Part shown: positions 1 through 64,000 of the stretch, piece by piece
How the letters are laid out: every line of letters begins with the position of its first letter
Numbering within the stretch: position 1 is the first letter of the stretch
From: Saccharolobus solfataricus P2
GTDB lineage: Archaea > Thermoproteota > Thermoprotei_A > Sulfolobales > Sulfolobaceae
DNA: 64,000 bases
Reading direction: 5' to 3' (one strand)
NCBI RefSeq assembly: GCF_000007005.1
Contig: NC_002754.1
Made by a program: the position numbers and the translations under genes
The notes under the pieces: generated by a model
Seen by the model: the letters and a program-made list of their open reading frames with translations, nothing else
The model's database searches: none
What the model was told of the DNA's origin: nothing

Positions 1-2
1 TT

Positions 3-1340
3 TTCTTCGTTATTACAGCTAAGATTTCTAGTCCAGCATTCTTCGGAAAAGTTGCGATAGTTCAATTACTTGAGATAGTAACGTCGACTTTCTTTTACTT
101 TATTCCAGGCCAAATAATAACTAGGGAAATATCTTATCTTTACGCTAAAAAAGAGATAACTAAAGAGGTAGTAGGAAAATTCCTTTCATTTCCTTTTCTA
201 GTTTTACCGATTTTCCTCATCCTTCTTATTTTTCCAGATTACGTTAAGTTAGCAATACCTTATCTTTTCCTTTACCTCCTTAATGGCGTAATGACAGCAG
301 TGATGATAGGAATGGATATGTTTACAGAATCTGCAATTACTGGAAACTTCTTTCTAGTCATAAGATGGGGGATAGCAATAATCGCTGTTCTCTACCACAA
401 TATATATCTCTTCGTTAAAATTTGGACTTTGGGAGGAATTCTCTCAGTATCTATGAATTACGCATTTATTAGCAAAAAGGTTGGGTTAGTACTTCCTACG
501 CCAGACTTTGCCTTTCTCTTTAGGCATTTTAGGGAAGGTTTACCTGTTTATTTATCTTCTTTTGCTGGTTTTCTTTCCTCCCAAGGGGATAGGGTAACTA
601 CTGCGTATTTGCTAGGTTCTTATTATCTGGGCATTTATCAGTTTTCAGCTTTAGTTGCTGGTGTTCCCTCAATGATTTTAGGTGCCTTAGGTGGGGTTTT
701 GTTACCTACCGCGTCATTTTATAAGGCTTTAGGGAAGGATGAAAAGAAGATGTCGTCTCTTTCTTTTATATTCCTCTCGCTTTTAACTTTTCTAACAGTA
801 ATAATTTCTATTCCGATAGGTGAGATCATAATTATTCATTTCTTTCCTAATTATAAAGAGGGATTAGAAGTATTCGTGTTACTCTTGATTTCGGCTACTC
901 TTCCGTTTCCTATAGGTTCTCTTACGAATTTTATTGTAGCGTTCAAGAGAAACTTAAGACCTTTCCTTATCCTTTCAATTTTAAACGGAAGTTTAGTCTT
1001 ACTTACTTCCTATTTATTAATTCCGAGGATAGGAATAATGGGTGGTGCTATATCTCAAGTTATAGTAGCTACAATTTCTTCTCTCTTTATCATATTTTAC
1101 TCTATAAGAACATCGGTATTTTCAACTGGAAGGAAAGAAATAATTTTACTTTTCCTCATACCCGTAGTAGGAATTTATGAGGCTATAGATCCTCCGTTTC
1201 TAGATTTTCTCCTAATTCTTCTTATACTTTTAGTGTTTAAACTGTTTAAAATAATCACTGAAGAGGACGTTAAAATAATTGAAGGTTTCTTGCCACATGG
1301 GTTAAAATTCGTGTCGAAAATTTTAAGTAAACTAACGTAA
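3..1340 (+). CDS. Wzx-like polysaccharide flippase, 5' end outside window
   Basis: Frame is open from position 3 (FFVITAKISSPAFFGK...). Multi-TM protein with a YLLGSYYLGIYQ MATE/Wzx-like motif, next to rfb genes. Confidence 0.8.
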   Translation, partial: FFVITAKISSPAFFGKVAIVQLLEIVTSTFFYFIPGQIITREISYLYAKKEITKEVVGKFLSFPFLVLPIFLILLIFPDYVKLAIPYLFLYLLNGVMTAVMIGMDMFTESAITGNFFLVIRWGIAIIAVLYHNIYLFVKIWTLGGILSVSMNYAFISKKVGLVLPTPDFAFLFRHFREGLPVYLSSFAGFLSSQGDRVTTAYLLGSYYLGIYQFSALVAGVPSMILGALGGVLLPTASFYKALGKDEKKMSSLSFIFLSLLTFLTVIISIPIGEIIIIHFFPNYKEGLEVFVLLLISATLPFPIGSLTNFIVAFKRNLRPFLILSILNGSLVLLTSYLLIPRIGIMGGAISQVIVATISSLFIIFYSIRTSVFSTGRKEIILLFLIPVVGIYEAIDPPFLDFLLILLILLVFKLFKIITEEDVKIIEGFLPHGLKFVSKILSKLT

Positions 1341-2043
1341 TTTAGTGTCTTCTTATATTTCTGTTAACTTCAAAATTTTTGGAATATTTTAGGCTAACTA
1401 AAGGAAGTTAATACATAAAATGTTTTGGTTAAAGGGAGTGCTCATAAATCTTTAGCAAATAAAATTTACACCAAATTATTTCTAGGAAAGATATCTTATA
1501 GACTATTTAACAAGAAATTGAATAATTGAGATGAGATTCACAAAATCATAGCATATTAGAATAATTTGAAACGAATATAGTTCACAGATCTTGGGAAACG
1601 AGAAGAATTTTTATTACGCAGTGAAAAAGACGGGCATATATACTGAACATATATATGTTATCTGGTTTGATATTTGATAGATTTCTTCAATTTTTAGTTG
1701 AGAATACGTTAAGCTTACTTTTAAATCAGCGCTTAATTTTTAAATTTAACAAGATTAAGATCTGAGAAAATTGAAATAATGAACAAAACAATTATCTTCT
1801 GGCTTTGAGCCAACACGTAAAATTTCTAATTAAACACTTAGTTATGGTTTAAAATGAGACGTTTCTAAAATTACTAGGAGGAAATCTTGCCCTTTTAAAT
1901 CTCGGAAAGTATAATTTAAGACGTTAAAAAATGAACTAACAATGGAAGTAAACAGATATATTTTAGCAAGTACAGTTTTCTTTTTACATTAACTAAGAAA
2001 AAGACTGATCATTACTCAACACAATCACTTGATGTAAAGTAAA

Positions 2044-2982
2044 TTATTTCTTCCAAGGTTCATCCTCAGTAAAGAACTTATCCTTTATTAAATCCTCCCA
2101 CCACCATCTATTATTCAAATACCACTCCACAGTCTTTCTCAACCCCTCCTTTAACGGTGTAACCTCATACTTAAGCTTCGTAGTCATGCAATATCTTTTA
2201 TCATGTCCCGGCCTATCGTCAACGAACTTAACTTTAACCTCTTTCCCCATTATCTCCCCTATGATCTTTATCACGTCAAGAACGCTATACCTTTGCCCTC
2301 CGGGTATATTGTATACTTCTCCCCTCCACTCACTTCTCTCCATAATATCATATATTATTCTAACAGTATCCTCAACGTAAATCCAATCTCTCTCAGCTCT
2401 ACCATCACCGTAAATTGGAACGTGCATGTTTAGAAAAGTTCTTATGATAACTTTTGGAATAAGCTTCTCAGGAAACTGTCTAGGTCCGTAATTATTAGAA
2501 GGTCTTACAATAATTGCCTTAATTCCGTAAGTCCTTACGTAAGCCTTAACGAATAAATCAGCAGAAGCTTTTGAGGCACTGTAAGGAGAAGAAGGTTGTA
2601 AAGGCGAATCCTCATCTGCGCACTCCTCACCGTAAACCTCATCTGTTGAAATATGAACATATTTAAAATCATATTTTCTAGCAGCCTCCAGTAAGTTCAC
2701 TACTCCTAACACATTAGTAGTTACGAAATCCTGAGGCCTATAAATAGACCTATCAACGTGAGTTTCGGCTGCAAAATTTACAACTATATCAGAATTCTTA
2801 ACTATATCATGAATTTCCTCACTTCTCACATCAGCCCTTATAAACTCATGTTCCGTACCTATGAGGTTCTCCTTCCTTCCAGCATAAGTTAATAAGTCCA
2901 CTACTATTGGTTTAATTCCTCTTTTATTAACCTCCCTTACAAACGCTGAACCTATGAAACCAGCACCGCCTATAATTATCAT
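2044..2982 (-). CDS. rfbB: dTDP-glucose 4,6-dehydratase
   Basis: GGAGFIGS, DLLTYAG, AAETHVDRS, STDEVYG, PSSPYSASK motifs. Confidence 0.95.
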   Translation of the reverse strand: MIIIGGAGFIGSAFVREVNKRGIKPIVVDLLTYAGRKENLIGTEHEFIRADVRSEEIHDIVKNSDIVVNFAAETHVDRSIYRPQDFVTTNVLGVVNLLEAARKYDFKYVHISTDEVYGEECADEDSPLQPSSPYSASKASADLFVKAYVRTYGIKAIIVRPSNNYGPRQFPEKLIPKVIIRTFLNMHVPIYGDGRAERDWIYVEDTVRIIYDIMERSEWRGEVYNIPGGQRYSVLDVIKIIGEIMGKEVKVKFVDDRPGHDKRYCMTTKLKYEVTPLKEGLRKTVEWYLNNRWWWEDLIKDKFFTEDEPWKK

Positions 2983-4013
2983 ATTATCACCGATGAGTTC
3001 TCACCTATTATCAACTTTTGCCATTTAGTACCCTTTTCTACAGTTGAATTATTTCCAATTAGAGAATCCATTAGTGAAACACCTTTAATCCTAACGTTAT
3101 CGAGGATTACACTGTACTCAATCTCGCTGCCGGATATTTCACTTAAATCCCCTATTGAAGTGAAAGGTCCTATGTAAGAATTAATTATCTTAGTATCCTT
3201 ACCTATGTAAGCTGGGCCTCTAATTACGGAGTTTTTTACTACAGCTCCTTTCTCCAATATAACTCTACCGTCTATTGTCGAATTTTCTACTTCACCTTCA
3301 ATCTTCCTTTCAGCATACCTATCCAGTAAGAAGGAGTTTGCTTCTAAGATATCCTTAGGAGTTCCAGTATCCTTCCACCAACCTTGTATAATTTCGTAGT
3401 TTACTTCCTTACCTTCATTTATCAAACCTTGAATTGCGTCAGTAATTTCTAATTCTCCTCTCCAGCTAGGTTTTAGTTTTTCAATTACTTCGAAAATTTC
3501 ATCTGTAAAACCGTAAACCCCTACCAAAGCTAAATCGGAAATTTTTTCCTTAGGCTTTTCAACTAATCTTATCACTTTATTCTCATTTATTACTGCAACT
3601 CCGAAACGATTAGGATTATCAACCTTAGCTAAAAGAATTGATGCCGATCCTTTAAAGGATAGAAACTTCCTCAGATCATAAAAGACTAAGTTATCACCTA
3701 AGTACACTAGGAATTTCTCAGATACCAAATCCTTAACCCTATATACTGCGTCAGCCAAACCCCTTGCTTTCCCTTGATAAACGTAAGTAATGTTTACTCC
3801 AAATTTGCTCCCATCACCGTAGTAATCTACAACACGTGTAGGAGTATTATCTCCTAAAATTAGTAATATATCTTTAATTCCAGAATCCCTAATTTGTTCT
3901 AAAACCCACTGGGATATTGGCTTTCCTGCAACTTTTATTAATTGCTTAGGACCAGTATGAGTTAATGGTCTTAAACGAGTTCCTTGTCCTCCGTGTAAGA
4001 TTACTGCCTCCAT
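2979..4013 (-). CDS. rfbA: glucose-1-phosphate thymidylyltransferase (long form)
   Basis: LHGGQGTRLRPLT..PKQL, GELEITD, WKDTG motifs and C-terminal hexapeptide region; 4-bp overlap with rfbB. Confidence 0.93.
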   Translation of the reverse strand: MEAVILHGGQGTRLRPLTHTGPKQLIKVAGKPISQWVLEQIRDSGIKDILLILGDNTPTRVVDYYGDGSKFGVNITYVYQGKARGLADAVYRVKDLVSEKFLVYLGDNLVFYDLRKFLSFKGSASILLAKVDNPNRFGVAVINENKVIRLVEKPKEKISDLALVGVYGFTDEIFEVIEKLKPSWRGELEITDAIQGLINEGKEVNYEIIQGWWKDTGTPKDILEANSFLLDRYAERKIEGEVENSTIDGRVILEKGAVVKNSVIRGPAYIGKDTKIINSYIGPFTSIGDLSEISGSEIEYSVILDNVRIKGVSLMDSLIGNNSTVEKGTKWQKLIIGENSSVII

Positions 4014-4015
4014 TT

Positions 4016-4835
4016 TTAAATCATCCCTTCTAAATCCAGTGTGTAAAAATCTATTGTAAGTAATTTCCTAGCCTTAGAAATGTCTAATGAGGAATCGTAG
4101 GGTCTCTTAGCTATCCAGCTCTTTATCTCATCAACTTCCTTAACTTCTCCGGGTAGGTTGAACTTTTCCTTAATCTTTATAGCTAATTCGTAACGGGATA
4201 TTCTTTCTCCAGCTACGTGGATTATTCCTGTCTTTCTCAAATCTAAAAGCTCATCTATTGCAAGAGCTAGTTTTCTCGCGGAGATTGGGGAATAGTAGCC
4301 TTTAAAGGCAAGCACTGTTTTACCTTCTTTTAGTGTTTTATAGACGTAGATTGGGAATCCTTTGTTTCGAAATACTCCAGAAGTTCTAATTATCAAACTT
4401 TCGTCATATGATGAGGCAAATATTTCTCCCAAAAGCTTACTTAAGCCGTAATAGTTTATGGGATTAGGTATATTATCTTCTTTATAATTTCCCTTATTTC
4501 CATCAAATACGTAATCAGTACTTATGTGAATTACGTATGAATCAACTACCCTCCCAGCCCTTACAATGTGTTTCACTGCTTGTGAATTAATTTTGTAAGC
4601 CTTATCTTTTTCTATTTCGCATTTATCTACGTCAGTCATTGCAGCAGTATTTATTATTACATCTGGTCTCTTCTTTATTATAAAGTCCTCTAGATGTGGA
4701 AAGTCAGTGATGTCTAATTTGTAACCTTGAATTTCAGAAGAATTGTAAGTTTTTATAACCTCGTACTTTTTAGAGAGTTATGTTTGAAAGTTCGACTCCA
4801 GGTTGTCCCGATGCACCAATCAGCAGAATTCTCAT
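4016..4835 (-). pseudogene. rfbD: dTDP-4-dehydrorhamnose reductase, frameshifted
   Basis: ATG at 4835 gives MRILLIGASGQPGVELSNI, then one extra base near 4780 gives TAA. The other frame continues SKKYEV...INTAAMTDVDKCE, STDYVFDG, YGLSK. Length 820 = 3n+1. Confidence 0.85.
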
Positions 4836-5121
4836 ACTGACTGATTAGTAGTTAACAAAAGTTATTAGGCGTTTGATAAGTGCTAATAAGTTCAATATGA
4901 AGATACCTTCAGTCTTTCACGTTACGTTAAAAATACCTCTTTTTAGTTGATAATCATAATTAAGAATATTTAGTTTCAAGTTTCGTACATTCTTGGATGA
5001 CTAATTTAAGTGCTAAGGCAATACAAAGTCAGTCGCATTATAGACTTGATAGAGTTCTCAGAAGATTATGACTCGTTTAAGTTTATGAATATATTTAAGC
5101 TAGGAAAGAAGAAAAAATAAT

Positions 5122-5568
5122 GTGAAAAAACATATAAGGTATATTATTGATGGTTACTCTACGTTGAGAGAAGCTGATATTAAGAATGTCTTAAAGTCTC
5201 TTTTAAGCAATCTGGATGACGATGTTAGAGTAAGCAAGAAAGGTTATAAGATTTCACTCTCATTCAGAACTCCTGATAATGTTAGAATAATGCAGTGTGA
5301 GGAAATTGACGAACTACTCTCAAGAATAGGAGTCATGGTTACAAGAATAATCGTTTCAAGTGTTATTACTTATGAGTATGAGGGAGCTGGAGTAGGTGCA
5401 ACAGTGGGAGGTATAGTAGGTGGAGGATCAACTAAGAGGCTTGATGTAGGTTTGCTTATAGCAGTTCTTTCTGGATTAGCAGGTTATTCTGTCGGAAAAC
5501 TCATTGAGAAAGGTGAGGCTATACTCCTTTCTTGTGAGAAAAGGAACGGAAGATGGGTAAGGATTTAA
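5122..5568 (+). CDS. hypothetical protein with glycine-zipper membrane segment
   Basis: GAGVGATVGGIVGG...VLSGLAGYSVG motif. Confidence 0.6.
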   Translation: MKKHIRYIIDGYSTLREADIKNVLKSLLSNLDDDVRVSKKGYKISLSFRTPDNVRIMQCEEIDELLSRIGVMVTRIIVSSVITYEYEGAGVGATVGGIVGGGSTKRLDVGLLIAVLSGLAGYSVGKLIEKGEAILLSCEKRNGRWVRI

Positions 5569-6225
5569 GAAAAAGGATAAAAAAGAATAGTGAAGATTTT
5601 TATAAACTCTACCAAGAAGGAAAAAAGAAGATTAATATCAGTAACAATCTTTTAGTTTTCTTGCTTCTTTCCGCAATTGAAGAGATAAGTAAATGTCTTA
5701 TTGAAATTTTATTAGACAAATGCAATAATCCTCAGCTAAGATATTAGAAGTAGAATTTACAATGATCATCTTATTAAGTATCAATTTTTCCTAGCACTTT
5801 ATTATGTGATAATTCCTAGTTCTGTTAATGACATAGCTACAACAATTATTGAAAAGATTAAGACTCAATCGTCAACATGGTTAAGACTAAGAAATATAGT
5901 CAATTTCTTAATAAGTGCGAAGAGAAATAGCTTTTGTCTATACAAAGAATAGCCAGTTAAATCCCTTAACCCACTTATTTCCAACATTCCTCCATTAATA
6001 ACCCTTTTACTCCTTTGCAATTATTATGAAAAAGACTATAGTTATCTCATTAATGTTTCTAATGTAAAAGTTAATCTTGAGGAGTTAAATGAAATTGAGG
6101 TTATATACCTTCAATATGAGCAAATAGAAGATGAGATTAAAAAATTAGACCAAGAAAATAGTTGTGACGTATTGCTCATGTTAATAAATATGTTAAAATA
6201 TCATGCTGCTCATAGAGAGTTTTGA
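5553..6225 (+). pseudogene. degraded HEPN/AbiV-like protein
   Basis: LLSAIEEISK, then after a frameshift near 5740 NDHLIK and KRNSFCLY, one TAG at about 5950, and frame open to TGA 6223-6225. Motif order resembles HEPN_AbiV (EE.GK, H..K, RN..Y). Confidence 0.4.
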
Positions 6226-6383
6226 TGGCAATATAAGTTGAATTAGTAAAGTATCAACTGAGACTATCAATACAATTTGTTCTTCTCTCCTGTGTAGAAT
6301 GGTTAATAAAAGGTCTGTGTATTAGAATTTAAATAACCACGTAAGCAATAGAAAATTTAAGGCCCGGTTCTTTTATCTTTTTA

Positions 6384-7436
6384 ATGGATATTGTTCTTAG
6401 GATTTTATGGACTGGCGGAGTAACAAGGGTTGCATTAGAAGAAGCTAGGAATATACCGGGCTCTAAGCTTATTGTTTATAGGAGGGCTAGAACATATTAC
6501 GATTTATCTAACGTTAATTTGCAAGTTCTCTTTGAAGGTAAATCTAAGGCAATATATCGTTTCATAACGTCTATTTACGCTGGTCATAGGGGTGATGAGG
6601 CTACTGTAGATTTAGATAGGATAATTAAGGCTAGGGATTTAATTAAAGGCCCGGCATTGTTTCATGATCAATTTTCTGGTTTAACTGGTTATTTGCGTTG
6701 GAGGAAATATAAAGAGGACTATGGTGTTTACATTCATGAGACTTCCTTAGACTCAAGGAGTGTTAAGTGGTTTTTACCCAGATATTTAGAGAAGATTGTT
6801 TTGTCTCACAGTAGGGTTATTATAACTAATAGTAGGTGGAATGCTGAAATATTATCATCTCACGGTTTTAAAGCTGAGGTTGTTTACCCGGGGTGTTATC
6901 CTAAGGAGAGAATAAACTTAGATAGGGAAAGGATTGTTCTAGCCGTATCATTATGGGATGAGGGAAGAAGGCCGGAAATTTACGGAGAAATAGCTAAGAG
7001 GATTAAGGGGAAACTTATAATGGCTGGTTCGTGGGCTAGGAAAGATACACTGGAGGAGTTTAAAAGAAAATACGGAGACGTTATTGTAACTGGTCCTTTA
7101 AAGGAGGAGGAGTTGCAAAATCTCTATAATAGAGCATCTGTTTTAATAAGGTTTGGATTTAATGAGAAGGGCCCGGGTATGGGGGTTTTAGAGGCTATGT
7201 CTTATGGTTTGCCAATTATAGTAAATGATGGTTTAGGGAGTAAGGAACTGATTAAGGATAATGGATACGTTGTTAAGGATTGGGGAGAAGCTGTTGATAG
7301 GATTAATGAAATTTTGGAGGACGAGAAATTGAGGAAGGAAATGAGTATTAGGTCTTGGGAGATAGCTAAGGAGTTAAGTTGGAAGAATCATGCAATGAGG
7401 ATTAAGGAATTGATGGAAGAAAAAATAGGAGAATAG
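6384..7436 (+). CDS. GT4-family glycosyltransferase
   Basis: EGPGMGVLEAMSYGLPII-type GT-B signature in the C-terminal half. Confidence 0.9.
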   Translation: MDIVLRILWTGGVTRVALEEARNIPGSKLIVYRRARTYYDLSNVNLQVLFEGKSKAIYRFITSIYAGHRGDEATVDLDRIIKARDLIKGPALFHDQFSGLTGYLRWRKYKEDYGVYIHETSLDSRSVKWFLPRYLEKIVLSHSRVIITNSRWNAEILSSHGFKAEVVYPGCYPKERINLDRERIVLAVSLWDEGRRPEIYGEIAKRIKGKLIMAGSWARKDTLEEFKRKYGDVIVTGPLKEEELQNLYNRASVLIRFGFNEKGPGMGVLEAMSYGLPIIVNDGLGSKELIKDNGYVVKDWGEAVDRINEILEDEKLRKEMSIRSWEIAKELSWKNHAMRIKELMEEKIGE

Positions 7437-7719
7437 AGGAGTAGGTGTATATGTAGTTGGTTTTTGAGTTGAGATAGAAACTAAGTAGGTTTATCGATTT
7501 TCTTCTTCCTTATTTGTCTTTTTATAATAATTAATACATTCCTTTATAAACTCCTTAACTCTATAGGACAATTCTATACCATTAGCGTTGCGTGAAGCCG
7601 CTTTTATTTTGAGTTTATAATCCTTAATCTCGTTGTAATTGCGATCTGTTATACTTCTTCTGTCCCATTGATTACTGTTAGGTCTAACTGAAAAGAAAAT
7701 CTTACAGTTATTTAAATCA

Positions 7720-8101
7720 GTGTTTACCCGTGGCGTAACTTCTGCTTACTTTTAACCACTTCTAATTCCGTCACGGGCACCCCTCTTGAGGGCTCATACA
7801 CACTCACCCTCAACTCATTGGGGCTAGTCGAGGGAAACACCACTACCCTCTCATCCGTATTTGTCGCTAAGTTGAGAGGTGCTATCGAATCCCTCTCTAA
7901 TAAAACGTCGCCAGCGTCCAAATACCTAGCAGTAACCTTAACTACTTTAATACCCCTACTCTCGTGAGCATAGCCCGTCATCAGTATGGAGTTCATCAAT
8001 TTATAATGTAGAGGAAATAATATATAAACATAATCATAATAAAGATCATATTGTGAAATGATTAAAAGTATTTAAAAATTATGCAAATGTGTTACAGTCT
8101 T
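7720..8101 (-). repeat. dispersed 382-bp element, copy 1 (AT-rich leader plus 91-aa GC-rich ORF)
   Basis: Near-identical to 44902-45199 in reverse orientation. Confidence 0.8.
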
Positions 8102-8362
8102 TATTCCCTTTCTAAGGTTTATATTCCAGCCCGTTATCCTGACTCCTTACCTTCACCCTTAACCCCTTATCAAACCTTTAGCGAAAGTGAGAAGCTAGAG
8201 TTACCTTATGCATAAATACGGAAAGATTTTTATAGCGGGAATTCTCTGCTTGAAGGGACTATGCTTTCCTACCTTTTGTAAATGTTGTGTAATTGCAAGA
8301 AGACGAAATCTTAAGCAGTTATAATACATTTATTACGCATACGTAAATTTTATAATATACGA

Positions 8363-8641
8363 ATGTCATATTTTTTACATATGCCTATAATTAGTATAAG
8401 AATAGATGAGAAGTTGAAGAAGAAGATGGATGAGTTGAGTTATATAAATTGGAGTGAGATAATAAGGAGAAAGATAGAAGAGGTAATTGAGGAAGAAGAA
8501 GAGAAGAGAAAAGGAAAAAGAAAAGATTATAAGAAGATTGCTGAGGCTTCAGTTAGATCTTATGAATTTTTCTTAAATTATGGCGGTAAGAGTTCGGAAG
8601 AAATTATAAGGGAATGGAGAGACAAGAATTGGCAGTTGTAG
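8363..8641 (+). CDS. vapB: VapB antitoxin (RHH)
   Basis: IISIRIDEKLKKKMDEL..NWSEIIR RHH motif; overlaps the PIN gene. Confidence 0.85.
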   Translation: MSYFLHMPIISIRIDEKLKKKMDELSYINWSEIIRRKIEEVIEEEEEKRKGKRKDYKKIAEASVRSYEFFLNYGGKSSEEIIREWRDKNWQL

Positions 8642-9045
8642 ATGCTTCAGTTGTAATAAAATGGTTTGTTAATGAGAATTATAGTAAAGAAGCGTTAATT
8701 CTTAAGGAGGCATATGTGAAAGGCTTAGAGGATTTACTAGCACCTTGTATTCTTCCCTTTGAAGTGCTAAACGGGTTAAAGTATACTTATAGTCTGGGAG
8801 AAAAGGAACTGGAAGAGGTAGGGAAAATTTTATCCGATTTTCAGATAACGCTTTACGGATTCGAAAATATATTGGACGAAATGGTTTCCTTATCTCTTAG
8901 ATACGGTATAACAATATATGATGCAGCATATATAGCATTGGGTAAGGTTCTCAACGAGAAAGTTTATACTGCTGATGAAAGACTTATTAGAAAAGTCAAA
9001 GAATTACCTTTCGTAATTCATATAAAGGACTATAAACAAAAGTAG
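8614..9045 (+). CDS. vapC: VapC PIN-domain toxin
   Basis: VVDASVVIKW, FEVLN, YDAAYIALG, TAD acidic PIN residues. Confidence 0.92.
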   Translation: MERQELAVVDASVVIKWFVNENYSKEALILKEAYVKGLEDLLAPCILPFEVLNGLKYTYSLGEKELEEVGKILSDFQITLYGFENILDEMVSLSLRYGITIYDAAYIALGKVLNEKVYTADERLIRKVKELPFVIHIKDYKQK

Positions 9046-9251
9046 TTTTTAATGATTACTCTGACATAACCTCCTCCATAAACGGTACTCCAAGCTTGTA
9101 GTATTAGTAAGCATTTCCCTCAATTCGCTCAAATAAAACTTATGGAGAGAAAATGAGCAGGGACTGTTTCATGAAAGGTAAAGCTCACTATCAGTAATAC
9201 GCAATTTCTTGACAGTACAATATTTATTTTTCGCTATTCTAGTTTATTTAT

Positions 9252-9977
9252 ATGGTAGTTTACGTTTCCACGTGGGGTGATCCTTCAGGTTGGTTTGAAG
9301 TAGAATATAAGCGTCCTGATAAGGAGATTAAAAGCTTTAGCACGATATCTACTTACGACAACGCTTCAAAAATTATTCTAATAGTGCAAGATTCTGTCCT
9401 TACTCCACAGTCTAAGCCGAAGAATAAAGTTGCTGAGAATTGTTCAAAGCTGAAAACACCATCTGACTACGAAAGCTGGGTAAATAAAGTGAAAGAATAC
9501 ATAAGTTGTATAGTGGAAAATGCTCTTAATAAGGAAGCTGCTAATAAAACGCGTATCATAGTGATTCCAGCTGTAGGTAAGATAAATGATTTTAACTACG
9601 GTAAGATCGAGTTAAAAGAAAGGGAGTTACCTTCATACCTTTATGCTTATATTGTAGAAACACTTCTAGTTCAGAAGCTTTATGAGGAATTGAAGGATGC
9701 TGATGATGATGAAATAGTTTTAGATACTACACATGGAGTAAATTATTTGCCAATAATAGTTTTTCGTGTTTTGTATAATCTCACTTCATTATTAGATCTT
9801 AAATTTAAGGTAATAAATTATGTACCAACGAATCTCTATAAAGAGTATACTTACATGGAGATATTTAAGAGGGAAGAGAAAAAGAATACTTTTGATTTAA
9901 CTCAGATAAATGTTGGGTTAAGCGATGATCCTATAAAGAGGATTATAATTAAGTCGTTAAAGTTAAATGCCCCCTAA
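9252..9977 (+). CDS. csx1: Csx1 N-terminal CARF part
   Basis: STWGDP N-terminus and [11 protein letters not shown] (DxTHG) motif. Confidence 0.85.
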
Positions 9978-10483
9978 TGGTTATTGAAAAATGTAAAGAG
10001 AAAAAGGAGTTTAATAATGATTACTATCAGTATTTCCTAAATAATGTGAAAATTGAAGGTAAAGAAATAAAGATAAATGAGAAACTTTACCCAGATCGTG
10101 CCTGGGTTGATGTTATATGTGATTATGTATGTAGTAAGGTTAAGGATAACACTAAAGAGGAGATTGAGGAGTTTGGAAAGATTTTAGAAAAGTTTTCTAT
10201 GAACGCCGGACCGTTAATAAGTAGGGAGATTAATATTATTTATAATTTGGCAAAAGATCTGAAAGAGGGAGAAAGAAAGCAATATAGTGAAATTTACAGC
10301 GAAGATGAGGAAGGAAGAAGTAAACAATTGTCGGAAGAGGAGTTAAAGAGGAATTTCATAGCTCATGCGGGTCTTTTGAAGGAATATGTAATTATAGAGA
10401 AGAAAAATGGCAAAATATACGTTAATTATGATGAGAGTAAGATTAAAGAATTGTTAGAGTGGAGTGTTCTCAAACAGTCATGA
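9977..10483 (+). CDS. csx1: Csx1 C-terminal HEPN part (split from CARF part)
   Basis: RNFIAH RxxxxH motif; TAATG stop/start overlap with the upstream half. Confidence 0.8.
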   Translation: MVIEKCKEKKEFNNDYYQYFLNNVKIEGKEIKINEKLYPDRAWVDVICDYVCSKVKDNTKEEIEEFGKILEKFSMNAGPLISREINIIYNLAKDLKEGERKQYSEIYSEDEEGRSKQLSEEELKRNFIAHAGLLKEYVIIEKKNGKIYVNYDESKIKELLEWSVLKQS

Positions 10484-10539
10484 AATTCGAAAAATATTTG
10501 TAAAAATATTGGAGTAATATGGAAAAACTCTTGTTTAAC

Positions 10540-10749
10540 GCTTAAGATATAGAAATTTGAACAAAGACATTATTTTAGAAAAGCTTATGTGAAAGGGTTT
10601 ACGAGGCTCATTCTAGTACGACCACAAAAAGATTTCATAACCCTCGCACATGAGCTTTTCAGAGGCCGTTTTTCACGTTCTAATTCCTTAGCTACATCTC
10701 GATTAAAACGACTAATTGTGAAAATTTCTAGTTTAATTTAATTTTACTA
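10540..10749. repeat. about 200-bp non-coding repeat, arm A, with internal 22-bp inverted pair (10578-10599/10639-10660)
   Basis: 10641-10749 is the reverse complement of 12987-13095 at high identity. 10540-10640 aligns more loosely to 15361-15450. Confidence 0.8.
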
Positions 10750-10938
10750 ATACTTTTGACCGTTTTCACTTAATTGAATTCATTATAATTTTTGAAATAT
10801 AATGAATTCAAAATGTAAACATGAATGGTCCAGCATAGCTGATGAGGAAAAATTTATAACCTAACTTAGAATTTCACAAACGAGTATCTCGCTGATACTA
10901 AGTGAGTCCTTTTTATACCGAATTGAGTAAACTAGATT

Positions 10939-12333
10939 ATGGAAATGGCAATCTATTGCGGTAAAACATACAGTTGGGCAAACGAACTTTGCAGTAAGCC
11001 ACTTAAGGAGGTAAAAGTCGTAGATTATAATTCAGTAGTTGATTGGGTTAACTCTCAAAAAGAGAGGGCTTTCCTAATTTTCGGTACGGACGTTATTCCA
11101 TATTCCCTATATGAATATCCTAAAATACCCGTAAATGAGACCCCGCTATTTAAATTTATGGAAAGAGGAGGTGTTGTAATTTGGACTGGCGATGTCCCCT
11201 TTTTCTACATCGAGAAGGATGGTATAAAAAAGGAGCTCTTTAGTAAGGGAAATCCTTTCCCTTTTAAGCCTATAAGCGTAATGGGACATAAACCTCTGTC
11301 TGAGAAGAGTGAAAATTCCATAGTGGGTGAAATGTTAAAATATGATCCTAAAGATTCGTGGAGACCCGTTGAACCTCATCCCTTGTTAATACCCATAAGT
11401 ATAGTAAAGAGCCATCCTTACACGCTTTATTCCACCTGGATTTACAAATACGGTAAAGGAGCATTTGTCAGGCTTTACGACTCTCCTTATGTAAACACTC
11501 AGTATATATTAAGCTTACCGGAACGACTGTCAAGCCTGGGAATTGGAATTAGGATAAGTAATTTTAGAAGGTTTAGGGATTTCAAGATGATTTTTCCAGA
11601 GTTTAAAATAGGGGTAATTCTGGGTAAGAATAACGTAGGGAAGACAACCATATTGGAAGCTATAGCAATGTTAGGTAAAAATGAGGATAAGATAAGGAAG
11701 TTCAGAGGGAATATCTCAACAGAAATTGCTGAAACCGAACTGTTTGTAAACTACACCTACTATAAGGCTGAGTTTTCCTACTCACAAGTTAATAGGTCTG
11801 CAGATGTGAACGTACTCTTAATATACTCCCACGATATTGACTTTGTGATTGACGATAAGGTACTCCCTTACGTGAAATCAAGTTTACGTAAAGTTACTGA
11901 ATTATTGAACTCATTTGACCCTAACATATTCTACGTTTATCTATCTTCTGGGAATGAACTTAGGGTGCTTTTTAATGACAGAACTGATGTGTCAATCAAC
12001 GAACTTGGTTATGGTTATAAGAGCTTATTGAATTTCATCTTGCTATATGTAATTTACCAGCCGAGAATTATTCTGATAGATGATCTGGAGGGCTTCGCAT
12101 TGCATCCGGATTTGCTTAAGATGTTCTATGATCTTCTACTGAAAATAGACGTTGACTTAATACTTATTACCACACAAAGCAGTGATATTTACGCGTATTT
12201 AGCTGAAAAGCGGTCGGATAAGGTTAGGTTTATATTAATTAACGATGATAAATATGAAGTTCTTACATCTGAGGAGGTTTTGGATAGGCTATACTATGAA
12301 GATTTAAGATATACTGCATTAAAAATACACTGA
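10939..12333 (+). CDS. AAA/ABC-type ATPase with extra about 200-aa N-terminal domain
   Basis: Walker A GKNNVGKT, signature LGYGYKSL, Walker B ILIDDLE..LHP. Confidence 0.8.
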   Translation: MEMAIYCGKTYSWANELCSKPLKEVKVVDYNSVVDWVNSQKERAFLIFGTDVIPYSLYEYPKIPVNETPLFKFMERGGVVIWTGDVPFFYIEKDGIKKELFSKGNPFPFKPISVMGHKPLSEKSENSIVGEMLKYDPKDSWRPVEPHPLLIPISIVKSHPYTLYSTWIYKYGKGAFVRLYDSPYVNTQYILSLPERLSSLGIGIRISNFRRFRDFKMIFPEFKIGVILGKNNVGKTTILEAIAMLGKNEDKIRKFRGNISTEIAETELFVNYTYYKAEFSYSQVNRSADVNVLLIYSHDIDFVIDDKVLPYVKSSLRKVTELLNSFDPNIFYVYLSSGNELRVLFNDRTDVSINELGYGYKSLLNFILLYVIYQPRIILIDDLEGFALHPDLLKMFYDLLLKIDVDLILITTQSSDIYAYLAEKRSDKVRFILINDDKYEVLTSEEVLDRLYYEDLRYTALKIH

Positions 12334-12932
12334 TGAAATTCAGCAGTAATGCTACAACCGAAATAGTTTTTGGAGACGGATCTTTTGATAGGGAGATTGT
12401 CAGAAACGCTCTTGAGAAGAACAAGGATAAATACTGTGAGCTATTACTGTTTATTCCGGAGAGCGGTGCTAAGGGTAAAAGTTTGCCTATAGGTATTGGG
12501 ATTGAGAGTGTACTTAAGTTTGTTAAAAACGATGTTAAGAGATTCTCCTTGAACTACATAATATTTATAGATAAGGAACACTGTACCTTAGATTATGTAG
12601 AATGCGTAAAGGAAACTGCAAAAGATTACGGAATATACACATCTGACGTGATAAAGCTTAACAATGAATATGATATTTATAGATTTTCATGTTCAGTAGG
12701 AAGTAAAAAATTTCGTATGTACTTCGTCTTTCTCGGATATTATTGCTGTATTGAGGACTTTATTTTAAAAATTTGTAATGAGCAGATAAAAGAATTTAGA
12801 GGCAGAGGATGCTGTCAAGAATATAAAAAGGAGTTAAAAAAGATAAAAGATAACTGCATAGAAAAGGCTATTGACGAACTATTCAAGGAAATAGAAAATG
12901 TGTTAAAGGATATAAGGCAAACTTCCAAATAA
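12333..12932 (+). CDS. Cys-rich putative TOPRIM-like (DUF3226/DUF4276-type) ATPase partner
   Basis: Coupled to the ATPase. IVFGDGSFD, IFIDKE and CIEDF resemble (V)EG..D, DxD and LED motifs; 10 Cys. Confidence 0.45.
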   Translation: MKFSSNATTEIVFGDGSFDREIVRNALEKNKDKYCELLLFIPESGAKGKSLPIGIGIESVLKFVKNDVKRFSLNYIIFIDKEHCTLDYVECVKETAKDYGIYTSDVIKLNNEYDIYRFSCSVGSKKFRMYFVFLGYYCCIEDFILKICNEQIKEFRGRGCCQEYKKELKKIKDNCIEKAIDELFKEIENVLKDIRQTSK

Positions 12933-12986
12933 CACTCTCTAAATTATAGGGAGTGTTCTCATGCAGTCATCTTATTCGATATCATA

Positions 12987-13095
12987 TAGTAAAATAAAAT
13001 TAAACTAGAAATTTTCACAATTAATCGTTTCGATCGAGATGTAGCTAAGGAATTAGAACATGAAAACAGCCTCTGAAAAAGCTTATGTGCGAGGG
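12987..13095. repeat. non-coding repeat arm B, continues at 15361-15450 after the IS110 insertion
   Basis: Reverse complement of 10641-10749; the rejoined flanks gtgcgagggttacgag match arm A gtgcgagggttatgaa. Confidence 0.75.
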
Positions 13096-13552
13096 CGTTC
13101 AGTAATAAATCTTTCGGTCGAATTTTGAGCATAGTATCAGCTACTATTGCCACGCGGACTCTTTCAATCCGCGTGATAGGGGAGGGTCACTTCACCTCAT
13201 AAGGCTTATTATTATACCAAACACTCCACACTATCCTAGCCAACTTCCTAGCTAAGGCAGTGTACAGTTTCCTACCCTTCAGTTTGTCCTTGTGAGCTTC
13301 GTGGAGCTTAAGGAGAGTAGGGTTACGCGAATATTGAGTCTCGGCAAGGAAATAAAACAAGCTACGCAAATACTTGTTACCCCTCTTGGAGATACCCTTT
13401 CTAACCTCAATCCTACCACTCCTCTCAACTACCGGGTCTAAACCGCAATAAGCAACGAAGGATTCAGGTCTTGGGAAGCGCCTAATATCACCCACAATCC
13501 CAATTATAATCCCAGCTGCCAGTTTCCCTATTCCGGAAATCGTGAGTAACAC

Positions 13553-14601
13553 TAGTATTTCCGGAAAGTTCTTAGACTTCAATTTTATCTAATCCTAGGT
13601 ATGTTATTGCATTAAGATTAAATCTATACTTATTTTCTTCAAAGAACTGTTTAATACAGTTTTTAACGTCTTCTATCGTATAGAATATTTTATTGCTCAT
13701 GTAGTTCTTGAGGGACTTGAAGACCGCCTCAGCCATATTAAGCTCAGGCGAGTAAGGAGGAGTAAACACGGGATGAATACCCTTCCTGCGACAAACCTCA
13801 AGCGTACCCTTAGTCTTGTGAGGAGAGTAATTATCCATGACCATGTAAACCCTACCACTACCCACACGCCTCTTAAAGTACCTCAAGAAATACTTAACGG
13901 ATTCAGAGTTAGGCCTTTTAGCAAGAGAAACCACTACTTCGCCGGTCCAAGCGTTTATAGCTAGAATAACATAGATTGAGGAAAAACCTATATTGACGCG
14001 CATTACGGGCTTACTGCCAACCTTAGCTAGAACCTTCTTAATTGACGTGCTAATTACTGTCCTACACTCGTCTAGAAAGAATAGTGCCTTTCTTTCCAAT
14101 TTCTTTATTTTTTTTAAAATCTTCCCACTTGTCCTTTTCTGCTTGGATGTTGGTAGGTCTGGGTTTTACTAGGTTGTATCCTAGTTCGTGGACTAGTTCG
14201 TATAGTCTGGATTTCTTGTATTCTATTCCTTGTTCTTGTAGTGCTATCTTGAGTGTTTTCATTGTCCAGTACTCTTGTTGTATTCCGTATTTTTGGGGCT
14301 TATCTTCCAGAATTTGTTTTATCTTTTCCTCTTCTACTTTTCTGGGTCTTCCTGATCTGGGCTTGTCCTTTAGTCCATCAAGACCTTCTTTCTTGTACTT
14401 GCCAATCCACAATTTTATCGTGGAATAGCCCTTGTTAAGCATTTTCGAAACTTCTTTCTCCGATTTACCATCAACTACGTGCAGCTTCACCGCAAGAATC
14501 CTCTCCTTAATTCTCGCGTTCTTCTCTTCCTTATAAGCTTGAACCAAATCTTGCATAGTTCAATCTGGTAATACTAATCTATAAACTTTTCGGAAACACT
14601 A
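13553..14601 (-). mobile_element. IS630-family ISC1048-like element
   Basis: TIRs tagtatttccggaaagtt / aacttttcggaaacacta, 1049 bp. HTH orfA 14062-14556 and DDE orfB 13572-14099 are joined by a TTTTAAAAAAAA -1 slippery site (14108-14119). Confidence 0.9.
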
Positions 14602-15185
14602 ACGTGGTCTTGAGGCACATTACCCTCTATCATTTTCCTCACCTCCTTCAACTCTTCTCGTGTTTGAATTAGTGTCCTCGCTAGGACTTGAATCTCACGT
14701 AGTACTGTACCAGTGTATTCCAGTTGATACAGTTTTACGTCAGAGAAGTCTCCCTTAGAGAACTTCTCCAATCTCTCCTCGCTCAACTTCTCCTCGTCGC
14801 TCACGAGGAAGAGAGCTCTCCTTAACCTGTTCTCTTGTTTCGTTTGCACATCCTTCATGAAGAGGTAGAGTGATACTAACTCTTTCAAGGGGTTGTTAAC
14901 GTATTCTCTAGACTTATTTACCATGTTTTCAAGTTTTTCTGCGTCGTAAAAATCTGTTTTCTTCCCCTTACGTCCTTTTCTTTCCATAGCAAGGCTGACT
15001 AGTAGGACTTTCACTCCTCTTTCTTTGAAGTATTGGCAAGGTCTTGTTGAGTATACTCCTGTGGGTTCTATTACGATGATGTTTGGCTTCATGGTTAGTA
15101 TTTCTTCGTAGCCCTTCTCGTTGTTTGTGAATTTTCTCACCCTCCCCTTACTTGTTACCAAGTGTTCTTTTGATACGTCTATTCC

Positions 15186-15345
15186 AATTACCCCTACGCT
15201 TGTGTCACACCTATATTCGTGAATATTTTCACAATGTTCAGTCCGACTGTAGGGGCTCGTCACGCCCTCGCCCGAAGACTTTGCTTCAATTTCCCATTCG
15301 ACCATTTTTCCCCAGCTGAGGAGAATATTACTCTCCCCAGCTAAT
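15186..15345 (-). ncRNA. candidate IS110 bridge RNA
   Basis: Two parallel gtc...gac loops with internal hairpins. Guide segments match the element end junction (actgaac, atatagg) and the right target flank (gcgaggg). Confidence 0.65.
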
Positions 15346-15464
15346 TAACCTATATATAGGTTACGAGATTTTTTGTGAGGGTTACCAATATGAACCTCGT
15401 AACCCTCGCACAATTAATACTTATGATTCTAAGAAATTTAAATCTTAAGCCGAGAAAGTACGAG

Positions 15465-15648
15465 TAGCATTTATAGGAAAATCGTTACACTTTTACGTTA
15501 CGTTAAAAATATATAGTAAATCTTTCCTGGTTAGATGAAAAATGCTTATTGATAAGCTATAATATTAAGAAGTACAATGAAAGATATTTATAAATACATG
15601 GATAAATATTTTGACTTTTTATGGTAAGGGAATATCCTAAAACTACTA
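15465..15648 (+). mobile_element. SM2-type MITE (184 bp), no TSD
   Basis: Near-identical to 48976-49159; ends tagcatttataggaaaatc / gaatatcctaaaactacta resemble ISC1217 ends. Confidence 0.85.
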
Positions 15649-16567
15649 ATAGGATAAAGCCAACTAAGGGGACGTCGTGGGGACTGGTTCAAGCCGCGAT
15701 CTTCCTCCTGGGGAGGACGAGGAGCTTCCTGGACGTGATCCCAGTGACCGTGAAGAACGTAGCTGAAGGTTTCAAGGCGGTGATGGAGGTAATCGTGAAG
15801 GAGTTGGAGGAGGACAAGCTGAGGCTCGTCATGGTCTTCGCGGACAAGGAGTTCGCAGTGAACGAAGTGATTAGATACCTCTTGGAGTTGGGCTTGGACT
15901 TCGTCATATCTGCCAAGGTCCAGATGTACAAGAAGTACAAGGGAATGTTGCAGGATGTGGATGTGAGTTTTGGCGGAGTTAGATATACTGGATTTCTCTG
16001 CGTGAGATATGGGAGTGGAGCTTATCTCATTATCCTGAGGAAGGAAGACGGCAAGATTATTGCCTTCCTCGTGAGGAGGGAGATGGATCTTTATGATGCC
16101 ATAGTCCTTGCCGAGATGTACAGGGAGAGGTGGGGGATAGAGAACGCCTTCCGCTCTCTTGAGGAGTTCAGGATCAGGACTAGGACTTGTGACGTGAGGA
16201 AGGAACTGGTTCTCGTTCTGCTTTCCTATCTTCTCTTGAATGTCTGGTTCTTGATCCGCTCTTGGAGGAAGGTAAAGTTGTGGGAGTTCTCGGTCTCCCT
16301 CTCGAATCTCCTCGATCGGGAGGTAAGAGTGGAACAAGGACGCGCGTTCCGTGAAGTGAAGACGCCATTCCCCTAAACTCCAGCTAACCCTATGCACCTC
16401 CTTCCAGCTACGTGAAATTAATTCTATATATTTATATTCTGCTATTGAAAACTGACTTATTAACTGTCATTTTCATAAAATATATGCAGTTATATTTGAA
16501 TAAAACTGGTGCGGTTCAATCTTACATATATTATCATTTATATCAGAAAAATGAGATTCCCATACTG
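15649..16567 (+). mobile_element. 5'-truncated ISC1359 (ISH3/IS4-like DDE)
   Basis: Matches the 59315 and 61250 copies; right TIR gagattcccatactg; RWGIENAFR motif. Confidence 0.88.
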
Positions 16568-17000
16568 AAGTCAAACATCATCGTGATAGAACCCACCGGA
16601 GTATACTCAACGAGACCTTGCCAATACTTCAAAGAAAGAGGAGTGAAAGTCCTACTAGTCAGCCTTGCTATGGAAAGAAAAGGACATAAGGGGAAAGAAA
16701 ACAGATTTTTACGACGCAGAAAAACTTGAAAACATGGTAAATAATGCTAGAGAATACGTTAACAACCCCTTGAAAGAGTTAGTATCACTCTACCTCTTCA
16801 TGAAGGATGTGCAAACGAAACAAGAGAACAGGTTAAGGAGAGCTCTCTTCCTCGTGAGCGACGAGGAGAAGTTGAGCGAGGAGAGATTGGAGAAGTTCTC
16901 TAAGGGAGACTTCTCTGACGTAAAACTGTATCAACTGGAATACACTGGTACAGTACTACGTGAGATTCAAGTCCTAGCGAGGACACTACTTCAAACACGA
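16568..17000 (+). pseudogene. internal fragment of a second IS110 copy
   Basis: Near-identical to 14660-15090 on the opposite strand; frameshift near 16685. Confidence 0.85.
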
Positions 17001-18209
17001 GACGTTGTCCGATTTGAGCAAAATTAAAAACCATTATAATTACAACATCTCAGATTATACTATTCTTCATTATATTCAAGTATAAAAAATAATATAATAT
17101 GTATTAATAAGGGAAAATACAGATAATTGTACAATTTTGCAATAAAATTTATCATAACAACAAGTAAACACGTAAACGAACCTCGTTAATTAACGAGTAC
17201 CTTCGTCCTAATCCTCGTCGAAAGAATTTCGAGATCACGATAGAGGTTAAGGAAGAATACCTCCATAACCACTCCCCTTAAGGTTGTAGACGAAGCCTTA
17301 CCTTCCCTAATCTCAACACCACTACCCTCAACCGGAAGTCCAGCACTACCAACACCCTTAACTAAGACGTCCTCCCTAAAAATCCAAGCCCTATCGGCCA
17401 TTAACTTAACGTTATCAAATGAAAAGGCTAGATCCCTCAAATTAGCCAATCCAACCTTGAAGCCCCTAACGAAATTAGTCCTCCTTTCCACAAGGTTACA
17501 GACCTTAAACCCGAAGTAGGACTTACCGTGCTTCCTACCCCAACCCTTATACTTCCTAAAGGCTGTGAAGCTCTTGAGCTTGGAAGTAGTATAACCCATG
17601 AGGAGAAAAACGTCATTGAACCCCATCTCCTTAAGGTCAAGTGAGATCTTCTCAAGACCGTTTTGAAGACTCCTCTTTCCTGGGTAGGCTTCACGGAAGA
17701 ATGTGTCAATTATGTGGTAGTCCTCGAACCTATCGTTTTTTCTCTCCCAACTTCAAGTTCAAAGCCCTTTTCCCTATACTCGCTGATCGCCTTGTCCAAA
17801 GCCTTGTTTAACTCATCCATCAGTGTTGTTCTCATCGTCTCGCCCTCTTGAATAACTGTTTGTTGTAGTTTCTTGTAGAAGGAGAATACTGTGCTCTTTG
17901 GTGGAATTTTCCCGCCCAAGAAGTCCATAAACCTCTTACTGTCCCTAATTTCTCCCTCCAAGTTATTCCAAGAGATGTCGAAAATGAGCTTGATTAGGAG
18001 GACTTTGAGGAGTGAGATGACGTTCCACTTGGGCTTCTTGGAGTAAAGGGACTTAAGCTTACTCCTAAACGTTTCTCAAGGGAAGGATTTATCTACCTTG
18101 AGTAAGAGGTCCTTTTCAGTTGAAATTGCCTTTACCATAATATTATCTCATCCTAATTTCTTATTAATATTACTCATGAATTGCCATTTTAATCAACTTG
18201 GATAACGTC
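17001..18209 (-). mobile_element. ISC1212 (IS5 family) copy 1
   Basis: TIRs gacgttgtccgatttgagc / aatcaacttggataacgtc; stop codon in orfA; flanks acga/gcga do not match. Confidence 0.88.
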
Positions 18210-18289
18210 GCGAGGCTTTCATTGGTGAAAGAGCGAACAAGAGAAGAAAAAGAATTTGAAATAACTCCCCAGTTTACTGAGAAAAAATT

Positions 18290-18517
18290 CTATTTAACCT
18301 TCTTTTCTAACTCCTCAACTCTCTTCTTTAACTCTTGAAGTTCTTTGTTGACTTCCTCTAAACTTATTTTATTTCCTTCTTTTTCCTTCATGTAACACTC
18401 AAAAGCGTCTTTTAGCACTTCATAAACGCTTACTTTCCTTTTCTCAGCTTCATCAACTATCTTCTTCCACAGTTCCTCATCTGGGAAATAAACAGATTTG
18501 TAACCAGGTCTTGGCAT
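18290..18517 (-). CDS. CopG/RHH regulator with C-terminal coiled coil
   Basis: YKSVYFPDEELWKKIVDEAEKRKVSVYEVL RHH pattern plus leucine-zipper tail. Confidence 0.75.
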   Translation of the reverse strand: MPRPGYKSVYFPDEELWKKIVDEAEKRKVSVYEVLKDAFECYMKEKEGNKISLEEVNKELQELKKRVEELEKKVK

Positions 18518-18535
18518 CTTACCTCAATATACTTT

Positions 18536-18605
18536 ATTGTACTTTAATATAAAAACTTTAATGTACCGCAAATTACCACAAAATTTATATATGTTAAAGT
18601 ACAAT
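18536..18605. promoter_or_regulatory. divergent promoter region with perfect 12-bp inverted operator half-sites
   Basis: attgtactttaa (18536-18547) and ttaaagtacaat (18594-18605); TATA-like tttatata at about 18584-18591. Confidence 0.55.
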
Positions 18606-18608
18606 ATG

Positions 18609-18687
18609 GTACATAGCGGGGTCAAATGATGAGCGACTGGCGGGCTGAATCCTGATGAACATGTTACGAACTGACCCCGCTATGTAC
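18609..18687 (+). ncRNA. box C/D guide sRNA with 16-bp terminal stem
   Basis: C ATGATGA 18626-32, 12-nt guide, D' CTGA 18645-48, C' CTGATGA 18652-58, 12-nt guide, D CTGA 18671-74; arms gtacatagcggggtca / tgaccccgctatgtac. Confidence 0.85.
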
Positions 18688-18765
18688 TTCTTTGCGCTTT
18701 ATAACTAATAACTTTAATCCTGTCTGGATCCCAAAAATTTTCGGTGAAAGAGCTGGCTCCCACGT

Positions 18766-19993
18766 GAGAGTGTCCGGAATGTAATTATCTGAACGAATAG
18801 ATAAACAGAATGATAAATATTAATATTGCCAGAAGGATAGGACCTGGATCACCGAGAAAAACTTTATAATGGAAAAATATCAAGACGAGAGGATTTACCT
18901 ATCGCGCATAGCGTTGCCTGATCGCGAGGAGGCGCGTCTCAGAGCTGAACGGCTCTACGTCCTGGAGGAGTCCTCCGTTGGATCGCGAGGAACATCTTGA
19001 TGTTGTAGATCACTCCCAGGACGTGAAGGAAGACGTCGTTCCTCCAGGTCGTGGTCCCGTAGGGCCTCCAGAACGCGTTCAGGTAGGTGCCGAAGAACTC
19101 CACGTGGACCCTCAGGGTAGTGAAGGGCTTCTCCCGCGCTATGAGCTGTGTCGGGGAGGGAGAGAATCCCCTGTCCGTGATCTTAATCCCCTTGAGCGGT
19201 GACTTGAACCTCTTGTCCGAGAAGTTGGCCGGCTTCACCGTGATGGACCTCACGAAGAGGGAGACGGAGATCACGGCCACTGCCTTGAGCCCGTAGTGCG
19301 AGACCCCTCTCTTCTTGGTCCACCTTCCCTCGAACCTCCTCTTGGTTCTCCCCAGGGAGAGCAGCTTCCTGGCCCTCTCCAGGTTACCTTCCCTCCTCTC
19401 CAGCTCCGCCTTCTCCCGAAAGGTCTCCACGCTCCTCTTCCCAGGAGGTAAGTCCAGTAGGAAGGAGTCCACTAGCCACGCCATGAAGTCCACGAGATGC
19501 GCGCTCGCAGGGAGGTAACTGGGTAGGCACTTCTCCTCAAGCTTGAAGGAAATCTCCAACAACTTCTTCCTCACCCCGTACAACCTGCCCACGAAGTCGT
19601 GCAGCGTGCTCTTCCCCACCTTCCTCCCCACGAACCAGGCCACGACCACGTTCACGTTGACCATTTTCACCGCGTCCCTATAGGAGCAGGAGTAGAGCAC
19701 CATGACGATTAACAACTTCAGGTAAACCAGCGCGCCCTCGCCAAGAACCCTCTCCAAATCCATAGCGTCCAGCACGGGCTTGATCTCCGTTAACCATTTT
19801 TCCCTCCACGGCATATCCTCTATTGGGGGAAGAGGGTAGTACATCAAGTTTGGTATGTGTCTTAATGTTCTTGCCATGGTACTACCCTCTACTCCCATAA
19901 CTTAAGTGTTACTCCAATTTAATCCAAGATAATGCTAAAAATCAATTTATTCTTGTCAATAAAAATTCAATTTTTTACATTCCGGACACTCTC
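18766..19993 (-). mobile_element. ISC1234-like IS, intact 319-aa transposase (18939-19898)
   Basis: 19-bp TIR gagagtgtccggaatgtaa, TSD ACGT, 1228 bp. Confidence 0.85.
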
Positions 19994-20137
19994 ACGTGAA
20001 AGTAAACAGGATTAACAAATATGTTAATCTTGAGGGGAGGGGTTAAGCAAAAGAATTTTTGATTGCGTTTAAGGATATGTACAGTTCTGTTAATCCTACC
20101 TAAGGTTTATTAATGAGATTTTTACGATAAAATAATT

Positions 20138-20359
20138 GTGCAAAAACTTCAAAATACTGAGAAAATATTGATAATATTATCTCATGGATGTGCTACTTTA
20201 GAGCGTTTAGAGGAAAAGACTGGAATACCAAGAGAAGAGCTACTAGTTTACCTGACCAGACTGTATAATAGGGGGTTAATCTATAGAAAGTGGCAAAAAT
20301 ATGGAGGGAAAAAGTTCAGGGAATATTGTTTAAAAAACAGAGATGAGATTTTACGTTAA
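20138..20359 (+). CDS. plrA: PlrA (pRN1 ORF80-like) plasmid DNA-binding protein
   Basis: LLVYLTRLYNRGLIYRKWQKYGGKKFREYCLK closely resembles the PlrA/ORF80 family. Confidence 0.85.
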   Translation: MQKLQNTEKILIILSHGCATLERLEEKTGIPREELLVYLTRLYNRGLIYRKWQKYGGKKFREYCLKNRDEILR

Positions 20360-20504
20360 CCGGGGAGTTAACGGAGAAACCCTCTTTCCTTTCAACTAGA
20401 ACTTGAAATTCCATTTTACATTACTCATTTTTTGCATTATTATAAACAAGTAAACCGGAAAACTTGACGAGTTTCCAAAACGTTTCTGAGAAAACAAAAC
20501 AGCT

Positions 20505-20546
20505 CTCTCGAGCCCGTGACCTGGGTTCAAATCCCGGCCGCGGCAC
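20505..20546 (+). other. att half-site: 3' half of tRNA-Glu(CUC)
   Basis: ctctcga gcccgtgacctgggttcaaatcccggccgcggca = anticodon loop, T arm and acceptor 3' strand; no 5' half upstream. Confidence 0.85.
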
Positions 20547-20857
20547 TAATTCCTCATAAATAGACCGCCTACATAGCTAGGGAAGGTTAGCGTCAGTAAA
20601 TGTTAAGAATAAGCGCAATTTAGCTATCCACCTTTCCTAAAAAATTGTTTAGATACAACGAAATGACGAGTATGAACTCTTGAATTTTGAATATGCTATT
20701 ACGTTCTTACCTACTAGAACTTTTTACATTGATCAAGAGTAAAGGAAAAAAAAAGGTGTTTAAGATAAATCTAATTGAGGAAAATGGGGAAAAAGTTTAA
20801 AGTTAATATTATAGGATTGATTGTCATAGCAAGTTATTACGCGGATACGGGTAGTAG

Positions 20858-21280
20858 TTGTTAGAGGTGTTCGTAGTGTTTATTGACGACCCAACCTTCT
20901 ATTATTGGTTGGTTTTACAATCGTTGATTAATTATATAAGTGGTACAATAGTTTTTGTACCAATATATTTTAAACTAATGCAGGAAAATTACCAGAGAAA
21001 CTTAAGAATAGTAGCTTTAGGATGGTATGGTATAAATACGTTATTAGGTATCTTTGGATTTTTAATATATAAATACTTCTATCACCAGATCGTGCCACTA
21101 TACGTCCTATTCGGGATCACCCTAAGTACTATAGCATTTTTTGCTATTTTAGGTTTCATGTACTCTGGTATTAGTTTCGACTTCTTCAACAATCCCCACA
21201 AGTTAGAAACAAAAAGAGTTATAATCGGCATGATAATTTCTGTAATAGGGATAATATTAACTGTCATCCTATTTCTTTGA
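20858..21280 (+). CDS. hypothetical 4-TM membrane protein
   Basis: Hydrophobic 140-aa ORF. Confidence 0.55.
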   Translation: MLEVFVVFIDDPTFYYWLVLQSLINYISGTIVFVPIYFKLMQENYQRNLRIVALGWYGINTLLGIFGFLIYKYFYHQIVPLYVLFGITLSTIAFFAILGFMYSGISFDFFNNPHKLETKRVIIGMIISVIGIILTVILFL

Positions 21281-21389
21281 CCAATATCATAGTTATTCAA
21301 TTTTTAATTGGTTGGCTCTCTTTATCCAAATTAGTATTTTCCGTACACCACAAATTCATTATTCCGAAATTAACTAAAAGAATATTATA

Positions 21390-21661
21390 TCAAGAGATCC
21401 AAAGTGTATAATTATAGAACTAGCATGGGGAGATGGAGCTACTTCTAAGCCTAATGAGTGGATTGAACTGCTAAGACAGAAGGGATTTAAAATATTTTTA
21501 TTCAGATTAACTGCTAATAGAAAAGATATTGAAGAAAGAGTTAGGGAAAGGTATGAAAAAACTCATGAAGGACCTACCGTTAATAGTGCTCTTGAAATTT
21601 ATGATTGGTATATGAATAAAAAATGTTTTATCGATTTTCCTAAAAAATGTGGATTGAACGA
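21390..21661 (+). pseudogene. gene fragment, possibly C-terminal part of a P-loop kinase
   Basis: Open frame KNIISRDPKCIIIELAWGDG...LTANRKDIEERVRER without a start, cut by ISC1212. Confidence 0.3.
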
Positions 21662-23063
<1,402 letters not shown>

Positions 23064-23125
23064 TTCCGACATAAGAAAATAGCAGTAATAGAAAATCTTT
23101 TTCTTTTTAATTTATTCTCTAGTTA

Positions 23126-23656
23126 TCAATTAGGTTTAGTTAGATACGTCTTTCTACCTATATTTATCAATCCTACTATTCCAACTATTTTTATTACATC
23201 CCCTATTACCGCAACTATTCCCAAGTTAGTTAGATATAGAGGCAATCCGATGGTAAATAATAGTGCACCCCAAAAGAATAACGAGGAGTAGATTTTGGAA
23301 AAGCTTAACGTATTTAAATAAATCGATATTCCAGCAATAGGTTCAAATATATACCCTAACACTATAACTTCTATCCCCAGGAAATTTCCCATATAAGCTA
23401 AGATCATCCCTATAAGCGTTATTACTATCGCAGGAATTGCAAAATAGTTCAAGATCCATTGTTTTCTTAACCCGCTTCTTCGATAGCTAAGATAAGATGG
23501 GATTGCCAAAATCCACACGAACGTAATTAGGATTAAGAATGTTTTGGACAAGGCAAAGTAGATACCATTTTCTAGAAGTAGAATTAGCCCATATAGTATG
23601 ATTATTGAGGCGATAAAGCTAATTACATTCCCTTGGAGTAAGAATCTACCATTCAT
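23126..23656 (-). CDS. hypothetical membrane protein
   Basis: About 6 hydrophobic segments. Confidence 0.6.
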   Translation of the reverse strand: MNGRFLLQGNVISFIASIIILYGLILLLENGIYFALSKTFLILITFVWILAIPSYLSYRRSGLRKQWILNYFAIPAIVITLIGMILAYMGNFLGIEVIVLGYIFEPIAGISIYLNTLSFSKIYSSLFFWGALLFTIGLPLYLTNLGIVAVIGDVIKIVGIVGLINIGRKTYLTKPN

Positions 23657-23711
23657 ATTTATCTACTCGTTTTTGTCAAAATAAACTCTTGTTAAAAGGT
23701 TTTTATGAAAA

Positions 23712-25694
23712 TTACTCTAATACGATTCTCACATCTACAGCAAAGGCACCGTTCTCGTTGACGAACAGAGGATTGATATCCATTTCCTTTACGTTCAAAT
23801 CAACTATCATTCTTGATACTCTAGTAATTGCCCTTATTATTGAGCTCTCATCATATCCTCTCTTTCTTGCATTCAACATATCGTGAATCTTGCTCTCAAC
23901 TAATAACTCTTGTGCCTCATCCTCGTATACTGGTGAAAGAGCATAAGCTACGTTCTTAAGCACTTCAACGTAAATTCCACCACTGCCTATTAATATTACA
24001 TGACCAAATACTGGATCTTTCAAACCTCCTATAAATACTTCCAGTCCGTTTAATTGCTGTTGGATTAGTACTCTGCTAGTTATCTTTGACAATTCGCTAT
24101 AAACTTTCTTAACGTCCTCTTTCTCAACGTTAACTACTACTCCCTTAAGTTCAGTTTTATGTAGTGGGGTATCTGGAGATATCTTCATCACTACCGGATA
24201 ACCTATACTATCTGCAACGTTTTGTGCCTCATTCTCGTTATTGGCTAATCCCCATTTCGGAGTCCTAATCCCGTAAATTTCCATAAGTTTCAGAGCTTCA
24301 AAATCCTTGAGAGTCTTTTTCCCCTTAACTAATTCTAAAGCAGCCTCGATCGGCTGTACAGTCCTTATTTTCTTTCTGGGTGTTGGTCTAAAAGTGTAAT
24401 ATTTAATCGCTTTTACAGCATCCTCTGGAAAAGTATATCCTGGAATTCCGGTCGTTTCCAATATTTTTAATGCCATATCCTCATCTAAGCCCATGGTTAC
24501 GCCAATCACTCCTTTCCCTTTGAAATTGGATATAACCCTAGCAACGTCACTACAACTTACCATGGGTAAGGACTGTACTATCACCAATTTAGTACAATCT
24601 AGACTGCTAACGATTTTCAACGCATTGTGATATCTCTCCCTATCGGCGTCTCCAGTTAGATCAAGGGGATTTTTAGGAAGGGATGTAGGTGGGAGTATTT
24701 TAGTTAGTTCTTTCTTCATCCATTCTGGGATTTCCACCAGTCTAAGCCCATTTTTGTCTATCTCATCAGAAACTAGTACACCATGTCCACCAGAGTTAGT
24801 TATAACTAAGAGTTCCTCACTTATCGGTTCAGAGTACATTAATATCTTAGCCAAGTTTAACATGTCGTGAAGGTTATCCACTAAGATCCCACCTATTGTA
24901 TTAACAGCTGCTTTAAACACCTCAAATGATCCAGCTAAACTGCCAGTATGTGTTTTAGCAGCCGAAGCTCCGCTACTACTGACTCCTCCTTTCAAAAAGA
25001 CCACAGGTTTTCTTCTAGTAGCCTCGGGTAGTTCTTCAAGGAAAGCATTTCCATCTGATACCCCTTCTAAATAAACGAATATTGCTCTAGTCTCAGCGTC
25101 CTTTGATAGGTAATTGATGACTTCATATTCCTTCACATCAGCTTGATTGCCTAAACTCACCATATAGCTTATCCCTATCCGATACTTCTGAGCCCAGTTC
25201 AACATATAAACTCCTAGCCCACCGCTTTGAACCACTAAACCTACATTTCCTCTCTTTACGTCGGTGTAAGTAAAGGTCGCATTAAATTCCGGTGTAATAA
25301 TTCCAAAGGTGTTTGGTCCTAAAACCCTAATCCCTCCTTTTCGTGCGATACTTATTACCTCGTTTTCCAATTTTTCCTCGCCAACTTCCCTAAATCCGGC
25401 AGTAATTACTATGGAAGCTTTCACTCCTTTTTCTACAAATTCTTCCATTGTTTGAGGAACAACTTCTCTGGGAACAGCAATTACGCCTAAATCAATATCA
25501 TCAGGGATTTCCTTTACGCTTTTGTAAGCCTTTACTCCCTCAACGTCTTCCGCTTTGGTATTAATTGGATATAATTTACCTTGAAATGTAGAGAGCAAAT
25601 TTCTAAATATAACGTTTCCAACTTTCTCCTTATGCCTTGAGGCACCAACAACTGCAATGCTCCTAGGCTTAAACAAGTAGTTTAATTCGTCCAT
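23712..25694 (-). CDS. ADP-forming acyl-CoA synthetase, fused alpha/beta
   Basis: SIAVVGAS CoA-binding domain, LGPN, QSGG, HTGSL phospho-His, ATP-grasp KTE..GV and DINPL. Confidence 0.92.
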   Translation of the reverse strand: MDELNYLFKPRSIAVVGASRHKEKVGNVIFRNLLSTFQGKLYPINTKAEDVEGVKAYKSVKEIPDDIDLGVIAVPREVVPQTMEEFVEKGVKASIVITAGFREVGEEKLENEVISIARKGGIRVLGPNTFGIITPEFNATFTYTDVKRGNVGLVVQSGGLGVYMLNWAQKYRIGISYMVSLGNQADVKEYEVINYLSKDAETRAIFVYLEGVSDGNAFLEELPEATRRKPVVFLKGGVSSSGASAAKTHTGSLAGSFEVFKAAVNTIGGILVDNLHDMLNLAKILMYSEPISEELLVITNSGGHGVLVSDEIDKNGLRLVEIPEWMKKELTKILPPTSLPKNPLDLTGDADRERYHNALKIVSSLDCTKLVIVQSLPMVSCSDVARVISNFKGKGVIGVTMGLDEDMALKILETTGIPGYTFPEDAVKAIKYYTFRPTPRKKIRTVQPIEAALELVKGKKTLKDFEALKLMEIYGIRTPKWGLANNENEAQNVADSIGYPVVMKISPDTPLHKTELKGVVVNVEKEDVKKVYSELSKITSRVLIQQQLNGLEVFIGGLKDPVFGHVILIGSGGIYVEVLKNVAYALSPVYEDEAQELLVESKIHDMLNARKRGYDESSIIRAITRVSRMIVDLNVKEMDINPLFVNENGAFAVDVRIVLE

Positions 25695-26040
25695 ACTATC
25701 CCTTTATCACCTCTTTTCTTATATATCTTTTTAGTATTTGCAAGTGTAGGGAACAATTTCATGCATTTGAAATTTAGTTTAAATTCCTCTAAACCTCTTT
25801 CGTCAAATGCTTCAATTGTGTAGCAAAGTTTCTGAAAAAGGGTTTAAAAATCGTAACATCTTCTCCTTATCAACATCTAAATCATATGTTGAGTTGAAGA
25901 TAAACGGATACTTTATACAATTTATGCTAAATAAACAAAACTGTTATCAATACTTGTATTTGTTGAATTGAAGCGATTCACTTGTTATAACTATCTCTCA
26001 AGTAAAAAGGGTAAAAATAGGAAAGAAAAAATATTATCTT

Positions 26041-26670
26041 TTATGGAGGATGTGCAAGATGAGCTGGGATAGTCTCAACTGCAATGAACGCACCTATAAT
26101 CCCTGCAATTATAACAAATATCCAGAATAGTATGAAGAATGCGTACATCCATCCTTCTAGCTTTGGATCCTTAACTCCTTGTTGATCTCTAAGTCTGTCC
26201 AACGCTAAGGTTACTGGGTATCCTAGAATACCAGCTATTCCATAAGTAGTGTATAGGGCTAATAGTGCTAACGGTTCTTTAGTTAGTCCCAAGTTATAGC
26301 CTGAAGCACCATAGTATATAGTTATTAAGCCTACGAATAAGGCGAAAATTCCAGTACTCTGTAATCTCTTTCCCATGTATACGGTAACTGAATAGGAAAG
26401 GATCGTAATGCCCAGCAATAAGTACACGTCATAAAACAATATGTTATAGCTCCCTGGTAAAGTCCAAGAGAATTCCCCCCATAAGCTCAGTATTATAATT
26501 ATCGTACCAAGAATTGCAGCCGGAAGTATTGAGTCATCAAGACTTCTCTTTATTGCCTCATAACCAGTCTTTCTAAATCCTATGAAAGCTTGAACTGTAG
26601 TATAAGCTATTAACACTGATACTAACGGTAATATAAATAACATTAAACCCAAGTTATCAATGAAAACCAT
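26041..26670 (-). CDS. DUF981-like membrane protein
   Basis: MVFIDNL start, WTLPGSYNILFYD motif. Confidence 0.7.
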   Translation of the reverse strand: MVFIDNLGLMLFILPLVSVLIAYTTVQAFIGFRKTGYEAIKRSLDDSILPAAILGTIIIILSLWGEFSWTLPGSYNILFYDVYLLLGITILSYSVTVYMGKRLQSTGIFALFVGLITIYYGASGYNLGLTKEPLALLALYTTYGIAGILGYPVTLALDRLRDQQGVKDPKLEGWMYAFFILFWIFVIIAGIIGAFIAVETIPAHLAHPP

Positions 26671-26946
26671 TTAATCACCAAATATATACTTATCATGGTA
26701 AATATATATAGATGATATGTCTAAACATAAACAAAAGTTAAAATTTTTACACACGAGGTAGATTCAGTTATCCATTGCGAATTCACTTTATTTCAAAGGT
26801 TGTTACGAAATTAACTAAACGAAGACGACTAATTAGCAGAGAAACACGATTGCCAATATTAACATTTTTACAACCGCATTATTTACAAATTACAATTCAC
26901 AAAGGAGACCCGAATAGCTCTCTAGCCACCTCTATTCTTGCAAAAT

Positions 26947-27645
26947 CTACTCCTTAGGAAATCCCACTACGAAATAGAATAAATTTAACGCCCTTTCCTC
27001 ATATACTTTGATGTCAATATATTTTTCGAAAATCCTTTTATGTTGAGAATTGGTGGGGACTCTCTCGTAAATATAATAAATATATTTGAAATCCCTCGCC
27101 TTAGCTCCTCCTAAGACTGCTATGTATGGCATAATATACTTTAGATATATACTCAAGTAAATCCTCCTTACCCAACTGTCAGGTTTCCCCATAGCTATAA
27201 ATCCCACAATTTTTCTTGAAACTCTGGTGATCTCCCTTATTACATCCTCTATATTGTCAGATGCGTGTAAGGCAAAGCTACTCATTACAATATCGAATGT
27301 CTTTTCTCTAAACGGCAGTGCATCAAATGAGCAAAGTACCTTATCGTCTTTGATTAGCGCCATTTTAAGCATGTTTTCAGCATAATCCGATAGTATAATC
27401 TCGTAATTAGAGTTATCTTTGTAAATTTTCTTAAACGTATATGAGAGTTCGCCTTTTCCACTTGCGACGTCTAAGATTAGCTTTGGTCTCTTACAGTACT
27501 TCAGTATGGTCTTAACGAGATCTGCCCTCCATTTCACATCTTGATTAAAGGAAATAAACCTATTAGCCCTATCATAAGCTTTCGGTATATCGTTGTAAAC
27601 TTGTTGCAGTTCTTCGTTTGTCGCCTTAATGGCTTTATTGGTCAT
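26947..27645 (-). CDS. UbiE/MenG-like SAM-dependent methyltransferase
   Basis: [31 protein letters not shown] motifs. Confidence 0.82.
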
Positions 27646-27887
27646 TTCACTGGTTATTAAAAAAAGAACCTATTAAATTTTTTCGGTTATATTAAAGTTG
27701 AGTTTATTTGACTACAGAGTTTTATTTTCATTATTACGTATTAGATTATCTGGGATGAACTGATTGTGTTTAAAGTATAGAGATTCAGTTAAAACATATC
27801 TACTAATTTACTAAATTAAAGTTTTTCCACAATAATTCTCAACAATTTGGCATAAAATTTAATAATTATCGTTACTAACATTTACAT

Positions 27888-28421
27888 ATGGGGAATACTG
27901 AAATAATAGATAGAGCTAAAAGTAAATTAGAGCGATTTCTCGGATTTTCCTTTCCAACTCCGCTCGTAATCGAGACCAGTATTCCCTTTTATGGATCCTA
28001 TAGATACGATGTAGTGATAATAGGCTACTTTGATAATGATGAAGATGCGTTGGAGAGAACATTAATACACGAATTAGCTCATTTCGTTCAAGATAAGATC
28101 TGTAAACCTAAGTTCCCTTATCTCCACATGTTAATTGAGGCTATTCCTTTAGCTTTCGGAATAGGAAAGGGGAAACTATTAAGGTATTTCCAATTTGTTG
28201 AGGGTTTCGCCACATGGATTGACGAGGAGATTATGGGTTATAGGGGAGATGAATACTGGTTTTCAGTACCAAAATATTACTTCAAGGTATATTATAAAGG
28301 AGCTGAAATATTTAGAAAAATGGGAAAGGAGAAAGCCATAGAATTCGGATTAACTAATAGGGAGTTCTGTAAGGAACCGCAAAGATACAAATCATTAAGA
28401 ACTATCACCATCTCAAATTGA
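27888..28421 (+). CDS. putative zincin metalloprotein
   Basis: LIHELAH plus downstream EGFATW third-ligand motif. Confidence 0.6.
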   Translation: MGNTEIIDRAKSKLERFLGFSFPTPLVIETSIPFYGSYRYDVVIIGYFDNDEDALERTLIHELAHFVQDKICKPKFPYLHMLIEAIPLAFGIGKGKLLRYFQFVEGFATWIDEEIMGYRGDEYWFSVPKYYFKVYYKGAEIFRKMGKEKAIEFGLTNREFCKEPQRYKSLRTITISN

Positions 28422-28454
28422 TAGACTTTTAATGTCATAGACTTTAAATGCTTT

Positions 28455-29642
28455 ATGAATGGTGTAGATATTTTATGGCTTGCTTATAAAGGTTTAATGG
28501 CAAGGAAAACTTTAGCCATAATATCTATAATAGCTATCATGATCGGTATTACAAGTGTTTCCTTTATCGAGGCTTTTAGTCAAGGAGTAGAACGGTCAGT
28601 AATTTCTACACTTTTTCAACTTAATCCTACAAACATTTACGTTTTTAACGAGATAGGTTATGTATCTCCTACGGACGTATCACTCATGAGTTCATTGCCC
28701 GGGATAGATGCAGTATATCCAGTGATTGAAGCCCATGGAGTAGTTCAAATAGGGGGGAGGGTTATTAATGTTTTAGTAGTAGGTGTGGATAATATATCGT
28801 CATTGCTAGGAAAAGTAGAACTTGAGAACGGTACGGTATATCCTCCAGTGACAGTACCATACGCAGTAATAGGGCATGATATAGCCCATCCTATACCAAA
28901 CGTAACCGTTCAGCCTGGTTCCACTATAATTCTAAAACTCTCTAATGGAAATGCTTTACCATTAACAGTATATGGAATTTTGCGCCCAACCCAGTCTGTT
29001 GTAATAGGTGACACTTCCGATGTTATTTTCATTCCATTAGGTGAGGCTAAGGCATTGATAAATCCTCCCGGCTATTTTCTAGTAGTATTGCAAGGTAGTA
29101 GTATAAGTGAAGTTAATACAATTACCACTCTGTTAAACTATATTTACGGCAATTCATTAACAGTAACCACAATACAACAAGCAATATCCTCTGTTCAAGT
29201 TATAATAACCAGCTTCTCGTTCCTAGTAATATTAATAGGGTCTATCTCATTATTTGTTGGTGCTGTTGGAATAATGGGAATAACCCTAGCTAGAGTCTAT
29301 CAGAGGACTAGGGAAATAGGAATAATGAAAACTGTAGGATTAACCACTAGGCAAGTCTTATTAGTCTTCCTATTAGAAGCGTTAATTGTGGGAGTAATAG
29401 GTGGGATAGTGGGGTTAACGTTAACTATAATGGGAACGTATATAATGGACATAAATGGTATACCATTTAATGCAGGATCCAGTAATGGTTCAAATCTAAT
29501 TGTGGTCATACGTCCGTTTCTCTCAATGTCCGATGTCGCAATATCAATCCTAATAGCCCTAGTGACAAGCATTATAGCTGGGATATATCCGGCGTGGAAA
29601 GCATCGAAATTGACCGTTATAGAAGCGGTAAGAAAAGATTAG
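28455..29642 (+). CDS. MacB/FtsX-type ABC permease
   Basis: One N-terminal TM, large loop, RTREIGIMKTVG, GIYPAWKASKL. Confidence 0.9.
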   Translation: MNGVDILWLAYKGLMARKTLAIISIIAIMIGITSVSFIEAFSQGVERSVISTLFQLNPTNIYVFNEIGYVSPTDVSLMSSLPGIDAVYPVIEAHGVVQIGGRVINVLVVGVDNISSLLGKVELENGTVYPPVTVPYAVIGHDIAHPIPNVTVQPGSTIILKLSNGNALPLTVYGILRPTQSVVIGDTSDVIFIPLGEAKALINPPGYFLVVLQGSSISEVNTITTLLNYIYGNSLTVTTIQQAISSVQVIITSFSFLVILIGSISLFVGAVGIMGITLARVYQRTREIGIMKTVGLTTRQVLLVFLLEALIVGVIGGIVGLTLTIMGTYIMDINGIPFNAGSSNGSNLIVVIRPFLSMSDVAISILIALVTSIIAGIYPAWKASKLTVIEAVRKD

Positions 29643-30833
29643 TTATTCTTGGTATAATCCATAACCAGTATACAACTTACCATCTTTAATGACATATGAG
29701 ACATTATTAGGTTTCAAGTTCTCAATATCTCTAGTGGGGTCATCCTTTAATACTATTAAGTCAGCCTTATATCCTTCCCTTATGTAACCCACCTTGACAC
29801 CAAGACATTCTGAAGCTATTGATGTTGATGCTCTTAGTACTTCTAAATTACTCATATATCTAGATAGGAGAACGGACTCTCTATAATTCTGTCCATGAGG
29901 TCTTTTCTTAGATCCCACATAATCCGTACCGGTAGCTATTTTCACCCCGTGGGAAACAGCAATCCTAATGTCCTCACTAAAATGTCTCTTGACAAGCTCT
30001 TCTCTGTAAATCCTAACCTCAGGATCCCTTACCTCAAATGGTACTTCATAAGTAGCTAATGTTGGAATATAGCAAATTCCCCTCTCTTTAATCATACTTG
30101 CAGTCTCATCGTCTAACCCTAAACCGTGTTCTATTGTATCCACACCAGCTAGAATGGAGTTCATAATTGCCTCTTTTCCATAGGCATGAGATGCGACTTT
30201 TAAACCAAATCTGTGAGATTCGTCAACTATAGCCTTGAGCTCATCCAATGCAAATCCAGGCAGAATTTTTCCACCTTGGGAAAAGGCTCCAGACGCGTAA
30301 ACTTTTATTACCCTAGCCCCTTGTCTAATTGCCATTCTCACAGCTTTTCTACACTCATAAGGAGAATCACAGTAAAATGAATATGAGAGCCTCTGCGCAA
30401 TATCTATTGGCAAATCCTTTGGATCATCATTACCGCCAGTGATTGCTAAAGAGTATCCAGAGGCAATGACGGTCGGTCCCAATATCTCTCCCCTTCTCTG
30501 AAGGTAATCTAGCCTTACAGCAACCTTACTTCCTAAATCCCTAACTAGAGTGAACCCGGAACGTAGCAGTCTCTCCATGTCTCTAGTACTCCTTATTGCT
30601 ACATCAATTTCGTTTACTATATTCCAGGAAAGGACGTTATCCTCTTCAACTCCGAAGAAATGCAAATGGGCATCAACTAAACCAGGCATTATGAAATTAG
30701 CTTGAATTACTTCACTTCCTTGCGGGATATCAATTCCTTCACTAACTCTTTCGATTTTATCATTCTCTATAACTACAGTACCTTGTTCAATAATTTTTTC
30801 TCCGTCGAATATTTTCCCTACGAGAGTTATCAT
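29643..30833 (-). CDS. amidohydrolase (Xaa-Pro dipeptidase-like)
   Basis: MPGLVDAHLH, ASHAYG, IEHG, GTD metal ligands. Confidence 0.9.
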   Translation of the reverse strand: MITLVGKIFDGEKIIEQGTVVIENDKIERVSEGIDIPQGSEVIQANFIMPGLVDAHLHFFGVEEDNVLSWNIVNEIDVAIRSTRDMERLLRSGFTLVRDLGSKVAVRLDYLQRRGEILGPTVIASGYSLAITGGNDDPKDLPIDIAQRLSYSFYCDSPYECRKAVRMAIRQGARVIKVYASGAFSQGGKILPGFALDELKAIVDESHRFGLKVASHAYGKEAIMNSILAGVDTIEHGLGLDDETASMIKERGICYIPTLATYEVPFEVRDPEVRIYREELVKRHFSEDIRIAVSHGVKIATGTDYVGSKKRPHGQNYRESVLLSRYMSNLEVLRASTSIASECLGVKVGYIREGYKADLIVLKDDPTRDIENLKPNNVSYVIKDGKLYTGYGLYQE

Positions 30834-30892
30834 CTTGTTAAAATAAGAGATGAAAGTATAAAAGTCATTACATAAAAAAAGATATAGTTTAT

Positions 30893-31492
30893 CTAGTGTC
30901 TTAGATCGACTTCTGCAATACCATTCATAGCTGCTTTCATTACCTTTTCGTGATCTTCTGGTGAGGGACTTGGTACAACTATGTGAATGGCCTCCATATA
31001 AGTATCAGCTTTGACTCCTCTCTTAATACCTCTAGGTACTATTACGATCGAACCCTCATGCACTTCATATTCCCTATTGTCTACGCTAACTTTTCCTTGA
31101 CCTTGTAATACGTAAAAGATCAGATCTGAATCTGGTGCATGTATTGGGATATATTGTCCAGGCTTAAAAAAGACTAGAATAACACCATATTCATCTTTCC
31201 TAAGCACCGGAATTGGAGTAAAGACGTCTCCAGTCTTTCTAAATTCAGAGATATGCGAAATTATCGCTTTATTAGTACTTCCCTTCTTTTTTGTAAGCTT
31301 TAAGACGAAATCACCATTCGCAGTTTCTTCAACCTTATACTTCTCAATATAGCCGGATAATAGTTGTATTAAATGAGATGGATAGTGGTCAGCTATTACT
31401 GTTAGTTCCTCTCCTTCTTTTAACTTACTGAAGCTTTCTAACACTAACTTATGTCTATATTCTGGTTGTATGGGTCTCAGATCTAATTCCAT
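30893..31492 (-). CDS. DUF2249 plus cupin domain protein
   Basis: LDLRPIQP..RH...DHYP N-terminal domain; PIHAP..FYVLQG cupin barrel. Confidence 0.75.
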   Translation of the reverse strand: MELDLRPIQPEYRHKLVLESFSKLKEGEELTVIADHYPSHLIQLLSGYIEKYKVEETANGDFVLKLTKKKGSTNKAIISHISEFRKTGDVFTPIPVLRKDEYGVILVFFKPGQYIPIHAPDSDLIFYVLQGQGKVSVDNREYEVHEGSIVIVPRGIKRGVKADTYMEAIHIVVPSPSPEDHEKVMKAAMNGIAEVDLRH

Positions 31493-32063
31493 GGGATAGT
31501 GTATTATCTTATGTTATAAAAAATGGTGCACTAAAGTATTAGGGTTACTACGTTTTTAGAATACCTTCTCATAACTGCGAATAGATTCAGAGGTATGTTA
31601 TCAAGTGATAGAAGGCATTTAAAGTTAAGGATAAAGGCGTATTTGGTGTAAGTTTAAGTAAAGGATCGCATTTCAGTAGAGTTCTCTAAATTCCTTTATC
31701 GATAAGGGATAAGTGTTGATAACAGTTTTGTTAGTTTAGTATAAAATCACATAAAGTATCCGTTTATCTTCAATTCAACAGATGATTCAGATGCTGGAAA
31801 AAAGAAGATGCTGTAATTTTTTAACTGTCTCCAAAAATTTTTGTTGTCCAATTAAAGCAGTTGGCTAGATTGTGCTTTGTTGAATACTTCGATTTTCTAA
31901 GATGTTAAGCTCATCAATTTTTCTTAAATCCGAAATCAAGCCTTGATTTAAAAATAAACTCCACGTTAACTCAGATAAAAATTGAAGAGATCCACAAAGC
32001 AGCTAGATTGGTATTAGGTGATTTTTAACTAAGTTTCAAATAAATGAAATTATTGTCCACTCT

Positions 32064-32145
32064 CTCATAAGATTTCACGATATTTAACATCAATCCTCAG
32101 CCCTTAGGCTTTACCAAAGTCGCGGAAGAACCCGTTCATCCTTCA
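32064..32145 (-). mobile_element. remnant of IS607 tnpB 3' end
   Basis: cataagatttcacgatatttaacatcaatcctcagcccttaggc resembles 46048-46110. Confidence 0.6.
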
Positions 32146-32215
32146 ACCCCCTTATTTTTGTATCAACTTATATGTTAGGTCTTCATTTTATATTATGAAG
32201 AAGAGGTAATTTCTT

Positions 32216-32461
32216 GTGATGATAAGGTATATAATTGACACTAGAGTTTTAGAACTCCCCCATTACGAGATAATTGAAAGGAAGATTGACGAGATAAGAG
32301 AGAGTGAAGGTATAGTAATAATTTCAGAGGTTGATCCAATTAGAGTACTTGCAAGGTTAAAAATTCAGAAAAAGGTTGACATTATAGTAAGACTCATACA
32401 TAAAAATAATCAAGAAGAAAAGAAGTGGATAATATATTTGATTAAGTCTTCTTACCGCTAG
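32216..32461 (+). CDS. small hypothetical protein
   Basis: ORF only. Confidence 0.4.
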   Translation: MMIRYIIDTRVLELPHYEIIERKIDEIRESEGIVIISEVDPIRVLARLKIQKKVDIIVRLIHKNNQEEKKWIIYLIKSSYR

Positions 32462-32786
32462 TAAGTGCTAGGATTCCAGCGATCAACAATAGGATAAATG
32501 ATATTACTCCGATCAATCCCATTGCAGGTATCGAAAGTACCGAGGCCAAAATTAATAATACGCCAGCTACTGTTTTATCTGAAATTAATGAGCCAACAAT
32601 ACCCAAAACAAACGCAGGTATTACCAAAAATCCCATAAAGCCAAAGAACATCATTCCTCTACCCATCATTCCGTATCCATTAGCGCCCATCATCCCATAA
32701 CCTGGATAGTAGAAAGCGAAAGGAATAGCTATTCCAACAATTAGAAGTAAGGAGCCAATTAATCCCAAAATCTGATAATTTTCCAT
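32442..32786 (-). CDS. membrane protein with Met/Gly-rich loop
   Basis: GMMGANGYGMMGRGMM between TM helices; lies directly downstream of the blue-copper remnant. Confidence 0.65.
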   Translation of the reverse strand: MENYQILGLIGSLLLIVGIAIPFAFYYPGYGMMGANGYGMMGRGMMFFGFMGFLVIPAFVLGIVGSLISDKTVAGVLLILASVLSIPAMGLIGVISFILLLIAGILALTSGKKT

Positions 32787-32789
32787 TTT

Positions 32790-32879
32790 CTACACCACTA
32801 TTATTTTTCCGTACATTCCCATTTCAGCGTGTCCTGGATATTCACAAACATAATAATATACAGCTGGCTGGCTGAACGT
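32790..32879 (-). pseudogene. C-terminus of rusticyanin/sulfocyanin-like blue copper protein
   Basis: TFSQPAVYYYVCEYPGHAEMGMYGKIIVV* carries the C-xx-PGH-xxx-GM type-1 Cu motif; cut by an IS. Confidence 0.8.
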
Positions 32880-34107
32880 GAGAGTGTCCGGAATGTAATT
32901 ATCTGAACGAATAGATAAACAGAATGATAAATATTAATATTGCCAGAAGGGTGAAACCCGGATAACCGAGAAAAACTTTATAATGGAAAAATATCAAGAC
33001 GAGAGGATTTACCTATCGCGCATAGCGTTGCCTGATCGCGAGGAGGCGCGTCTCAGAGCTGAACGGCTCTACGTCCTGGAGGAGTCCTCCGTTGGATCGC
33101 GAGGAACATCTTGATGTTGTAGATCACTCCCAGGACGTGAAGGAAGACGTCGTTCCTCCAGGTCGTGGTCCCGTAGGGCCTCCAGAACGCGTTCAGGTAG
33201 GTGCCGAAGAACTCCACGTGGGCCCTCAGGGTAGTGAAGGGCTTCTCCCGCGCTATGAGCTGTGTCGGGGAGGGAGAGAATCCCCTGTCCGCGATCTTAA
33301 TCCCCTTGAGCGGTGACTTGAACCTCTTGTCCGAGAAGTTGGCTGGCTTCACCGTGATGGACCTCACGAAGAGGGAGACGGAGATCACGGCCACTGCCTT
33401 GAGCCCGTAGTGCGAGACCCCTCTCTTCTTGGTCCACCTTCCCTCGAACCTCCTCTTGGTTCTCCCCAGGGAGAGCAGCTTCCTGGCCCTCTCCAGGTTA
33501 CCTTCCCTCCTCTCCAGCTCCGCCTTCTCCCGAAAGGTCTCCACGCTCCTCTTCCCAGGAGGTAAGTCCAGTAGGAAGGAGTCCACTAGCCACGCCATGA
33601 AGTCCACGAGATGCGCGCTCGCAGGGAGGTAACTGGGTAGGCACTTCTCCTCAAGCTTGAAGGAAATCTCCAACAACTTCTTCCTCACCCCGTACAACCT
33701 GCCCACGAAGTCGTGCAGCGTGCTCTTCCCCACCTTCCTCCCCACGAACCAGGCCACGACCACGTTCACGTTGACCATTTTCACCGCGTCCCTATAGGAG
33801 CAGGAATAGAGCACCATGACGATTAACAACTTCAGGTAAACCAGCGCGCCCTCGCCAAGGACCCTCTCCAAATCCATGGCGTCCAGCACGGGCTTGATCT
33901 CCGTTAACCATTTTTCCCTCCACGGCATATCCTCTATTGGGGGAAGAGGGTAGTACATCAGGTTTGGTATGTGTCTTAATGTTCTTGCCATGGTACTACC
34001 CTCTACTCCCATAACTTAAGTGTTACTCCAATTTAATCCAAGATAATACTAGAAACCAATTTATTCTTGCCAATAAAAATTCAATTTTTTACATTCCGGA
34101 CACTCTC
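32880..34107 (-). mobile_element. ISC1234-like copy 2, intact transposase 33053-34012
   Basis: Near-identical to 18766-19993; flanks acgt/acct do not match. Confidence 0.87.
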
Positions 34108-34849
34108 ACCTAATGCTACTGTATTCTTCCCTAATGCTGTAAATCAAAGTAAGGTAGCTATGGGTTGCGAAGTAGGTGCAGGTAATATATCAGCCTTCCC
34201 TAAGGGAGCAGCACCAGTGTTTGTATTAGTACCAGCATTTGCTGGCTTATCCATATTTGGAGTTCCAGCTCTAGGCGCGACTCCTCAAGGATTTCCAACA
34301 TTCCACTATAACGGACTAAACTACACAATAATAACCCAGTGTGGTGCGGCACTTACTGAAACTGCATGTCCAGACCATATGAGCTTAATTTACTCTCCAG
34401 CTTTTACTGTAGTCGAGCAATACTTAGGCATAAAGAATGGAGTTTTCGGACTACCAGAAGGAGTTTTACCTACACCAGCGCACGATCACTTAGTAACTTT
34501 TGCCACTAATACTTCAATACCATGGTACATCGTCGTAGTATTAGTATTCAACCCTAATATCTTTCCTAATCCAATAACTGGACAATGTCAACAAGTAGTG
34601 CCTTCTAATCAGAGCAATCCCACTGGATTATGCTTAAATAACATTAACGCATTGGAACAAGCAATGGGAACTTATGATAGTGCAGTTGCAGCTGCCAATG
34701 CAAATAATCCCATATGGGAAGCACTAGGTAAACCGGGATTAGACGTAGTGGTACCTGGTGTAACTTCACCATCTCAGCTATTCACTGCTACTAACTCCAA
34801 TATGGTATTATTCTTCAGTGATCCAGCTGTTTATCCATACCCAATTTAA
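34108..34849 (+). pseudogene. 5'-truncated extracellular-type protein
   Basis: The called start at 34067 lies in the IS end. N-x-S/T-rich, with CPDH and PAHDH motifs. Confidence 0.6.
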
Positions 34850-34871
34850 TATCGATTAGAGGGGAGTAAAA

Positions 34872-36302
34872 GTGAATATAAAGGTAACTGTTTTTCATTA
34901 TATCTTAGATAGATCTTATATATTTCTTCTATTTATTATTTTTATATCTTTAATTTTTCCCATAATTTCCGCATTTATTAGTCTCATATTTGTGGGTTTA
35001 CTCTTTCAAGGACTTTATTTAAGAAGGCAGAGTTCAACAAATAGTCCTTATATAGTATTAGAGATACTTTCCATGTTGTCCTTAATTTACGCTGCTCAGT
35101 TTTTTACACATCTATTGAAAGCAACGGATATTGTTTTTTTATCTTACCTAATAATCATTTCTCTCTCTTTATATAGATTGAAGAGGATAATCAAAAAGAA
35201 GACTAATTACTTGCAAAATTCAAAAGTAGCTTTTACGTTATTATTACTAGCTTTTCTGTTAAATTGGTTTATCAGTGGATTTTTAGATTTAACCCAAGGT
35301 AACTTCTCTGTTTTTGGCCAATTCGGCTATTTCTCCTATCCCTTTTTAGCTATCATGAATTTCATATCAGCTTTCGCTTCCATTACAGCTAGTCCTTGGT
35401 TCATGATAGACATGGGGATATGGCTTGGGGTAATTGGCATTTTTAGAATAATAGAATATAATAAGTTGGAGAACAAAATAAGGTATTTACTAATGATGTT
35501 TGCTTATGCGTTCTATAGTATTTACCTACCATCATTCTCACCCCTACAGAGTGAAGTGCAATATATTCCTTATATGTGGTTTAACGGCTTAGGAACTTAC
35601 GGACCGGTAAGATCTTCCTACCTACTTGATGGTATTATAGGAACCTTTACGGTTACAGCAATTCTTTCTTTCATGTTTGGTTCGAGACAAATATGCTCCG
35701 TAACGTGCACAGCTCCTTATATGTTACAAAATACATTCCTTAATTCTATGAAGAAGTATAATAGATCATCAAAAGTCGGTAGAAAAACATTAACGTCAAG
35801 AATGTCTTCTTGGTATAAATGGGTAATGAGTATAACGTGGATTTCATTGATAATTCTAGCAGTTTTATCATTTTTAAAATTCTCAATCTTAGGTAATGAT
35901 CCTACAATGTTTTACACTAGCTTATATTTTAATGTGATCTGGTACTTCCAATTTATGTTAATGCCGTTTTTAGGAAATTACGCGTGTGTAAATAGTGGAA
36001 TATGCGCATGGGGATCTTTTAATCAACTTTTCGGTTATTTAGGGTTTTTTAAACTTAAAGTTAGAGATCTAAAACAGTGCTTAAACTGTAAAACAGTTGA
36101 CTGTGCCAATGCTTGTCCAGTTGGGTTAACCGATATGAGAGCGTGGTTCATAAAGAAAGGGGAATTCAAGTCATTTAAATGTGTAGGCGTTGGGGATTGC
36201 GTGGAAGTATGTCCCTACAATAACATAACATTTTACGACGTAAGATCATGGATAAAAGAAAAGCTATATCCAATACAATTTAAGCATAGGGGAACGACAT
36301 AA
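34872..36302 (+). CDS. membrane polyferredoxin (NapH/RdxA-like 4Fe-4S protein)
   Basis: Multi-TM; CSVTC, CAWG, CxxC..C...CP and CxxCxxCxxxCP motifs. Confidence 0.8.
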   Translation: MNIKVTVFHYILDRSYIFLLFIIFISLIFPIISAFISLIFVGLLFQGLYLRRQSSTNSPYIVLEILSMLSLIYAAQFFTHLLKATDIVFLSYLIIISLSLYRLKRIIKKKTNYLQNSKVAFTLLLLAFLLNWFISGFLDLTQGNFSVFGQFGYFSYPFLAIMNFISAFASITASPWFMIDMGIWLGVIGIFRIIEYNKLENKIRYLLMMFAYAFYSIYLPSFSPLQSEVQYIPYMWFNGLGTYGPVRSSYLLDGIIGTFTVTAILSFMFGSRQICSVTCTAPYMLQNTFLNSMKKYNRSSKVGRKTLTSRMSSWYKWVMSITWISLIILAVLSFLKFSILGNDPTMFYTSLYFNVIWYFQFMLMPFLGNYACVNSGICAWGSFNQLFGYLGFFKLKVRDLKQCLNCKTVDCANACPVGLTDMRAWFIKKGEFKSFKCVGVGDCVEVCPYNNITFYDVRSWIKEKLYPIQFKHRGTT

Positions 36303-36542
36303 GTGTTAGTTGTAAATTTTTTATCCATTAACAAAGATGAGCGTAGTGAGGTTAGTTAATTCCACTAGTTATGAAGTGATGAAGATGAAGGTAAAACTTG
36401 TGAGTTGCCTAAGGGGAGGTGAGAAGGTCACAGATAGTATAAAAGATAGAATTTTAAATAAATTTTTTTACTAATATAATATAATCCGTTCTTAATTATT
36501 CAAGATTATTAAAAAATATTTGAGATTGAATTTGTATATGGC

Positions 36543-36803
36543 TCAATTAGATTGAGAACAGTCCATTGACACTTCTACTTTTAGGTAATGTTCTTCACTA
36601 CCTTTCTCTTCAACTTTCATTTTCTTATCATTTACTTGTAAGATATATTTTAGGCTTAATAGCCAATCATAATCATTCATTAGAATTTCCACACTTTCAT
36701 CGCATTCTTTTATTTTCCTTATTGCATCTAACATTATTGATAATGGACTTTTAGATCCGCAACTCTCAGTTCTATCCAATTTTATTTTCTCAATTACCTT
36801 CAT
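36543..36803 (-). CDS. TusA/SirA-like small protein
   Basis: LDRTESCGSKSP N-terminal motif; coupled to rhodanese. Confidence 0.55.
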   Translation of the reverse strand: MKVIEKIKLDRTESCGSKSPLSIMLDAIRKIKECDESVEILMNDYDWLLSLKYILQVNDKKMKVEEKGSEEHYLKVEVSMDCSQSN

Positions 36804-37681
36804 GGTTCAGCTCCTTTCTTCACTGGAGCTCCAACTATATTTCCCCATTCAGCCCAAGAGCCGTCATAAACTCTAACTGATGGATACCCTAATAAATACT
36901 TTAATACAAACCATGTATGAGAAGCTCTTTCCCCTATTCTGCAATACGTTATTATTTCTTTATCTGAGGTTATACCTACATTCTCTACTAATCTTCTTAA
37001 TTCCTCTACGGACTTAAACTCTCCAGTATCTGGATTAACAGCTTGAGCCCATGGAAAACTTATAGCTCCGGGTATATGTCCACCTACTTGAGTTTGCTCA
37101 TCAGCGTATTCCGGTGGGGCTCTAATTTCGCCAGTAAATTCTTTAGGAGATCTCACGTCAATTAATAATGTAGTTTTCCCTATCTCTCCCTTAGTAACCT
37201 TTTGAAGGATCTCCCAGAAGAATGCCCTATGATTTCCCCAATCTACTTTTTTAACTTTATAGCTACCCTTGGGGTATTGAGTTTCCTTAGGTCCTTGCTC
37301 TGTTGGTAAGTTCTCCTTAGCCCACTTTGTTCTTCCGCCATTTAATATTCTTACATCCTCATGTCCATAAGCCTTAAATAACCAAAATGCATAGACCGCG
37401 AACCAATTATTGTAGTCACCGTATAGCACAATTGTTGTATTGTTACTTATCCCTTTACTTTCCATTAATTTTTCAAATTGACTAGGTTCTATAAAATCCC
37501 TTAACACAGGATGCCTTAAATCCTCCCTCCATCTTATGAGAACTGAGCCTGGAATATGCCATACGTTATATGCCGTGTTTGGATCGTAGTCTACTTCGAC
37601 AATTCTTACATTAGGGTCCTTTAAGTGCTCTAATACCCATTTATTATCTACAATTACGCCTTGTTGTAAAGTTTGGCTCAT
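36800..37681 (-). CDS. thiosulfate sulfurtransferase (two-domain rhodanese)
   Basis: HIPGS, LNGGRTKW, YCRIGER active site, YDGSWAEW. Confidence 0.93.
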   Translation of the reverse strand: MSQTLQQGVIVDNKWVLEHLKDPNVRIVEVDYDPNTAYNVWHIPGSVLIRWREDLRHPVLRDFIEPSQFEKLMESKGISNNTTIVLYGDYNNWFAVYAFWLFKAYGHEDVRILNGGRTKWAKENLPTEQGPKETQYPKGSYKVKKVDWGNHRAFFWEILQKVTKGEIGKTTLLIDVRSPKEFTGEIRAPPEYADEQTQVGGHIPGAISFPWAQAVNPDTGEFKSVEELRRLVENVGITSDKEIITYCRIGERASHTWFVLKYLLGYPSVRVYDGSWAEWGNIVGAPVKKGAEP

Positions 37682-38235
37682 CTTTAAATCCCTAGTATAT
37701 ATTGAGATTTGTCATTTATATCTCTACTGAATTGTGCAACTTTTGCACTTAAGGAAAAGTTTTTAAATTACCCTTTACCTTTACATTCTACCCAAACCTT
37801 ATATTTGTTTCGTATAAAAACTTTTGTGAGTGTTAAAGTCCATTATTTTAAGCCGAGAGTATGTAGAGAACGATTTTGTTGATTTAGTATAAATTATACA
37901 AAATATTCATTTATTGTCAATTTAATGTATAATTTACTGTTGATAAAGAAGAAGATATCATAATTCTTAATCTTTTTCAGATTTTTGCTATATAATTGAA
38001 GATTTGATGAAAGTGGCATTGGAGGAATTAAAACAAGTTTCAAATAAATGAAATTGTCACCGCACGCAGCCAAGGCGAATATTAAGTTAACTTACATGTA
38101 TTATGGGTGCAGTTAATAGTTTCATGCGTTTGAAATAGCAGATTTGCCGTAATAGATTCTAGATTAGACTAAATCTTAAAAATTTTAAGAGAAGAGGTGA
38201 AAAAGCTAGAGACAACAACATGTTTCCGCATAATC

Positions 38236-39222
38236 TTAATAACTACTTCTCTCACCTAAAATGTTCCCAGCAATAACTACAATTCCTTCTTTTTTCGCCT
38301 TTAATAACACCTTTTTCGGTATAGAATTGCAAACCAAGTACATCTTTATTTGTTTCTTATTACCCTTTGACTCTAAAATTCTCCTCCTTACAATCAGCTG
38401 TTCTATTCCATCCATATCACCCAAATTCTTTATCTCGAACAGACGAATCTCATCGTTAGTTTCATAAAAATCAACCTCAAATCTCCTACCCTTCTCAATA
38501 ACACCAATATCGTCCACAATATAACCATGTTTAACATTGGAAGGATCGACGCCATGTGACTTCAAAGCCTCTTTATAAAGCTCCATGAGAGTTCTCTGTA
38601 CGTAAATTCCAGCTCTAGAAGTAAAAGAATCGAAACTAACTTTCAGCATCAAAAAAGCCTTTGTTAGTTCTTCTATTCTTTTTGAGTGTTCTTCTAGAAT
38701 TTTTGAGTGCTCTTCTATTCTTTTAGAAAGTTCTTCTATTCTTTTTGAGTGTTCTTCTAGAATTTTTGAGTGCTCTTCTACCCTCTTAGCTAATTCCTCC
38801 ACTCTCTTTGTTAGTTCTTCTATTCTTTTTGAGTGTTCTTCTAGAATTTTTGAGTGCTCTTCTATTCTTTTAGAAAGTTCTTCTATTCTTTTTGAGTGTT
38901 CTTCTAGAATTTTTGAGTGCTCTTCTACCCTCTTAGCTAATTCCTCCACTCTCTTTGTTAGTTCTTCTATTCTTTTTGAGTGTTCTTCTAGAATACTATC
39001 TCTTTTTCTCATTTCATTTTCCATCTCATCCAATTTTTTCCAAATCAACACTATTTGTTGGTTATTTTCTTGCACAGTCCTCGTCAGAGTTGCAACAGTC
39101 TCTTCTAGCTTAGTTAGCCGCTGTAGAATTATATCATTTTTCATCTTCTCGTAAATTACCGAAGTTATTTTATCAAGCAATCTAGGGTTGCTTATGATTT
39201 CATTTATTATCTCTTCACTCAC
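38236..39222 (-). CDS. heptad coiled-coil protein with C-terminal PD-(D/E)XK-like domain (DUF3782/DUF1626-like)
   Basis: EEHSKRIEEL heptads; EVDFY...FEIK C-terminal motif. Confidence 0.75.
   Translation of the reverse strand: MSEEIINEIISNPRLLDKITSVIYEKMKNDIILQRLTKLEETVATLTRTVQENNQQIVLIWKKLDEMENEMRKRDSILEEHSKRIEELTKRVEELAKRVEEHSKILEEHSKRIEELSKRIEEHSKILEEHSKRIEELTKRVEELAKRVEEHSKILEEHSKRIEELSKRIEEHSKILEEHSKRIEELTKAFLMLKVSFDSFTSRAGIYVQRTLMELYKEALKSHGVDPSNVKHGYIVDDIGVIEKGRRFEVDFYETNDEIRLFEIKNLGDMDGIEQLIVRRRILESKGNKKQIKMYLVCNSIPKKVLLKAKKEGIVVIAGNILGERSSY
38661..39000. repeat. intragenic tandem repeat, 147-bp unit x about 2.3 built from 21-bp subunits
   Basis: ttgttagttc recurs at 38661, 38808 and 38955. 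Confidence 0.85.
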
Positions 39223-39314
39223 GTTCCTTTACCCTATGAATACTTATATTTATAAAAGTTAAAAGTATTATCACAAAGACCCCACAATAGGTATTTAATT
39301 GATAACTATTACGA

Positions 39315-39447
39315 TGCTTTGTGGACTTGTTGAATTTTCCCAAAGAGTTAAGAGATCTCACAAGCCTAAATTGTAGACCTTGAGATTAATTGAAAGGAAG
39401 ATAATAGTGATTTAATGTAAAAAAATACTCAACAGATCAACTAAACA
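39315..39447. mobile_element. SM3-type MITE (133 bp)
   Basis: Reverse-complement homologue of 51618-51748; ISC1058-like ends; degenerate 9-bp TSD. Confidence 0.75.
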
Positions 39448-39485
39448 CTACCACGGATATATAAATAGATAAAAATTATGTATGA

Positions 39486-40432
39486 TTAAAAAAGAACTAA
39501 TGATGCTAAGTATCTTTGTTTATAATTTAATAAGAACTTGCGAGCTAACACAGAGGAGATATCCATACGATAAGCTTCATTAATTTTAATTTTAGATATG
39601 TCTTTACCGTGTAGTAGTAAATAGATCATATAAGACTCTCTCATTGCAGTAGTGTAGAGAAGAGATTCCTCTCCATATTTTTCCACAATTGATTCTATTA
39701 TTGAATTAAATATGTCCTTGTGGAACTCATCACCAGTTAATGCTAATGCTCCTAACGCTAAGGGCGTTAGATTAATATGCTTTTTTAAGTAATCTTCCTT
39801 GTATCCTAGTGCTATTTTCGCAATAATTGCATTATTTTGTATAAAATTAAAATCCTCGTAAATATCCGATAATTCAATTATGTCGCTTCGGGTAATCTTA
39901 TAATCGTATTTATTCCCCATTATTAATGATTTAGCTAACTTTATATTATAGCAGAAAAGAAGGTCATTAATATCATCTTCCATGAATAGGAATTTTTTGT
40001 GGCCAATTAAGAATTGACATCTGCTCAAAGTTAAACTATCAAGCAATTTTAAAGCACTTCTTAAATCCTCATTAGGGCTATAATTATTATACAGCAAATT
40101 AGCCAAATATAACTTGTAATTATCTAACCTTTTCTCTAAACTGGTAATTAAATTTTCACTATTTATAAAATTCGTTAACCTATATAGCTCCAACGCTTCG
40201 TCTTTATCTATCTTGTTCATTACTGACTTCAACTCACCAAGTTTTATTTCAAGTTCTTTAACATTGTTAACAAGGTCTTCTACATTGCCTCTCTCAATAT
40301 CGTTATATACTTTATTATCTAGAGCTAGAGCCTTTATTAAAATCTCTAAAGGTGAATTACCAGCTTGGTCCGGATGTAAAAGAAGCGAGTATAACTTAGT
40401 TTTAGGAGAGATCTCGCTTATCCTTTTGATGT
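39486..40432 (-). pseudogene. 5'-truncated hypothetical protein
   Basis: Frame stays open from 40232 up to the ISC1359 TIR at 40433. Confidence 0.6.
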
Positions 40433-41509
40433 CAGTATGGGAATCTCATTTTTCTGATATAAATGATAATATATGTAAGATTGAACCGCACCAGTTTTAT
40501 TCAAATATAGCTGCATATATTTTATGAAAATGACAGTTAATAAGTCAGTTTTCAATAGCAGAATATAAATATATAGAATTAATTTCACGTAGCTGGAAGG
40601 AGGTGCATAGGGTTAGCTGGAGTCTAGGGGAGTGACGTCTTCACTTCACGGAACGCGCGTTCTTGTTCCACTCTTACCTCCCGATCGAGGAGATTCGAGA
40701 GGGAGACCGAGAACTCCCACAACTTTACCTTCCTCCAAGAACGGATCAGGAACCAGACATTCAAGAGAAGATAGGAAAGCAGAACGAGAACCAGTTCCTT
40801 CCTCACGTCACAAGTCCTAGTCCTGATCCTGAACTCCTCAAGAGAGCGAAAAGCATTCTCAATCCCCCACCTCTCCCTATACATCTCGGCAAGGACTATG
40901 GCATCATAAAGATCCATCTCCCTCCTCACGAGGAAGGCAATAATCTTGCCGTCTTCCTTCCTCAGGATAATGAGATAAGCTCCACTCCCATGTCTCACGC
41001 AGAGAAATCCAGTATATCTAACTCCGCCAAAACTCACATCCACATCCTGCAACATCCCCTTGTACTTCTTGTACATCTGGGCCTTGGCAGATATGACGAA
41101 GTCCAAGCCCAACTCCAAGAGGTATCTAATCACTTCGTTCACCGCGAACTCCCTGTCCGCGAAGACCATGACGAGCCTCAGCTTGTCCTCCTCCAACTCC
41201 TTCACGATTACCTCCATCACCGCCTTGAAACCTTCAGCTACGTTCTTCACGGTCACTGGGATCACGTCCAGGAAGCTCCCCAGGAGGAAGATCGCGGCTT
41301 GAACCAGTCCCCACGACGTCCCCTTAGTTGGCTTTATCCTACTCAAGAAACTCTTGTTAGCGTGGTATTGAGGTATGGCATGGAAGTCCACTGCTACCCT
41401 CCTGTCCCTGACTCCCCTTAACGTTATCCTCCCCATCTTCCTCAACGCATCCCTCACGTCCTCAACTTGAACCACGTTCAACTTTCTCAACGCTCTTCTC
41501 CCATCTTTT
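40433..41509 (-). mobile_element. ISC1359 lacking its promoter end
   Basis: TIR cagtatgggaatctc at 40433; homology to full copies stops at about 41509. Confidence 0.87.
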
Positions 41510-41671
41510 CAAGAGTGCAAGGATTTTACTATGAATGCTATACGGTATTAAAGATTTTAGGCTTTTATTACCATAATACGAGAACGCTATTTTTAGTTTC
41601 GGTCTGCTCTCTCTCTATTTCCACTTATATAGATACAAGGCTTTAGAATATTACCCTACAATACTATATAT

Positions 41672-42013
41672 ATGATTTCTCTAACTAAATGGAGGGCGTC
41701 TTCATACATAAATTGCTTGAAAGACTATTTCAATGATAATAAATTAGTAAGTTCTATGGCATTCTTAATAGCTGCTTCTAAAGGAGATAGTTTATATGTT
41801 TTTGCTCCAGACACAGACTGCATTATATACACTGAAGAATTAATAACTGATGTAAAGGGGAGATGCGAGGAATATGTTAAACTTTTCTCTTCATACAAAC
41901 AAGATATTATAAAAAGTGCTAGCCTTAAATTATGGCATTATTATGCGAATAAGAAAGTAGAATTTACTGACGAAGAGAAAAAACTCCTATCACAGTTAGG
42001 GATTAGACTCTAA
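41672..42013 (+). CDS. hypothetical protein
   Basis: 113-aa ORF with upstream TATA-like sequence. Confidence 0.55.
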   Translation: MISLTKWRASSYINCLKDYFNDNKLVSSMAFLIAASKGDSLYVFAPDTDCIIYTEELITDVKGRCEEYVKLFSSYKQDIIKSASLKLWHYYANKKVEFTDEEKKLLSQLGIRL

Positions 42014-43258
42014 ATTTCTAAAATCTAGGGTAATGGAAAAATTCTTACTAAAGTATTCAGATATTTCTTTTGCAACGTTATCGTCATAAACGCCTATATG
42101 AACCCTAAATCTTTCTGGCGGTTTAACTACACTACTCTCTTCTTTGAGGTTATTAAGATACTCATATTTACCTAGTTTTTCCTTTATTTGTATGTTATCT
42201 ATACTAGTTTTCAGTTCTGTAGAACCTATTACTACCTTTCCTTTATACCCTAAGATATACTCGTAAAATTCTTTTGCATCTTCGTCTTCAGTTAAATATT
42301 TATGCAAAGTACGTGCTTCAGATCCTTGCAAAACAGCTCTTTTATATTTCCTCCTTTCCACTAAAGAGAAATAAAAGTGAGAAAGCTCATTATCATTTTT
42401 AGCATTAATCAACGCTAAAAATACTTGTTCGTCAGTAAATGTCTTAATCTCTTCTAAGTTTGAAGGAATCTTCAGAAGACCTTTATGTATTGCAAAAGCA
42501 ATAAAATATGACATAACTCTATTATAAATTTCAATCACAGGATGATTATAAACAGAACTATACATGTGAAATCTTGCTAGAAAGAAATGTTCAAGATCAT
42601 CAATTGCCTTTGGTGGAAATATGTACCCTTTCGGAGTAATCGTCATTGTAATAATTATTCTTTCTGGATCTATAATTCCGAATTTTGCTCCGGAATAATA
42701 TGAATCCCTCTGCAAATAGTCTAGCCTATCAGCATCTAAATCTGAATTAACTATAAGTTTAGCAATCTTTATCTTATCATCTAACGGGTTACTACTTGTG
42801 TATACGTTCTCCATAAGATCAGCAACTTCCTTTTCGCCTAATCCATCTTTTAATATCTTTATTCCCATCATTTCATGAAATTTATGTAGTTGTCCTTTAT
42901 ACTCTGTAAGTCCAATTATTTCTTTATATTTATCATCATTCAAATACTTAAGGACGTCTAAAGCAAATTCAAACGTGTGGGAAAATGGAAAATGGCCTAT
43001 ATCATGATATAGCGCCAGTTTTTTGATAATCTCTTTAAAATCACTATCAATATTTCCTTCTATTCTATCAATCATTTTAGATGCTATATAATAAGTGCCT
43101 AAGGAGTGCTCAAACCTTGTATGCCTCATTGACGGGAATATCATATACGCCATTCCGTTCTGAATAATATGTTTAAGTCTTTGAAAATAAGGGTTGTCGA
43201 TAAGCTTAGACTCGACCTTTATATTACCATATATAGGATCTTTAATATATTTCTCCAT
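41996..43258 (-). CDS. HD-domain phosphohydrolase (YdhJ/SAMHD1-like dNTPase family)
   Basis: RHTRFEHSLG, HDIGHFPFSH, LDADRLDYLQRD, VYNH. Confidence 0.88.
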   Translation of the reverse strand: MEKYIKDPIYGNIKVESKLIDNPYFQRLKHIIQNGMAYMIFPSMRHTRFEHSLGTYYIASKMIDRIEGNIDSDFKEIIKKLALYHDIGHFPFSHTFEFALDVLKYLNDDKYKEIIGLTEYKGQLHKFHEMMGIKILKDGLGEKEVADLMENVYTSSNPLDDKIKIAKLIVNSDLDADRLDYLQRDSYYSGAKFGIIDPERIIITMTITPKGYIFPPKAIDDLEHFFLARFHMYSSVYNHPVIEIYNRVMSYFIAFAIHKGLLKIPSNLEEIKTFTDEQVFLALINAKNDNELSHFYFSLVERRKYKRAVLQGSEARTLHKYLTEDEDAKEFYEYILGYKGKVVIGSTELKTSIDNIQIKEKLGKYEYLNNLKEESSVVKPPERFRVHIGVYDDNVAKEISEYFSKNFSITLDFRNLESNP

Positions 43259-43364
43259 ATATCTTTATCAAGAGACATGTATATAAATAATTTTAAGCGT
43301 GCCATTTACACTAGCACCTCACATTAAACAAATGCTACATGAGATATTTATACACCATTCCTTG

Positions 43365-43582
43365 ATATTTCGTGGTCACAGTCGCGTAGTTGCTCTTGGC
43401 TGAACTGTTCAGTCTATTGAGATGTTAACTTCCTTCACTCCTCATGGACTCTAATAACTTCTCGATCACGTCAATTCTTTGCTCTTCCAGTACCTTGTTG
43501 CTATTCGCAAGCACGCGGAGATAAGAACTCTCTTTCTTGGTGATATACTATTGGTGAGGAAGACCCTGTGTCGCCACCTCGT
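43365..43582 (-). pseudogene. multiply deleted ISC1225-type transposase remnant
   Basis: Patchwork matches to 49460-49860 (e.g. tcatggactctaata, ttggtgaggaagacc). Confidence 0.65.
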
Positions 43583-44794
43583 GACGTTGTCCGATTTGAG
43601 CAAAATTAAAAACCATTATAATTACAACGTCTCATATTATACTATTCTTCATTATATTCAAGTATAAAGAATAATATAATATGTATTAACAAGAGAAAAT
43701 ACAGATAATTGTACAATTTTGCAATAAAATTTGCCATAACAACAAGTAAACACGTAAACGAACCTCGTTAATTAACGAGTACCTTCGTCCTAATCCTCGT
43801 CGAAAGAATTTCGAGATCACGATAGAGGTTAAGGAAGAATACCTCTATAACCACTCCCCTTAAGGTTGTAGACGAAGCCTTACCTTCCCTAATCTTAACA
43901 CCACTACCCTCAACCGGAAGCCTAGCACTACCAACACCCTTAACTAAGACGTCCTTCCTAGAAATCCAAGCCCTATCGGCCATTAACTTAACGTTATCAA
44001 ATGAAAAGGCTAGATCACTCAAATTGGCCAATCCAACCTTGAAGTCCCTAACGAAATTAGTCCTCCTTTCCACAAGGTTACAGACCTTAAACCCGAAGTA
44101 GGACTTACCGTGCTTCCTACCCCAACTACCCTTATACTTCCTAAAGGCTGTGAAGTTCTTGAGCTTGGAAGTAGTATAACCCATGAGGAGAAAAACGTCA
44201 TTGAACCCCATCTCCTTAAGGTCAAGTGAGATCTTCTCAAGACCGTTTTGAAGACTCCTCTTTCCAAGGTAAGCCTCACGGAAGAATGTGTCAATTATGT
44301 GGTAGTCCTCGAACCTATCGTTTTTTCTCTCCCAACTTCAAGTTCAAAGCCCTTTTCCCTATACTCGCTGATCACCTTGTCCAAAGCCTTGTTTAACTCA
44401 TCCATCAGTGTTGTTCTCATCGTCTCGCCCTCTTGAATAACTGTTTGTTGGAGTTTCTTGTAGAAGGAGAATACTGTGCTCTTTGGTGGAATTTTCCCGT
44501 CCAAGAAGTCCATAAAACTCTTACTGTCCCTAATTTCTCCCTCCAAGTTATTCCAAGAGATGTCGAAAATGAGCTTGATTAGGAGGACTTTGAGGAGTAA
44601 GATGACGTCCCACTTGGGCTTCTTGGAGTAAAGGGACTTAAGCTTACTCCTAAACGTTTCCCAAGGGAAGGATTTATCCACCTTGAGTAAGAGGTCCTTT
44701 TCAGTTGAAATTGCCTTTACCATAATATTATCTCATCCTAATTTCTTATTAATATTACTCATGAATTGCCATTTTAATCAACTTGGATAACGTC
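43583..44794 (-). mobile_element. ISC1212 copy 3, full length
   Basis: Exactly 1212 bp, TIRs, TSD TCGT; orfA and orfB are joined by an A6 run needing a -1 shift. Confidence 0.92.
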
Positions 44795-44901
44795 TCGTGT
44801 AGTACAAAATTGTCAAGAATCTTCCCTTATCATTATTTTTTATCATATCATAAGAAGACGATAAGCTAAGTGGTGGGTAAAGAAAAGACAACACAGTAGG
44901 T

Positions 44902-45199
44902 AAGACTGTAACACATTTGCATAACTTTTAAATACTTTTAATCATTTCACAATATGATCTTTATTATGATTATGTTTATATATTATTTCCTCTACATTAT
45001 AAATTGATGAACTCCATACTGATGACGGGCTATGCTCACGAGGTATTGGGGGCGACAAATACGGATGGGAGGGTAGTGGTGTTTCCCTCGACTAGCCCCA
45101 ATGAGTTGAGGGTGAGTGTGTATGAGCCCTCAAGAGGGGTGCCCGTGGCGGAATTAGAAGTGGTTAAAAGTAAGCAGAAGTTACGCCACGGGTAAACAC
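44902..45199 (+). repeat. dispersed element copy 2 (298 bp)
   Basis: Equals 7720-8101 minus an 84-bp in-frame deletion. Confidence 0.8.
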
Positions 45200-45249
45200 A
45201 TCTAATATCCTTACCTTACTAAACCGTTTTGCAATATACTTTGTACTAA

Positions 45250-45837
45250 TTAAAGCAAAAAATGGATTACCCATGAGAAAAGTAAAGACGTTAGTGGAGA
45301 GAAGCATAATAAGAGTGGAATTAAGTAAGGAATTTTATAGAAGATTAGGAGCGATGAGAGATATACTACTGCTGAAGTTTTATGGTCTATTTTAATTTTA
45401 GTCTCTATTAAGGTTGAAATTACACCAGCAACTATTAGGAAAAAGGCAGCATTACCATACTCAACATTCATGAAGACCCCTCCCAATATTAAGAGAAACA
45501 AACCCGAAGAGATCAACCCCCTCCTATCCAAGGCAAATGCTAATAACAATATAAGGTAATTTTCTGTAAGCATTGCGAAGAATGTGGAGAGTAAAAAGGA
45601 TATTGTAAATCTTTTATCTAGGAATAAAAGAGGATAAGGAATTAGTACAAGGAACGCATGTAATGATGAAAAAATCAAGAGAATCGAGGAGACAATAGGC
45701 GGGATGTATTTTAAACCTAGATAAGAGGCTAGGGCATAGACCAATATAATTGATAAATAGAAATATTGATTATGGAGCAGAAATGAGGAAAGGAATAGTA
45801 AAGTTCCAAGAATCGCCTCTTCTCTGAACTTTTCCAT
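45250..45837 (-). CDS. hypothetical membrane protein
   Basis: Very hydrophobic ORF. Confidence 0.6.
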
Positions 45838-46047
45838 TTTACTTAAACTAAAGTAGGTTCACTTTAAAGTTTTATCTCGATGATGCTCTGTGGATTTGTT
45901 GAATTTTCACAAGCTGGACCGTTCCTAGGGAGTCTTAACACCAAACTTTTTCTCATACTTCACTAAAAAAGGAAGCAACAAGTTTTTCCTAAAATAAGCG
46001 GATATTATCACGAAGTGTTAATACCTAGTGTATAAGGGGTTTGGGCT

Positions 46048-47307
46048 TCATAGGATTTCATGATATTTAATATCAACCCTCAGCCCTTGGGCTTCACCGA
46101 AGTCGCGGACGTTCATCCCTCTCCGCCCCATTAGCGGAATAACCCCAACCCACACCCGTGAACGGATGTGAGGAAAACCGCACATCTTGAGATAAATATT
46201 CAGTGAAGCGTTCAATTGCCTATCCAACTTGAACCCACACCTCTCACACTCAAAGGTCTTACCAACCTTTCGGGATACAAACCTACATCTGGGGCAAGAC
46301 CTCGAGGTGAGGTACGGGTTCACTTCCTTAACGAAAGAACCGTAAAGCGGAGCCTTGTACTTCAACACTCTGTGTATACTCCTCCAAACAGTCCTAGAAA
46401 TCTTCCTCGAAAGAGAGTCATTAGCATCCTTAAACATACTCTCTTTGTTAAGCTTTTCCACAGCGAAAAACGTCATGGGGTACAGGTCCAACAAAGTGTT
46501 AACAAACTTGTGAACGAAGTCAAGAACGCGATTCCTCTCCCTATGCGAATACTTCCTCATCAACTCTCTCCCCCTCTTCGTGTGCTTAGATGCAAATGAT
46601 TGCACCTTAGCCCTCTTCACCTCCATGGAGTACTTAAGGGAGTACAACTGCTTTAGTGAGATTGTAACGAATTTCTCACCATCATAAGCATCTAGAGTAT
46701 AAAGGTTGGAGTCAATGGCCAGAAAGTTTAATGGTGTTACCCACGGTAACTTGTAACGAAATGGCAAATACACTTTCTCCTCCTTAATTATAGGTTCGCC
46801 GAGTTCCAACTCCCTAACCCTTCTTGAGAACCATGACTTACTCCACGAGAAGGTGATGTACTCATAAGGTCTTACAGTTATTCTAACGCTTTCCCCCACA
46901 ACCTTCCTCAAAGTCGTCTTTATCCTAACGTAAGCCTTCTTCACCCTTGGTTTTTCAATCGAAGCTCTCCCCTTTATAGCCCTTTTCCTCCACGATGTGA
47001 GGATCGAGAATGCGTCATTAATTGCCTTATCGACGTAGTGTGACGCGAGGTGATTGATCTTCTCCAACTCTTCCCTAAGTGGTTTGTACACTTCCTTCTT
47101 CTTCGGTAGTGTTATCTTGTAATTACCGTTCTTTCTTACTTGTATTTTTGTTAAATTCCACAGGTGGTCAATTGCTTTCTGTAGTAGTGTTCTGTATTCT
47201 TTAATTAATTCTTTGCTCTTCTCCCTCTCACTATTCTTGATGGAGTACGTGAAGTACACGTATTCCTCTTCCGGTTCAAATTTTCTAATTCTTAAGTTCT
47301 TCAACAC
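46048..47307 (-). CDS. tnpB: IS607 TnpB
   Basis: AIDSN, AVEKL, TSRSCPRC..CERC zinc finger, DRQLNAS. Confidence 0.9.
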   Translation of the reverse strand: MLKNLRIRKFEPEEEYVYFTYSIKNSEREKSKELIKEYRTLLQKAIDHLWNLTKIQVRKNGNYKITLPKKKEVYKPLREELEKINHLASHYVDKAINDAFSILTSWRKRAIKGRASIEKPRVKKAYVRIKTTLRKVVGESVRITVRPYEYITFSWSKSWFSRRVRELELGEPIIKEEKVYLPFRYKLPWVTPLNFLAIDSNLYTLDAYDGEKFVTISLKQLYSLKYSMEVKRAKVQSFASKHTKRGRELMRKYSHRERNRVLDFVHKFVNTLLDLYPMTFFAVEKLNKESMFKDANDSLSRKISRTVWRSIHRVLKYKAPLYGSFVKEVNPYLTSRSCPRCRFVSRKVGKTFECERCGFKLDRQLNASLNIYLKMCGFPHIRSRVWVGVIPLMGRRGMNVRDFGEAQGLRVDIKYHEIL

Positions 47308-47863
47308 ATTTCTTCACCTTCTCGTATTTATGACTCCTCATGCCATAGAGTTTCCCACTGAATGAGACTAGTATTGAGACTAAGTCTTCGACCAATTCTT
47401 CTTCTTTGTCCTCTTGGTTTATTACTACTATTTCACAACCATGTGCTTTGCACACTTCCTCTAGGATTTCGAAGCCGAATCTAACAAGTCTGTCTGGGTA
47501 AGCAACAACTACGCGTGATACTTCGTTGTTTAATATCATTCTTAACAACTTCAAGAACCCCTTTCTCTTCATGTTTAACTTGGAACCTATGTCAGTAATT
47601 ACTTGGTCGTATTCTTTGACTTGTTCCTCTAGGTACTTCACTTGGTTTACTAGATCGTCTTTTTGCGTGGAAGATGATACTCTGGCGTAAAGTATTACTT
47701 TTCTTTTTCTAATAATTCCCATTAGCCTCTCTACGTCTTCTTCTCTGAATCTCCATTTTCCGCTCTGTAGTATAACTGGTTTTATGTATCCTTTCTTAAC
47801 GTATTCTCTAAGTGTTGCATAGGATATTCCTAGTCTTTGGCATGCTTCCTTAGGTCTTAGCAT
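47285..47863 (-). CDS. tnpA: IS607 serine recombinase
   Basis: MerR-type HTH, LYARVSS, DRLVRFG. Confidence 0.93.
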   Translation of the reverse strand: MLRPKEACQRLGISYATLREYVKKGYIKPVILQSGKWRFREEDVERLMGIIRKRKVILYARVSSSTQKDDLVNQVKYLEEQVKEYDQVITDIGSKLNMKRKGFLKLLRMILNNEVSRVVVAYPDRLVRFGFEILEEVCKAHGCEIVVINQEDKEEELVEDLVSILVSFSGKLYGMRSHKYEKVKKCVEELKN

Positions 47864-48008
47864 TGTATAAGAGTTTGTGGCAAAATAATATAAACTTTAC
47901 GGTTTATCGGAAACTGTTGGCAACGGCTACGTTAGTTTATCAACAAAAGTAATACTTGATCTCAGTTAAAAATGATTTTTAAAGTGGCAACTCTATATAT
48001 TATTAGGT

Positions 48009-48527
48009 ATGCCAATTATAGTTAGGAAAGTTCATAAAAAGGATGATGGAAGTACTGTTTGGATTAGGATAGGCGAATCTCCTCCAGTGATAAAGGAGGG
48101 AAATGTAATTGATGGTGGGTTTTTTATAAGAATTGGTGACGATAAAAGTGACAAAATAATTAGATTATCTGATCAAGAGGCCTTAGATATAGCATACAGG
48201 ATAATAGAGGCTTATAGGAGGCATGTTAGAATTTACGCTAAACTGGACGAGCTTTCGTATGAACAGTATAAAAGAAGTAAGGAACTAGCAAAAGATGAAG
48301 ACGAAGAGGATATTGAAAAGATAGAAGAAAAAAAGAATCTGACTCCAGATAAAATTGAAGCGGAACTGATAAATTATTTAATAACTGCGGGAGGAGAAAC
48401 GACCTTAGATAAGGTTAGAGAAGATTTAGGAGAAGAATACGCTGCATACCTAAAAACGATGAAAAATAAGGGAATAATAATTGAGGGAATCAGAGTTAAA
48501 TTAGGTAAAGACTTTAAAAACACATAG
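48009..48527 (+). CDS. hypothetical protein, possible C-terminal winged helix
   Basis: 172-aa ORF with normal composition. Confidence 0.6.
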   Translation: MPIIVRKVHKKDDGSTVWIRIGESPPVIKEGNVIDGGFFIRIGDDKSDKIIRLSDQEALDIAYRIIEAYRRHVRIYAKLDELSYEQYKRSKELAKDEDEEDIEKIEEKKNLTPDKIEAELINYLITAGGETTLDKVREDLGEEYAAYLKTMKNKGIIIEGIRVKLGKDFKNT

Positions 48528-48598
48528 ATAATGGGAGGTCTCATACAGTCATCTTATTCTAATGGAATTAAGAGTTTCGTGAGCTACCCCGCCCTAAC

Positions 48599-50013
48599 CG
48601 GTAGACCCAAAATCACCTCCATAAAAATAAATCTATAGTATTAATAAGTGTTTCCTCAAAATTAAATATAAAATCCTTTAGATCAGATAAATCGTCTAGA
48701 AAGCAGAGGATGAGCAGCAATCTAAACTCCTCTCTTGTCATGCCGTTCTTAAACACGGTGTAAAGCGAGTAGAAGATCATGGCCAGCACGAAGATCAACT
48801 CGCGGAAGATGAACTTGGTGGAGCTCGTGAAGGGAAGGAAGGCCTTGATGTTCCTGTAAGACGTCTCAATGGGACTCCTAACCTTGTTGTACAACTTCAG
48901 CACTTCCCTCTTGGGTAGGTCGAGGTTGGTCGCCCTCGCGAAGTACACCACGATCTTCTTCCTCTTCTTAACGATTAGCATTTATAGGAAAATCGTTACA
49001 CTTTTACGTTACGTTAAAAATATATAACGAATCTTTCCTGGTTAGATGAAAAATGTTTATTGATAAGCTATAATATTAAGAAGTACAATGAAAGATATTT
49101 ATAAATACATGGATAAATATTTTGACTTTTTATGGTAAGGGAATATCCTTAAACTACTAAACGATTTCCTTACCATACACCAGGAGTCTGAACTTGACCT
49201 ACTCTTCCTTCTTATGCCTCTTACTGTTTGTCGTGTACTCTCCGTCGAACTCCTCGTAGATCTTCACGTCCCCCACAGGGACTCCTATCACGAACTTGAA
49301 CTGCGATATGAACTTGAGGACTTCCACGGTGTAGAATCCCGCGTCCAAGGTTACGAGTCCCACCTTGAGGCCCATTCCCACAATTTGCTCCATGAGGAAC
49401 TTCACGATCTCATCCTTGCTCATCCCGTTAACTTGGGGAACGAAAGCTAGGAGGAGCACCATATTCTGATACTTCGTGATCGCGGTAGCGTAGTTCCACG
49501 AGTTCCCCTTGGCTGAACTACCCAGTCCCTCCACCGGCTTACCATACCACGTCTTGGTTGTCCAGTCTATGGAGATGTCGACTTCCTTCACTCCCTTGAG
49601 TATCTCCATGGAAATCCTCCTCATGGACTCTAATAGCTTCTCGATCACCTCAGTTCCCTGCTCCTCCACGTAGTTCCTCACGGTCTGTGGTGACACGTTA
49701 TACCCTTTGGACTTGCTTTCCACGGAGTCGTTCCACAAGCACGCGAAGACCAGAACTCTCGATACCTCCTCAGCCTTTCTTCCCTTGAAGCTCAACATGG
49801 AAAGTAATTTATACCCTACTTGTTGTAGATTATTTTGGTGAGGAAGACCAGGTGTTATCACCTTGTCTTCACCACGTGATAATACCGGCTTCCTCACCTT
49901 AAATCTTTCTTCAATTAGTTGCGTTCTTATTAAAGCTATAAATTCTATTATTTTTCAGAATCTGATATTACCCAACCGAAATTATTTTTTGTAAAATGAT
50001 TTTGAGTCTACCG
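48599..50013 (-). mobile_element. ISC1225 (ISH3 family), inactivated by a TAG (49199-49201) and an SM2 insertion
   Basis: TIR cggtagac(c/t)caaaatca. 1415 bp minus 190 bp (SM2+TSD) = 1225 bp. IDWT and LDAGF DDE motifs. Confidence 0.85.
48976..49159 (+). mobile_element. SM2-type MITE (184 bp)
   Basis: 6-bp TSD AACGAT; imperfect TIRs. Confidence 0.9.
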
Positions 50014-50174
50014 TTTAGGAGGGGGTAGCTCACAAGATCGATATGCTTACGGAGATCATCATAATAGAATAGACATATTCTAATATTATTTTTATCAACT
50101 AATACTAGATTATAAACTTAATGAAAACAGTAGAGTGCTAAACTTAATAAGCTCTTAGGTTATATTATTACTCA

Positions 50175-50567
50175 GTGGTAAGTAGATATTATGATTGGCT
50201 GAGGCAAGCAGAGAGAAACCTTAAGTCTGCAGAACTCAATTTCGAAAATGGAATTTATGAAGAAACTTGCTATGAAGCACAACAAGTTGCTGAAAAATCC
50301 GTTAAATCCTTGCTAAGTTATTTCCATAAGGAGATGAGAGGACACTCTATTACTTTTCTTTTACAATTCTCATCTATATCTATTCCCGACTGGATATTAA
50401 AATGTGCACAAGAGCTTGATAAGAATTATATTCCTTCTCGATATCCTGATGTGTACGATCAAGGGGCTCCATTAGATTATTACAGCAAAGATGATGCTAC
50501 GTCTTGTTTAGAATGTGCTAGGAAAATTTTAGCTTGGGTGAAAGAAATTGTTGGAACGTCTATGTGA
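50175..50567 (+). CDS. HEPN-domain protein of HEPN-MNT module
   Basis: CYEAQQVAEKSVK, GHSI, YIPSRYP. Confidence 0.88.
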   Translation: MVSRYYDWLRQAERNLKSAELNFENGIYEETCYEAQQVAEKSVKSLLSYFHKEMRGHSITFLLQFSSISIPDWILKCAQELDKNYIPSRYPDVYDQGAPLDYYSKDDATSCLECARKILAWVKEIVGTSM

Positions 50568-50928
50568 AATATATTCTAAGTTTACTCCTAAGCTAGTTGT
50601 TATCTTTGGTTCTTATGCTAGAGGAGACTATACTGATCAGAGTGATATTGACGTTTTAATAGTTTCCGACGTCTTTCCACGTGATCCTAGAAAAGGTTTT
50701 GCAATAACTTATAGCATAGAATTTCCAAAGGTTATGCCAATAGCTATGAATACTCAAGTTTTCCTAAAGAAGTTAGAAGGAGGTTCTACGTTTATACTAG
50801 AAATCATAGAGGATGGGAAAATATTATGCGGAGACGAGGAATTCAAAAAAGAGGTTCTCAAAAAATATAGTGAAATTAGAAGAAAATTCAAGAGAAAAGG
50901 AAAGCTCTGGGAATATATGGAGCTGTAG
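50548..50928 (+). CDS. minimal nucleotidyltransferase (MNT)
   Basis: FGSYARGD...SDIDVL; overlaps the HEPN gene. Confidence 0.9.
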   Translation: MLERLCEIYSKFTPKLVVIFGSYARGDYTDQSDIDVLIVSDVFPRDPRKGFAITYSIEFPKVMPIAMNTQVFLKKLEGGSTFILEIIEDGKILCGDEEFKKEVLKKYSEIRRKFKRKGKLWEYMEL

Positions 50929-51147
50929 AGCTGGTAAAGATAGTTTCTCAATCAATCATCTTTTGATACAATCAAGATGAGATCTCTAGGTATATCATTA
51001 AACTCCACCCTACCGTTTATTATTACGAACTGGAAGTTCTCTAATGCTTCCTTGGCACTATCACTCTATTCATAATTGGTAAGATGACAGTTACTATCAC
51101 CTCTTTTCCGTATATTTTTCCCTTTTCTCTTAGCTTAGCAGGTATCG

Positions 51148-51500
51148 TTATCCCATACCTCTTGTTCCCATATTTATCTGTACCGTAACTAATAACCGCA
51201 AAGTAGTTTTTGCTAGGTATGAGGGTACATATCTGGATGGGCAATTCACGAAGAGATGTATGTGGTTTGGCATCACTTCAAGGGATATTATCTTACAACT
51301 AAGTTCTTCTGCAATAGATCTTAGAATCTCTTTAGTGTATTCCACATCTTCATCGACTAATGTGCTTCTAAGATACTTTGGCATCTATACGAAATAATAG
51401 TTACATAGGTACTTAGTATGTCTTGTGGATTTCAGTTTCTCGATACTTTAAAGTATTCAGAGTTTAAAAGGCTATACCCCTAGTAGGGGCGAGGCTTGTC
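51148..51500 (-). pseudogene. tnpA: IS200 HUH transposase remnant with end hairpin
   Basis: STRHTKYLCNYYFV*MPKY, EVMPNHIHLFV; hairpin cccctagtagggg at about 51477-51489. Confidence 0.8.
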
Positions 51501-51617
51501 TTCCTTTTATCATATTCTAAATTCCTCATACATTTCTTCTTTCCAATCGATAAGACTAGATGGAATTAATTACAAATCTTTGCATAATCTTGAAGTAATT
51601 CACAACTTTTAGGTTAA

Positions 51618-51748
51618 TGCTTAGTTGATATGTTGAATATTTCTACACCAAACCACTATTATCTTCCTTTCAATTAATCTCAAGGTCTACAATTTAGGCT
51701 TGTGAGATCTCTTAAACGTTTGCTAAAAATCAACAAGTCCACAAAGCA
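51618..51748. mobile_element. SM3-type MITE (131 bp)
   Basis: ISC1058-like TIRs; TSD ttaggtta(a/g). Confidence 0.85.
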
Positions 51749-51757
51749 TTAGGTTAG

Positions 51758-52815
51758 TACTTTGTTGATTTGTTCAATTTGTCTCATTAAAACGATATTG
51801 TATAACACTAATTTTTCAGTAATTAATATTTATTTCAACGTTCCTCTCAAGCTTACACCCTAATGCCCGGAGCCCTACCGACTACAGAATTCGCCAAGTG
51901 AACCATCCACGCGTAAGCCCAGAACTTGAGCTTAGCCTCAACTACTTGTCCAGCAAAACTTGTTGCCCTAACCGATTCCCCAAAAGTACGCTTCACCGCA
52001 GAGAACAAGGACTCGACCCTCCACCTAACGCCATAACCCTTCTCCTCCCTCCAACGATCATAACCCAACTTCCTAAACTCCCGCACAGCCTTACGTCTAG
52101 CAAGATGGCCCCTTTTAGTAGAAGCGTTCTTCTTGGGAGGAACTACAACCTCAACTCCGGTCTTGTAAACCTCATTGGCGTCATATGTCTTATCTCCATA
52201 AAACTTCTTGACCTTCTTTCCCTTATCTTGAAGATCCTTAACTGTTTTTACAGCGCTTTCAACCTCGTTGCTAGTGACCTCAGCGTTTATCACGTTGAAT
52301 TCGTTATTGTCCATTACTATCTCGATCTTGAGGAATTTTGAATCCCTAGTCTTACCCCACTTGGCAACAATGTATTGTCCTCCCGTGTTTGTGCTAATGC
52401 CTGTAGCGTCTGCAATTACTTCAAGTTCGTCACTTGCCTCGGGGAAGGTTATTTTCATGTTCCTCACTCTCTTCCATATTGTTGAGTAATCGAGGCTTGT
52501 GGGGATGATCTTCAATTGTTCTAAGGCTCTTAATACTCCTTCTATTGCTCTGTAAGGTAGGAAGATGTGGAGGAAGGCTAGGAATTCGTCGAACTCCTTC
52601 GGAGCTTTATACTTTGTCCTAGCGTTCCTGTTCTCCTCTGCTAATAAGTCCCACCAATGTTCGAATACGTAGAAGGGGAACATCAACTTATATCTAGTAA
52701 TGACGTTCTCGTCGTACTTGCTCCAGTCCCTCTTGTACTTACTCTTTCCCATAGGTAATACTTAAACGAATAATTTATAAACTTTTTGTACAATTCTGAA
52801 GCAATCCACAAAGCA
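51758..52815 (-). mobile_element. ISC1058 (IS5 family), intact 299-aa transposase 51853-52752
   Basis: Exactly 1058 bp, TIRs, 9-bp TSD TTAGGTTAG; ADATG, GDK.YD, RWRVES. Confidence 0.92.
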
Positions 52816-52859
52816 TTAGGTTAGGAAAAATTTATAAGTGTGTAATACACGTTTAACAT

Positions 52860-53348
52860 ATGAGTCAAGAAAACAATGAAAACAATAAGAAAACAATCAC
52901 AATAAGAGGAGTAGATGAGAAAATATATAGAAAGCTAACAGAAATTGCTAGATCTTCTGGTAAGACCATCGGGGAAGTTACCAATCAAGCCTTCAAGACA
53001 TTTCTAGACATCTCGGATGCTGCCAAAAGAACTGCTAGTGGAGTAGTTGAAAGTGGTAAGACGTTTATCGAAGGATTTAAGGAAGGAATGGGTAATTTGA
53101 TAATAATTTCCGACATAGATGAACTATCAGTAAACAAAGAGGAGATAATGCAAACAAGTAAACCCATTGCATTTAAAGGCATAAAGAAATTAAGCCTAGT
53201 TGGTATTTCAGATGACGATATAGAAAAATATATTCAAGAAATAAGTGATGTTGATGAGCTTATAATACCCTCAAGTGTCAATAAGTTAAAACTATTGCAG
53301 AAGTGTAGGAGGGTAAAAAGAGTCGTTGTGCAAAACAACCCCGTTTAA
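52860..53348 (+). CDS. hypothetical protein with N-terminal RHH-like motif
   Basis: KTITIRGVDEKIYRKL..ARSSGKTIGEV. Confidence 0.6.
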   Translation: MSQENNENNKKTITIRGVDEKIYRKLTEIARSSGKTIGEVTNQAFKTFLDISDAAKRTASGVVESGKTFIEGFKEGMGNLIIISDIDELSVNKEEIMQTSKPIAFKGIKKLSLVGISDDDIEKYIQEISDVDELIIPSSVNKLKLLQKCRRVKRVVVQNNPV

Positions 53349-53409
53349 GAAAATAATTGCTAAAATATTAGGGATCGCTTTTTTATGACTAAGATGCCTT
53401 TTTATTATT

Positions 53410-54546
53410 ATGATTCCAATAAGCGTTCTAGTAACTAATGCTGGTACAGTTTCATTTCACATTAAGGGCGAGTATAATAGGGATAGACCTAGTAAATTCA
53501 GTGACGTATTTAGACCAGTTGTAACGTGGAATCTCACAAGAAAATGCAACTTGAAATGTCTTCATTGTTATATTAACGCATCACCAGAAGGTGAGGATGG
53601 GTTAACTACAGAAGAGGCACTAGGGCTAATAGACGAGATGGCTGAAATGAAGATCCCATTAATTATAATGAGTGGTGGAGAGCCTTTAATGAGAAGGGAC
53701 TTCTTTGAATTGGCATCATATGCTAGGAGTAAGGGAATAAAATTAGCCTTATCAACTAATGGAACATTGATAAGCGAGAGTGTGGCTAAGAGATTGAAGG
53801 AATTGGATTTCTCTTACGTAGGTATAAGTTTAGATAGTTACGATCCGGAATTTCACGATAAGTTTAGAGGTCTAAATGGAGCCTTTAACATGACAGTTAA
53901 GGGAATTGGAAATGCAATAAACGTTGGATTAAACGTTGGACTTAGATTCACTATTACGGCTAAAAACATCCATCAAGTAGACGAGTACATGAAATTGGCC
54001 TTGAAACTGGGAGTTAAGAGAATAACGTTTTACCATTTATCAGCCAGTGGTAGGGGTAGGGAATTAAGGGAGTGGATGTATACTCTGGAGGAATATGTTA
54101 GTTTCATAAACAAAATGATTGATTATGCAATTAAGCTAAGTGGGAAGATAGAAATTGAGACTACACTAGGGCAATTTGATGGAGTTTACATTGCTAAAAA
54201 GTTAGCCAGAAATGAGGAAGAACTTGAAAAATACCTGAAATTTGTCGAAAATAGTGGGGGATGTGGGAGGAAAATGATCTCAATATATCCAAACGGTGAC
54301 GTTTATCCTTGTCAATTCATTGACTTTTACAAGTTGGGTAACGTTAGGGAAAAACCGCTTAAGGAGATAATTAAGAATATTCCAGACTTGTTCATAAATA
54401 CGGACAAGTATTTGAAAGGAAGGTATTGTGATAAGTGTGAATATAAATCTGCTTGTAAAGGAGGAGATAGAGCTAGAGCGTATTATTGGAATGAAGACAT
54501 TTACGGAGATGATCCGTTATGCCCTTTGAAAACGCTCCACATTTAG
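53410..54546 (+). CDS. radical SAM/SPASM protein, NirJ/AhbC-like
   Basis: [31 protein letters not shown]...C..C...CKGG.RARA. Confidence 0.85.
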
Positions 54547-55571
54547 TCTTCTGGGAAGTAACTAAAGCTTGTCCATTGAGTTGTAAACATTGTAGAGCTA
54601 ATGCCATAGATAAGCCATTACCAGGGGAGCTTAGTACTGAAGAAAGTAAGAAATTATTAGAAGATATAGCGAGATTTGGAAAGGTTGTTATAGTTTTCAC
54701 TGGTGGTGATCCGTTAAGTAGGAGTGATATTTTCGAAATAATGGAATATGCCAAATCGTTAGGATTAATAGTTTCAATAGCACCTTCCCCTTCTTATCGT
54801 TTAAGAGATGAGACCATGAAGATGATAAGTAATTACGCAAGATACATGTCAATCAGCATAGACGGAGCTACCTCACAAACCCATGATTGGTTAAGGGGAC
54901 TTGGTAGTTACAACTACGCTTTAAGGGGAATAGAGCTTGGATTAAAGTACGGGATACAAGTTCAAGTTAATACCCTAGTTTGGAAGAAGAGCTATAGCGA
55001 ATTACCTTTTCTAGTAAAATTGCTTAAAGAATTAGGAGTGAAAGTCTGGGAAGTATTCTTCTTGATTCCAGTAGGGAGAGGTGTAATAGAACTAGATATT
55101 CCTAAAGAGAAGTATAAAGACGTTATAGACTTCCTTGTCGAAACCACAAGATACGATTTAGTCGTTAGAACAGTTGAAGCTCCATTCTTTAGGAGAGCTA
55201 AACTTGAGTATACCCCAAGCACTATCAAAAGTAACGAGCTGGTTTCAAAATTACGTGAGCTGTTAGGTGAACCAGTAAAGGATGTTGATAAGAGTGTTTT
55301 ACCTACAAGGGATGGGTCTGGTGTCATATTTATCGGCTACAACGGCGATGTCTATCCTAGTGGTTTCTTACCATTGTACTTAGGTAATGTTAGGAAGGAG
55401 AGTATCGTCGATATCTATAGAAAATCAGAGGTTTTGAAAATTATAAAAGATGGACGGTTTGACGGAAAATGCGGTGTTTGCAAATTCAATAATATTTGTG
55501 GAGGGAGTAGGGCTAGGGCTTTTGCAGTGTATAATAATCCATTTGCAGAGGATCCAATGTGTCCATATTAA
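54519..55571 (+). CDS. radical SAM/SPASM protein, NirJ/AhbD-like
   Basis: [33 protein letters not shown]...DPMC. Confidence 0.85.
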
Positions 55572-55700
55572 TACGCTTTTATTTTAAATTATTTTAAACT
55601 AATAATGAATGTGTTTAAAAAACTCTTATAAGTACTATGGGTTTAGAAATCGAATTAAGTATTTCATAATCGCTTAAAAACTTCAAATGTAAATATATAC

Positions 55701-57113
55701 TTGATGAGCTTAGAGGTTATTGAAGTTCGATCACCCTCCAATCTTAAGGTAATTGGAACTGTGAAGAGAATGAGTAAAGATGAGGTTAGGGGAGAGATAG
55801 AGGAGGCATATAAGGGATTTGAAATAATTTCCAGAATGCCCCTCTATAAGAGGACAGCTATATTGAGGAAAATATCGGAAATTTTGGAAAGAGAGCAGGA
55901 GAGATTAGCTAGACTACTTGCAATGGAAGCCGGTAAGCCGATTAGTGATTCCCGAGTTGAAGTATTAAGGGCTTCTAGACTGTTTAGACAAGCCGCTGAA
56001 GAGGTGGGAATAGTTCTAGAAGGCAAGAATTATAGGGTAGATGCTTACGAGTACCCTCCTGGGAATGAGAATAGAATAGTTTTGAGTACTAGGGAACCGA
56101 TAGGTGTTGTAACTGCAATTTTACCCTTCAACTTCCCCATAAACTCCTTTGCCCACAAGGTTGCCCCAGCTTTAGCAGTGGGAAATTCAGTAGTGGTTAA
56201 GCCAAGTATAAATACGCCTCTAGCAGCCGTAGAGATGAAGAAGATATTGGTTGAGGCTGGATTACCTGATAGTGCAGTTAGAGTGGTCACTGGTTATAGT
56301 AGTGAGATCGGGGATGAGATAATCACCCATCCATTAGTTGGTCTGATTACGTTAACTGGTTCTACGCAAACTGGTCTTAAAATAGCCTCTAAAGCTATTT
56401 CATTAGGGAAGAGGATAATAATGGAGTTGGGAGGTTCAGATCCCATAATCATCTTAGAAGACGCCAACATAGAGAGGGCTTCTTCAATAGCTGTTAGAGC
56501 TAGGTTTGAGTATGCTGGACAGAACTGTAATGCTGGTAAGAGAATTATAGTTAGGCAAGAGGTCTATGACAAGTTCGTAAAGGCGTTTAACGAGAAGGCC
56601 AAAGCATTAAAGGTAGGTGAACCCTTGGATGAGACTACTGACGTTGGACCAGTAATCAACAAGGAGAGTGTTGAAAACTTAAACAGTGTATTGGAAGACG
56701 CTAAAGTTAAGGGAGGAAGGGTTGAGATCCTCAATAGGGGGCCAGAAAGTGGAAGTTTCTTCCCACTGACTATGGTAACCAATCCCTCACTGGATATGCT
56801 GGTCTTAAAGAGTGAAGTCTTCGGGCCTATAGTACCAATTGTGAGCGTTAAGAGTGATGAGGAGGCAATACGAATAGCCAATTCAACTGAGTATGGTTTA
56901 CAATCAGCAATCTTTACGAACGATGTGAATAGGGCCTTGAAGTTAAGTAGGGAATTGAAGTTTGGTGCTGTTATCATAAATGATAGTACTAGGCTGAGGT
57001 GGGACTCGTTACCCTTTGGCGGATTTAAGAAGACTGGTATTGGGAGAGAAGGAGTTAGAGAGACAATGCTGGAGATGACTGAAAATAAGTTAATTGCTAT
57101 CACATTACTTTAA
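55701..57113 (+). CDS. NAD(P)+ aldehyde dehydrogenase (possibly succinic semialdehyde dehydrogenase)
   Basis: PFNFP, LTGS, MELGGSD, GQNCNA, EVFGP. Confidence 0.92.
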   Translation: MMSLEVIEVRSPSNLKVIGTVKRMSKDEVRGEIEEAYKGFEIISRMPLYKRTAILRKISEILEREQERLARLLAMEAGKPISDSRVEVLRASRLFRQAAEEVGIVLEGKNYRVDAYEYPPGNENRIVLSTREPIGVVTAILPFNFPINSFAHKVAPALAVGNSVVVKPSINTPLAAVEMKKILVEAGLPDSAVRVVTGYSSEIGDEIITHPLVGLITLTGSTQTGLKIASKAISLGKRIIMELGGSDPIIILEDANIERASSIAVRARFEYAGQNCNAGKRIIVRQEVYDKFVKAFNEKAKALKVGEPLDETTDVGPVINKESVENLNSVLEDAKVKGGRVEILNRGPESGSFFPLTMVTNPSLDMLVLKSEVFGPIVPIVSVKSDEEAIRIANSTEYGLQSAIFTNDVNRALKLSRELKFGAVIINDSTRLRWDSLPFGGFKKTGIGREGVRETMLEMTENKLIAITLL

Positions 57114-58477
57114 GTGGTAAAATCTTTTACTACATATTTTATAACAGACGGGGGTTCAAAGGGGGCGGAAAACTTCGCCTCTTCAAGATGGATCCCTCTG
57201 TAGAAAAGTTAAAAATAGGAAAATAACAAAATACACATCAATACCCACCTTAGGGTTTCGCTTCCGTGCTTACGCTGACGAACAAACCCTTAGGGCGTTA
57301 AAAGCCCAGTTGAAGTTAGCGTGCAAAATCTACAACACCTTAAGGTGGGCAGACATCTATTTCTATCAGAGGGATGGGAAAGGACTAACACAAACTGAGT
57401 TAAGACAGTTGGCTCTAGATCTGAGAAAACAAGATGATGAGTATAAGCAACTCTACTCGCAAGTAGTTCAACAAATAGCTGACCGTTATTACGAAGCTAG
57501 ACAGAGGTTTTTCGAAGGTCTAGCACGTTTCCCAAAAGAAAAGAAACCTCATAAATACTACTCCCTTGTCTATCCCCAGTATGGTTGGAAAATACTTCAG
57601 GTTAGAGAAATAAGAAAAGGAAGCAAGAAGAATAAGAAGAGACTAATAACGCTTAAACTATCAAATCTTGGTACGTTCAAGGTAATTATACACAGGGACT
57701 TTCCCCTTGACAAAGTAAAGAGGGTAGTAGTGAAGCTAACAAGATCTGAGAGGATATACATCACTTTCGTAGTAGAAGATTACGAATTCCCCAAGTTACC
57801 TAACACTGGTAAGGTAGTGGCGATAGATGTTGGCATAGAGAAGCTGATCGTAACGTCAGATGGTGAGTATTTTCCTAATTTGAGACCTTACGAGAAAGCG
57901 TTATGGAAAGTGAAGCATCTACACAGAGAACTTTCAAGGAAGAAATTCCTCTCTAATAATTGGTTTAAGGCTAAGGTTAAGCTTGCTAGGGCTTATGAGC
58001 ATTTGAAGAATCTAAGAACGGATCTTTACATGAAGTTGGGTAAGTGGTTTGCTGAGCATTATGATGTTGTGGTGATGGAGGACATTCATGTTAAGCAGTT
58101 GATAGGTAAGTCATTAAGGTCTCTGAGGAGGAGATTGAGTGATGTCGCGTTCAGCGAGCTTAGAGATTTGATTAAGTATCAGTTGGAGAAATACGGTAAG
58201 AAACTCATCCTAGTTAATCCTGCATACACTTCCAAAACTTGTGCTAGGTGCGGGTACGTAAAAGAAGATCTGTCTCTATCTGATCGTGTTTTCGTTTGTT
58301 CCAACTGTGGTTGGATTGCAGATCGTGACTATAATGCTTCTCTTAACATCTTACGTGGATCGGGGTCGGAGCGACCCTTAGTGTGGAGCTCCGCCCTCTA
58401 CCAGTACCAGCACTTCGGTACTGGCATGGCAGAGCTGTGAAGCAGGAAGCTCCCTCTTTTAGGAGGGGGTAGCTCAC
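57114..58477 (+). mobile_element. IS200/IS605-family tnpB-only element (ISC1316-like); left end approximate
   Basis: TTTAA just upstream, left hairpin near 57160-57182, right-end hairpin ctccctcttttaggaggggg followed by tagctcac. Confidence 0.8.
57241..58440 (+). CDS. tnpB: TnpB nuclease; expected start codon reads ATA
   Basis: [13 protein letters not shown] start, AIDVG, VMED, CARC/CSNC, DRDYNA. Confidence 0.85.
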
Positions 58478-58658
58478 AGTATAAAATTGGTATGAGTTGG
58501 GTTTACAATATCAACGAAAGTCAGAAGGGATGTACTAGAAAAGGCTAAGAAATACGGAATAAACGTCTCTGAAGTTTTAAGAAAGGCTTTAGAGGAGGAA
58601 ATAAGGAAAAGGGAGGAGGAGGCGAGGAGAAGCGCTAAGGAAATCGCAGAAGTTCAGA

Positions 58659-61169
58659 TAGCATTTATCGGAAAATCCTGGCAGTTCAAGAGGCCCATAA
58701 AAACTTTTTAAAATTAGAGCCTTTAATTTTGGTATGACCAAAGAGTCTGCGAGGGAGGAGTACTATAAGGCATTGGAAAAGGCAGTTAACGAGGTCATAC
58801 TATCCATGACTGGAACGAGGAAGGACGTTGCCAAGAGGCTACTCTTGGGGGCGGTTGTGGGAAGAAATGCTACCGAGATAGCTCAAGAGGCCGAGATGGA
58901 CTACGAGACCGTACTGAATAACTTGGACAAAGCAGCTCAAGCCAAACTAATCGAGGTCGTGAAGAAGTTAGTTGGAGACCATCCCGTCCTTCTCATAATA
59001 GACGACACCCACGACCACAAGCTCTACGCTAGGGTCATGCCGGTCTCCAGAAACGGGGCACAGATCTTCTACTGTAGGGCGCACAAGAGGTTCGAGTCCG
59101 CGATCCAGCTCCTTGTGATTGGCGTCAAGGATCTGGTGAACAACCAGATCTACGTGATCCACATAATTGCCTACATACCCCGAAAGGTGGAGGAGGAGCT
59201 CAAGCGTAGGGGTGAGGAGGTGAAGTTCAGGACCAAGATAGATGCCCTCTTGGAGTTTCTCTCCTCCCTCTCAGGTTTGAATGTGAAATCCAAGGTCTTC
59301 GACTCATGGTACGTCAGTATGGGAATCTCATTTTTCTGATATAAATGATAATATATGTAAGATTGAACCACACCAGTTTTATTCAAATATAACTGCATAT
59401 ATTTTATGAAAATGACAGTTAATAAGTCAGTTTTGAACAGAAGAATATAAATATATAGAATTAATTTCACGTAGCTGGAAGGAGGTGCATAGGGTTAGCT
59501 GGAGTCTGGGGGAATGACGTCTTCACTTCACGGAACGCGCGTTCAGGTTCCACTCTTACCTCCCGATCGAGGAGGTTCGAGAGGGAGACCGAGAACTCCC
59601 ACAACTTTACCTTCCTCCAAGAACGGATCAAGAACCAGACATTCAAGAGAAGATAGGAAAGCAGAACGAGAACCAATTCCTTCCTCACGTCACAAGTCCT
59701 AGTCCTGATCCTGAACTCCTCAAGAGAGCGAAAAGCATTCTCAATCCCCCACCTCTCCCTGTACATCTCGGCAAGGACTATGGCATCATAAAGATCCATC
59801 TCCCTCCTCACGAGGAAAGCAATAATCTTGTCGTCTTCCTTCCTCAGGATAATGAGATAAGCTCCACTCCCATGTCTCACGCAGAGAAATCCAGATATAT
59901 CTAACTCCGCCAAAACTCACATCCACATCTTGCAACATCCCCTTGTACTTCTTGTACATCTGGGCCTTGGCAGATATGACGAAGTCCAAGCCCAACTCCA
60001 AGAGGTATCTAATCACTTCGTTCACTGCGAACTCCCTGTCCGCGAAGACCATGACGAGCCTCAGCTTGTCCTCCTCCAACTCCTTCACGATTACCTCCAT
60101 CACCGCCTTGAAACCTTCAGCTACGTTCTTCACGGTCACTGGGATCACGTCCAAGAAGCTCCTCGTCCTCCCCAGGAGGAAGATCGCAGCTTGAACCAGT
60201 CCCCACGACGTCCCCTTAGTTGGCTTTATCCTACTCAAGAAACTCTTGTCAGCGTGGTATTGAGGTATGGCATGGAAGTCCACTGCTACCCTCCTGTCCC
60301 TGACTCCCCTTAACGTCATCCTCCCCATCTTCCTCAACGCATCCCTCACGTCCTCAACTTGAACCGCGTTCAACTTTCTCAACGCTCTTCTCCCATCTTT
60401 TCCCAACCTGCTCAAGTAGCTCCCACTCGCCTTAAGCAAGGCACTGAGGAGTTCCTCAGGGAAAAGTATTTTAGTGAGGACCGAGTAAATTATCTTGAGG
60501 GCGGACCTGGCGAAGTCCCGGTTGAACTTCGCCGGTTTAGTTGTATTCTCATGTTTCATATGTTCAAGTCCGCCCTCGTATATACAAACTTTTCTACAGA
60601 AATTCTCATCCTCTCGATTTTGTCTGTATTTCATTCATCTCATTTTTTACGCAAAAAATGAGATTCCCATACTGACGTGAACTCGAGGACTCTCCATGGG
60701 AATACCGTGGGGGAACTCAAGTCCAGCGCGCGAGTCGTCGAGGGTGGCAGATCCGTGCCCGTTGGCGAGTTCCCCCAAGGAGAGTACCTGGTGGAGTACT
60801 TGGGGACTCCCATAAAGTTACTTGTTATAGATGACTATAAGGGTTACGGGAGGAGGTATTTCTTCTCCACCGACCTTAACGACACGGCTGAAGATATCAT
60901 AACAACCTGGGAGAACCGTTGGGACATCGAGGTCTTGATTAGGGAGCTCAAGGCCTTGGGACTCGAGGGTGGGTCCTTCTTGACCTGGGTTAGGAACTCA
61001 GGCTTCGTGGCCTTGAAGGCTCTCTCCCTCCTCGTTGTCCAATACTTCAAGTACTCCACGGGTCTGAGACTCGGGGCCAAAAGGTTGGCCAGATTGATAA
61101 AAAGCATTTACCGTGAGGCGGGTGGGATCAAAAAACTGTTCAAGAGGAGGAGAAAACCGTAAAGTGCTA
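58659..61169 (+). mobile_element. ISC1217 (1147 bp rejoined) carrying nested ISC1359
   Basis: TIRs tagcatttatcgg / ccgtaaagtgcta, TSD TTCAGA; transposase rejoins as FDSWY|VNSR. Confidence 0.9.
59315..60674 (-). mobile_element. ISC1359, frameshifted transposase
   Basis: 1360 bp, TIR cagtatgggaatctc, TSD ACGT. Confidence 0.92.
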
Positions 61170-61229
61170 TTCAGAGATCAATGAACATCACCGTAGGGGA
61201 TATTGCGAAGTCAATAAGGGAAGATAGGG

Positions 61230-62950
61230 ATGCAAGATAGGAATTACGTCAGTATGGGAATCTCATTTTTCTGATATAAATGATAATATATGTAAGATTG
61301 AACCACACCAGTTTTATTCAAATATAACTGCATATATTTTATGAAAATGACAGTTAATAAGTCAGTTTTCAATAGCAGAATATAAATATATAGAATTAAT
61401 TTCACGTAGCTGGAAGGAGGTGCATAGGGTTAGCTGGAGTCTAGGGGAATGGCGTCTTCACTTCACGGAACGCGCGTCCCTGTTCCACTCTTACCTCCCG
61501 ATCGAGGAGGTTCGAGAGGGAGACCGAGAACTCCCACAACTTTACCTTCCTCCAAGAACGGATCAAGAACCAGACATTCAAGAGAAGATAGGAAAGCAGA
61601 ACGAGAACCAATTCCTTCCTCACGTCACAAGTCCTAGTCCTGATCCTGAACTCCTCAAGAGAGCGAAAAGCATTCTCAATCCCCCACCTCTCCCTGTACA
61701 TCTCGGCAAGGACTATGGCATCATAAAGATCCATCTCCTTCCTCACGAGGAAAGCAATAATCTTGTCGTCTTCCTTCCTCAGGATAATGAGATAAGCTCC
61801 ACTCCCATGTCTCACGCAGAGAAATCCAGATATATCTAACTCCGCCAAAACTCACATCCACATCTTGCAACATCCCCTTGTACTTCTTGTACATCTGGGC
61901 CTTGGCAGATATGACGAAGTCCAAGCCCAACTCCAAGAGGTATCTAATCACTTCGTTCACTGCGAACTCCCTGTCCGCGAAGACCATGACGAGCCTCAGC
62001 TTGTCCTCCTCCAACTCCTTCACGATTACCTCCATCACCGCCTTGAAACCTTCAGCTACGTTCTTCACGGTCACTGGGATCACGTCCAAGAAGCTCCTCG
62101 TCCTCCCCAGGAGGAAGATCGCAGCTTGAACCAGTCCCCACGACGTCCCCTTAGTTGGCTTTATCCTACTCAAGAAACTCTTGTCAGCGTGGTATTGAGG
62201 TATGGCATGGAAGTCCACTGCTACCCTCCTGTCCCTGACTCCCCTTAACGTCATCCTCCCCATCTTCCTCAACGCATCCCTCACGTCCTCAACTTGAACC
62301 GCGTTCAACTTTCTCAACGCTCTTCTCCCATCTTTTCCCAACCTGCTCAAGTAGCTCCCACTTGCCTTAAGCAAGGCACTGAGGAGTTCCTCAGGGAAAA
62401 GTATTTTAGTGAGGATCGAGTAAATTATCTTGAGGGCGGACCTGGCGAAGTCCCGGTTGAACTTCGCCGGTTTAGTTGTATTCTCATGCTTCATATATTC
62501 AAGTTCGCCCTCGTATATACAAACTTTTCTCCAGAAATTCTCATCCTCTCAACTTTTTCTGTATTCCATTCATCTCGTTTTTTACGAGAAAAAAGAGATT
62601 CCCATACTGACGTATTAGATGCAAGCTCCATAATACCGTTGACTGAGTTATTAGGTGAGAAAGCAATAGACCCCTTTAAGAGGAGTATAACTGCAGATTT
62701 AGCTGTATACGAAATAGAAAACTTCTTATGGAAGAGGAAATTAGAGAGGCTTACTACACTCTTTATAAACGTGTTGAAGTTTATAGAAATGGAGAGGTTA
62801 GATTAAATGAAAAAGTTGTGAAGTTAAGTATAGAAGAAAACCTAACCTATTACGATGCGGTATATCTTTACCTAAGTAGAAAGTTATGGTATAATACTAG
62901 TAAATGATGATAAGGACTTGTTGAAAAAGGGCAATGCCAAGTTCAGAGTT
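61230..62950 (+). pseudogene. vapC: VapC PIN toxin split by ISC1359, with further stop and frameshift
   Basis: MQDRNY|VLDASSII...YEIEN...LD*...TYYDAVY. Confidence 0.8.
61250..62609 (-). mobile_element. ISC1359, frameshifted transposase
   Basis: 1360 bp, TIRs, TSD ACGT. Confidence 0.92.
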
Positions 62951-62960
62951 AATAAAAATG

Positions 62961-63590
62961 TTATAACTGCATCCAGTACTGTATCAACTTAAATGCAGCA
63001 TCTTCAAGTTCTCCCTCAAATCTCTTCACATAGTTCGCCACACTTTCATCTCCACCATAAAGCTTAATCCATTGACTAACCATTTCTGAATTAACTTCCA
63101 AATGGAATTGTACACCTAAAGCTCTCTTTACCTTAAAGGCCTGGAAGTAGTTATTGCTATAAGCTAAGAGAACTGCGTCTTGCGGTAACGAAAAAGTATC
63201 CCCATGCCATTGGAACACTGAAAGTTCGTCTTCTCTCATGAAATCCTTCAATTCCCCTAATAACTTTACCTTTTGTATACCAATCTCTTGCCCGAAACCA
63301 CCTTTTATCACTTTACCACCCAAGGCTTCTGCAATTAATTGAGAGCCTAAACAAACTCCTAAAATCCTCTTATTTTCCTTATATCCCTTTTTTATTAAAT
63401 CTATTTCAACTTTTAAAAAATGATATTTATCCCTTTCATAAACTCCCATTGGGCCTCCCATTATTATTAAAGCTTCAAATTGCTCATCTCCCTTAAGTTC
63501 CTCAGCCATTATTTCATTAACGCGAGGTAGGAATTTCTTTAACGTTCCTAACGTTTCTACTGGATGATTGTAAACTGCTAGTATCTTCAT
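62961..63590 (-). CDS. class I glutamine amidotransferase (GMP synthase-like)
   Basis: IMGGP, GVCLGSQL, WHGD, QFHLE catalytic triad. Confidence 0.9.
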   Translation of the reverse strand: MKILAVYNHPVETLGTLKKFLPRVNEIMAEELKGDEQFEALIIMGGPMGVYERDKYHFLKVEIDLIKKGYKENKRILGVCLGSQLIAEALGGKVIKGGFGQEIGIQKVKLLGELKDFMREDELSVFQWHGDTFSLPQDAVLLAYSNNYFQAFKVKRALGVQFHLEVNSEMVSQWIKLYGGDESVANYVKRFEGELEDAAFKLIQYWMQL

Positions 63591-63626
63591 GTGAATAAAA
63601 AATAAGGAAATACAGAAATATAAGTA

Positions 63627-64000
63627 TTAATGACCAACTGCCCTAGCTACCCTCTGCCCAGCGAAAGCTCCTAAGATACCCACAATTGCATCTCCAGGTA
63701 CAGAAGCTAATACGTCGAACTGTATAGTAGCCCAGTTCACTATAGCACCATGTATTAAAGGATTTAGAAATCCTAGGTAAAATATTGGGTCTGGAATAGC
63801 ACATAGTATACCAATTATGGCACCTTCAATTGCAATCAATACTACTCTTTTTATCTTGAGTGAAGTTCCAATGCTATCGCTATACCTAATGTTGAATAGG
63901 TTACCCCTAGTAGCTATAATCACAGCATCTATGAAAAGACCGTAAGTAAATGCCTCATAAATAAAATATAATGGCTGGCCAGCAAAGCCGTAATGGAACA
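63627..64000 (-). CDS. membrane protein, possibly ECF S-component; 5' end outside window
   Basis: Hydrophobic frame open to the window edge. Confidence 0.5.
   Translation of the reverse strand, partial: FHYGFAGQPLYFIYEAFTYGLFIDAVIIATRGNLFNIRYSDSIGTSLKIKRVVLIAIEGAIIGILCAIPDPIFYLGFLNPLIHGAIVNWATIQFDVLASVPGDAIVGILGAFAGQRVARAVGH

Follow-up and report, generated by a model that had tools for sequence, protein, structure and literature searches.

Bridge-RNA-guided recombination has been described for the insertion sequences IS621 (Durrant et al. 2024, PMC11208160; Hiraizumi et al. 2024, PMC11208158; PDB 8wt6) and ISCro4 (PDB 9t56), in which the left end of the element encodes an RNA upstream of a recombinase with a DEDD and a Tnp domain. 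In IS621, the first loop of this RNA addresses the target and the second the donor; each loop's 3' side base-pairs to the top strand, and this pairing takes in the core (PMC11208160). The target and donor loops can derive from separate RNA molecules (PMC11208158). The seekRNA of the IS1111 group likewise guides a DEDD transposase and carries guides that match the ends of the element as well as the target (Siddiquee et al. 2024, PMC11187229). ISPpu10 from Pseudomonas putida (bioRxiv 10.64898/2026.03.19.712850; target stem-loop "dual-match") and the REP-targeting ISPpu9 (PMC12288879) use one position in many copies of a conserved intergenic repeat, with the stem-loop of the repeat just 5' of the crossover and a recombinase that can act in trans. 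A bridge-RNA element from a thermophile, CazIS110-1 of Caloranaerobacter azorensis, has been studied for its copy-out and trans pathways (bioRxiv 10.1101/2025.10.25.684509).

The window analyzed here, a stretch of 64,000 nucleotides from the Saccharolobus solfataricus P2 contig NC_002754.1, contains at positions 15360 to 13096 what is very likely a copy of ISC1229 whose left end (∼15347 to 15190) encodes a bridge RNA that would act in the manner of IS621, the copy itself surviving as a relic. The ISC1229 RNA adds an archaeal, thermoacidophilic member to the known bridge-RNA/IS110 system. Hosts of ISC1229 grow at ∼75 to 80°C and pH 2 to 4. CazIS110-1, the other thermophile element, is bacterial, whereas ISC1229 is archaeal, and the two are compared here by description. 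Durrant et al. (PMC11208160) include the ISC1229 protein in their supplementary alignments. No description of an archaeal or an ISC1229 bridge RNA was found in the searchable literature, and the locus is, as far as searched, the first worked archaeal example, offering natural pairs of guide and target, empty sites, and a defined CC core.

The element and its boundaries comprise the following features:

13096..15360, minus strand: ISC1229 copy (IS110 family), delimited by its ends and the CC core on both sides
15361..15369, minus strand: left target ATCTCGTAA, abutting the core
15359..15360, minus strand: left copy of the CC core; one CC is found in empty sites and one per side in occupied sites
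15349..15358, minus strand: left-end terminus TATATATAGG, the right donor half, kept in all relatives and also TATA-box-like
13096..13103, minus strand: right-end terminus ACTGAACG, the left donor half, with 7 nucleotides identical to the 5' guide of the donor loop
13089..13095, minus strand: right copy of the CC core with the right target CTCGC, complementary at 7/7 positions to the right target guide of the window copy
13151..13175, minus strand: right-end hairpin CACGCGG-ATTGAAAGAGT-CCGCGTG, its loop containing the CRISPR-repeat-like ATTGAAAG

Relatives in the databases bear the names ISC1229 or "IS110 family RNA-guided transposase." The window flanks read ...ATCTCGTAA on the left and CTCGCACA... 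on the right, with CC between each flank and the element. The first-pass annotation had placed the ends at 13096 and 15360, and these positions are exact. When the flanks are joined with a single CC, they align through the junction to an unoccupied paralogue at 10588 to 10749; an intact copy occupies the identical site in another S. solfataricus strain (locus L049); and the termini CC-TATATAGG...TTATTACTGAACG-CC are common to 45 metagenomic and 14 genomic loci. A single CC is present both in the empty paralogue and in the empty sites of a relative's target. The complete-genome copies were gathered one protein at a time; scanning genome contigs with the protein alignment gave just 3 loci, none of them from Saccharolobus. 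Elements of the IS1111 group reportedly encode their RNA downstream of the transposase gene and are said to possess subterminal inverted repeats. ISC1229 differs from that group in both respects: its RNA lies upstream of the catalytic domain, the IS110-group arrangement, and neither terminal nor subterminal inverted repeats are seen at the ends of the window copy or its relatives.

ISC1229 has been noted as an IS110 element with strong Cbp1 binding in its 3' part (PMC10883916), and the loop sequence ATTGAAAG of the right-end hairpin is probably the Cbp1 site reported there for the ISC1229 3' flank. A second fragment, truncated at its 5' end, is located at 16566 to 17002 of the window.

The recombinase gene of the window copy is split by another insertion sequence into two parts:

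14602..15305, minus strand: N-terminal part of the transposase, identified through PF01548, alignment to ISCro4 and IS621, and reading-frame analysis
13553..14601, minus strand: IS630-type (ISC1048-like) element of 1,049 bp, identified through Pfam HTH and DDE_3 domains and a TA duplication
13187..13552, minus strand: C-terminal part of the transposase, a Tnp domain (PF02371) with the catalytic serine in ERSG

The Pfam matches extend from 15197 to 14574 for PF01548 (DEDD) and from 13582 to 13187 for PF02371. The DEDD/RuvC motif begins with IGIDVSK at ∼15185. Together with IEPTG, KTDFYDAE, and ERSGR, this motif aligns with the D, E, DxxD, and SG residues that are catalytic in ISCro4 and IS621, the SG of the C-terminal part falling on the S241-G242 region of the solved relatives. 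The catalytic D/E/D/D and Ser-Gly residues are thus kept as in IS621 and ISCro4, whereas in overall comparison of the ISC1229 and IS621 proteins only the Tnp domain is recognizably similar (E value of 2e-11). The breakpoints of the IS630-type element are exact, as they follow from comparison with the intact copy L049. Since the transposase is split by this insertion, the window copy could act only in trans, and it is an inactivated relic. The suggestion that a bridge recombinase from a thermoacidophile would be a useful tool therefore does not apply to the window copy as it stands; the family does contain intact orthologues (P0001 and P0064).

The two parallel loop modules that had been read from the minus strand at 15302 to 15259 and 15247 to 15204 are present with all their component strings. 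The predicted RNA is built as follows:

15312..15344, minus strand: 5' stem-loop SL1 of 15 bp, from the fold and compensatory changes
15259..15302, minus strand: target-binding loop module, GTCG-AAUGGGAAAU-[UUGAAG CAAAGU CUUCGG]-GCGAGGG-CG-UGAC, with outer stem GUCG/UGAC
15289..15298, minus strand: left target guide AAUGGGAAAU
15272..15289, minus strand: inner hairpin of the target module
15265..15271, minus strand: right target guide GCGAGGG
15263..15264, minus strand: putative handshake dinucleotide CG
15191..15255, minus strand: donor-binding loop module (inner part, 15247 to 15204), GTCG-GACUGAACAU-[UGUGA AAAUAU UCACG]-AAUAUAGG-UG-UGAC
15236..15242, minus strand: left donor guide ACUGAAC
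15217..15234, minus strand: inner hairpin of the donor module
15210..15216, minus strand: right donor guide AUAUAGG
15208..15209, minus strand: putative handshake dinucleotide UG

SL1 is followed by the first module, the second module, and then directly by the IGIDVSK motif of the IS110 transposase. The stem described as closing the donor loop, CCCCUAC (15255 to 15249) with GUAGGGG (15197 to 15191), is found as well. Both modules share one scaffold consisting of GUC, 11 nucleotides, a 5-bp hairpin with a 6-nucleotide loop, 8 nucleotides, and YGUGAC. The left end of 181 nucleotides folds with −58.5 kcal/mol (z = −4.3 against dinucleotide shuffles). Across 29 distinct sequences, 93.8% of the cells of the 42 proposed pairs are paired, compared to ∼45% when the partners are slid, and six pairs are changed on both sides. 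These compensatory changes fall in SL1 (UA to CG or the reverse in 10 sequences and CG to UA or the reverse in 7), in the outer stem of the donor module, and in its inner hairpin. Covariation in the stems is limited because the scaffold is highly conserved. A search of positions 12500 to 17500 against Rfam 15 gave no family match and only noise at E values of ≤10, so that there is no independent model-based call, an outcome that says no more than that the RNA is outside the curated models. Taken together with the guide matches described below, the pattern is far beyond chance and supports the view that the left end of ISC1229 encodes a two-loop bridge RNA of the IS621 kind.

The order of a 5' hairpin, a target loop, and a donor loop is common to ISC1229, IS621, and ISCro4. 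The same applies to the polarity of the guides, with 5' guides equal to the top strand and 3' guides complementary to it, and to the 2-nucleotide core on both sides of the element. The dinucleotide of ISC1229 behind the right target guide, complementary to the donor, occupies the position of the IS621 handshake guide. The core is CC in ISC1229 and CT in IS621. In further contrast to IS621, the two ISC1229 modules are near duplicates of one compact scaffold, the left guide comprises ∼9 nucleotides with a register to the core varying by 0 to 2 nucleotides between sublineages, and an open frame that runs on into the recombinase spans the whole RNA.

The donor loop agrees with the element's own termini on both sides, as had been proposed for the circular-form junction. 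Its 5' side, ACTGAAC, equals the last bases of the element (13103 to 13097), and its 3' side, ATATAGG, is the reverse complement of CCTATAT (15360 to 15354); the 3' guide is thereby complementary to the left-end terminus TATATATAGG plus the core. Both matches recur in every relative. The donor guides are almost invariant among the 29 distinct sequences, and so are the element ends that they match. The GGCG following the right target guide is complementary to CG plus CC of the donor, that is, the terminal CG and the core, and both are invariant in the family. The UG of the donor loop could pair with CA or NA before the core, which is present at many sites (CA in the L001 group and AA in the window) although not at all of them.

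The target loop behaves in the opposite manner. The only hypervariable columns in the alignment of the 29 distinct sequences are ∼9 nucleotides on the 5' side and ∼6 nucleotides on the 3' side of loop 1; in protein alignments, these guide segments appear as the variable "residues" 3 to 6 and 12 to 13. The comparison of sister copies that the first-pass annotation had put forward as a check shows that the guides of loop 1 track the insertion sites across independent lineages. The left guide fits its own flank at ≥7 of 9 positions in 13 of 26 unique pairs, compared to 3.9% of mismatched pairings (binomial probability, 3e-12), and the right guide fits its own flank at ≥5 of 6 noncore positions in 7 of 22, compared to 0.9% (6e-10). 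Among complete genomes, the fit is perfect in Acidianus manzaensis (L061), where GAGGGGAAC and GCGAGGG face the site GAGGGGAA-CC-CTCGCC with 9/9 and 8/8 matches; it reaches 8/9 and 8/8 in Sulfolobus sp. E5-1-F (L051) and 7/9 and 7/8 in each of L050 and L056. The metagenomic L001 group carries GAGGGAAAC and GUAGUGG, matching GAGGGAAACA-CC-ACTACC at 9/9 and 8/8 positions, and its target is found unoccupied in L014 and twice in the window. In both loops, the 5' side reads as the top strand and the 3' side as its complement, which bears out the IS621 strand logic that had been read from the window alone.

Two alternative alignments were discarded. A single fixed register of the left guide fails, as three are needed (ending at −2, at −1, or at the first core base), with differences of up to 2 nucleotides between sublineages. 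A core "AC" for the L001 group is ruled out by the empty sites GTCGAGGGAAACA-CC-ACTACC, which uphold CC.

About half of the loci show at least one flank that does not fit the resident guide. This includes complete genomes (L053, L054, and L055), of which Saccharolobus islandicus L.S.2.15 shows one-sided fits, on the left only in L053 and on the right only in L054. Several of the misfitting flanks agree at 8 or 9 of 9 positions with the guide of another family member. Misassembly of metagenomes across repeats may be behind part of the misfits. The guides and flanks of L013 and L027 are reciprocally swapped; these loci were treated as possibly chimeric assemblies and were not built upon.

The target of the window copy is itself a structured sequence, with the following features:

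15396..15412, minus strand: left arm of the target inverted repeat, TGTGCGAGGGTTACGAG; on the plus strand, it presents a second, unoccupied target, CTCGTAA-CC-CTCGCACA
Target sequence, the predicted partner of the donor junction: ATCTCGTAACCCTCGC
10588..10749, plus strand: unoccupied paralogue of the target repeat, ...GATTTCATAA-CC-CTCGCACATGAGC..., with 86% identity over 164 nucleotides to the joined flanks

Folded as DNA, the rebuilt empty site gives a 20-bp hairpin (−21 kcal/mol; z = −9.3); the CC crossover falls in the 3' arm, while the other arm holds a second intact copy of the target on the opposite strand. The hairpin lies within a genomic repeat of ∼250 nucleotides, so that ISC1229 resembles ISPpu10 and ISPpu9 in occupying one position of a repeat with a stem-loop next to the crossover. 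By analogy with ISPpu10, the ISC1229 hairpin may be an additional determinant of insertion, a role that stands as a possibility. In the paralogue at 10588 to 10749, the hairpin is degenerate (z = −1.5), and the left guide of the sister copy L059 meets two mismatches; because this sole unoccupied paralogue in the window has both features degraded, the effects of the hairpin and of the left target are confounded. The four copies found in the repeat were also considered as one duplicated segment, which was rejected: the similarity stops ∼104 nucleotides to the left and ∼148 nucleotides to the right, and guides and protein variants differ. They are separate occupied copies of a repeat.

The existence of such structures raises the question of whether the inverted repeats of the left end act as DNA, as subterminal protein-binding sites or hairpins, with the target chosen through protein-DNA contacts. 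The hairpins of the left end exist in DNA as well, the target is a strong DNA hairpin, and in ISPpu10, another IS110 element, a stem-loop at the target is known to act as a further determinant (bioRxiv 10.64898/2026.03.19.712850). Nevertheless, the agreement of guides and flanks in both loops obeys the two-strand pairing rule of bridge RNAs and is confined to the sense strand, and the recombinase is homologous to structurally solved RNA-guided enzymes. IS110 elements are moreover without terminal inverted repeats, in line with the ends of ISC1229. An explanation at the level of DNA alone is accordingly regarded as very improbable, and the guide RNA is preferred.

Within this bridge-RNA model, the window copy presents a mixed target loop. 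As had been claimed, the 3' side of the loop, GCGAGGG (15271 to 15265), is the reverse complement of the right junction CCCTCGC (13095 to 13089) at 7/7 positions. The left guide had been reported with the caveat of a poor match, and this is correct, as AAUGGGAAAU fits the left flank at only 3/9 positions; the final "UU," which had been taken as a wobble-paired core, is in fact the start of the inner stem. The poor match is a property of the window copy and no weakness of the model. The sister copy L059 from the same genome (LT549890.1:449489-454866) carries the target loop AUCUCGUAAC and GCGAGGG, which fits the window site ATCTCGTAA-C|C-CTCGC at 10/10 positions, including the first core C, and at 7/7 positions. 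Apart from six bases of the left guide and two others, the bridge RNAs of L059 and the window copy are identical. Since the site is exactly what the L059 loop specifies while the left guide of the window copy misfits, it was most probably chosen by an L059-type target loop.

Two routes to this situation are conceivable. The window copy may once have had an L059-type loop, the left guide of which would later have been overwritten by short-patch gene conversion; alternatively, an L059-type loop may have been supplied in trans by a sister copy with the same donor ends, and all copies of ISC1229 compared here share these ends. Conversion is slightly favored because the window copy shows a conversion-like patch between strains: it differs from L049 by 5 positions in 2,252 nucleotides, all of them within 55 nucleotides of the bridge RNA, and three of the five fall in the right guide, where the window version fits the site and that of L049 does not. 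The differences between the window copy, L049, and L059 therefore indicate that the target loops of the family are mosaics changing by short patches. Allowing ≤2 mismatches, a search for a home site of the left guide now carried by the copy (ATGGGAAAT-N-CC) found 28 matches against 21 expected, with none evident as a home site in the window, and the pattern combining ATGGGAAAT-N-CC with the L049 right guide gave no matches.

The window copy might also have inserted with its present loop through the right guide only, possibly aided by the target hairpin. Half matches of this kind explain many off-target events of IS621 (bioRxiv 10.64898/2026.08.31.748434). The intact P2 copy, L057, occupies the equivalent position of a further unit of the ∼250-nucleotide repeat and shares with the window copy the fitting right guide GCGAGGG next to a misfitting left guide. 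L060 has the same left flank as the window copy and L057, its right flank lying outside the repeat, and combines a misfitting left guide with the right guide GCAAGGG. The left guides of L057 and L060 are of the AUGGGAA type, which resembles the A. manzaensis guide GAGGGGAAC. The one-sided fits of S. islandicus L.S.2.15 agree with a half match as well. On the other hand, a half site of 7 nucleotides is expected about every 16 kb, yet the copies sit exactly where the L059 left guide also fits at 10/10 positions, and the window copy and L059 differ essentially in the left guide only, which looks like guide replacement on one backbone. Insertion by the half-matching loop is consequently considered unlikely compared to the choice of the site by an L059-type loop.

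For the reaction itself, the IS621 analogy suggests a multistep mechanism. The excised or copied-out element would join its ends to give ...ACTGAACG-CC-TATATATAGG..., the donor loop would read this junction, and the target loop would likewise read the genomic site, whereupon strands would be exchanged at CC by a DEDD/Ser recombinase tetramer. The last two bases of the donor are complementary to the CG behind the right target guide, as would be expected of a handshake guide. What is observed is the architecture with its conservation, the agreement of the donor loop with the element ends, and target guides that covary with insertion sites across the family; from these we infer production of the RNA and chemistry of the IS621 type. 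A candidate promoter is located near the right end:

13102..13117, minus strand: BRE/TATA-like CCGAAAG-ATTTATTA-C, kept in relatives

Judged by archaeal promoter geometry, CGAAAG-ATTTATTA would serve as a promoter in the circle, with a predicted start at ∼15347 to 15344, just 5' of SL1. In the archaeal thermoacidophile hosts of ISC1229, any junction promoter would need to be BRE/TATA-like, in contrast to the sigma-70-like promoter of IS621. Cappable-seq and RNA-seq data sets of S. solfataricus have been published (GSE141290 and GSE226026, cited in PMC10883916).

The bridge RNA of ISC1229 also coincides with a reading frame. From ATG 15305, located in the outer stem of the target loop, the frame is open through the whole RNA into the DEDD domain in 31 of ∼40 distinct sequences. 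The only in-frame starts are this ATG and GTG 15264, both inside the target loop, with no start codon nearer to the DEDD motif. The scaffold contains about eight stop triplets, none of which lies in the recombinase frame, and gene callers annotate proteins of 355 to 357 amino acids that include the region. Read in the strictest way, these observations would make the region simply the N-terminal coding sequence of the transposase, with the loops as incidental repeats in a leader peptide and no guide RNA. This is contradicted by the pattern of variation: the "peptide" varies only at residues 3 to 6 and 12 to 13, which are the guides copying or complementing the insertion flanks, a pattern that coding constraint cannot explain. 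In addition, guide indels that shift the frame while the RNA scaffold is kept occur in several lineages (the L003 type, in 5 samples; L029; and L037, L038, and L048), and the segments of the donor loop match the element's own two ends. A purely coding region hence has hardly any probability left. Coding and RNA roles are not exclusive, and the frame may be used too. As the frame is open in most of the distinct sequences and the stops avoid it, the sequence of the bridge RNA probably serves as the 5' part of the recombinase open reading frame as well.

A broader reading combines three elements and is, as a whole, put forward tentatively, with the balance against it. First, the bridge RNA would lie wholly inside the recombinase frame, such that a change of guide rewrites residues 3 to 6 and 12 to 13. 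Second, coresident copies would have the same donor ends but differing, recombining target loops. Third, the RNA of one copy would routinely place another, or copies would exchange halves of their guides. If true, this would amount to a natural modular guide pool at ∼80°C and low pH.

P0001, P0064, and the Acidianus copy are candidates for heat-stable programmable recombination because their hosts are thermoacidophiles. Such intact orthologues would also allow genetics in Sulfolobales, and the duplicated compact modules are convenient for engineering. The family further provides archaeal material for the proposed link of IS110 recombinases to Nop5 with C/D-box guide RNAs (bioRxiv 10.1101/2024.06.21.599552). 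The guide loops of ISC1229 drift from the insertion sites of their elements, with the missing guide often present in a sister element, which bears on trans-mobilization and off-target behavior.

ISC1229, the IS110-family element on the minus strand at 15360-13096, has a transposase gene that is split by a second insertion, and the surroundings of its left flank are densely packed with IS elements and repeats. The features concerned are as follows.

13553-14601: IS630-type (ISC1048-like) element splitting the ISC1229 transposase gene, with a TA duplication
15621-16376, plus strand: DDE_Tnp_1 (IS4/IS5-type) transposase ORF adjoining the ISC1229 left flank
16566-17002, plus strand: second ISC1229 copy, a 437-bp internal fragment with 98% identity to 15091-14656

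The IS630-type element carries helix-turn-helix (HTH) ORFs and one DDE_3 ORF, and a similar element lies directly downstream of the transposase gene in L057, the intact P2 copy. The 437-bp fragment contains neither the bridge-RNA region nor either end of the element. A stretch of 100 nt at 15560-15460 is repeated at 49071-48971 (95%).

The genomic repeat holding the ISC1229 insertion site occurs in two inverted copies, and separate sequences in the window offer sites to related elements.

10588-10749 (plus) and 13095-12934 (minus): target-bearing repeat
10939-12932: two-gene cassette between the inverted repeat copies
7832-7848 (plus) and ~45071-45087 (minus): GTCGAGGGAAACA-CC-ACTACCCTC, unoccupied

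One gene specifies an AAA_15/AAA_21/AAA_23 ATPase of 464 aa, the other a protein of 199 aa. From its appearance this is an inverted-repeat-bounded cassette, possibly mobile or defense related. The two unoccupied sites are exact targets of the L001 group, ISC1229-like elements from hot-spring metagenomes, and both sit within a different repeat (...cattggggctagtcgag...).

At the other end of ISC1229, one structure resembles CRISPR repeat sequence.

13151-13175, minus strand: right-end hairpin CACGCGG-ATTGAAAGAGT-CCGCGTG

Sulfolobales CRISPR repeats have a conserved 3' end, which the loop of this hairpin resembles. A strong Cbp1 binding site has been described in the 3' part of ISC1229 (PMC10883916), and the hairpin is probably this site.

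The fit between guides and insertion-site flanks varies among relatives. In the complete genome of S. islandicus L.S.2.15, L053 fits on the left only, L054 on the right only, and L055 on neither side; the metagenomic loci L013 and L027 were considered alongside these three. Left flanks of the CGCCCCCTTAA-CC type match the guides of other family members (L009 and L044) at 9/9 positions. Together, these partial fits and cross-matches suggest that guides act in trans, that they are exchanged, or that copies have rearranged with each other. In the metagenomic copy L007 (1808-1830), the right end is followed by CC-TATATAGGTTTT, a left-end-like sequence. This arrangement may be what is left of joined ends or of a tandem, or may reflect insertion at a site resembling the donor.

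The bridge RNA is also traversed by a reading frame (15305-15186, minus strand). An ATG at 15305 is situated in the target loop's outer stem, and its frame is open across the entire bridge RNA into the DEDD motif of the recombinase in 31 of ~40 distinct relatives. GTG 15264 is the sole in-frame start nearer this motif, and each of the ~8 stop triplets in the bridge-RNA scaffold lies outside the ATG 15305 frame. The same sequence may have a dual role, as recombinase 5' coding sequence and as guide RNA.
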